IMG/VR virus record: IMGVR_UViG_2541047681_000005
Reading direction: 5' to 3' (one strand)
From: a virus
Taxonomy: Duplodnaviria; Heunggongvirae; Uroviricota; Caudoviricetes
Length of the DNA: 12,615 bases
Notes under the pieces: generated by a model
What the model was told of the DNA's origin: nothing
The model's database searches: none
What the model saw: only the letters and a program-made list of their open reading frames with translations
Part shown: positions 1-12,615 of the stretch, in pieces
Position numbering within the stretch: the first letter of the stretch is position 1
Layout of the letters: every line of letters starts with the position of its first letter
Made by a program: the position numbers and the translations under genes

Positions 1-1230
1 ATGCGCAGAGCACTTAACAAACTGAGTGATACACAGCTAAGGAAAATCAACGGCACACCCGCCCAAAAAACAGCCTTTCTTAATGACGGTGGAAACCTGA
101 GCGTCAGGCATTCAACCAGCGGCCTTTTAACCTGGTATTTCACCTACAGGGCCGGAACGGGAAGGGGAGCACGACCGGAACGGATTAAGCTGGGAAATTA
201 TCCTGATCTGAGTCTGAAAGCTGCCAGGGAAAAAGCGGCACAGTGTCGCGCTTGGCTTGCTGAGGGGAAAAATCCACGTCATGAGATGAATTACACCGTA
301 CAGAAAGCGTTAAAGCCCGTAACGGTTGGCGATGCGCTTACCTACTGGCTTGAGTCTTACGTAAAGGAAAACCGCGTGGATTATGCCGCCCTGAAAAAGC
401 GCCTTAATAATCACGTAATACAGCACATTGGTGCTATGCCGCTGGATAAATGCGAGCTACGGCACTGGCTGGCCTGTTTTGACCAGGTGGCAAAGCGAAC
501 GCCTGTTACTGCCGGATTCTTGCTACAGACGTGCAAACAGGCGCTTAAGTTCTGCCGGAGGCGGCGCTATGCAATCAGCAACGTTCTTGATGATATGAGT
601 GTGGCGGACGTTGGGAAAAAACCGGATATAAGCGAGCGTGTCTTAAGCACCAAAGAACTTGGCGAATTATTGCAGGCACTGGACAAAAAAATATTTTCCC
701 CTTACTACGTCGCACTAATCCGCCTCCTGATTGTTTTCGGATGCCGGACGGTAGAACTGAGGTTATCGGAGATCAGCGAGTGGGATTTTACCGAAATGCT
801 CTGGACCGTGCCGAAAGAACACAGCAAAACGAAGGTGGCAATATTCCGGTCCATACCGGAAGCAATACTGCCGTTCGTCACGCAGCTGGTGGAGCAGAAC
901 AGGCACACGGGCTTATTGCTGGGGGAAGTGAAACAGGAAACAAGCGTGTCGCAGTACGGCAGATTAGCGCACAGGAGGCTAAAACACCCTCACTGGTCAC
1001 TGCATGACATCCGGCGCACCTTTACAACGATGCTGAACGATTTAGGCGTGGATCCTCACGTCGTGGAGCAGCTTACAGGTCATCAGATGCCAGGGATGCA
1101 ACGAGTCTATAACCATTCCCGTTATCTGGATGCGAAACGTGACGCGCTGGATATGTGGACGGAGCGGTTAGGGATACTGGCGGGAACACATGAAAACGTA
1201 ACCACATTGCCAATAGCCAGAGAAATATAA
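1..1230 (+). CDS. int: Tyrosine site-specific integrase, P4-type
   Basis: 409-aa ORF starting at window base 1. N-terminal arm-binding-like region (LNDGGNLSV...WYFTYR...LGNYPDLSLKAARE) and C-terminal catalytic region with HDIRRT (H-x-x-R) and a terminal VYNHSRY tyrosine motif. Upstream RBS not visible because the window starts at the ATG. Confidence 0.9.
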   Translation: MRRALNKLSDTQLRKINGTPAQKTAFLNDGGNLSVRHSTSGLLTWYFTYRAGTGRGARPERIKLGNYPDLSLKAAREKAAQCRAWLAEGKNPRHEMNYTVQKALKPVTVGDALTYWLESYVKENRVDYAALKKRLNNHVIQHIGAMPLDKCELRHWLACFDQVAKRTPVTAGFLLQTCKQALKFCRRRRYAISNVLDDMSVADVGKKPDISERVLSTKELGELLQALDKKIFSPYYVALIRLLIVFGCRTVELRLSEISEWDFTEMLWTVPKEHSKTKVAIFRSIPEAILPFVTQLVEQNRHTGLLLGEVKQETSVSQYGRLAHRRLKHPHWSLHDIRRTFTTMLNDLGVDPHVVEQLTGHQMPGMQRVYNHSRYLDAKRDALDMWTERLGILAGTHENVTTLPIAREI

Positions 1231-1257
1231 TTTTTTTTGCGATTTTTCAGGATGCGG

Positions 1258-1317
1258 ACAACGTGAAACAACGAGACACAACGACGAACAACAAGGAACA
1301 AAATGGAACAACGGGTT
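1258..1317. repeat. Six phased 10-bp direct repeats (ACAACGnnnn) just downstream of int
   Basis: ACAAC(G/A) begins at 1258, 1268, 1278, 1288, 1298 and 1308, an exact 10-bp period. A second CA-rich tract with CACAA/CCCAA repeats lies at 1511..1565, just upstream of alpA. Confidence 0.6.
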
Positions 1318-1595
1318 AAAAATCAGCCATCGTAATAACCATTTGATTTTTATAGGTGTACTGTTTTTTTATACACTGGCGAATCACTCTTAAAAATATG
1401 TAAAAAAGGCGTAAAAGTAAAATTTTATGCCTTTGCATCATAATGAATTAAAAGAGTTTTTATTCTCATTCCCCCTGCTTCTGTAAAACGACCGCCGCCA
1501 GTGTTTGCCATTCCACAAACACCCTGACACAATCCGACACAACCCAACCCAATAATCCACCCAATGACTCTTTAAGAAACAACAAAGGGGGAATT

Positions 1596-1784
1596 GTGTT
1601 AAGCACAGATCGCTTTATACGTGAAAAAGAATGTCAGCAACTTACAGGCCTGAGCCGCTCATGTCGGTACCGCCTGGAAAAAGCCGGACAATTCCCATCA
1701 CGGCGTAAGCTGGGCGGTCGTTCCGTTGGCTGGTCTTTATCCGAAGTTCTGGCATGGAAGGACAGCTGCGAGGCAGTTCACTAA
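1596..1784 (+). CDS. alpA: AlpA-family transcriptional regulator (excisionase-like winged-helix protein)
   Basis: 62-aa ORF with GTG start at 1596 preceded by RBS AAAGGGGGAA. Sequence (FIREKECQQLTGLSRSCRYRLEKAGQFPSRRKLGGRSVGWSLSEVLAWK) matches the AlpA/prophage CP4-57 regulatory protein pattern. Position directly after a P4-type int is typical. Confidence 0.85.
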   Translation: MLSTDRFIREKECQQLTGLSRSCRYRLEKAGQFPSRRKLGGRSVGWSLSEVLAWKDSCEAVH

Positions 1785-1836
1785 TCAGGCTGGCGGCACA
1801 CAGCCGCCACCCATCCACTAATACAGAGATCTAACC

Positions 1837-2196
1837 ATGAATACTGGATATTCTCCCGAACAAGGGCGGGGCTTCGTTCGTCCTGAAAAACAGAATCTGC
1901 AAAATTTTGCCGAAATTATTCCGGTTATTTCCGGCCTTACTGGCGGGAGTGAAACCAATATTGTTAACGCCAGAGCGTTGCAGATGTTTGATGATAAAAA
2001 GGGAGTAAATTTAACTTACACCCCTGACGGCAATCAGAATATGAGCATTATCTCTGAGTCAGGTTTCTACAAACTAATAAAAACAAAAAGCGCCCCGTTG
2101 CCGGAGCGCCTTTGTGAACAATTAACCTACTGCGCAAAAAATGAATCTGAGCAGTGGGATTATATCAACCATGTGGAGAAGCGCCACAATTGCCGA
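1837..2196 (+). pseudogene. Possible decayed Bro-N/antirepressor-like remnant (N-terminal part of a 428-aa composite ORF)
   Basis: The first ~115 aa (DGNQNMSIISESGFYKLIKTKSAPLPERL) weakly resemble the Bro-N/KilA-N motif (ESGLYSLI...). The remainder of ORF 1837..3123 is Cys/Arg/Ser-rich and low in complexity, crosses a divergent promoter region and overlaps a better-supported minus-strand gene, so the long ORF is not one real protein. Confidence 0.25.
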
Positions 2197-2543
2197 ATAA
2201 CGGGCAAAACAAAGGCCACCCGCTACGGTGGCCCCTCGACACAAGCTACACGTTATCCCCAACGCATGAGCATTGCCAACAATGCCACATTTGCGGCTGG
2301 TGGGCAATGCAATCAGTCTGGTTCAGTTCGTTGCCATACCTGCAATGAGCGCTTTTCCCTGTACTCTTTAAGGAATTGCTCAAGGGCAAAAGCACATGGC
2401 GCGAATCTTTCTGATTCATGCTCTATCTTTCTGCGCCGTCTTTTCCGTGCCGGTGATAATGTTTTGGTCAATTCTTTATCGGTCATTGTGTTGTCCTGCA
2501 TAGCAATGCGCCGTAGTTACTCACACCACGGCGCTGGTGATGG

Positions 2544-2723
2544 TTACTCCTGCTCTTTGGCCTTGCGGCGCTGGCGGCGTTTGATTTCGCCGCGCATGGC
2601 TGCGTTTATAAACTGTCCCGTGCTTTCGCCTTCTTCTTTCACGTTCTCCATGCCTTCAATAATTTCATGGGCAATACGTGCAGTTACAGATTGTGATTTT
2701 GCATTCTTTGGACCCGTTGCCAT
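2544..2723 (-). CDS. Hypothetical small basic protein (59 aa), divergently transcribed from the left operon
   Basis: Internal ATG at 2721..2723 (complement) preceded by RBS GAGGGG with 6-nt spacing; product MATGPKNAKSQ...EIKRRQRRKAKEQE. Candidate -35/-10 (TTCAAA/TATATT) on the minus strand, overlapped by operator-like repeats. Family not recognised. Confidence 0.45.
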   Translation of the reverse strand: MATGPKNAKSQSVTARIAHEIIEGMENVKEEGESTGQFINAAMRGEIKRRQRRKAKEQE

Positions 2724-2744
2724 GTTTAACCCCTCATGTTTTTG

Positions 2745-2826
2745 GTGTAAGACAATATACACGAAAAAAAAATATTTTGAAGGGTTGACGTGTAAGACAC
2801 CATTGTTTTACATTGTGTCTTACACC
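2745..2826. promoter_or_regulatory. Divergent promoter region with three copies of an 11-bp operator-like motif GTGTAAGACAC
   Basis: Motif at 2745..2755 and 2790..2800 (direct) and 2815..2825 (inverted). Candidate + strand promoter -35 TTGACG (2785..2790) and -10 TTACAT (2808..2813), 17-bp spacer; one operator copy sits in the spacer and the inverted copy at the predicted +1. Candidate minus-strand promoter overlaps the first copy. Confidence 0.55.
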
Positions 2827-2922
2827 TTATTGATGAAAGGCACAGAAACGACGAAACCCCGCACTGTAGGAGCAGTAACGGGGCTTCTAACCACCAACGA
2901 TAGCAACAGTATCGAGGTAGCT

Positions 2923-3123
2923 ATGAGAAATCATACCACACACCCGAAAGGGCGGGACTCGCACAACCTGAATAAATACATCTGGCGTTTTATCGCCCTG
3001 AGCACGGCACAACCGCGCGTGATTACCATTGAGGCCACCAGCGAACAGGAAGCACGCCAGCAATCTCCGGCTGGCTGCGTGATGGTATTTGCTGCCCGTA
3101 TTCGTCAGGGGGTAGGCTTATGA
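2923..3123 (+). CDS. Small protein (66 aa), first gene of the left operon; possibly Icd-like, otherwise hypothetical
   Basis: ATG at 2923 with RBS GAGGT upstream; product MRNHTTHPKGRDSHNLNKYIWRFIALSTAQPRVITIEATSEQEARQQ.... Its stop overlaps the next ATG (ATGA). The Icd-like assignment is a recollection of P4-like prophage annotations and is unverified. Confidence 0.45.
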   Translation: MRNHTTHPKGRDSHNLNKYIWRFIALSTAQPRVITIEATSEQEARQQSPAGCVMVFAARIRQGVGL

Positions 3124-3350
3124 GCCAGGAAATCACACTACAACAGGCAGCAGAACGCGCCCACCAAATCGAAGTTATTTGCGCACTGGCAGAGGATTAC
3201 CCTAGCATGATGACCGACAGCGAATCAGGGGCAATCATCGGCTTACTTAAACGCCTTAGCGGTGAGGTCTGCGTATTCCTGAGCGATGAACAGGAAAGAA
3301 GAACGCTTATTTCTAACGAAAAAAAATGCGGAGGGGTACATGTGCAATAA
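3120..3350 (+). CDS. Hypothetical protein (76 aa)
   Basis: ATG at 3120 overlapping the upstream stop (ATGA), RBS AGGGGG upstream; acidic product. No family recognised. Confidence 0.5.
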   Translation: MSQEITLQQAAERAHQIEVICALAEDYPSMMTDSESGAIIGLLKRLSGEVCVFLSDEQERRTLISNEKKCGGVHVQ

Positions 3351-3570
3351 AACCACACCGGACGCAGCAGAAGAAGCAATGCAAATACTGATACGTGCGC
3401 TCGTTGATGTTACCCACATGGTGGAGATTATGGAGAGAAAATCACAGTCGGAGCACGACAAAAGAAAACTTAAAACAATAAAAATAATTGCCAAAAACTC
3501 GCTGATAAAAGTTACAGACATCCTTAATGAGGACATTAAAAGAATAAGGGAGAAAATTTGTGATGCATAA
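3340..3570 (+). CDS. Hypothetical protein (76 aa)
   Basis: ATG at 3340 preceded by RBS GGAGGGG, overlapping the previous gene by 11 nt. The longer six-frame ORF 3286..3570 probably starts at this internal ATG. No family recognised. Confidence 0.5.
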   Translation: MCNKTTPDAAEEAMQILIRALVDVTHMVEIMERKSQSEHDKRKLKTIKIIAKNSLIKVTDILNEDIKRIREKICDA

Positions 3571-3790
3571 AATCCCTTTTGAAGTATTAATCCACTCTGA
3601 AAACGCATTAATTAAAGCACGCGAAATGAATGCGTTGTTAATTAAATTAATTGAAGTGCCGGAAGGTGGCGAAGATCATTCATCATTAATGTTTGCCGCT
3701 GTTCAGACATTATTGACACCTGTTATTGATGAACTCAATAAGGCTATGGCAATTCACGAGAATAATAAAGCGCCCCACACCGGAGAATAA
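3563..3790 (+). CDS. Hypothetical protein (75 aa)
   Basis: ATG at 3563 (GTG at 3560 also possible) with RBS AAGGGAG upstream; overlaps the previous gene by 8 nt. No family recognised. Confidence 0.5.
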   Translation: MHKIPFEVLIHSENALIKAREMNALLIKLIEVPEGGEDHSSLMFAAVQTLLTPVIDELNKAMAIHENNKAPHTGE

Positions 3791-3795
3791 AAATA

Positions 3796-4095
3796 ATGAA
3801 ACTTAAATATTCTGGCTTAACTGCCAGTGGCAAAACTCGCACTAAATTCATGCGCGGTGATATTTACCGCGACCAGTACGGCGGCACGGTAATGATTAAG
3901 GGCGTGGAGGAACGGCGCGTAACCTACCGTCGTGAAGGCTACGAATATGATTGCGTGATGCCTGTTTATCAGTTCGATCGTGATTTTTCTCTGGTGCAGG
4001 CCGTACCGCGTAACGTGCCCACCAGCAGGGAGAAAGCACGCGCCAATATTCAGGAAATAAAAAAGATGCTTAACGTATTCAGGGGTAAGAAATGA
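3796..4095 (+). CDS. Hypothetical protein (99 aa)
   Basis: ATG at 3796 with RBS GGAGA 9 nt upstream; stop overlaps the primase start (ATGA). No family recognised. Confidence 0.55.
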   Translation: MKLKYSGLTASGKTRTKFMRGDIYRDQYGGTVMIKGVEERRVTYRREGYEYDCVMPVYQFDRDFSLVQAVPRNVPTSREKARANIQEIKKMLNVFRGKK

Positions 4096-5846
4096 AACTG
4101 GCACCGAACGTAAAAAAACAACCACGCGGAATAAAACACAAAGACACAGAGGTAATTATTTTCGCGGGTAGTGATGCGTGGTCACATGCAAAACAGTGGC
4201 AGGAGCAGGACGGCCCCGCATCCGGCGATAATGTGCCGCCTGTGTGGCTTGGGCCAAATCAGCTTGCCGAACTTGATGCGCTGAAAATTGTTCCGGATGG
4301 GAAAAAGCGCGTAAGGCTGTACCAGGCCGGAGAACTGGATTTAGTGGAGACCAAAAAGATTGGTCAGAAGCTGGCGGCGGCAGATATTCAGGACGCAAAT
4401 TTTTACCCTGATGGTATGCACGGTCAGAAGGTGGAGAACTGGCGCGAATATCTGGCCCGTGAGCGCCAGAATCTTTCTGATGGTCTGGTCATTGAGCTTC
4501 CGGTAAAGCAAAAGGCGCAACTTTCGCAGATGGCGGACAGTGAGCGCGCGCAGCTGCTTGCCGATCGCTTTGATGGCGTTTGCGTACATCCTGAAAGTGA
4601 AATCGTTCACGTATGGCGCGGCGGGGTATGGTGTCCGGTCAGCACAATGGAACTTAGCCGCGAAATGGTGGCGATCTATTCAGAGCACAGGGCCACTTTC
4701 AGCAAGCGCGTAATCAATAACGCCGTGGAAGCGTTAAAAGTTATTGCCGAACCAATGGGCGAGCCGTCCGGCGATTTGCTGCCGTTCGCCAATGGTGCGC
4801 TTGACCTGAAAACGGGGGAATTTTCCCCGCACACGCCGGAGAACTGGATCACCACGCACAACGGCATTGAGTACACGCCACCAGCACCAGGGGAGAACAT
4901 CCGCGATAACGCGCCAAACTTTCATAAATGGCTTAAGCACGCAGCCGGAAAAGACCCGCGCAAGATGATGCGTATATGTGCCGCGCTGTACATGATTATG
5001 GCGAACCGGTACGACTGGCAGATGTTTATTGAGGCCACCGGAGACGGCGGGAGCGGTAAAAGTACATTCACGCACATAGCCAGCCTTCTGGCAGGGAAAC
5101 AGAACACGGTAAGCGCTGAAATGACATCGCTTGATGATGCTGGTGGACGTGCGCAGGTTGTCGGGAGTCGTCTTATCGTCCTGGCTGACCAGCCGAAATA
5201 TACAGGCGAAGGAACGGGCATCAAGAAAATCACGGGCGGTGACCCCGTGGAAATTAACCCGAAATACGAAAAGCGTTTCACGGCTGTAATCAGGGCGGTG
5301 GTGCTGGCGACCAACAATAACCCGATGATATTCACCGAACGGGCCGGAGGTGTGGCACGTCGTCGCGTGATTTTCCGTTTCGACAATATCGTCAGTGAGG
5401 CCGAAAAAGACAGGGAGCTACCGGAAAAGATCGCGGCTGAAATCCCTGTCATTATCCGCCGATTGCTGGCGAACTTTACCGACCCTGAGAAGGCACGGGC
5501 TTTACTACTGGAACAGCGTGACGGTGATGAAGCACTGGCAATAAAGCAACAGACGGATCCGGTTATTGAGTTTTGCCAGTTCCTGAATTTTCTGGAGGAA
5601 GCGCGCGGCCTGATGATGGGGGGCGGTGGCGATTCAGTGAAGTACACGACCAGGAACAGCCTTTACCGCGTCTATCTGGCGTTTATGGCATACGCAGGCA
5701 GGAGCAAACCGCTAAACGTAAATGACTTTGGAAAGGCTATGAAGCCTGCCGCAAAAGTTTACGGACATGAATATATTACGCGGAAAGTTAAGGGGGTAAC
5801 GCAGACTAACGCAATAACAACAGACGAGTGCGACGCGTTTTTATAA
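4092..5846 (+). CDS. Replication primase/helicase, P4-alpha / D5-like family with P-loop NTPase domain
   Basis: 584-aa ORF with RBS AGGGG upstream; Walker A motif GDGGSGKST, followed by a hydrophobic strand (LIVLADQP) consistent with Walker B. Position after int-alpA and immediately before an iteron cluster matches satellite pri-rep genes. Confidence 0.9.
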   Translation: MKLAPNVKKQPRGIKHKDTEVIIFAGSDAWSHAKQWQEQDGPASGDNVPPVWLGPNQLAELDALKIVPDGKKRVRLYQAGELDLVETKKIGQKLAAADIQDANFYPDGMHGQKVENWREYLARERQNLSDGLVIELPVKQKAQLSQMADSERAQLLADRFDGVCVHPESEIVHVWRGGVWCPVSTMELSREMVAIYSEHRATFSKRVINNAVEALKVIAEPMGEPSGDLLPFANGALDLKTGEFSPHTPENWITTHNGIEYTPPAPGENIRDNAPNFHKWLKHAAGKDPRKMMRICAALYMIMANRYDWQMFIEATGDGGSGKSTFTHIASLLAGKQNTVSAEMTSLDDAGGRAQVVGSRLIVLADQPKYTGEGTGIKKITGGDPVEINPKYEKRFTAVIRAVVLATNNNPMIFTERAGGVARRRVIFRFDNIVSEAEKDRELPEKIAAEIPVIIRRLLANFTDPEKARALLLEQRDGDEALAIKQQTDPVIEFCQFLNFLEEARGLMMGGGGDSVKYTTRNSLYRVYLAFMAYAGRSKPLNVNDFGKAMKPAAKVYGHEYITRKVKGVTQTNAITTDECDAFL

Positions 5847-5860
5847 TTTTTTGTAATTGC

Positions 5861-6086
5861 TGTCTACCCTGTCTACCTGAGTAAAGAAAAATACATTTAA
5901 TTCAGTGCATTAAGTTAGGTAGACAGCCTTTTTTTACTGTCTACCCACTATCTACCCTCTCTACCTGATTTTACCTGAATCAGACAGGGAGGTAGACACG
6001 GGGTAGATAGTGGATAAAAGCACTCTACCCCGCTGAAAGCCGCGCCATTACTGGCATGAGGGCCACTAAGGTAGATAAGGTAGACA
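5861..6086. repeat. Iteron cluster, putative replication origin
   Basis: About 11 copies of the core TCTACC / GGTAGA in both orientations (TGTCTACC at 5861, 5870, 5938; ATCTACCC 5950; CTCTACC 5959 and 6023; GGTAGACA 5918, 5991, 6079; GGTAGATA 6002, 6070), with an AT-rich stretch at 5880..5915. Directly downstream of the primase stop. Confidence 0.7.
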
Positions 6087-6134
6087 AGGGGAGGCACAAC
6101 TCAAAACTTTTTAAACGAGGGGGTAAAAATAAAT

Positions 6135-6413
6135 ATGCACACTTCAGGGAAATTTAATAAATCACTCAAAAAACGCAGAGACAGAACAGAACCGAAATAT
6201 CGCGCGTTAGACATGACAGAGCACGCTTTAAAGGTGGCAATCAGAACGATAGACCGCCACGCGGGGGAAGGATACGCGAAAGCACATCCCGAACTGATAA
6301 GCGCATTCATGACCACGACGGCGGCAAATTTTGCCACGCTGACAGAGCGGGAGATTGCCGAAGCGGAACAGGTAACAACCATCAACGTTAAAACCGGAGA
6401 GGTGGAATCATGA
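6135..6413 (+). CDS. Hypothetical protein (92 aa)
   Basis: ATG at 6135 with strong RBS GAGGGGG; stop overlaps the next start (ATGA). No family recognised. Confidence 0.55.
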   Translation: MHTSGKFNKSLKKRRDRTEPKYRALDMTEHALKVAIRTIDRHAGEGYAKAHPELISAFMTTTAANFATLTEREIAEAEQVTTINVKTGEVES

Positions 6414-6832
6414 CAGCACAGATAGCAGCTTACGGGCGGCTGGTGGACGACCCGCAGGTAAAACAGACCAGCAAGGGCACACCGATGACGCTGGCGCGTA
6501 TGGCGGTCCCCCTTCCGTGCAGCCAGGCAGATGACGGAACGGCGACGATGTGGTTATCCGTCCTGGCATTTGGCAGACAGGCCGAAGCACTGGAAAGGCA
6601 CCGCAAGGGTGAACTCCTGAGCGTGGCGGGTAACATGCAGATCAGCCAGTGGACTGGGCAGAACGGAGAAACGCGGCAGGGCTGGCAGGTTATCGCAGAC
6701 AGTGTAATCAGTGCGCGAACGGCGCGACTGGGCGGCAAAAAAGGTCAACAGGGCCAGGCTACTGACGCGCTGAACAGGGCAAAACAACAGGCGGGGAATG
6801 ATGATCCGTACGGGGATAACATACCGTTTTAA
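6410..6832 (+). CDS. SSB-like single-stranded DNA-binding protein (OB fold with SSB-type C-terminal tail)
   Basis: 140-aa ORF with RBS GGAGAGGTGG. N-terminal region aligns by eye with the E. coli SSB OB fold (GRLVDDPQV vs GNLGQDPEV; WLSVLAFGRQAEALERHRKGELLSV vs [25 protein letters not shown]). Gly/Gln-rich linker and C-terminal DDPYGDNIPF resemble the SSB DDDIPF tail. Confidence 0.65.
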   Translation: MTAQIAAYGRLVDDPQVKQTSKGTPMTLARMAVPLPCSQADDGTATMWLSVLAFGRQAEALERHRKGELLSVAGNMQISQWTGQNGETRQGWQVIADSVISARTARLGGKKGQQGQATDALNRAKQQAGNDDPYGDNIPF

Positions 6833-6848
6833 GCGACGAGAGACAGAA

Positions 6849-6870
6849 GCCGGAGCAATCCGGCTTTTTT
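6849..6870 (+). terminator. Rho-independent terminator after the SSB-like gene
   Basis: Hairpin GCCGGA-GCAA-TCCGGC followed by six T (6865..6870). Confidence 0.7.
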
Positions 6871-6908
6871 ACGGGTCCTCCTGGCGGGGTGGGCCTGAAC
6901 ACGGGGCG
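6871..6908 (+). other. Degenerate cos-like sequence (pseudo-cos)
   Basis: ACGGGTCCTCCTGGCGGGGTGGGCCTGAACACGGGGCGGGAAGCGCGG resembles the cosQ/cosN segment at 9313..9360 (ACGGGTCCTTTCCGG...ACGGGGCGGCGACCTCGCGG), and is preceded by the same terminator hairpin, but lacks the intact GGGCGGCGACCT core. Confidence 0.45.
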
Positions 6909-7044
6909 GGAAGCGCGGAAAAAAGCGCATTTTTGTGATTTTATCGTCATCATCATCATGAGCGTAATTTATTGTTTTTAATTGTTTTGATGCAAAAAAG
7001 ATGATGGTTGTGGTTAATTTTCGTTCGACATCTTTGCAGGCAGA

Positions 7045-7087
7045 TAAAAAAGCCCGATAAGGTCAGAGGTGGCTTATCGGGCTTTTG
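7045..7087. terminator. Bidirectional hairpin terminator candidate
   Basis: 11-bp perfect stem AGCCCGATAAG / CTTATCGGGCT with 11-nt loop, A-run upstream and T-run downstream. Confidence 0.5.
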
Positions 7088-7163
7088 CATATGAGGCTTT
7101 TTGGTGCACTGACACACATGAGCGGGATCATCATTTCATAATTTGCAACACAACTCAATATCA

Positions 7164-7212
7164 TTGTACAAAACGCAATCCTGATTATAATCAGAGCTGG
7201 ATGAACATCCAG
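7164..7212 (+). promoter_or_regulatory. Candidate promoter of the capsid operon with overlapping palindromic operators
   Basis: -35 TTGTAC (7164..7169), 16-bp spacer, -10 TATAAT (7186..7191). The -10 lies inside a perfect 14-bp palindrome CTGATTATAATCAG (7181..7194), followed by inverted repeat CTGGATG-AA-CATCCAG (7197..7212). Confidence 0.5.
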
Positions 7213-7247
7213 TTATGATTTTTTAAGTCGAAGAGGAATTTCTTACT

Positions 7248-7454
7248 ATGGCTGAAGAGAAAAAAGGCGGTGTTTCGGTGTACATAAGCCCCGAAATCGT
7301 GGAGGTGCTCAAGCAGCGCCACAAAAAAAACTATGAGGCTGGCGTGGCGGCTGGACTGGATCCGCTGATGACGCCGGAGCCGTCGATAGGTTCACTTGTA
7401 CGCTCTTATTTACTTGCGGCGCTTGGGATGCATAAAAATTATGGGGGTGAATAA
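7248..7454 (+). CDS. Hypothetical protein (68 aa), translationally coupled to the major capsid gene
   Basis: ATG at 7248 with RBS AGAGGA; its stop TAA overlaps the capsid ATG (TAATG). No family recognised. Confidence 0.55.
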   Translation: MAEEKKGGVSVYISPEIVEVLKQRHKKNYEAGVAAGLDPLMTPEPSIGSLVRSYLLAALGMHKNYGGE

Positions 7455-8509
7455 TGGCAGGCAAAGCAACGGCACTTAACACTAACCAGCTTTTCATGTA
7501 CCTGAATCGCGGGGATATTGCGGATTTTAAATTCAGCCCTCTGTTTACTACGCTGTTTTTCCCGAACGTGGCGACATTCAGCACGCAAAACATCATGCTG
7601 GATACCCTGGACATTGAAGAAGTCACCATGTCGGCGTTTTGTTCGCCTATGGTGGGTAGCCAGGTTCAGCGCGATAAAGGGTACGAAACCAGCACGATTA
7701 AACCTGGCTACATGAAGCCAAAGCACGAAATCGATCCAACGAAAACCATCATGCGCATGGCTGGAGAAGATCCGGCACAGCTTAACGACCCTACCTATCG
7801 CCGTATGCGCCTGATTACTGGCAATATGCGCCGCCAGATAAACGCCATAAAAGCGCGCGTGGAATGGCTGGCGGTAAATGCGGTAACGACCGGAAAAAAC
7901 ATCATTGAGGGCGAAGGCATAGAGCGCTATGAAATCGACTGGAAGATACCGGAAAAAAACATCATAGAGCAGGCCGACGGGAAAAAATGGTCAGAGCAGG
8001 ACAAAGAAACCCACGATCCAATCTATGATATCGAACTATACGCCGATCAGGCTGGTTGCCCCGCAAACGTCATGATTATGGGCGCTGAGGTATGGCGAAC
8101 GTTACGCAGCTTTAAAAAATTCCGTGAGCTGTACGATCTTTCCCGTGGTTCAGAATCCGCCGCCGAACTGGCCTGTAAAAACCTGGGCGAAGTGGTGAGC
8201 TTTAAAGGCTATCTTGGTGATCTGGCCCTTATCGTCTATTCCGGCAAATACACTGACAGCGATGGTACCGAAAAATATTTCCTTGAGCCTGATTTGCTGG
8301 TCCTGGGCAACACCAACAATAAAGGGCTGGTGGCCTATGGTGCGATAATGGATCAGGAAGCGGTAAGAACGGGCGCAACACAAAACATGTTTTACCCGAA
8401 AAACTGGATTGAGGACGGCGATCCGGCGATTGAGTACGTGCAGACACACAGTGCACCGCAGCCGGTACCGGCAGATATTCGCAAATTTGTTACCGTCAAA
8501 ATTGGTTAA
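7454..8509 (+). CDS. Major capsid protein, lambda gpE family
   Basis: 351-aa product aligns by eye along its length with lambda gpE (341 aa): [163 protein letters not shown] upstream. Confidence 0.9.
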   Translation: [351 protein letters not shown]

Positions 8510-8521
8510 CGGGGGGATTCT

Positions 8522-8857
8522 ATGGACACTCCATACATTGAGTTATTTGCAGGCAGTCAGCAGGTCGCCACGACGCTGGTACATTTTGCCGCTGATGCTG
8601 GCGTTATTCAGGAATTTACCCCGCTGATGCTGGCAGACAATGGCGAGTTTAAGCCGTGGGATGGTCAGGAATCTGGCAAGGCTGTTTATCTGACCTCGTA
8701 CCCTGTGGACACGTCAAAGCAGAAATCAGCACAGTGTTACAAGACGGGGATTTTCAATATTGCCGCCGTTAACTGGCCTGAGAGCGTCGACACCGATGCG
8801 AAAAAATGCGCCGCCTTTGCGGGTTCTGGCGTATCCGTTCAGCCGCTGGCCCGATAA
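8522..8857 (+). CDS. Head decoration protein, lambda gpD family
   Basis: 111-aa product (lambda gpD is 110 aa) with TPLMLADNGEFKPWDG vs TPLMLDTSSRKLVAWDG and YKTGIFNIAAVNWPESVDTDAKKCAAFAGSGVSVQ vs [44 protein letters not shown] upstream. Order is capsid then decoration, the reverse of lambda (D then E). Confidence 0.85.
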   Translation: MDTPYIELFAGSQQVATTLVHFAADAGVIQEFTPLMLADNGEFKPWDGQESGKAVYLTSYPVDTSKQKSAQCYKTGIFNIAAVNWPESVDTDAKKCAAFAGSGVSVQPLAR

Positions 8858-8869
8858 GCAGGGGGAACG

Positions 8870-9283
8870 ATGGCAACGAATGAAAGCGTCATGACGCTAC
8901 CGCTGGCGAGTAAATTTAAAGCCGAAGCGCGGGCAATGGCTGACAGAGGTTTATCAACCTACGAGGCCGTATATCAACTCAACAAACTGGAAGAGCAGGA
9001 CAAGCCGCGCGCTGATGCGATTATGGCGCTTCATGAACATAACGACTATCAGCCGCTGTTACGTGCAATGGCAAACGTGCCATGTATTAGCGTCGATAAT
9101 GCTCGTGAAATCCTGAACATGACCATAGAGCAGGAGCGCCCAAAGGTTGCGCCGGAGCTTACCGCAGCCTTTGAAAACTTTATGGACATGCACAGCCCGA
9201 AAGCCGTATCACCCGGCATGGCATACGACGGCAGAAACCAGGGCGATGAAGGCGACGTCGATCGCATACTGAAAACCATCTGA
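8870..9283 (+). CDS. Hypothetical protein (137 aa), last gene before cos
   Basis: ATG at 8870 with RBS AGGGGGA; followed by a strong terminator. No clear similarity to lambda FI or other remembered head proteins. Confidence 0.6.
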   Translation: MATNESVMTLPLASKFKAEARAMADRGLSTYEAVYQLNKLEEQDKPRADAIMALHEHNDYQPLLRAMANVPCISVDNAREILNMTIEQERPKVAPELTAAFENFMDMHSPKAVSPGMAYDGRNQGDEGDVDRILKTI

Positions 9284-9289
9284 CATAAG

Positions 9290-9312
9290 GCCGGAGAAAT
9301 CCGGCTTTTTTT
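9290..9312 (+). terminator. Rho-independent terminator after the capsid operon
   Basis: Hairpin GCCGGA-GAAA-TCCGGC followed by seven T (9306..9312); near-identical to the hairpin at 6849..6870. Confidence 0.75.
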
Positions 9313-9445
9313 ACGGGTCCTTTCCGGCATATGGACCCGTTACGGGGCGGCGACCTCGCGGGTTTTCGCTATTTATGACGTTTTTCCGTGAAGGTGACAC
9401 CACCACCACTTGATTAATATTTAACCATGCGGTTAAGGTAACATT
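9313..9445 (+). other. Lambda-type cos site (cosQ-like, cosN, short cosB) upstream of the TerS-like gene
   Basis: TACGGGTCCTTTCCGG...GTTACG|GGGCGGCGACCTCGCGGGTTTTCGCTATTTATGA closely matches the lambda cohesive-end region as remembered. Predicted 12-nt cohesive end GGGCGGCGACCT at 9345..9356. One R-site-like element (CGTTTTTCCGTG, about 9381..9392) and an AT-rich stretch follow. Confidence 0.75.
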
Positions 9446-9886
9446 ATGATTGATAAAGCTTGTTTTGTAAGTCAGCAGGAAATAGCTGAACATTTCAAGG
9501 TTAACAGAACCACTATTCGCGCATGGACCAAACAGGGGATGCCGTATCTTAATGCGGATCGCGGAAAGTCTGGCGGTTATCACATCGGGCATACATTGCT
9601 TTGGTCTTCAGGTAAAAGCCGTCTTGAGGCCATCAGATATCACGTAGAAACCAGTGCGCTGGAAAAAATTATGTTTGCCAGGCTGCTTTCATCTGAGCGT
9701 GACGAGTACTCCAGTGAAGAAACAGAACATCGATTTGATGAAGGTTTGCAGATTTACGGCTATTCACCGGAAGATGTGAGCAAGGCACGAAATAAAATGG
9801 CTGGCTTTCTGGCTGGGTGGCGTCATGCCGTAAGCGTTCGCCGTGCCAGCATGGAACAATCAGTCGTTACAGAACAGCAAAGTTAA
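9446..9886 (+). CDS. Small terminase-like protein, lambda Nu1-type DNA-binding N-terminus with divergent C-terminus (TerS/Rpp-like)
   Basis: 146-aa ORF about 90 bp downstream of cosN, as Nu1 is in lambda. N-terminus QQEIAEHFKVNRTTIRAWTKQGMPYL aligns with Nu1 KKQLADIFGASIRTIQNWQEQGMPVL (winged HTH). Shorter than Nu1 (181 aa) and the C-terminal region does not resemble Nu1's. Confidence 0.7.
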   Translation: MIDKACFVSQQEIAEHFKVNRTTIRAWTKQGMPYLNADRGKSGGYHIGHTLLWSSGKSRLEAIRYHVETSALEKIMFARLLSSERDEYSSEETEHRFDEGLQIYGYSPEDVSKARNKMAGFLAGWRHAVSVRRASMEQSVVTEQQS

Positions 9887-9915
9887 AAATCACTTTCTGT
9901 TACGCCATCAAATAC

Positions 9916-10012
9916 GCAATACAACAACCACGTATTTTTTTAAAACTATTTGATTCAATTAGCATTTTTTTATTTTTAGCATCAAAAAAACACTATCAGG
10001 TTGTTGTATTGC
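9916..10012. repeat. 14-bp perfect inverted repeat flanking a 69-bp AT-rich spacer
   Basis: GCAATACAACAACC (9916..9929) and its reverse complement GGTTGTTGTATTGC (9999..10012); a further direct ACAACAACC copy lies near 10060. Spacer contains T/A runs and repeated TAGCATTTTT. Confidence 0.55.
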
Positions 10013-10090
10013 TCTTTATTTTTACTTAGTTATCAAATGGATATGACAAACAATTAAACAACAACCTCCCTCTAAAAAAGCTCATAAATA

Positions 10091-10145
10091 GCGAAAAACC
10101 GCGAGGTCGCCGCCCCGTAACGGGCCATAATTCCAGGAAGGACCC
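10091..10145 (-). other. Second cos-like sequence in inverted orientation (cosQ/cosN-like, no recognisable cosB)
   Basis: Reverse complement of 10091..10145 reads CGGGTCCTTCCTGGAATTATGGCCCGTTACGGGGCGGCGACCTCGCGGTTTTTCGCTATTTATGA, about 85% identical to cos at 9313..9380 including an intact GGGCGGCGACCT. No R-site-like element or TerS gene follows it on the minus strand. Confidence 0.6.
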
Positions 10146-10179
10146 GACGACACCAGACTATCAGAACGATGGGGGCACA

Positions 10180-10461
10180 ATGACAGAAGCCGAAATACTG
10201 CGATTAATCCGCCGCGTTGCCGGAATCAGCCAGCAGCATGACGAACAGGCCACGCAGCCGGACAGCGTGACCGCTGAAAATTATGTGCGTGTTGTTGCTG
10301 AGGTGATGCGCCGTGATGGTATCCAGCTTAATGATGTTGATATGCGCGACATACGGATCCGCGTTCTGGAAATGCTGGCCTACAATCGCCGCGTTGAACT
10401 GTATCGGGAGAAAGAAAAAATAACGTACCACTGGAAGAAGCCGGAGCGGTTGCGGCGGTAA
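10180..10461 (+). CDS. Hypothetical protein (93 aa)
   Basis: ATG at 10180 with RBS GGGGGC upstream; charged product (MTEAEILRLIRRVAG...). No family recognised. Whether it belongs to the satellite or the junction region is unresolved. Confidence 0.5.
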   Translation: MTEAEILRLIRRVAGISQQHDEQATQPDSVTAENYVRVVAEVMRRDGIQLNDVDMRDIRIRVLEMLAYNRRVELYREKEKITYHWKKPERLRR

Positions 10462-11154
10462 CTGGTTGATATTTTCGAAATTCGCCAGCGGCGAACATCG
10501 GGGAAACCAGCCTAACCCGTTGATATTTTCGGAAACCTCAATTTGAGGAAGTCGGCGCGGTAACTCGCTGAACTTAAAGCAAAGCGCAAAATTGCGCTTG
10601 CTGAATAATCATTATGATTACGCAGATGATTAAGGAATGACCGAAGGCGGAAATTCGCCTGTGGTTAATGGGGGAGTTGCAGATCTGCAACTCGACCATG
10701 AAACTACGGAAACTACCCGTAGTTTGGGTAGTAAGAGTAACACCCAGATTTTGGGGCTTACTCGTGATACCCAAATTTGGGGTATCGGTGGCAACCATAA
10801 CGACTTTCGTTACGGTTGATGCTTTTACCCCATTGGGGGAAAGGTATTACGATAATCATAACACCTACCGAACAGGTAAAGCCCACCAGCCTGATTAACG
10901 TTTAACCGGAAAAAAATTCCGGTAGGTGGGGATCCCCATATAGACATTAACGCCCCTCATGAATTGGTGCGCTTCCCCCTGGAAAGATGATCCGCCTGTA
11001 TATTTCTTGTGTCTATTTGTTCCACGTTGTTTCATACGGTGCACCGAACGGTGTAGTTAATGGTGTAGTCAATTTGCGATTTTTGGCACTTTTTCAGTGT
11101 AGATTATTTAATTAAATCAATGGTTTGTCTTGATATAGTGATAAAAGGACATAT
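10462..11154. other. Palindrome-dense non-coding tract between the last satellite ORF and phoQ (possible attR region or structured RNA)
   Basis: No convincing ORF. Direct repeat TAAC-nGTTGATATTTTCG-AAA at about 10459 and 10513. Hairpin-forming palindromes roughly every 30 bp, e.g. AAGCGCAAAATTGCGCTT, GTTGCAGATCTGCAAC, GATACCCAAATTTGGGGTATC, CCGGAAAAAAATTCCGG, TGGGGATCCCCA, CGGTGCACCG. Tandem GGTGTAGT(T/C)AAT at 11050..11073. Confidence 0.4.
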
Positions 11155-12615
11155 TTATTCATCTTTCGGCGCAGAATGCTGGCGACCAAAAATCACTTCC
11201 ATCCGCGCACCGCCCAGCATGCTCTCTCCGGCGACGATTTTACCCTCATATTGCTCGGTGATTTCGCGGGCTACCGCCAGCCCCACACCTTGCCCAGGGC
11301 GTAAAGTATCAACCCGTTGACCACGGTCGAAAATGACCTCTCGCTTGCTTAATGGAATACCGGGGCCATCATCCTCGACCACAATATAGAGATGCTCGTC
11401 GGTTTGCCTTGCAGAAATTTCGACAAACTCGAGGCAATATTTACAGGCGTTATCCAGCACGTTGCCCATCACTTCGACAAAATCATTCTGCTCACCAACA
11501 AAGCTGATTTCTGGCGAGATATCGAGAGAGATATTGACCCCTTTGCGTTGATACACTTTGTTCAGCGCCGAGGTGAGATTGTCCAACAGTGGCGCGACCG
11601 GATGCAGCTCGCGGCTAAGCAATGTCCCGCCGCGCATACTGGCACGATGCAGGTAGTAGCCAATTTGCTGTGAAATGCGGCTGATTTGCTCCAGCATTAC
11701 CGGCTCAGCATCACTGACGCTCATCTTCTCACTACGCAGAGAACGCAGCGTACTTTGCAGCACCGCCAGTGGCGTTTTCAGACTATGGGTCAGGTCGGTG
11801 AGCGTTGTACGATATTTGTCGTAACGTTCGCGTTCACTTTTTAACAGTCGGTTCAGGTTTCGTACCAGACTGGTCAGTTCTCGCGTTGTGGCTGGATTGA
11901 GCAATTCACGGTTATGTTCTTCCAGTTCGCGGACTTCTTTTGCCAGGGCTTCGATGGGGCGTAAACTCCACCAGGCGGCGACCCACAGCAGCGGGATCAC
12001 TAACAGCAGATTGGCTGAGAGCACATAGATAAACCAGCTCCAGACCATATAGGAACTTTTTAGCTCCACCGGAATGGTATCCACCACCACAATGGTTAAC
12101 TTTGGCATCCGCGATGTTGCCGGGTAGACGTTTACCGCCACCGAGTGGGTCATCTCCGCGTCGTCATCATCTTCCCGCACTTCCTGCAACTGTTGCTGTA
12201 TCGAATGATCTCCACTCAGCAAGAGGCTGGTATCGTTAACATCCGCTTCAATTTCATGAAAACCATTCGATTTCAGCCAGTCAGGCTGGATCATCTTCAT
12301 CAGCCAGGGCACGTCACGTTGCGCCCATAAAAGCTGCCCGTTCTCATCATAAATTAGTGTCATCGTGGGGCTTTGCTTGTCGATATTTTCGGGTAACTCG
12401 ACATGCAACTTATTGTTTTCCCACTTCGCAAGGGTATAGAACAGATTGCTCTCGCCACGTAACAGCCGAAACGTGGTTTTATCGAAACTGACGCTATAAC
12501 CGATCAGCGCAACCATTCCGTAGGCAAGCGAAAGCACCAATACTACTGCTGCCGTTGCTAACAGAAAACGTACCCGCAGCGAGAGCGGGAAAAAAAGATG
12601 CAGTAATTTTTTCAT
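11155..12615 (-). CDS. phoQ: Sensor histidine kinase PhoQ (PhoP/PhoQ two-component system), complete
   Basis: 486-aa minus-strand ORF whose ATG is the last codon of the window. Two transmembrane segments, periplasmic acidic cluster EDDDDAE, H-box [15 protein letters not shown] and G-box DDGPGIP; reads as full-length Escherichia/Shigella-type PhoQ. Confidence 0.97.

Follow-up and report, generated by a model that had tools for sequence, protein, structure and literature searches.

The PICI between roxA and phoQ

The window (the whole stretch of DNA that was analysed, 12,615 nucleotides) contains a Gram-negative PICI of the EcCICFT073 type. This element is about 11 kb long and lies between roxA and phoQ. 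The window starts with a tyrosine integrase (int; 1-1230) and ends with phoQ (11155-12615, minus strand). Between these two genes, we identified an AlpA-type excisionase/regulator, a DUF4222 protein, a D5-type primase, and an SSB, using Pfam and PHROG. The same stretch also encodes a gpE-like capsid protein, a gpD-like decoration protein, a 137-aa protein, and a 146-aa Rpp protein. This is the gene content of a PICI: int, alpA, and a primase and origin are present, and terminase, portal, and tail genes are absent. A direct repeat of ~35 bp that is common to the left and right junctions in CFT073 is found at 11040-11075, where the island ends before phoQ, and corresponds to attR.

EcCICFT073 is the model Gram-negative PICI (PMC6092414), and it occupies the same roxA/phoQ site, near phoQ in the CFT073 chromosome. 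The window is 91-98% identical to it over the major blocks, and the aligned blocks contain int, primase, the capsid module, rpp, cos2, and phoQ. The segments of the window at 3369-3764, 6739-7045, 9883-10073, and 10556-10875 have no counterpart in the CFT073 island. All of these except 9883-10073 are variable or accessory regions, and the region of the PerC-family regulator of CFT073 falls in one of them. Also, a 428-aa ORF at 1837-3123 is almost certainly not a gene; in the CFT073 annotation, this stretch is divided among several small genes of both orientations, YlcI/YnfO-family and Icd-like genes among them.

Upstream of cos1, the packaging site that we discuss below, is a capsid-like module (7248-9283) with a 68-aa ORF and three genes. 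These encode a lambda gpE-like major capsid protein (7454-8509; PF03864, E = 5.9e-52), a gpD-like decoration protein (8522-8857; PF02924, E = 1.3e-17), and the 137-aa protein (8870-9283), which matches the C-terminal end of the head maturation protease (phrog_53 positions 495-567, E = 2.3e-9). The matching part of lambda's C gene overlaps the scaffold Nu3. In published knockouts of the capsid and decoration genes, interference was not relieved. The module is closed by a hairpin and T-run, AAGGCCGGA-GAAA-TCCGGCTTTTTTT (9287-9312, plus strand; RNA fold -15.7 kcal/mol, z = -4.0), and the T-run adjoins the flank of cosQ. We found this hairpin by RNA folding, and it is absent from the pattern scanner's list.

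A lambda-type cosQ and cosN

We numbered the positions of cos so that bp 1 is the first base of the cohesive-end 12-mer. As the lambda reference, we used the right and left genome ends joined together, and we compared them to the window without gaps. By this comparison, a lambda-type cosQ-cosN spans 9312-9378, and this plus-strand segment around cosN is identical to the helper type. The cohesive-end 12-mer, GGGCGGCGACCT (9345-9356, plus strand), is the same in EcCICFT073 cos1, and it is identical to lambda's cohesive end at 12/12 positions. The flank at bp 13-34 is identical at 22/22 positions (34/34 for bp 1-34 as a whole), and on the 5' side of cosN, TACGGGTCCTTTCCGG and GTTACG are the same as in lambda. 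The cosQ heptamer, GGGTCCT (9315-9321, plus strand), is 30 bp before bp 1, which is the spacing in lambda (where the heptamer is at 48473-48479, counted on the right-end sequence). A first-pass annotation of this DNA had described a lambda-like cosN with its flanks, preceded by a cosQ-like element, and the alignment with the lambda genome ends confirms both.

The cos segment also matches 99 lambdoid phages (blastn against 50,697 phage records). The top match (E = 7e-26) is 91.8% identical over 9308-9392. Among the 30 of these 99 matches that were listed, the phage alignments end between bp 35 and bp 52, and the similarity to phages gives out near bp 46-52; past bp 47, the window agrees with lambda at 17-28% of ungapped positions, a background level. 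Versus EcCICFT073 cos1, there are 2 substitutions in 176 nt (at -31 and bp 89), and these are outside cosQ, cosN, and the box that we describe below. In short, the site has a cohesive end with conserved flanks and a cosQ at a fixed distance, as a lambda-type cos does, but it does not have a lambda-type cosB (R3, R2, and R1 plus the IHF site I1).

We also found a second exact copy of GGGCGGCGACCT, at 10104-10115 on the minus strand, which the earlier annotation did not mention. This is the cosN of an inverted cosQ-cosN (cos2; 10070-10145, minus strand) that lies ~760 bp from cos1, has GGGTCCT at 10139-10145 with 30-bp spacing, and has no CCA box. The equivalent cos2 of EcCICFT073 has its cosN at 13298-13309 of the fetched locus (L003), also on the minus strand. 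Homology to the CFT073 cos2 ends ~40 bp into the cosB side, and CFT073 has no equivalent of 9883-10073, which makes the cosB side of cos2 a variable junction. In EcCICFT073, cos2 is dispensable for transfer, and its deletion even raises transfer (PMC6092414).

A short cosB with a private element

The cosB of cos1 had been described as shortened, and it is: the downstream ORF starts at bp 102, versus bp 191 (Nu1) in lambda. Matches to the lambda R consensus CGTTTCCNTTCT with up to 2 mismatches are absent from 9357-9445; elsewhere in the window there are three, which is the level expected by chance.

A single R-site-like sequence had been proposed for this cosB. That sequence, CGTTTTTCCGTG, is present at 9379-9390 (bp 35-46, plus strand), but it corresponds to the spacer between cosN and R3. 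It aligns column for column with the spacers of lambda (AAATTTTCCGGT) and PhiR5_1 (AAATTTTTCGGG), and when lambda, 2H10, PhiR34_1, and PhiR5_1 are aligned to the window, its place is taken by the spacer that precedes their R3. It is outside the R3 slot (lambda's R3 is at bp 50-65), and it matches the R sequence only with a 2-nt gap. Its TTTTCC(G) core is common to lambdoid phages, and its edges (bp 35-37 and bp 44-47) differ from one Rpp locus to another. Because CGTTTTTCCGTG aligns with the phages' own spacer, it is not private to the island.

The private cosB is in the R3 slot, at 9392-9409 (bp 48-65, plus strand). This is the segment that Murialdo and Feiss proposed as R3-PICI: they suggested that Rpp binds bp 48-65 (PMC9026076). 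The window has the sequence expected of R3-PICI, ACCACCACC, at bp 55-63. The core of the private cosB is a CCA box, CACCACCACCAC (9398-9409, bp 54-65, plus strand), which occurs once in the window. It is followed by TTGATTAA (9410-9417, plus strand), which is conserved in the alignment of Rpp loci. We infer that Rpp recognizes the 9392-9409 region, with the box as its core, and that it most likely makes its contacts on the box. We also scanned for sigma-70 promoters near the box and the rpp start; the best score of 9/12 matches was no better than for shuffled sequences, so we make no claim of a promoter there.

Conservation of the CCA box across Rpp loci

We retrieved Rpp loci via homologues of the protein, instead of via DNA motifs, and then aligned their cos regions. 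This gave seven non-redundant loci: the E. coli RppA type, the E. coli RppB type, Klebsiella, Phytobacter, two from Salmonella, and one further contig. The box at bp 54-65 makes up twelve consecutive invariant columns (7/7 loci), and TGA at bp 67-69 is invariant as well (7/7). In the same seven loci, the cosN 12-mer varies in 8 of its 12 columns (for instance, GGGTACGTGTAC, GGGCGGCAGACT, GGGCGACGCGCT, or GGGCGGAGCGCT), so the box is constant while the cohesive-end sequence tracks different helpers. The cosQ heptamer is invariant in all of the Rpp-type loci that extend far enough (6/6).

A fixed box beside a cosN that tracks the helper is the pattern that would be expected of the address that Rpp reads, and as far as the alignment goes, it supports the R3-PICI proposal. 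This support covers more taxa than the four published sites. Also, this cross-genus evidence does not depend on any DNA motif, and it points to the CACCACCACCAC box, not the R-like 12-mer, as the address for Rpp.

The TTTTCC(G) core of the spacer is also kept in 6-7 of the 7 Rpp loci, as well as in phages, and it resembles the core of an R site. This raises the question of whether the site is bipartite, with a helper TerS domain on TTTTCCG (bp 38-44) and Rpp on the CCA box (bp 54-65). Murialdo and Feiss left open the contact of PICI DNA with the DNA-binding domain of TerS (PMC9026076), which leaves room for such an arrangement, and if it is correct, then the satellite's cos is read jointly by TerS and Rpp, not by Rpp alone. 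However, phages that have a separate R3 hold the same motif in the same place. Because the phages have both the motif and their own R3, a role for TTTTCCG in cosN nicking, spacing, or IHF binding is more likely. Also, the two elements are ~18-19 bp apart (centre to centre), a distance that does not correspond to a whole number of helical turns. We consider a bipartite site to be unlikely, and we favor the box as the element that distinguishes the island's cos.

To look at more sites, we searched IMG/VR with the pattern TTATGA-N17-22-CACCACCACCACNTGA, which matched 27 contigs. Since this set was selected on the box, it informs us about spacing, element size, and cosN diversity, and not about conservation of the box: 25 of the 27 matches are Rpp-type sites, all on contigs of ~4-15 kb, and the remaining two are chance matches on longer contigs. 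All 25 Rpp-type sites have cosQ at -29 to -31. In 23 of the 25, the ATG of rpp falls at bp 101 or 102, and in the other two the contig stops short. These 25 sites have five different cosN 12-mers, and they include one RppC island. A looser pattern, TTATGA-N17-22-CACCACCACCAC, gave 120 unrelated matches in genome contigs from all phyla, which are most plausibly chance matches to a CAC repeat. A protein-pattern scan based on the Rpp alignment found no relatives in the one-genome-per-species contigs.

Two Salmonella enterica loci have an unusual layout. In the first (L010, 2400-3429), a cos with a CCA box is followed by a 142-aa RppC-like ORF and then by an RppA-like paralogue. The second (L011, 2400-3441) is arranged likewise, a 141-aa ORF preceding its rpp. 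In both, the prophage genes FI, FII, Z, U, and V are next after the rpp genes. This is similar to the layout of the "helper-embedded satellites" described in a preprint (10.1101/2022.07.18.500453).

Lambdoid cos cores are common: we found one in 4,638 of 5,426 complete E. coli genomes, while cos1 together with the rpp start is present in only 97 of the 5,426. Given how common the core is, cos1 might be an inert relic, a prophage cos that has decayed within a defective element and plays no part in mobilization, and cos2 of the same island does look like such a relic. But cos1 is surrounded by a full PICI set (int, alpA, D5-type primase, SSB, and rpp) and by att repeats; cosQ, cosN, their spacing, the box, and the start of rpp are maintained from genus to genus; and the near-identical CFT073 site is functional in experiments (PMC6092414, PMC6739421). 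A prophage relic would be an extremely improbable explanation, and both the PICI gene content and the cross-genus conservation led us to drop it.

RppA is not a stand-alone small terminase subunit

The gene directly after cos is rppA (9446-9886, plus strand), whose ATG is at bp 102 of cos, as expected for a site of the Rpp type. It encodes a redirecting-phage-packaging protein of 146 aa that is 99% identical to RppA from EcCICFT073 (c1503; 142/144 residues) and that matches the crystal structures of RppC (PDB 6HLK and 6HN7; E = 5.7e-31). The residues that read DNA are present (...VNR21T22TIR25AWTK29...). R21, T22, R25, and K29 are invariant in an alignment of 13 Rpps, and the recognition helix RTTIRAWTK shows little or no variation among the Rpp proteins that we retrieved.

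RppA resembles TerS only in its DNA-binding part. Residues 7-47 match positions 12-52 of the 199 positions in the TerS profile (phrog_57), with no match to the rest of the profile, and lambda Nu1 structures in the PDB match residues 8-55 only. The TerS-like part is just the winged-helix DNA-binding domain, and the TerL-binding C-terminus is missing. A full-length TerS has oligomerization and TerL-binding domains, and RppA does not. RppA is not a stand-alone small terminase subunit.

The first-pass annotation had suggested that the satellite acts through its own small subunit. For this to be so, RppA would have to be self-sufficient, replacing the helper's Nu1 and binding the single R-like CGTTTTTCCGTG. 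RppA does have a Nu1-like winged-helix N-terminus, CGTTTTTCCGTG contains the R-core heptamer TTTCCGT, and there are sister islands at the same locus with a full-length terS (see below). On the other hand, the oligomerization and TerL-binding parts of the profile are absent from RppA, while the TerS of the sister islands matches positions 8-193. Also, the helper's terS is required genetically for the transfer of EcCICFT073 (PMC6092414), and Rpp acts as a heterocomplex. As for the DNA, 9357-9445 has no ungapped match to the R consensus, and bp 35-46 corresponds to the phage spacer and differs between Rpp loci, whereas bp 54-65 is invariant. The idea of a self-sufficient small subunit is largely refuted, and we think it very unlikely to be correct.

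A model for packaging

Much of the function of this site can be understood from studies of EcCICFT073. Transfer of EcCICFT073 by lambda and phi80 needs cos1 (PMC6092414). RppA binds the helper's TerS, and the structure of RppC with TerS shows a heterodimeric DNA-binding unit (PMC6739421). RppA reduces the transfer of plasmids with the phage cos (lambda-cos) and increases the transfer of plasmids with cos1; swapping cosB between cos1 and cos2 moves the dependence on RppA; and a phi80 chimera with the cosB of cos1 becomes RppA-dependent (PMC6739421). With the substitutions R21A/T22A, RppA keeps its block on the phage but loses its ability to promote packaging from cos1 (PMC6739421). In the published mechanism, the Rpp-TerS complex passes over the phage cosB and reads the island cosB, and TerS brings TerL to the helper-type cosN (PMC6739421).

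These experiments with cos1 and RppA agree with the earlier proposal that a helper-type cosN and a private cosB redirect the helper's terminase, with the correction that the private element is at bp 54-65. We are highly confident that the segment is a functional packaging site, namely the cos1 orthologue of an EcCICFT073-type PICI, and that it is served by RppA. The function is assigned by very close homology to the validated cos1 of EcCICFT073, and nothing in the sequence is contrary to this explanation. Our direct results are the anatomy of the site, its identity to a validated site, and its conservation across taxa. The Rpp-TerS complex, the dependence of cos1 on its cosB, and the requirement for R21 and T22 come from publications on a 99%-identical system.

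We propose that upon induction of a lambdoid helper, the island would replicate into concatemers, and RppA would heterodimerize with the helper's Nu1/TerS through its TerS-mimicking DNA-binding domain. The resulting heterocomplex would stop reading the phage's R sites and would bind the island's cosB. Most likely, the recognition helix of Rpp (R21 and T22) would sit on the CACCACCACCAC box at bp 54-65, in the slot of lambda's R3. The TerS partner would recruit the helper's TerL, which would nick the helper-identical cosN at 9345-9356, and packaging would start. When enough DNA for a phage-sized head has been packaged, TerL would stop at a downstream cos by means of the conserved cosQ (9315-9321).

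The att repeats put one unit of the island at ~11.1 kb. Given the general limits on head filling in lambda, a head would probably hold about four unit lengths (~44 kb) between the initiating and the terminating cos. This estimate follows from the ~11.1-kb unit together with the observation that packaged EcCICFT073 DNA is phage-sized (PMC6092414).

Comparison with known packaging systems

The cos site is real and is already known: it is near-identical to the described cos1/RppA system of EcCICFT073. The two islands share the chromosomal site, the gene order, cosQ, cosN, cosB, an rpp that starts at bp 102, and an inverted cos2 downstream. Besides the segments of the window that lack a counterpart, they differ in the length of Rpp (146 aa here versus 144 aa) and in the cosB side of cos2. 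The mechanism was solved both genetically and structurally in 2018-2019, on an island that is 91-98% identical to this one (Fillol-Salom et al.), so our analysis adds no new biology to it. The site illustrates how a satellite steals the packaging motor of its helper phage.

The site resembles lambda's cos in its cosQ heptamer, the 30-bp spacing, the 12-nt cohesive end, and the identical sequence at bp 13-34. Unlike lambda, it lacks R3, I1, R2, and R1, and a box of CCA repeats occupies the R3 slot. The distance from the nick to the next gene is 101 bp, versus 190 bp in lambda, and the next gene is rpp instead of Nu1/A. As described in PMC9026076, the cosB of phage N15 is likewise minimal: its one recognition element is a single R3, at the R3 position, and the next gene is close by, with gene 1 starting at bp 89. 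N15 differs in having a complete TerS of its own and another R sequence.

Sister PICIs are found at the phoQ site in E. coli O26:H11 11368 (L015) and 2015C-3905 (L014, 2480-3233). They have the same backbone, the same cosQ, and an inverted cos2, and their cosN is identical to ours in 2015C-3905 and has one mismatch in 11368. They also have a private cosB, with similarity to phages ending at bp 46, but in place of rpp, they have a full TerS of 180 aa (matching phrog_57 at 8-193 of 199) that starts at bp 146. It is in these sister islands, and not in this window, that the satellite has its own small subunit. Their cosB contains (GGT)5 at bp 46-61 as well as a perfect inverted repeat, ATACACCAAC...GTTGGTGTAT, just before terS. 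The (GGT)5 is the reverse complement of the CCA box. We considered whether the sister TerS shares the recognition helix of Rpp and rejected this, as the helices are unrelated. The sister islands meet the same need through a full TerS paired with another private cosB.

Finally, SaPIs are also satellites that divert the packaging of their helper and interfere with the phage (PMC6739421). SaPIs use either a complete satellite TerS along with a separate inhibitor (the pac SaPIs, with Ppi) or an unmodified helper cos (SaPIbov5), whereas here, a single protein, Rpp, would do both jobs via its heterocomplex with the helper's TerS.

Follow-up and report, generated by a model that had tools for sequence, protein, structure and literature searches.

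The feature under study is an ORF of 146 aa on the plus strand (9446-9886) of a 12,615-nucleotide stretch of viral DNA (IMG/VR record IMGVR_UViG_2541047681_000005), referred to here as the window. It opens with an ATG, carries a Shine-Dalgarno-like AAGG 8 nt before that codon, and ends in a stop codon at 9884-9886. Arms of a 72-nt inverted repeat (86% complementary; 9314-9385 and 10075-10146) lie on either side of it. By its sequence, the surrounding DNA is a phage-inducible chromosomal island (PICI) of the EcCICFT073 type, located upstream of phoQ. In E. coli CFT073, the island sits between roxA and phoQ; its genes include int, alpA, and ssb, together with those for a primase, a major capsid protein, and a head decoration protein. 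Except in a few replaced segments, the window runs collinear with it at 91-98% identity.

Pfam and PHROGs searches of the major ORFs in the window returned an integrase, AlpA, a D5/P4-type primase, SSB, a gpE-like capsid protein, and a gpD-like decoration protein, along with small proteins of unknown function. The integrase gene (1..1230, plus strand) forms the left end of the island; its product matches Pfam Arm-DNA-bind_3 and Phage_integrase and is 99.5% identical to the integrase of the CFT073 island. As the window begins at the integrase ATG, attL and the roxA flank lie outside it. The primase/replication initiator (4092..5846, plus strand; Pfam D5_N, DUF5906, and Pox_D5) is 94.5% identical to its CFT073 counterpart. 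Host phoQ, a full-length 486-aa ORF on the minus strand (11155-12615), provides the right-hand chromosomal flank.

Upstream of the packaging module, the island itself encodes a lambda gpE-like major capsid protein (7454-8509, plus strand; Pfam Phage_cap_E, E=6e-52) and a gpD-like head decoration protein (8522-8857, plus strand; Pfam HDPD, E=1e-17). Taken jointly, the two are 98-99% identical to the c1499/c1500 homologues. In CFT073, interference persists when c1499 and c1500 are deleted, and the capsids that package the island are full-size (PMC6092414). Between the decoration gene and the first cos site lies a gene for a 137-aa protein (8870-9283, plus strand) matching phrog_1999 (unknown function; E=1e-61) and 90% identical to the CFT073 counterpart. 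This protein also has a weak match to the C-terminal end of the phrog_53 head maturation protease (profile positions 495-567 of 583, E=2e-9) and might contain a scaffold-like (Nu3-like) domain.

The 428-aa frame in the ORF list (1837-3123, plus strand) is unlikely to be a single gene. Its match to a PHROG "transcriptional repressor" is confined to the C-terminal ~90 aa, the segment 2923-3123 is 97% identical to the Icd-like division inhibitor of CFT073, and the CFT073 annotation shows a pseudogene and small genes at the equivalent position. A YlcI/YnfO-like protein (2583-2723, minus strand) is 66% identical to that of CFT073. The C-terminus of SSB and the intergenic stretch that follows differ from CFT073, leaving a BLAST gap at 6714-7046. 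The PerC-family regulator gene that follows ssb in the CFT073 island is missing from the window island, with no tblastn counterpart in the window (corresponding site, 6833-7247).

The sequence directly upstream of the 146-aa ORF is a lambda-type cos site that corresponds to cos1 of EcCICFT073. Its cosQ-like segment (ACGGGTCCTTTCCGG...GTTACG; 9313..9344, plus strand) lies left of the nicking site and aligns with the right end of lambda DNA. The adjoining cosN (GGGCGGCGACCT; 9345..9356, plus strand) is an exact match to the 12-nt lambda cohesive end (bases 1-12). The cosB region then extends up to the start codon of the ORF (9357..9445, plus strand). Its first ~25-30 nt past cosN still match lambda, after which it diverges fully from lambda cosB as far as the ATG, making it PICI-specific from ~30 nt past cosN. 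Across cos1 including cosB (9301-9445), 143 of 145 positions are identical to CFT073. Murialdo and Feiss proposed an Rpp-binding equivalent of R3, termed R3-PICI, at bp 48-65 from the start of the cohesive end (PMC9026076). The proposed site maps to 9392-9409 (AGGTGACACCACCACCAC) and is unchanged relative to CFT073.

The right arm of the 72-nt repeat is cos2, an inverted second cosQ/cosN copy (10075..10146, minus strand) with its cosN at 10104-10115 (minus strand). EcCICFT073 likewise has two cos sites. Its cos1 is required for transfer mediated by lambda and phi80, while cos2 is dispensable and its deletion raises transfer (PMC6092414). Between the stop codon and cos2 lies an A+T-rich spacer (9887..10074), which forms the cosB side of cos2. 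It shows no homology to its CFT073 equivalent and harbors a 26-nt inverted repeat of its own (9916-9941/9987-10012).

Comparison with CFT073 identified the ORF as an allele of rppA. The product shares 142 of 144 residues with WP_000565609.1 (CFT073, 144 aa), and blastn against complete E. coli genomes gave 99.1% nucleotide identity over nt 1-437 in two CFT073 assemblies. WP_000565609.1 is annotated as a "hypothetical protein"; its gene comes after cos1 in the roxA-phoQ island. RppA was characterized by Fillol-Salom et al. (2019, Mol Cell 75:1020; PMC6739421) as the 144-residue product of c1503 in EcCICFT073. Figure S1 of that study prints the EcCICFT073 cos1 leading directly into the RppA ATG, and the N-terminus of the window protein is the same as the RppA sequence printed there (start, MIDKACFVSQQEIAEHFKVNRTTIRAWTKQGMPYLNADRGKSGGYHIGHT). 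The accession WP_000565609 was not found in the supplements of PMC6739421. We equate WP_000565609.1 with RppA because the printed sequence, the 144-aa length, the c1503/cos1 context, and the named residues all agree. The same evidence (142/144 identity, the printed N-terminus, the cos1 context, and the presence of the mutated residues) assigns the window ORF as an rppA allele. We place the probability at roughly 0.95 that this ORF encodes RppA, the PICI "redirecting phage packaging" protein of the EcCICFT073 type that would redirect packaging through helper TerS. Nothing in the sequence contradicted this reading.

By blastn, 110 complete E. coli genomes contain relatives of rppA, with coverage of at least 80% in 97, and the ORF is therefore not a chance reading frame. 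A tblastn search with the protein against 50,697 phage records gave no match at E<=1e-3, a pattern consistent with a satellite-specific protein and not with a phage TerS.

The structurally characterized relative of the protein is RppC (Redirecting phage packaging protein C) of EcCIEC2733.1, which was solved alone (6HLK) and with lambda TerS(1-98) (6HN7) (PMC6739421). A phmmer search against all PDB chains returned RppC with E=5.7e-31 over aa 2-125 of the window protein. From the CFT073 and RppC homology, we assign a winged helix-turn-helix domain (wHTH) to approximately aa 1-64, followed by a helical half predicted to serve in dimerization and TerS contact; RppC has a wHTH and a helical C-terminal half, an arrangement that the window protein probably shares. 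Residues that read DNA in RppC (R21, T22, R25, K29, and K41) are conserved in the window protein, as are L51 and F121, such that every residue mutated in PMC6739421 (R21/T22, L51, and F121) is retained. In place of R30 and K39 of RppC, the window protein has Gln and Arg, respectively. The identity of the protein, that of its cos1 target, and the retention of these functional residues are read directly from the window. RppC is nevertheless a distinct protein of 153 aa with ~44% identity to RppA and poorly conserved dimer-interface residues. RppC is the tighter TerS binder of the two and does not cross-dimerize with RppA (PMC6739421).

Single-sequence AlphaFold2 modeling of the window protein gave a low-confidence model (pLDDT 53, pTM 0.35). 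In the model, a strand is followed by two helices, a beta-hairpin, a further helix, and then three helices. The C-terminal helices are placed at 59-82, 90-103, and, as a long helix, 108-144. This order fits the topology of RppC, although at a pLDDT of 53. Because of the low confidence of the model, our assignment of an RppC-like fold to the C-terminal half, which is probable, draws instead on the RppC alignment up to residue 125.

The first-pass annotation of this DNA had described a small terminase with a wHTH that is clearly Nu1-like. The N-terminal likeness was borne out by BLASTP, which aligned aa 8-71 with lambda Nu1 residues 3-55 at 30% identity (pairwise E=3e-6), and by PHROGs, in which the match to phrog_57 ("terminase small subunit") was confined to aa 7-47 (E=4e-8). 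However, "clearly" overstates the case. The N-terminal domains of lambda TerS in the PDB matched only at E=0.08-0.2 by phmmer, Pfam gave no Phage_Nu1 match at E<=0.01, and a tblastn search of the whole window with Nu1 missed the rppA gene. The published RppC structure superimposes on that of the lambda TerS N-domain (1J9I) with an RMSD of 1.6 Å at 25% identity (PMC6739421). With this structure in mind, the resemblance to Nu1 is real but weak in sequence and mainly structural. Two further statements of that annotation held. The protein is 35 aa shorter than Nu1 (146 versus 181 aa), and its C-terminal half is unlike Nu1, with no alignment there by BLASTP (E=62).

These results bear on whether the protein could be a genuine, self-sufficient TerS of the island, paired with a large terminase that the island encodes or that the protein recruits directly. 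The phrog_57 match at aa 7-47 is compatible with that idea, as is the position of the gene directly after a cos site, which is also where lambda nu1 lies. Yet homology to Nu1 is confined to aa 8-71, and the gpA-binding C-terminal region of Nu1 has no counterpart; Pfam Phage_Nu1 is likewise missing. The search for a large terminase was negative as well. Pfam and PHROGs gave no terminase match on the major ORFs of the window, and six-frame tblastn of lambda gpA returned a best E of 2.6. The gene after rppA encodes a 93-aa protein (phrog_1561, unknown function) and is followed by phoQ, with no adjacent large terminase gene. Neither full-length homology to a canonical TerS nor a nearby TerL was therefore found, in line with the earlier statement that the element encodes no TerL. 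The island itself holds neither terS nor terL. Finally, transfer of the island requires the terS of the helper (PMC6092414). Since homology to Nu1 is only partial, TerL is missing, and the need for helper terS is published, we rejected a bona fide TerS, which we regard as extremely improbable.

A comparison with lambda gpNu1 (NP_040580; N-domain 1J9I) summarizes the relationship. Both proteins have a wHTH, and both genes directly follow cosN-cosB. In contrast to gpNu1, RppA lacks the oligomerization and gpA-binding C-terminal region and is accompanied by no TerL. RppA-type proteins dimerize through C-terminal helices and not through the DNA-binding domain, and the cosB they recognize differs from that of gpNu1 (PMC6739421).

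The Pfam results, taken by themselves, would also allow a MerR/HTH-type transcription regulator that acts on late genes of the island or the helper and affects packaging only indirectly. Generic HTH and MerR families are what Pfam returned for this protein, but every one of these matches falls below the gathering threshold, and they are overridden by the RppC match. A direct role in packaging is also documented for this protein family by the RppC-TerS crystal structure, escape mutations in terS, and cosB swaps (PMC6739421). We consequently rejected a generic regulator, an explanation to which we give almost no credence.

The function of RppA, including its redirection of packaging, is already known and was characterized in CFT073. 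The steps that follow rely on experiments published for RppC and for CFT073 RppA, which is 99% identical to the window protein (PMC6739421, PMC6092414). Upon induction of a lambda-like helper, RppA would form a homodimer via its C-terminal helices. Its N-terminal wHTH would mimic the DNA-binding domain of helper TerS (Nu1) and replace the second TerS domain, generating a heterocomplex, TerS-Rpp2-TerS. Its hybrid DNA-binding unit would lack recognition of phage cosB, blocking phage packaging, and would recognize the island cosB, which stands next to the lambda-type cosN/cosQ at cos1, directly upstream of rppA. TerS within the complex would supply gpA, which Rpp apparently cannot bind; the literature suggests that TerL is recruited by way of TerS. 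Rpp proteins are without the last 30-40 TerS residues that bind TerL, and helper TerS was proposed to bring TerL (PMC9026076). Nicking of the island cosN by gpA would then send island DNA into helper capsids.

Helper escape mutants map to terS (E65K, Y50N, and others; PMC6739421), and the helper's own terS is needed for island transfer (PMC6092414). On the Rpp side, the R21A/T22A substitutions, which affect DNA readout, keep interference but lose packaging of cos1 and the island. L51D loses heterodimerization with TerS, and F121R loses Rpp homodimerization (PMC6739421). A cosB swap transfers RppA dependence, and RppA-dependent packaging is conferred only by the cosB of cos1 (PMC6739421). By analogy with the 99% identical CFT073 RppA and with RppC, the window allele would bind TerS, interfere with the phage, and direct cos1-dependent packaging. 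The window shows neither a helper prophage nor a helper TerS.

The first-pass annotation had anticipated much of this by proposing that the protein pairs with helper gpA/Nu1 and steers packaging toward the satellite cosB. Redirection through the helper terminase matches the published RppA/RppC mechanism, but the documented partner is helper TerS (Nu1) and not gpA. Its comparison with enterobacterial PICI redirecting proteins pointed in the right direction while understating the relationship. The protein is not simply analogous to them, being 99% identical to RppA (c1503).

The window island and EcCICFT073 agree in the position of rppA directly after cos1, in the order int, alpA, pri, ssb, gpE-like, gpD-like, rpp, cos2, in residues R21, T22, L51, and F121, and in adjoining phoQ. 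They differ at the end of rppA and beyond it. The window protein ends in SVVTEQQS*, compared with SADTEQ* in CFT073, resulting in two substitutions and two extra C-terminal residues (146 versus 144 aa). The BLAST gap begins at this point and spans 9882-10082, with the breakpoint at the last rppA codons and ~200 bp of unrelated sequence between the stop codon and cos2.

A variant tail and a replaced downstream segment could mark a drifted or non-functional allele in a decaying island. The C-terminal end unlike that of CFT073 and the recombination breakpoint at the 3' end of rppA are what such decay might leave behind. Against this, the ORF is intact, all tested functional residues are kept, and cos1 is conserved. 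The same 441-nt allele type is present, full-length and at 98-100% identity, in many complete genomes, and 79 genomes carry the whole arrangement spanning 9200-10500. This distribution across genomes fits a maintained variant better than it fits decay, which we judge very unlikely. The differences in the spacer, the C-terminal tail, and PerC are ordinary mosaicism between island variants.

The position of the breakpoint also allows a more speculative view, in which cos1-rppA-cos2 is a mosaic cassette. Here, cos2 with its variable cosB might be a second, Rpp-independent site for the native TerS of another helper, with the RppA tail being either a by-product or co-adapted. When the cos2 region was compared with phages by blastn, matches were limited to the cosQ/cosN part, with nothing beyond ~50 nt past cosN, and no phage donor emerged for the divergent cosB side of cos2. 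We consider this mosaic-cassette idea improbable. If it were true, the variable cosB of cos2 would widen or switch the helper range of island variants.

Among satellites, RppA joins SaPI TerS(S) and PLE-type hijackers as factors that redirect the packaging specificity of a helper. The routes differ, however. SaPI TerS replaces the phage TerS, binds phage TerL directly, and serves pac (headful) packaging, whereas Rpp proteins form a heterocomplex with phage TerS and serve cos packaging (PMC6092414, PMC6739421).

The island in the window is a further copy of the archetypal EcCICFT073 type and is mechanistically nothing new. What little it offers is natural variation, in the C-terminal tail and the cos2-proximal segment, for comparative work on cos2 function. 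More broadly, Rpp proteins explain how enterobacterial cos-type PICIs both hinder lambda-like helpers and get packaged, which is relevant to how virulence and accessory genes carried on islands spread and to engineered PICI "drones".

Follow-up and report, generated by a model that had tools for sequence, protein, structure and literature searches.

Lambda-like phages normally have a cosB arranged as R3-I1-R2-R1, in which R2 is inverted (Murialdo and Feiss, PMC9026076). For phage N15, the block mutations m1 and m2 delimited R3 to bp 48-59: scrambling GAGGTT (bp 48-53) lowered the yield about 7 fold, and scrambling GTTGTT (bp 54-59) about 100 fold (Feiss et al. 2015, PMC4669245). The same work describes the Monarch group of N15-like prophages, which combine the N15 TerS recognition helix and a strong R3 match with a tripartite cosB, where R2 is inverted and an IHF site lies between R3 and R2.

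Two cos sites are found in EcCICFT073, and both support transfer, while the RppA protein acts on the cosB of cos1 only (Fillol-Salom et al. 2018, 2019). The cos2 of EcCICFT073 is of another type than the one reported here, and lambda and phage 80 transferred the island better, not worse, once cos2 had been deleted. In this published work cos2 was compared with lambda and phage 80 only, no phage cosB was reported at either cos, and the purpose of the second cos was left open. Murialdo and Feiss (2022) treated only the rpp-proximal cos; the proposal that cos1 holds an R element, R3-PICI, comes from PMC9026076. In a preprint, another group reports a 258-bp identity between the cos regions of one satellite and its helper.

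The island and its two cos sites

The window, meaning the whole stretch of 12,615 nucleotides that was analysed, is a phage-inducible chromosomal island (PICI) of E. coli, of the EcCICFT073 type. It spans int to phoQ, the insertion point lying between roxA and phoQ, and contains genes for an integrase, a primase, an SSB, a lambda-E-type major capsid protein and a D-type decoration protein. The gene preceding the inverted repeat, which an earlier note on this DNA had called TerS-like, is rppA (Table 1). Residues 1-50 of its product are identical to the RppA printed in Fig S1 of PMC6739421 (Fillol-Salom et al. 2019). The likeness to TerS holds for the N-terminal helix-turn-helix, which matches the TerS family phrog_57, but the protein is not a terminase subunit.

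Two opposed copies of cos had been announced as well, and these are present: the cosN core GGGCGGCGACCTCG occurs as an exact match at 9345-9358 on the + strand and at 10102-10115 on the − strand. The two sites, cos1 (+) and cos2 (−), are convergent and bracket rppA between them. The 9310-9445 segment matches the published cos1 and holds ACCACCACC, so that a lambda-like cosQ and cosN are followed by a PICI-specific cosB ahead of rpp. The second cos is placed downstream of rpp, as in the EcCICFT073 type, and this arrangement was found in all 23 RppA loci examined. Between the rppA stop codon and the gene that follows there is a gap of 293 bp, and the repeat is found there, on the side where cos2 has its cosB.

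Table 1. Features of cos1, rppA and cos2 in the window. Distances are in bp from the nick of the cos to which the feature belongs; signs in the distance columns give the orientation relative to that nick, and positions of the corresponding sites of lambda and phage 21 are shown for comparison.
Feature	Window position	Strand	bp from nick	lambda	phage 21	Remarks
cosQ-like of cos1 (TTTACGGGTCCTTTCC)	9310-9325	+				matches the cosQ string of lambda, phage 80 and EcCICFT073 (Fig S1A, PMC6739421)
cosN cohesive end of cos1 (GGGCGGCGACCT)	9345-9356	+				exact match; surroundings essentially identical to published EcCICFT073 cos1
Proposed R3-PICI of cos1 (ACCACCACC)	9399-9407	+	55-63			presumed Rpp-TerS target
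rppA (redirecting phage packaging protein, 146 aa)	9446-9886	+				match to RppC, PDB 6HLK, E 5.7e-31
Putative R1 of cos2 cosB, left arm (GGTTGTTGTATTGC on − strand)	9916-9929	−	core 187-195 (+)	155-161 (+)	154-160 (+)	aligns with prophage element
A+T-rich R2-R1 spacer, 69 bp	9930-9998	−				IHF-consensus-like core inside
IHF-consensus-like core (AATCAAATAGTTT on − strand, one mismatch)	9943-9955	−	161-173			kept in phage homologues
Putative R2 of cos2 cosB, right arm	9999-10012	−	core 109-117 (−)	114-120 (−)	112-118 (−)	opposite to R3 and R1
I1-like IHF site between R3 and R2 (TATCAAATGGATA, one mismatch to WATCAANNNNTTR)	10031-10043	+	73-85 (−)	79-91 (−)	74-86 (−)	position and strand as in lambda and phage 21
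Putative R3 of cos2 cosB (GAGGTTGTTGTT on − strand)	10057-10068	−	48-59, core 50-58 (+)	53-59 (+)	54-60 (+)	includes the third copy; equals N15 bp 48-59, ungapped
cosN cohesive end of cos2 (GGGCGGCGACCT on − strand)	10104-10115	−				exact match
cosQ-like of cos2 (CGGGTCCTTCC on − strand)	10136-10146	−				phage cos homology starts here

The inverted repeat and the anatomy of cos2

The repeat was found as it had been described. Its left arm, GCAATACAACAACC, is at 9916-9929, and the exact reverse complement, GGTTGTTGTATTGC, at 9999-10012, which makes a perfect inverted repeat of 14 bp. The arms are separated by 69 bp with an A+T content of 81% (the whole window has 49% G+C), and the expected T and A runs are there (T7, T7, T5 and A7). 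A third copy, said to lie near 10060, corresponds to an exact ACAACAACC at 10058-10066, with the orientation of the left arm. The 9-mer has no further exact copy in the 12.6-kb window. Taken alone, the 14-bp repeat is only moderately unusual, because 6 of 300 dinucleotide-preserving shuffles of the window (2%) also gave a perfect inverted repeat whose arms were 14 bp or longer and whose loop did not exceed 150 bp. We nevertheless judged it real, because of the third copy, the fixed distances to cosN and the conservation across other genomes.

Our reading, to which we give a probability of roughly 85%, is that the two arms are R2 and R1, and the third copy R3, of a tripartite cosB of the Monarch type with N15 specificity. 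This cosB would make cos2 a helper-native, Rpp-independent signal, next to a cos1 (9345) dependent on Rpp-TerS. The element is thus of a known kind, in a place where it was previously unrecognised; once recognised it is an ordinary one, a lambda-style cosB whose recognition sequence has already been mapped genetically in N15. The identification of the repeat with R2 and R1 of such a cosB follows from the identity of bp 48-63 to N15, and from the N15 helix present in the TerS of related prophages (see next section). Over bp 48-63, cos2 and N15 are identical at 16 of 16 positions (GAGGTTGTTGTTTAAT), without gap and at an equal distance from cosN, and for the R3 12-mer GAGGTTGTTGTT the identity is 12 of 12. 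The R3-to-nick distance is within the expected fixed range (about bp 48-65).

The layout of the three elements is that of the lambda-like phages. Seen from the cos2 nick, their orientations are +, − and +, R2 being opposite to R3 and R1 as the rule requires, and R3, the I1-like site and R2 match R3, I1 and R2 of lambda and phage 21 in order, relative orientation and nick distance. For lambda, a left-end sequence 100% identical to J02459 (bp 1-211) was used; for phage 21, the GenBank record has annotations of the sites as well, with I1 at 238-252, that is bp 72-86. In cos2, R2 and R1 are identical over 14 bp and R3 differs from them in its flanks, and the R3 of lambda likewise differs in flanks from its R2 and R1. 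The sequences themselves are unrelated (CGTTTCC in lambda, ATGTCGG in phage 21, GGTTGTTGT in cos2), and so are the recognition helices of the TerS proteins. Spacing differs as well: R2 and R1 of lambda form a perfect 16-bp inverted repeat with 26 bp in between, against 14 bp and a 69-bp spacer in cos2. Because of this wider R2-R1 spacing, the role of R1 is uncertain. N15 differs from cos2 in having R3 only, plus a remote rR2 inside gene 1, and no I1, R2 or R1; its cohesive end also departs from that of lambda at bp 9 and 12.

The earlier note had suggested a bent-DNA or IHF-type architectural site. The architectural part of this suggestion stands, in that the repeat appears to be the distal cosB of the inverted cos and has an IHF-like core in its spacer; the arms, in contrast, are probably R copies and not IHF sites. 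The IHF prediction that had been called for gave a core with one mismatch in the spacer and another between R3 and R2 (Table 1), but over the whole window the count of such one-mismatch matches, 16 for 13 expected, was close to chance, with no significant enrichment. What carries information is only the agreement in position with lambda and phage 21. Such agreement was found for the I1-like site, in both position and strand; one-mismatch matches are common by chance, and this one is conserved in the phage homologues. The spacer block ATCAAATGGTTTT is conserved in these homologues too.

If this assignment is right, packaging from cos2 would start with a helper phage replicating with a TerS that has the N15/Monarch recognition helix (N-terminus MAFLLNKSDMASSIGISVQAFDKWGV). 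By analogy with lambda, and following the published model of a TerS dimer docked across the I1 bend (PMC9026076, PMC4669245), such a dimer would dock on R3 and R2 across an IHF-induced bend, and R1 would be an accessory site, as it is in lambda. The docked TerS would anchor TerL, leading to the nick at cosN (10104-10115), and island DNA would then be packaged toward lower coordinates, starting with the repeat, followed by rppA and finally by what remains of the concatemer. Since cos1 and cos2 face each other, a terminase translocating from one of them would, on the established lambda model, meet the other wrongly oriented for cosQ-dependent termination.

Prophage homologues and their TerS

Homologues of the 204-bp cosB segment were searched in E. 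coli genomes, and matches were obtained in 303 of them, 58 at 80-100% identity and 245 at 60-80%. Those inspected in the upper band belonged to islands of this family that are integrated elsewhere. All five inspected in the lower band were lambdoid prophages, in which the segment has the lysis genes on one side and, on the other, a Nu1-family TerS (PF07471), followed by TerL, a gpW-like gene and the portal gene. The repeat region is kept in related islands, for which the earlier note had proposed a conservation check, and also in prophages. The island cosB is 75-78% identical to those of the five prophages, and the conserved blocks of the alignment are GGTTGTTGTTTAATTGTTT (R3), ATACAACAACCT (R2), GGTTGTTGTAT (R1) and TTGATAA (I1 region). 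Homology between island and phages extends from cosQ to the TerS ribosome-binding region, and in the prophages the TerS start codon follows the counterpart of R1 at a distance of about 41 bp. In a profile of 47 unique phage cos regions, conservation was highest in the R blocks (0.99) and lowest in the R2-R1 spacer (0.88), and R2 was the best-conserved block of the alignment (mean column identity 0.986). Conservation by itself discriminates weakly here, because this phage set is closely related (88-99% column identity).

The prophage TerS match PF07471 (Phage_Nu1) with E values of about 1e-21. A PDB sequence search with a prophage TerS gave no significant match (lambda TerS, E = 0.9), so that the family assignment relies on Pfam Phage_Nu1 and on the 48% overall identity to N15 gp1. 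The C-terminal parts of the five proteins diverge, the most divergent being 73% identical overall, and the first 50 residues are near-invariant (MAFLLNKSDMASSIGISVQAFDKWGVPPVERRGREV...). The region of the recognition helix is unlike that of lambda and phage 21. It reads SSIGISVQAFDKWGV in the prophage TerS and SSLGISVQAFDKWGV in N15, with the helix SVQAFDKWGV common to both, and all TerS checked have this N15 recognition helix. The island itself encodes no N15-type TerS.

Two larger sets of loci were collected. A pattern search with the three 9-mers at their observed spacings gave 110 loci; as the 9-mers were required by the search, this set is useless for testing their conservation. After the elements came a TerS sharing this DNA-binding domain in 84 of these loci, a convergent rpp in 15, and a truncated rpp in 11. 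The gap between R3 and R2 was 50 bp in 108 of the 110, and the gap between R2 and R1 was 69 bp in 88 and 57 bp in 22. The second set was selected by protein, with TerS similarity down to 71% identity. In all 78 loci of this set the three elements were present, none with more than one mismatch, at fixed distances from the TerS start codon, and here also the first 50 residues of TerS were near-invariant. A cosB placed between cosN and a Nu1-family TerS was thus found in the 5 annotated loci, in 84 of the 110 pattern loci and in 78 of the 78 protein-selected ones. The earlier note had also raised a second unwinding element or a recombination site; neither fits, since the arms appear to be R copies and the three copies recur with equal spacing directly upstream of prophage TerS.

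The Monarch cosB, known here by its published description, resembles cos2 or its phage homologues in its N15-matching R3, its TerS helix, its three R elements with R2 inverted and its IHF-like site. The island departs from it downstream: no TerS gene follows the cos2 cosB in the window, and cosB adjoins the 3′ end of the convergent rppA. What the island holds is exactly the segment from cosQ through the TerS ribosome-binding region, ending at the rppA stop codon. Its cosQ (CCTTCCTGG) deviates from the phage consensus (CCTTTCCGG).

A DNA search of the phage collection with the cos2 region matched only in the cosN part; at blastn sensitivity, no deposited phage shares the repeat region. The link from the repeat to phages came via the E. 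coli prophages and the N15 literature.

Phage PhiR12_2 provides a natural control, where a changed TerS N-terminus goes with changed repeats at corresponding positions. Its TerS is about 69% identical to the prophage TerS over residues 25-168, with an unrelated N-terminus, and its cosB carries different repeats, of the CATGTCCGGTT type, at bp 51-60 (+), 108-117 (−) and 138-147 (−).

cos2 among RppA islands

EcCICFT073 has the same cos1 and RppA as the window, and its cos2 is likewise inverted and occupies the corresponding place downstream of rppA, with a near-identical cosQ-cosN half. Its cosB, in contrast, is another cassette, with CATGTCCGGTT repeats, homologous to the cosB that precedes TerS in PhiR12_2 and in a prophage of O157:H7, both with the other TerS N-terminus. 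The 23 RppA loci, picked by protein in IMG/VR, were divided between these two types, with an N15/Monarch-type cos2 in 12 and a PhiR12/O157-type cos2 in 11. RppA identity over these loci was 82-100%, and at least 95% in 19 of the 23; the cos1 element ACCACCACC was present in 22 of the 23. Within an island, the cosN type matches between cos1 and cos2, including for a single-base variant and for an alternative cosN class. It therefore appears that in RppA islands cos1 is constant while cos2 carries one or the other of two native phage cosB cassettes, an apparently new observation.

These comparisons suggest that cos2 may allow Rpp-independent packaging by other helper groups. Our hypothesis is that it opens such access to helpers whose TerS Rpp may not pair with. 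A more complete proposal, which we hold tentatively and at somewhat less than even odds, is that cos2 is an exchangeable cassette made of the native cosB of N15/Monarch-type or PhiR12/O157-type helpers, which would give the island two routes into capsids and be swapped by recombination with phages at the conserved cosN. In both helper groups the DNA-binding domain of TerS would differ from the lambda/21/80 type, the one mimicked by Rpp. If true, cos1 would be used by an Rpp-TerS heterodimer and cos2 by the unmodified TerS of other lambdoid phages. The helper range would be widened, and the question left open by Fillol-Salom et al. would be answered. In this analysis cos2 appears to be a complete phage-native packaging signal, with at least two interchangeable types of specificity. 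The helpers predicted are N15/Monarch-type phages for this island, and phages of the PhiR12/O157-prophage type for EcCICFT073. The hypothesis concerns how islands carrying virulence genes widen the set of phages that spread them.

Co-residence with a matching prophage was also considered. Among 35 genomes having this cos2 type (at least 95% identity), 3 hold a second copy of cosB, which is no clear enrichment of a matching helper, because the share of all genomes with such a prophage is about 4.5%.

In TUM9812 the island sits within the TerL gene of a prophage. This prophage has a cosB of a third type, with three copies of GATCCKTTCTTC, and a TerS resembling that of phage 21. The idea that cos2 copies the host helper was rejected for TUM9812, as the cosB type of the host prophage differs from that of the island cos2. 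Because of this third type, cos2 is not simply a copy of the cos of a host helper.

An alternative that keeps the R elements, but makes them useless to the island, is that cos2 is a non-functional relic of recombination between an island and a lambdoid phage, the elements being real by descent. It would account for the rarity of a matching co-resident prophage (3 of the 35 genomes), for the cosQ of cos2 being off the phage consensus, for the failure of RppA to stimulate cos2, and for the EcCICFT073 deletion, which increased lambda and phage 80 transfer instead of cutting it. However, the helpers tested in the literature lacked the matching specificity, and the state of the module also speaks against a relic. 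Its limits are exactly those of cosQ-cosN-R3-I1-R2-R1, and every subsite is intact, also where rpp is truncated. It is kept at roxA/phoQ, at clpS, at yejO and inside a prophage TerL gene, and a cos2 is found in 23 of 23 examinable RppA loci, as one of two complete phage-type cassettes. We consider a relic unlikely, with about one chance in eight or so left to it.

Alternatively, cos2 could act against the helper as a decoy, which titrates its TerS or terminase, or provokes unproductive cutting, and so lowers helper packaging. Interference with helper packaging is known for PICIs, cos2 is costly with non-cognate helpers, and as it faces cos1, double cutting would excise the 760-bp rppA segment. 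Yet a titration site would not need to be a whole cos, with its cosQ, its cosN and the right spacing, and cloned EcCICFT073 cos2 permits plasmid transduction. We consider this role quite improbable.

The repeats could also be an island-specific binding site for Rpp, or for the Rpp-TerS heterodimer, since they adjoin rppA, Rpp has a TerS-like winged helix-turn-helix, and the R elements of the PICI cosB were previously unidentified. But the same three elements stand upstream of TerS in prophages lacking rpp, where they track the TerS N-terminus. Moreover, near-identical RppA (95-100%) is found beside either of two unrelated types of cos2 cosB, with ACCACCACC of cos1 constant, and published cosB swaps place RppA specificity at cos1. 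As the elements are also present where rpp is absent, and do not vary with RppA, we regard an Rpp site as very unlikely, and retain for the arms the assignment to R2 and R1 of a phage-type cosB.

That the repeat is no cos subsite at all, and is instead a hairpin or terminator in the RNA downstream of rppA, an element for replication or unwinding, a site for an integrase or for recombination, or a repeat due to chance, can hardly be entertained: the 14-bp stem does fold as RNA better than shuffles (z = -3.15), its spacer is A+T-rich and a repeat of such length arises in 2% of shuffles, but the loop is 69 nt, the stem has no T-run after it, no terminator- or promoter-like site falls on the repeat (the single terminator-like match in 9700-10300 is on cosN, at 10102-10117), there is no Rfam match, the motif is absent elsewhere in the island, the same repeats occur inside a prophage late operon where a terminator would harm, the published island layout puts the origin downstream of the primase gene (4092-5846), and att junctions are expected at the island ends (the window runs from int to phoQ).

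A resemblance of the cos1 element ACCACCACC to ACAACAACC was set aside, the two having opposite strand orientations relative to their own cosN.

Conservation of the paired cos sites

The same cosN variant was found at cos1 and cos2 of any one island, as seen in the window and in three other island loci (L217, L008 and L009); in L217, for instance, GGGCGTCGACCT is present at both sites. Gene conversion may have made the two inverted copies alike, or both sites may be fitted to the TerL of one helper. The islands TUM9812, which is embedded in a prophage TerL gene, and ETEC1732 carry an alternative cosN class (…CGGGGGT…ACGCGCAAAAACGCGC) at cos1 as well as at cos2. Despite this common class, their 12-nt cosN cores are not alike between the two sites. 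As for cosQ, the sequence of the cos2 copy in the window is also that of cos2 in 4 other aligned island loci (L007 to L009 and L012), whereas CGGGTCCTTTCCGG is the cosQ of the phages, of cos1 in the window and of cos1 in L012, a CFT073-like island.

Among the 26 island loci having an N15-type cos2, rpp was internally truncated in 11 (L007, L015, L018, L020, L031, L038, L040, L069, L088, L089 and L110). In these loci, 474 to 576 bp separate the beginning of the cos2 R3 element from the inverted cosN of cos1, compared to 710 bp in the window. Both cos1 and cos2 were retained in all 11.

In locus L196 (NZ_CP128926.1, 2824000-2842000), a lambdoid prophage has its TerL gene interrupted by an island of the window's family. 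The host prophage, whose TerS is phage 21-like, displays a further type of cosB repeat, GATCCKTTCTTC, found three times in the R3/R2/R1 layout.

Neighbouring genes, repeats and IHF consensus sites

Features of the window around and beyond the two cos sites.
Feature	Position	Strand	Location or remark
13-bp perfect inverted repeat	5945-5957 / 6001-6013		just downstream of primase gene
Second 14-bp perfect inverted repeat, loop 11 nt	7048-7061 / 7073-7086		upstream of capsid gene cluster
137-aa protein gene	8870-9283		between decoration-protein gene and cos1
cosN of cos1	9345-9356
cosN of cos2	10104-10115
cosQ of cos2	10136-10146	minus	CGGGTCCTTCCTGG
Conserved 93-aa protein gene	10180-10461		directly past cosQ side of cos2; phrog_1561, E 3e-57
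22-nt direct repeats (n=2)	10459-10480 and 10513-10534		TAACYSGTTGATATTTTCGRAA; perfect IHF consensus inside each
Perfect IHF consensus	11115-11127		just outside phoQ, near phoQ end of island
Perfect IHF consensus	11307-11319		within phoQ reading frame, near phoQ end of island

The 137-aa protein encoded before cos1 belongs to its own family, phrog_1999. It also matches head maturation protease profiles (phrog_53, E 2e-9) in their C-terminal part, and is possibly a scaffold-like fragment. On the other side, past cos2, a gene of equal size (93-94 aa) is annotated at the position of the phrog_1561 gene in the other islands inspected.

The window has two further inverted repeats. According to the published layout of these islands, the origin is expected just downstream of the primase gene, where the 13-bp repeat lies. 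The second 14-bp repeat may act as a terminator or as an operator. Towards phoQ, the 22-nt direct repeats and the IHF consensus sites may form part of an attachment-site arm.

Follow-up and report, generated by a model that had tools for sequence, protein, structure and literature searches.

The window analysed here, the whole stretch of 12,615 nucleotides from a caudoviricete record (IMGVR_UViG_2541047681_000005), opens at the start codon of an integrase gene of the tyrosine family (1–1230) and closes at that of phoQ (11155–12615, minus strand). Between these lie genes for an AlpA-like regulator (1596–1784), a D5-type primase (4092–5846), a single-stranded DNA-binding protein (SSB, 6410–6832), a lambda gpE-like major capsid protein (7454–8509), a gpD-like decoration protein (8522–8857) and a 137-aa protein (8870–9283). 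They are followed by an RppA-type rpp gene (146 aa, 9446–9886, plus strand), which sits between two lambda-type cos sites, and by a 93-aa ORF (10180–10461, plus strand), the conserved final gene of the island, the 5' leader of which adjoins the cosQ side of the second of these sites. The same 93-aa ORF is also the terminal gene in other types of satellite which carry no such second site.

The 146-aa rpp product matches RppC, whose structure is known (PDB 6hlk), at E = 5.7e-31 and is near-identical to RppA of Escherichia coli CFT073 (gene at CFT073 locus L003, 11400–11834). A 21-bp direct repeat, the candidate att core CGGTGTAGTTAATGGTGTAGT, has its right copy at 11049–11069 (plus strand), at the right end of the island, and its left copy 46 nt ahead of the start of the window (locus L001), giving 11,095 bp from repeat to repeat. 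A circular metagenome contig suggests an island length of ~10,979 bp, and the exact boundary is uncertain; with either estimate four island units amount to ~44 kb, which is lambda-sized. A 99.4% identical copy of the island is found in E. coli GmF052 between roxA and phoQ, and E. coli CFT073 carries the published island EcCICFT073 at this same roxA/phoQ site, with the same integrase protein as the window. The combination of integrase, AlpA, a primase/replication module, rpp, cos and att repeats within ~11 kb is that of the Gram-negative Rpp-type PICIs. The window is, then, an ~11-kb EcCICFT073-type cos PICI inserted between roxA and phoQ, and an allele of EcCICFT073; this assignment is made at the sequence level, from the annotation of near-identical loci, Pfam matches, the RppC structure match and the att repeat.

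Immediately 3' of the 137-aa gene a terminator hairpin with a T-run (9290–9312, plus strand; -14.0 kcal/mol, z = -5.2) abuts the first lambda-type site, cos1. Its arm (9314–9385, plus strand) contains the cosQ heptamer GGGTCCT (9315–9321) and the cosN 12-mer GGGCGGCGACCT (9345–9356) at the 30-nt spacing of lambda, a layout identical to that of “CFT073 cos.1” as printed in Fig S5 of PMC6092414. An island-specific cosB box, R3-PICI (GGTGACACCACCACCAC, 9393–9409, plus strand), lies 37 nt past the cos1 12-mer. This motif, conserved in the Rpp islands of Klebsiella, Phytobacter and Salmonella, has been proposed as the binding site of Rpp-TerS (PMC9026076).

The initial annotation had drawn attention to a second cos-like copy, inverted and about 750 bp from the first, with an intact core on the opposite strand. 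This description is accurate. Over the whole window the 12-mer occurs exactly at 9345(+) and 10104(-) only, 759 bp apart, and each occurrence falls within an arm of an inverted repeat (I1, 9314–9385/10075–10146) in which 72-nt arms, 86% complementary, are separated by 689 nt; the runner-up inverted pair in the window reaches only 31 nt at 71%. A block of 26 nt is exactly common to both arms (9336–9361/10099–10124). GGGTCCT, which we take to be the lambda cosQ heptamer, is present just three times in the 12.6 kb, at 6873(+), 9315(+) and 10145(-), in each case 30–31 nt upstream of ACGGGGCGG. In the arm of the second site, cos2 (10075–10146, minus strand), the 12-mer (10104–10115) stands in an ACG...CGC nick context inside the 26-nt block shared with cos1, and cosQ (10139–10145) is 30 nt from it, the spacing found in lambda and phage 21. 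The inverted arm adjoins the 93-aa ORF in 651 of 5,426 complete E. coli genomes, and is therefore not an artefact of assembly. Cos2 does not lie immediately upstream of terS–terL; read in its own direction it leads into the 3' end of rpp, with no terS beyond. A scan of 6780–10500 for promoters and terminators gave no enrichment over shuffled sequences, and suggested no alternative role for the cos2 region.

This inverted copy is the homologue of the published cos2 of EcCICFT073, since the “CFT073 cos.2” sequence of Supplementary Figure S5 is the reverse complement of the corresponding inverted copy in CFT073. The cos2 arm (-45 to +20) is 96% identical between the window and CFT073, where the 12-mers are located at L003 11299(+) and 12038(-), flanking rppA. 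The two islands have the same gene order, near-identical RppA proteins, and a cos2 which in both is inverted and placed between rpp and the final ORF. They differ in their cosB boxes (CCGGACAT in EcCICFT073, GGTTGTTGT in the window, with 51% identity in the cosB part) and in the presence of a perC gene in EcCICFT073 where the window has a third, Stx-type, site. Both cos1 and cos2 of EcCICFT073 were described and tested in 2018 and 2019 (Fillol-Salom et al., ISME J, PMC6092414; Mol Cell, PMC6739421). The novelty implied by the initial annotation is thus lost, and the two-cos layout, as it was there put forward, adds nothing new.

In these studies cloned cos1 or cos2 each permitted plasmid transfer by lambda and phi80, while transfer of EcCICFT073 itself was lowered by deletion of cos1, raised by deletion of cos2 and abolished by the double deletion (PMC6092414, PMC6739421); the rise upon deletion of cos2 was seen with lambda and phi80 as helpers (PMC6092414). 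Nicking and packaging at cos2 are therefore already on record for the CFT073 homologue, by way of plasmid transfer and of the phenotypes of the deletions (PMC6092414, PMC6739421), and the rise agrees with the earlier remark that unit-length packaging does not depend on an inverted copy. A response to RppA is confined to the cosB of cos1, which is required for RppA-stimulated transfer (PMC6739421). According to the authors no phage cosB was identifiable at either site (PMC6092414, PMC6739421). The word “inverted” is absent from the main texts of both papers, and beyond these two we found no mention of cos2 together with EcCICFT073 in the literature searched. The terms cos2, “two cos” and “second cos” are absent from the review of Murialdo and Feiss (2022), and literature searches on the behaviour of inverted cos sites returned nothing relevant.

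The inverted copy had been described as having no cosB. On the contrary, a complete cosB of the R3/R2/R1 type follows it in its own reading direction (9919–10066, minus strand), with three R-boxes and AT-rich spacers. The R3-like box (GGTTGTTGTTTAATTG, 10051–10066) begins 38 nt past the 12-mer, as does the annotated R3 in phage 21; an inverted R2-like box (ATACAACAACC, 9999–10009) and an R1-like box (GGTTGTTGTAT, 9919–9929), both again on the minus strand, lie at canonical distance, and the whole is homologous to prophage cosB. The cos2 region can be aligned with the stretch which, in an O121:H19 prophage, immediately precedes a Nu1-family terS, terL and the portal gene. In this alignment the boxes are identical at 38 of 38 positions and the non-box sequence at 94 of 139 (Fisher p = 3e-6), that is, all three R-boxes are perfectly conserved against a spacer identity of 68%. 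A search for the cosB of cos2 among sequenced phages matched the cosQ–cosN part only; the matches to the cosB itself came from prophages in E. coli genomes.

With its lambda-type cosN, cosQ at 30 nt and cosB, the published homologue apart, cos2 is a genuine cos-type site. It resembles lambda, phage 21 and the Nu1-type lambdoid prophages in having GGGTCCT 30 nt before an identical 12-nt cosN, an I2-like stretch, R3 at +38 and R2 and R1 as an inverted pair, and the region aligns over its full length. The homologous prophage sites precede terS–terL, whereas cos2 is followed by neither gene and converges on rpp; its cosQ side is island-specific, with 71–77% identity to phages, and its R-box sequence is neither that of lambda nor that of phage 21. 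That cos2 would be a complete site of the helper-phage type, with putative terminase-binding boxes of its own, looks new.

The cosB parts of other islands point in the same direction. In CFT073 the cos2 flank shares 98% identity over its first 110 nt with a prophage-borne cosB, which has the boxes ATGTCCGG/CCGGACAT and precedes a Nu1-type terS by 49 nt; about 1,185 genomes contain matches to this flank. The cos2 of PA45B has I2, R3, I1 and R1 at the offsets annotated in phage 21, and that of O55:H7 has a lambda layout with CAGATCC boxes. On their cosQ side the cos2 arms share 91–97% identity among islands and 68–77% with phages. As the cosQ side is island-specific and the cosB side of phage type, the switch from island to phage sequence falls at the conserved cosN. 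Judged from these alignments, the box set of cos2 appears to be a swappable cassette, of which at least four types are found at cos2, independently of the type of rpp or terS. The suggestion in the initial annotation of exchange with helper genomes is supported by the 98% identity of the CFT073 flank, by the shuffling of cosB cassettes and by the inversion isomers described below. The resident helper was considered as an explanation for the cos2 of CFT073 and rejected. We identify helper prophage phi4 of this strain, via its printed cos sequence, with the prophage at the icd site; the cosB of the latter is 100% identical to that of phage 21 and mismatches CFT073 cos2 (52% identity).

A further terminator hairpin (GCCGGAGCAATCCGGC with a T-run, 6849–6870, plus strand; -15.4 kcal/mol, z = -5.2), 3' of ssb, is a paralogue of the hairpin at 9290–9305 and abuts the third site (“cos3”, about 6866–7035, plus strand). 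The initial annotation was right that a third copy is present and that, like the main cos, it follows a strong hairpin and T-run (z about -5 for both); it was mistaken in calling this copy degenerate, for it is 87–90% identical to a cos region of the Stx-phage type. Its motifs are GGGTCCT (6873–6879), ACGGGGCGG (6901–6909) and the core GGGCGGGAAGCGCGG, all on the plus strand, followed by an R3-like box (CATCATCATCAT, 6948–6959) and an inverted box (GATGATGG, 7000–7007). The similarity of this region to cos1 (6842–6909 versus 9282–9350: 55/71 identity, score 63 against a shuffle maximum of 26) derives largely from the shared terminator hairpin, GGGTCCT and ACGGGGCGG. With the hairpin removed its similarity to a lambda-type cos is marginal (28/40, score 23; shuffles: mean 15.7, sd 2.6, maximum 30).

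Over about 170 nt, positions 6866–7035 share 87–90% identity with the region between Rz and the small terminase gene in VT1-Sakai, Stx2 phages and an O103 prophage. Weaker matches include CP-1639 (84% over 108 nt) and mEp460, Eeyore and PhiR40_1 (75–79%). In both elements scanned, the O103 prophage and mEp460, the small terminase is of the DUF1441 family. The third site thus combines homology to the interval between lysis genes and DUF1441-terS/terL with a cosQ–cosN–R-box layout, as in the Stx-type/mEp460-type phages. The possibility that it is a decayed lambda cos was discarded on account of its homologues in Stx-type phages. Its core is two bases off the phage version (GGGCGGGAAGCGCGG versus GGGCGGGCGGCGCGG), and the same positions vary among phages. 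We regard the third site, from these matches, as a member of a different cos family and as a candidate cleavage site. No description of the cohesive ends of the Stx-type/mEp460-type group was found, the phage records used starting at terS or at prophage coordinates, and a literature search for the core sequence gave nothing relevant.

Among the surveyed loci 14 have the third site, always on the strand of cos1 and, in 13 of them, 2,439–2,443 bp upstream of it; in the remaining locus (L058) the single site found lies at a distance of 11,056 bp. The presumed cos of the helper-embedded satellites (11capE; preprint 10.1101/2022.07.18.500453) also matches the third site at 87–90%. In Stx-type/mEp460-type phages the homologous region lies just upstream of DUF1441-terS and in these satellites it occupies the cos position, whereas in the window it follows ssb, 2,441 bp upstream of cos1, beside two lambda-type sites.

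For a survey of related islands an exact search with the cos2-type arm yielded 70 IMG/VR contigs, which were combined with the earlier loci; as the sample was chosen by presence of the arm, it provides no estimate of the frequency of cos2. A lambda-type site is present on both the 137-aa-gene side and the 93-aa-ORF side in 65 loci, and in all 65 the two are convergent and inverted. The layout, a second cos that lies between rpp or terS and the 93-aa ORF and converges on cos1, is also that of CFT073, GmF052, PA45B and O55:H7. A cosB of the 180-aa TerS type on the 137-aa side is accompanied on the 93-aa side by a phage-21-like type (16 loci) or by CAGATCC boxes (16 loci), and the Rpp type by CCGGACAT (12 loci) or by GGTTGTTGT, the type of the window (11 loci). 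One and the same RppA is thus paired with two cosB types at cos2, and one 180-aa TerS with two others. Every one of the 55 surveyed islands retaining rpp or terS has the island-specific cosB on the 137-aa side.

The rpp-less islands occur as both inversion isomers, with CCGGACAT on the 137-aa side and GGTTGTTGT on the 93-aa side (6 loci) or the reverse (4 loci). In L039 and L046 the 512 bp separating the 12-mers agree, at 99.6% identity, only when one of the two is reverse-complemented; the outer flanks are co-linear. Such isomers indicate, from comparison of natural sequences, that the cos arms act as recombination points in nature.

Both cosQ and the ACGGGGCGG nick region are kept, with at most one mismatch, in all 65 two-site islands. 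The 12-mer of cos2 is exact in 62 of the 65 and differs at one base in the remaining three; in one island an identical G-to-T change is found in both 12-mers. Cos2 is half-deleted in 7 of the 70 surveyed contigs, and so is dispensable. It is absent from the Rpp islands of K. quasipneumoniae and S. enterica subsp. salamae and from the E. coli EC93 island, which have a cos1-type site only. The islands with Rpp homologues in K. quasipneumoniae, Phytobacter palmae and Salmonella have a cos1-type site with an R3-PICI box, and no inverted second site within 3 kb. Searches of species-representative genomes gave no relative of the 137-aa protein and nothing for the exact cos2-type arm; the breadth of the comparison beyond E. 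coli therefore rests on the few Rpp homologues. In the Ec1115 island there is an inverted second site of the mEp460 type.

A lambdoid terminase packages from cosN towards cosB, and termination requires that it meet cosQ and then cosN in its direction of travel. Based upon this, we propose, with a probability of roughly 55%, that the several cos sites of the island serve different helper specificities and that the inversion of cos2 stops the terminase from deleting rpp. Cos1 would be read by the Rpp-TerS heterocomplex, giving rightward packaging. For cos2 the reader would be unmodified TerS, of the Nu1 type, from helpers with matching cosB boxes (in the window those of the GGTTGTTGT type); packaging would go leftwards and stop where it reaches the following cos2 in the concatemer, after about 44 kb or about four 11-kb units. 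The orientation of cos2 does mean that packaging from it would run the opposite way, as the initial annotation had supposed. The third site (6866–7035) may play the same role for Stx-type phages with a DUF1441 small terminase. Each packaging run would presumably end at the next copy of the site from which it started, some four units on. Phages or other islands would be the partners with which cos2 exchanges its cosB part, as a cassette, at the conserved cosN. With different readers for cos1, cos2 and the third site, the island would hold packaging keys for several helper specificities.

Were the two cosQ–cosN units direct repeats, a full head could terminate at either, and the 759-bp rpp segment would be deleted or duplicated. 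In inverted orientation the translocating terminase would meet the other site backwards, and avoidance of such deletion or duplication would account for the inverted orientation in 65 of 65 loci. If both sites were cut in one molecule the ends would be non-complementary, and the inner fragment would have two identical overhangs. Cos2 would for this reason lower transfer with a non-cognate helper, which fits the published rise upon its deletion. Cutting and rejoining by terminase may also be a route to inversion, alongside homologous recombination.

Evidence against a match between sites and helpers comes from CFT073, where the helper phi4 has the phage-21 type of cosB noted above and not that of cos2. 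In addition Rpp, if it binds the cognate TerS too, might block the use of cos2. It is also to be observed that cos2 is dispensable, and in some relatives absent or half-deleted, and that the third-site core departs from the phage version. In its fullest form, a “key ring” in which satellites of the EcCICFT073 family have as many as three complete cos sites, each suited to another small-terminase specificity (cos1 Rpp-dependent, cos2 inverted and Nu1-type with a cosB swapped with phages at cosN, the third DUF1441), the proposal is a tentative one, drawn from the sequence comparisons, to which we would give distinctly less than even odds.

In the main rival reading neither cos2 nor the third site is adaptive; both would be products of recombination, fragments from the cos regions of helpers or other islands which were captured at the conserved cosN, hitch-hiking, subject to gene conversion, and neutral or mildly harmful. 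We consider it rather unlikely, though it is the alternative to be taken most seriously. It readily accommodates the raised lambda and phi80 transfer of the cos2 deletion (PMC6092414), the loss or half-deletion of cos2 in some relatives and the mismatch between cos2 and the CFT073 helper's cosB. Recombination between arms is evident from the inversion isomers and the rpp-less derivative, the same G-to-T change in both 12-mers of one island suggests conversion, and the 98% identity over 110 nt of the cosB flank to prophage cosB implies that acquisition was recent. A by-product of this kind would hardly be expected to keep cosQ and the nick region in 65 of 65 islands and an exact cos2 12-mer in 62 of these, nor to show three perfectly conserved R-boxes between spacers of 68% identity. 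Moreover, the cassette is replaced by other intact cosB types and does not decay, and the arm is widespread (651 complete genomes).

It is improbable that cos2 is a decoy or interference device, soaking up free helper terminase or causing abortive convergent packaging in addition to the interference by Rpp. PICI islands replicate to high copy number and the cosB of cos2 is of a phage type which free TerS could bind, both of which would suit a decoy, but cutting at cos2 would damage the island's own concatemers as well, and its cosB type often mismatches the known helper. Furthermore, the interference of EcCICFT073 has been attributed to Rpp (PMC6739421). Slightly less probable still is an invertible-segment switch, in which the inverted pair would serve to flip rpp or to swap the joining of cosB and arm. 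The two isomers of the rpp-less islands, with their 512-bp inner segment 99.6% identical as the reverse complement, are what one would expect of it. Against this, the island-specific cosB is on the 137-aa side in all 55 islands retaining rpp or terS, there is no dedicated invertase, and inversion would leave rpp on the strand opposite to its operon. That the inverted copy is a chance similarity or stems from faulty assembly is already refuted and has a negligible probability; nothing was found in its favour, about 0.0015 exact matches to the 12-mer are expected by chance, the arms are 72 nt long, and the arm recurs in the 651 complete genomes and in 70 IMG/VR contigs.

The published account leaves cos2 unexplained and reports no phage cosB. 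To it the present comparison would add a full phage-type cos2 with an apparently swappable cosB, the invariant orientation of the pair, arms which seem to recombine in nature, and, in some islands, a third, putative Stx-type cos region. If the key ring is real, several unrelated helper families could, without Rpp, package a single 11-kb island, and do so in either direction, and the inverted geometry would both prevent the terminase from deleting the DNA between identical cosN sites and make that DNA invertible. Should cos2 and the third site be helper-type sites, the helper range of a widespread family of E. coli virulence islands would be broader than the Rpp model predicts, independent of Rpp and predictable from the cosB boxes. 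This would bear on which prophages, Stx phages included, can spread EcCICFT073-type islands, and on the design of PICI-based delivery vehicles.

A parallel is offered by the cos-type SaPIs, among which SaPIbov5 carries the cos of its helper for packaging by the helper terminase; these are elements of Gram-positive hosts and their cos sequences are unrelated. SaPIbov4, with two putative cos sites, has been cited as a parallel to the two-site situation (PMC6092414).

The rpp gene (window 9446-9886), flanked by cos1 (9314-9385(+)) and its inverted copy cos2 (10075-10146(-)), has been lost from some islands, among them L039, L046 and L032, the last of which sits at the yejO site of E. coli S1-CAM-02-A (coordinates 2632-3295, read in the orientation of the island). 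These rpp-less islands retain two phage-type cos sites, convergent and 524 bp apart, the cosB portions of which (cosB being the part bound by the small terminase) belong to the types CCGGACAT and GGTTGTTGT, named by box sequence. Between the sites lies a remnant of two rpp 3' ends arranged tail-to-tail. Both inversion isomers were found among the rpp-less islands, the inner 512 bp being 99.6% identical solely as the reverse complement.

The 12-mers of the lambda-type cosN also vary. Island L052 carries the identical substitution (GGGCGTCGACCT) in the 12-mers of cos1 (9535(+)) and cos2 (10294(-)), which suggests gene conversion between the inverted cos arms. Other islands show a single change in just one copy, as with GGGCGGAGACCT in cos1 of L005, L048, L076 and L087. 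In seven contigs (L044, L057, L062, L077, L092, L093 and L098) the 12-mer of cos2 is cut midway, leaving GGGCGGCG with GTTA... after it, and the deletion reaches into the 3' end of terS (180 aa), the gene that some islands carry in place of rpp; these contigs therefore represent natural loss of cos2. At the clpS site of E. coli Ec1115 (L021), the inverted second site at the cos2 position (2445(-)) is of the mEp460/DUF1441-phage type and not of the lambda type, and thus the inverted slot takes cos regions from another family.

Outside E. coli, islands with rpp were found in Klebsiella quasipneumoniae, Phytobacter palmae and Salmonella enterica (L010, L013, L014 and L015). All four loci retain the box (A)CACCACCACCAC at an unchanged distance after cosN. 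The 12-mers are altered in the Phytobacter and Salmonella islands (GGGCGGCAGACT, GGGCGACGCGCT and GGGCGGAGCGCT), and the lambda 12-mer is retained in that of Klebsiella. The Salmonella salamae island possesses two rpp-like genes in tandem and is inserted within a prophage capsid gene. In islands with the 180-aa TerS (L004/L002) the first cosB box of cos1 is GGTGGTGGTGGTGG; reverse-complemented, it gives the CCACCACCACC motif present in the Rpp-type cos1 box (window 9393-9409). In the Stx-type site this position is taken by CATCATCATCAT. The boxes of the 180-aa TerS, Rpp and Stx types, all occupying the R3 position, are three related triplet-repeat sequences.

The 93-aa ORF (window 10180-10461), which had no match in Pfam, is the conserved final gene of several different satellite types (L019, L020, L022 and L023). 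These are cos PICIs, helper-embedded satellites, elements carrying a ClpP-capsid fusion gene, and one element that has terL together with a P27-type terS.

Metagenome contig L061 (IMGVR_UViG_3300045988_152974; 11,098 bp) has a terminal direct repeat of 119 nt and carries cos1, cos2 and the third site, cos3 (window 6866-7035(+)). The contig appears to be a window-type island of about 10,979 bp in circular or concatemeric form, and this unit length suggests that the candidate att boundary, which was placed by the 21-bp repeat, may need a small correction.

On the CFT073 chromosome, 37.2 kb separate the island cos1 (L003, 11299(+)) from the cos of the neighbouring icd prophage (L027, 27745(+)), which has the same orientation. 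This distance is near the lower packaging limit of the lambda head. In principle, in-situ packaging from the CFT073 cos1 could stop at the icd-prophage cos, carrying phoPQ-purB-icd.

EcCICFT073 was reported to lack capsid morphogenesis genes and to be packaged in phage-sized heads (2018 paper, PMC6092414). In contrast, window 7454-8857 codes for a major capsid protein resembling lambda gpE (Pfam Phage_cap_E, E = 6e-52) and for a gpD-like decoration protein, and the CFT073 island has their counterparts at L003 9409-10811.

Follow-up and report, generated by a model that had tools for sequence, protein, structure and literature searches.

The tract studied here (positions 10462-11154 of the window, by which we mean the whole stretch of 12,615 nucleotides that was analysed, a Caudoviricetes record of IMG/VR) is the non-coding right-hand tail of a phage satellite, a phage-inducible chromosomal island (PICI) of about 11 kb that belongs to the lambda-dependent Rpp/cos type. 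The island is located between roxA and phoQ, directly after phoQ, and its length between attL and attR is about 11.4 kb in locus L001. It carries int, primase and SSB genes, lambda-like capsid, decoration and scaffold genes and a 146-aa Rpp-like ORF with weak matches to the TerS/Nu1 HTH, and it shows the characteristics of an Rpp/cos-type PICI (an integrase, an AlpA-type regulator, a primase with an adjacent origin, att repeats, no tail or lysis genes and a size in the class of about 10-15 kb). An exact lambda cosN (GGGCGGCGACCT) was found at 9345-9356, 90 nt before the 146-aa ORF, and a second exact copy, inverted, at 10104-10115, the two copies flanking the Rpp-like gene. The last gene of the island is ORF93 (10180-10461), and the non-coding tail begins on its stop codon. 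ORF93 belongs to no Pfam family and its sole PHROG match is unnamed; its family is narrow (39 representatives at 50% clustering) and its AlphaFold model consists of three helices (pLDDT 69), with no PDB fold match reaching E < 1. In L088, a circular record of 10,790 bp, ORF93 is followed by 721 nt of non-coding DNA and then by int, on one strand throughout; what this record demonstrates is limited to the existence of circular forms of such islands.

The roxA-phoQ spacer of K-12 measures 75 bp and contains nothing of the tract, and therefore the whole tract is island DNA. Ordinary host intergenic DNA, which should be found unchanged downstream of phoQ in island-free genomes, was rejected on the basis of this absence from K-12, and the comparison agrees with the assignment of the tract to a satellite in the initial annotation. 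The right boundary of the element had been placed somewhere within the tract. It is found instead at the very end of the tract: the junction coincides with the final 10 bp, and the att core located here (11147-11156) shares its last bases with the phoQ stop codon (11155-11157). The features of the tail are, in order:

10459-10495, plus strand: unit 1, exact IHF consensus TAACTGGTTGATA (10459-10471), then hairpin TTCGCC-agc-GGCGAA (10481-10495)
10513-10548, plus strand: unit 2, exact IHF consensus TAACCCGTTGATA (10513-10525), then hairpin CCTCAA-t-TTGAGG (10536-10548)
10561-10620, plus strand: unit 3, degenerate box TAACTCGCTGAAC, hairpin AAGCGCAA-aa-TTGCGCTT (10582-10599) and palindrome TAATCATTATGATTA (10606-10620)
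10646-10659, plus strand: hairpin HP0, GGCG-gaaatt-CGCC, immediately 5' of the core
10669-10791, plus strand: conserved core of 123 bp with four palindromes, HP1-HP4
10674-10693, plus strand: HP1, 20-bp perfect palindrome GAGTTGCAGATCTGCAACTC
10701-10732, plus strand: HP2, overlapping alternative stems formed by AAACTAC / GTAGTTT repeats
10735-10763, plus strand: HP3
10766-10786, plus strand: HP4, GATACCC-n7-GGGTATC
10798-10812, plus strand: palindrome TAACGA-ctt-TCGTTA, common to the cf-PICI EcCIEDL933
10829-10839, plus strand: palindrome CCCCATTGGGG, common to EcCIEDL933
10883-10890, minus strand: Chi site GCTGGTGG
10905-10923, plus strand: palindrome ACCGGAA-aaaaa-TTCCGGT, common to EcCIEDL933
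10927-10938, plus strand: palindrome TGGGGATCCCCA, common to EcCIEDL933
11050-11073, plus strand: putative integrase arm-type sites, tandem GGTGTAGTTAAT / GGTGTAGTCAAT, a pair also present at attL
11115-11127, minus strand: exact IHF consensus CAAACCATTGATT, between the arm-type sites and the att core in a lambda H'-like arrangement
11147-11156: att core GGACATATTT, directly repeated at attL (3359-3368 in L001), overlapping the phoQ stop codon

The tract holds 14 perfect inverted repeats (stem of at least 6, loop of at most 8), against 1.51 +/- 1.24 expected from 500 dinucleotide shuffles, none of which reached this number (maximum 7). With stems of at least 7 the count is 8 versus 0.40 expected, and other 693-bp stretches of the window that are clear of the tract contain at most 5 inverted repeats each. 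The unusual density of at least ten hairpin-capable palindromes that had been noted earlier was thus borne out, as were both repeats: the imperfect direct repeat, given as 23 bp, measures 22 nt (10459-10480 / 10513-10534, 86% identity) and is formed by two sites with the exact IHF consensus, both of which precede a short hairpin, and the tandem 12-bp repeat is the pair of 12-mers in the attachment-site arm. The view that the tract holds no credible coding sequence is also probably right, with no Pfam or PHROGs match for any of its ORFs and no conservation of the frame called by PGAP. The region 10660-10840 folds strongly on either strand (-85.2 kcal/mol, z = -8.5 on the plus strand; -75.9 kcal/mol, z = -8.8 on the minus strand).

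Outside the attachment-site arm, the roughly 560 bp of non-coding DNA start with three tandem units, each composed of an IHF consensus box (YAANNNNTTGATW) and a short hairpin, and the TAA of the first box is the stop codon of ORF93. The exact IHF consensus occurs on the plus strand at least once in 79 of 89 tails, where 0.022 would be expected per 900 nt, an excess of roughly 50-fold across these tails, and a perfect stem of at least 5 bp follows within 34 nt after 67% of the distinct boxes compared to 15% after shuffling. The number of units ranges from 1 to 5, and a Salmonella-like satellite (L083), in which ORF93 is only 43% identical, has kept 4-5 of them. The sequence of the stems varies between satellites while complementarity is kept: all 19 distinct unit stems are Watson-Crick in their core, with compensatory changes for instance in the stem of unit 2 (CCCCC/GGGGG in L091) and of unit 3 (GCTCA/TGAGC in L089 and L090), and the position of HP0 is occupied in other satellites by ACGCA/TGCGT, AGTGCA/TGCACT, GCCCA/TGGGT or GAAAT/ATTTC. 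Wobble pairs in the units show no strand bias and several palindromes of the tail are perfect through their centre (spacer of 0-2 nt), which together points to a role at the level of DNA rather than RNA.

The core is more conserved than the gene that precedes it. Mean nucleotide identity over 52 loci is 95.8% for the core, 83.7% for ORF93 and 74.9% for the third codon positions of ORF93. In E. coli genomes, identity to the window reaches 95% or more for 425 of the 706 copies of the core and for 26 of the 1567 copies of ORF93. In 70 oriented loci the core was found downstream of ORF93 on the same strand, most commonly at a spacing of 48-51 nt. The loop of HP1 reads GATC, GATT or AATT, whereas the top five base pairs of the stem are preserved throughout and a mismatch, near the stem base, occurs in L087 only. 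Compensatory changes were seen in HP0 and HP4; covariation inside the core is thin, since most pairs never vary, and L087, a diverged lineage, has broken HP3 stems. At three positions of the core with a common C/T polymorphism, G-U pairs are retained on the plus strand only, a weak bias that points towards RNA. Most related tails carry Chi on the plus strand, just 5' of HP1. The suggestion of a decayed coding locus was abandoned, as the palindromes are kept by compensatory changes and the core is better conserved than the adjacent gene.

The last approximately 130 bp (about 11024-11156) are, by their sequence, one attachment-site arm of the island. Comparison of attL and attR with attB of K-12, which reads GGGCATATTT and is situated inside the 75-bp spacer, yielded the core GGRCATATTT; the attR that the tract had been suspected to hold was located in this way, its core being repeated at attL and matching attB. 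At attL of L001 the 12-mer GGTGTAGTTAAT is present twice (3494-3517), 23-46 bp upstream of the int start codon, and because the pair recurs there beside int we read the tandem 12-mers as probable integrase arm-type sites. The motif GTTGTTTCA at 11028-11036 is common to attL as well. From the outside inwards the arm would thus consist of two tandem arm-type sites, an IHF consensus and the 10-bp core, and the binding-site arrays that were proposed for the tract most probably correspond to these predicted arm-type repeats and the IHF consensus sites. The tandem 12-mers are missing from the tail of L004, a satellite with a different integrase. The remaining 560 bp are not specific for the integrase, since they are common to satellites with unrelated att sites and to L004 with its different integrase.

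We found ORF93 in 1567 of 5426 complete E. coli genomes (29%) and the core in 706 (13%). The core accompanies about 40% of the ORF93 copies (803 versus 2012 places) and is absent from L091, and is therefore not essential to every satellite. Every copy with context that was examined, in genomes and in IMG/VR, is a satellite tail downstream of ORF93, and a scan of genome contigs yielded one Shigella locus. Over positions 10512-11128 the window matches the 3' end of the cf-PICI EcCIEDL933, an element inserted in tqsA, with 97% identity. The same tail ends cf-PICIs that use their own TerS/TerL/HNH, and its architecture recurs at the end of satellites that between them use at least four integration sites and several different packaging modules, the Salmonella-like relative among them. 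The same tail is carried by satellites of the L009 type, which are embedded in terL of the helper, upstream of portal, and by the L087 and L092 satellites, which are embedded in the capsid gene of the helper. The latter two carry an Abi_C gene between the core and attR. The description of the tract as a decayed accessory (defence) locus was right in part: decay was not supported, and the label of accessory slot is reasonable because related satellites carry cargo at the same position.

Several known types of element were looked for. A comparison with Rfam 15 (4227 models, E <= 1) gave no match, either for the window or for the L083, L087 and L088 tails, so the covariance-model search proposed in the initial annotation connects the tract to no known RNA family, and tRNA and tmRNA genes were not found either. 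A phage origin of the tail was rejected after 50,697 phage records gave no match, even in distant mode. Intrinsic terminators were rejected as well: most hairpins lack a T-run, the only terminator-like site of the tract is a weak one at the ORF93 stop codon (10447-10464), and the tails contain 6.2 perfect hairpins versus 0.64 plus-strand terminator-like sites per 400 nt, with no such site in 24 of 58 tails. No consensus promoter for int or a small RNA was found on the plus strand of the tract or of the attL-int spacer, and two weak promoter matches on the minus strand are at chance level. On reading of the sequence we also dropped a resemblance to lambda nut (boxA/boxB), the loops not being GNRA-like, as well as an integron attC, a LexA box at 10993 and a sigma-54 promoter.

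The explanation that we prefer overall, to which we give an even chance, is that of an island-end tail with an att arm that works as a REP/BIME-like extragenic element and as a junction for exchange and cargo. Four other readings, each of which we consider rather unlikely, or improbable to a much higher degree in the case of the last two discussed below, have to be weighed against it. The core and HP0 could form an undescribed structured RNA of the plus strand, cis-acting or processed from the 3' UTR, that regulates the satellite (e.g. int after circularisation), the helper or the host. We regard this as unlikely: the folding energy (z = -8.5), a nucleotide sequence that is far better conserved than the adjacent gene, the fixed orientation downstream of ORF93, the compensatory changes in HP0 and HP4, the three frequent polymorphisms that keep G-U pairs on the plus strand and the HP1 stem with its variable loop would all fit an RNA, but the minus strand folds nearly as well, centre-perfect palindromes are not required by RNA hairpins, HP3 is not kept in the L087 lineage, no consensus promoter or terminator surrounds the core, Rfam gave no match at E <= 1 in the window or the three other tails, and only about 40% of the ORF93-bearing satellites have the core. 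Alternatively, the tract may have no function of its own and be an empty cargo slot and recombination linker, with the scars of repeated exchange of att/int and accessory genes and a core that is alike as shared homology, aided by Chi. The tails are indeed mosaic, with their varying number of units, inserts of 160-740 nt between ORF93 and the core in some satellites, fossil copies of the ORF93 3' end preceding internal units, two alternative sequences after HP4 regardless of integrase type, a core that is present twice in some satellites, the Abi_C cargo gene after the core, and Chi in most tail versions of an island that is rich in Chi as a whole (9 sites). Scars would not, however, keep stems complementary by compensatory changes or maintain the exact IHF consensus at its roughly 50-fold excess, and the unit design persists in the Salmonella-like relative despite 43% ORF93 identity; we therefore hold this reading, too, to be unlikely.

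A coding function is highly improbable. The candidates are a peptide MKLRKLPVVWVVRVTPRFWGLL[V/A]IPK from an ATG at 10698 and the frame of 52-60 aa called by PGAP (10637/10661-10819). Neither frame is interrupted in the window or in common variants, a deletion of 9 nt in one variant preserves the frame, a number of polymorphisms would be synonymous in one of the two frames, and in some genomes a hypothetical protein of 52 aa is annotated by PGAP at positions equivalent to 10661-10819. The counts of synonymous and non-synonymous changes, on few polymorphisms, nevertheless favour no frame, and the details speak against both: in L014 a 1-nt deletion destroys the ATG, in L087 the first frame meets a stop after 13 codons, the commonest variant offers no start codon for the second frame, the two types of tail end the ORF at different points (26 aa versus 66 aa), close relatives differ further downstream by indels of 7 nt and 24 nt, and no Pfam or PHROG match was obtained. 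Least probable of all, to the point of being hardly credible, is a role as packaging site (cos/pac) or replication origin of the satellite. The tract looks cis-acting, being non-coding, furnished with IHF sites and adjacent to the packaging genes, but both exact cosN copies lie outside it, on either side of the Rpp-like gene in agreement with the published cos-rpp arrangement (PMC9026076), no cosN match with up to 3 mismatches is found within 10462-11154, an origin-like region with iterons and AT-rich DNA is located at 5854-6091, directly after the primase gene, and the same tail is found on the cf-PICIs that bring their own TerS/TerL/HNH.

Under the preferred explanation the tail would act like an extragenic element of REP/BIME type. 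As DNA it would present phased IHF bends separated by AT-centred palindromes, and as RNA a chain of non-terminating hairpins at the 3' end of a co-directional late operon, which would protect or delimit the late transcript and would let the polymerase continue towards att. In an excised circle or a concatemer, read-through would then enter int, and in satellites embedded in a helper prophage it would reach the downstream late genes of the helper; in satellites of the L009 type, transcription would have to pass the tail to reach these genes. The tail would at the same time be the junction at which att/int modules are exchanged between satellites and cargo is taken up. A stronger version, which we put forward as speculative and probably too far-reaching, is that units and core form a dedicated cis-regulatory module, not previously described, of enterobacterial PICIs, cf-PICIs and helper-embedded satellites, which as RNA, IHF-folded DNA or both couples late transcription across att and in this way controls re-integration or the late programme of the helper. 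If true, the coupling would be to int in the excised circle or to the late genes of the helper in embedded satellites. In the PICI papers covered here, cos1/cos2, Rpp and the capsid genes are placed, and term searches gave no mention of the tail, the IHF-box/hairpin units or the 123-bp core; a full-text literature search with three core sequences gave no paper.

At the right end of these islands no stretch is more conserved than the non-coding end, which is situated between the packaging genes and att/int and also houses cargo such as abortive-infection genes. If transcription across att, the stability of mRNA or the exchange of modules proves to be under the control of the units or the core, this would explain why very different satellites share one end design, and also how satellites embedded in the late genes of a helper let the helper transcription pass. 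For annotation purposes, the island boundary is fixed at the phoQ stop codon, the repeats can be tentatively assigned to integrase and IHF sites, and the 'hypothetical protein' that PGAP places in the tract is doubtful.

The island as a whole resembles EcCICFT073-type PICIs in its gene order (int-alpA-primase...rpp), the two lambda-like cos sites around rpp and the size of about 11 kb. Two lambda-like cos sites were described for EcCICFT073 (PMC6092414, PMC6739421, PMC9026076), and in the cos-rpp arrangement cosN is directly upstream of rpp (135-153 aa, with an N-terminal Nu1-like HTH), often with a second cos (PMC9026076). The tail resembles that of the cf-PICI EcCIEDL933, with 97% identity. 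The attachment-site arm is similar to lambda-type attP/attR in its 10-bp core at both island ends that matches attB, the tandem arm-type repeats on both arms, the IHF consensus between arm sites and core and the position of int beside the other arm; the likeness accounts for about 11024-11156 only, with sites predicted from sequence. Regulatory RNAs like P4 CI, P1 C4 and IsrK share with the tail that a strongly folding non-coding segment is present in a satellite, but the tail has no Rfam match. pSC101 par and lambda sib (downstream of int, with an RNase III site) are non-coding hairpin regions beside cis sites of a replicon or prophage. Like the tail, they comprise a few hundred bp of non-coding, inverted-repeat-rich DNA beside att or ori, with a position relative to int that changes between integrated and circular forms, but they have no sequence similarity to the tract, and sib is downstream of int whereas the tail is upstream of int in the circle. 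REP/BIME elements are extragenic palindromic units with a REP consensus that are dispersed at many chromosomal loci, and BIME-1 (RIP/RIB), to which the likeness is greatest, binds IHF. The units of the tract differ from these in their restriction to satellites, with no dispersal over the chromosome, in their heterogeneous stems (19 types), in the order of box and single hairpin (in BIME-1 the box is between two REPs) and in that no REP consensus was apparent on reading the tract. The likeness to BIME-1 is in the extragenic location at the 3' end of a gene, the palindromic units that vary in sequence and keep complementarity, the consensus IHF site adjoining the palindromes (exact at 10459 and 10513) and the hairpins without a U-tract.

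The non-coding right end of the island (the tract, 10462-11154) is island DNA that carries an attachment core, repeats present on both attachment arms, more IHF consensus sites than expected and hairpins with compensatory changes, and it contains a 123-bp core that is more conserved than the neighbouring gene. The density of short palindromes described in the initial annotation was confirmed: when stems of 6 or more and loops of 8 or fewer are counted, the tract has 14 perfect inverted repeats versus 1.5 +/- 1.2 in dinucleotide shuffles (0 of 500 shuffles reached 14), and at most 5 in any other 693-bp stretch of the window clear of the tract. Folding of 10660-10840 far exceeded that of shuffles on both strands (z = -8.5 on the + strand and -8.8 on the - strand). 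The two repeats reported before, an imperfect direct one (10459-10480/10513-10534) and a tandem 12-mer (11051-11073), are present as well.

Features of the tract and its borders
10180-10461, + strand: ORF93, a 93-aa ORF and the last gene of the island, left flank of the tract
10459-10480 and 10513-10534: imperfect direct repeat of 22 nt
10561: degenerate third IHF box
10669-10791: 123-bp core with HP1 (perfect 20-bp palindrome), HP2 (AAACTAC repeated twice in each orientation, giving alternative stems), HP3 (two-tier stem) and HP4 (GATACCC-n7-GGGTATC)
11050-11073: tandem 12-mer pair GGTGTAGTTAAT / GGTGTAGTCAAT
11115-11127, - strand: exact IHF consensus CAAACCATTGATT, between the arm-type sites and the att core
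11147-11156: att core GGACATATTT (also at 3359-3368 of locus L001; K-12 version GGGCATATTT)
11155-12615, - strand: phoQ, whose stop codon bounds the tract on the right

The roxA-phoQ spacer of K-12, which lacks the island, is only 75 bp long; the tract is therefore not host DNA that stands unchanged downstream of phoQ. The att core was obtained by aligning the window with K-12 and with the island's left junction (L001), and the sequence left of it belongs wholly to the island. The suggestion that attR lies in the tract held, given the att core and the arm repeats, whereas the boundary is not somewhere within the tract but at the att core, overlapping the phoQ stop codon (11155-11157). The 12-mer GGTGTAGTTAAT occurs twice at attL, 23-46 bp upstream of the int start codon, and a GTTGTTTCA-type motif precedes the pair on both the attR and the attL side. 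The pair is found in the clpS island (L005) and absent from the tRNA-Ile island (L004), whose integrase is different and longer, a pattern that fits arm-type sites of the integrase. The last ~130 bp can thus be read, from sequence, as a classical attP arm, of an ordinary kind.

The PICI type of the island is also already known. An identical island with the same annotation is located between roxA and phoQ in strain GmF052, and an SSB gene is found in the window in addition to the features below.

Other features of the island
1-1230: integrase gene (int)
4092-5846: P4-alpha-like primase gene
5854-6091: candidate replication origin, with iterons CTGTCTACC(C/T), direct and inverted, around an AT-rich centre, directly after the primase gene
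9345-9356, + strand: exact lambda cosN GGGCGGCGACCT, 90 nt upstream of the 146-aa ORF
9446-9886: 146-aa ORF, Rpp-like, with a weak Nu1/TerS-type HTH
10104-10115, - strand: second, inverted exact copy of cosN GGGCGGCGACCT
885, 2296, 5139, 6439 and 8326, + strand: Chi GCTGGTGG
3035, 4019, 4878 and 10883, - strand: Chi GCTGGTGG

The two inverted cosN copies flank the Rpp-like ORF, matching the published cos-rpp arrangement (cos1/cos2) of EcCICFT073-type PICIs, where two cos sites accompany an Rpp of 135-153 residues (PMC6092414, PMC6739421, PMC9026076). With cosN at 9345 and 10104 and the iterons at 5854-6091, the packaging sites and the origin-like region both lie outside the tract. The stretch 7454-9283 codes for lambda E-like major capsid, gpD-like decoration and Nu3/gpC-C-terminal-like proteins, without portal or terminase, so that this Rpp-type island may remodel capsids besides redirecting packaging. 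The int-alpA spacer (1258-1348), with ACAACG repeated at 10-nt intervals (1258-1313) and an IHF site of exact consensus (1336-1348), is probably a regulatory region. The nine exact Chi sites of the island compare with 0.37 expected from shuffles, and none is found in the phoQ part. Related satellite loci (716 kb in all) carry 0.79 Chi sites per kb, several times the E. coli chromosomal figure of roughly 0.2 per kb; this excess might shield the satellite DNA, in its linear or rolling-circle form, from RecBCD.

Of 5426 complete E. coli genomes, 1495 contain parts of the tract, with as many as 6 places in a single genome, and no similarity was found in a collection of 50,697 phage genome records. 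The stretch 10512-11128 matches the 3' end of EcCIEDL933, a capsid-forming PICI in tqsA of O157:H7, at 97% identity; there it comes after terL and an ORF93 homologue. The most widely shared portion is the 123-bp core, which at tRNA-Ile and clpS also lies 3' of ORF93, in satellites that encode a ClpP-capsid fusion and a DUF1441 protein. In 70 oriented loci it is downstream of ORF93 on the same strand, most commonly at 48-51 nt (215 nt in the window). In a circular record of 10,790 bp (L088, NZ_CP148328.1) ORF93 is followed by 721 non-coding nt and then int, all on one strand; this record, entered as a 'plasmid', is an excised satellite with int, alpA, primase, ClpP-capsid fusion, DUF1441 and ORF93. 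The same tail (this end and its equivalents in related satellites) also ends satellites inserted in terL or the capsid gene of a helper prophage, a kind described before (10.1101/2022.07.18.500453). Many related satellites are inside lambda-like terL (gpA nuclease part, then portal) or the major capsid E gene (e.g. L009 3838-6667, L087 2775-4486 and L092 1446-2509), and in L087 and L092 an Abi_C abortive-infection gene lies between core and attR.

The direct repeat consists of literal IHF consensus boxes (YAANNNNTTGATW), namely TAACTGGTTGATA at 10459, the TAA of which is the ORF93 stop codon, and TAACCCGTTGATA at 10513. After each box, at 5-9 nt, comes a short hairpin whose apex is rich in A/T, and the two together form a unit. 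Across 89 tails, an exact + strand box is present in 79 (0.022 expected per 900 nt). In the 34 nt after the box, 67% of the distinct boxes have a perfect stem of 5 bp or longer versus 15% when shuffled, and 48% versus 4% have one of 6 bp or longer. The binding-site arrays proposed earlier are thus borne out as predicted IHF sites. All 19 distinct stem sequences at this position are Watson-Crick in their core, with clear compensatory changes among close relatives (GCGCA/TGCGC to GCTCA/TGAGC, CCTCA/TGAGG to CCCCC/GGGGG); a set of such changes is also seen at HP0, the hairpin just 5' of the 123-bp core. Tails have 1 to 5 units; L083, with an ORF93 that is just 43% identical, retains four or five, and the Salmonella sRNA STnc290 is found near its tail. 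Fossil copies of the ORF93 3' end stand 5' of internal units, and in most tail versions Chi (TTGGCTGGTGGGT) occurs 3' of the last hairpin. ORF93 belongs to a narrow family, with 39 representatives when clustered at 50%, no Pfam family and a three-helix model of pLDDT 69. Conservation in this otherwise variable protein is highest at the C-terminus (Y.WKKPERLRR; DNA 10426-10461), and the coding DNA continues into the first IHF box, so the constraint there may act on DNA or RNA and not on protein.

Mean identity to the window over 52 loci was 95.8% for the core, 83.7% for ORF93 and 74.9% for ORF93 third codon positions, the core value being somewhat inflated by selection of loci through exact anchors within it. 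An anchor-free genome search pointed in the same direction, with at least 95% identity in 425 of 706 core copies versus 26 of 1567 ORF93 copies. Over 35 distinct core variants 97% of cells are paired; most pairs are invariant and hence little informative. HP4 shows a full compensatory change in L050 (GATCCCC/GGGGATC), and in HP1 and HP4 the loops vary and the stems are fixed. In L011, two core copies enclose an origin-like block (4640-4830) made up of three TTGCGGGTTAT, an AT-rich stretch and three inverted AACCCGC.

Small ORFs are an unlikely alternative. Two frames are open through the core in the window (ATG at 10698; PGAP frame from 10637/10661), but several results speak against both. Synonymous versus non-synonymous polymorphism counts do not separate the frames. 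No ORF of the tract matched Pfam or PHROGs, in agreement with the earlier view that it holds no credible coding sequence. The 10698 frame loses its ATG by a 1-nt deletion in L014 and meets a stop after 13 codons in L087, and in the commonest variant the PGAP frame lacks a start codon and is closely preceded by a TGA. ORF ends are unlike between the two sequence types 3' of HP4, and indels of 7 nt and 24 nt separate close relatives farther downstream. We regard the tract as non-coding, with small residual doubt.

The core could alternatively be a new structured RNA. Two observations favour a role as + strand RNA: position and orientation are fixed, 3' of the final gene in a co-directional operon, and three frequent C/T polymorphisms in the core preserve G-U pairs on the + strand only. 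The Rfam search that had been proposed gave no known RNA family for the tract, and no + strand consensus promoter was found in the tract or between attL and int. Against a strict structural requirement count the loss of the HP3 stems in the diverged L087/L092 lineage (75-77% identity), the presence of the core with only about 40% of ORF93 copies and its absence from L091. The IHF consensus and Chi, the absence of wobble bias in the unit stems and palindromes that are perfect through their centre (GATC in HP1, CCCAAATTTGGG, TGGGGATCCCCA, ATTTAATTAAAT) argue for a role at the DNA level; RNA hairpins have no need of such perfection. Most of the hairpins are not terminator-like, with 6.2 perfect hairpins and only 0.64 terminator-like sites per 400 nt of tail (+ strand) and no such site in 24 of 58 tails. 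Non-terminating hairpins fit the presence of the same tail in helper terL or capsid genes; for a satellite in terL, which precedes portal, late transcripts of the helper would need to run through it.

We favour a tail that acts like a REP/BIME-type extragenic element, in which IHF-bent DNA and non-terminating hairpins would be combined at the end of the late transcript, which in the circle would lead across attP towards int; the tail may also be a junction for exchange of cargo and modules. Our confidence in this REP/BIME-like reading is moderate, because the data do not separate it from a structured RNA or from a tract that has no function and is only a recombination linker or an empty cargo slot. 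Neither the tail design nor the 123-bp core was mentioned in the PICI papers covered by term searches, and a full-text literature search with three core sequences gave no paper. What appears to be new is a widespread and unusually conserved, satellite-specific extragenic IHF/palindrome element attached to the attP arm, the function of which would, by analogy, resemble that of REP/BIME elements.
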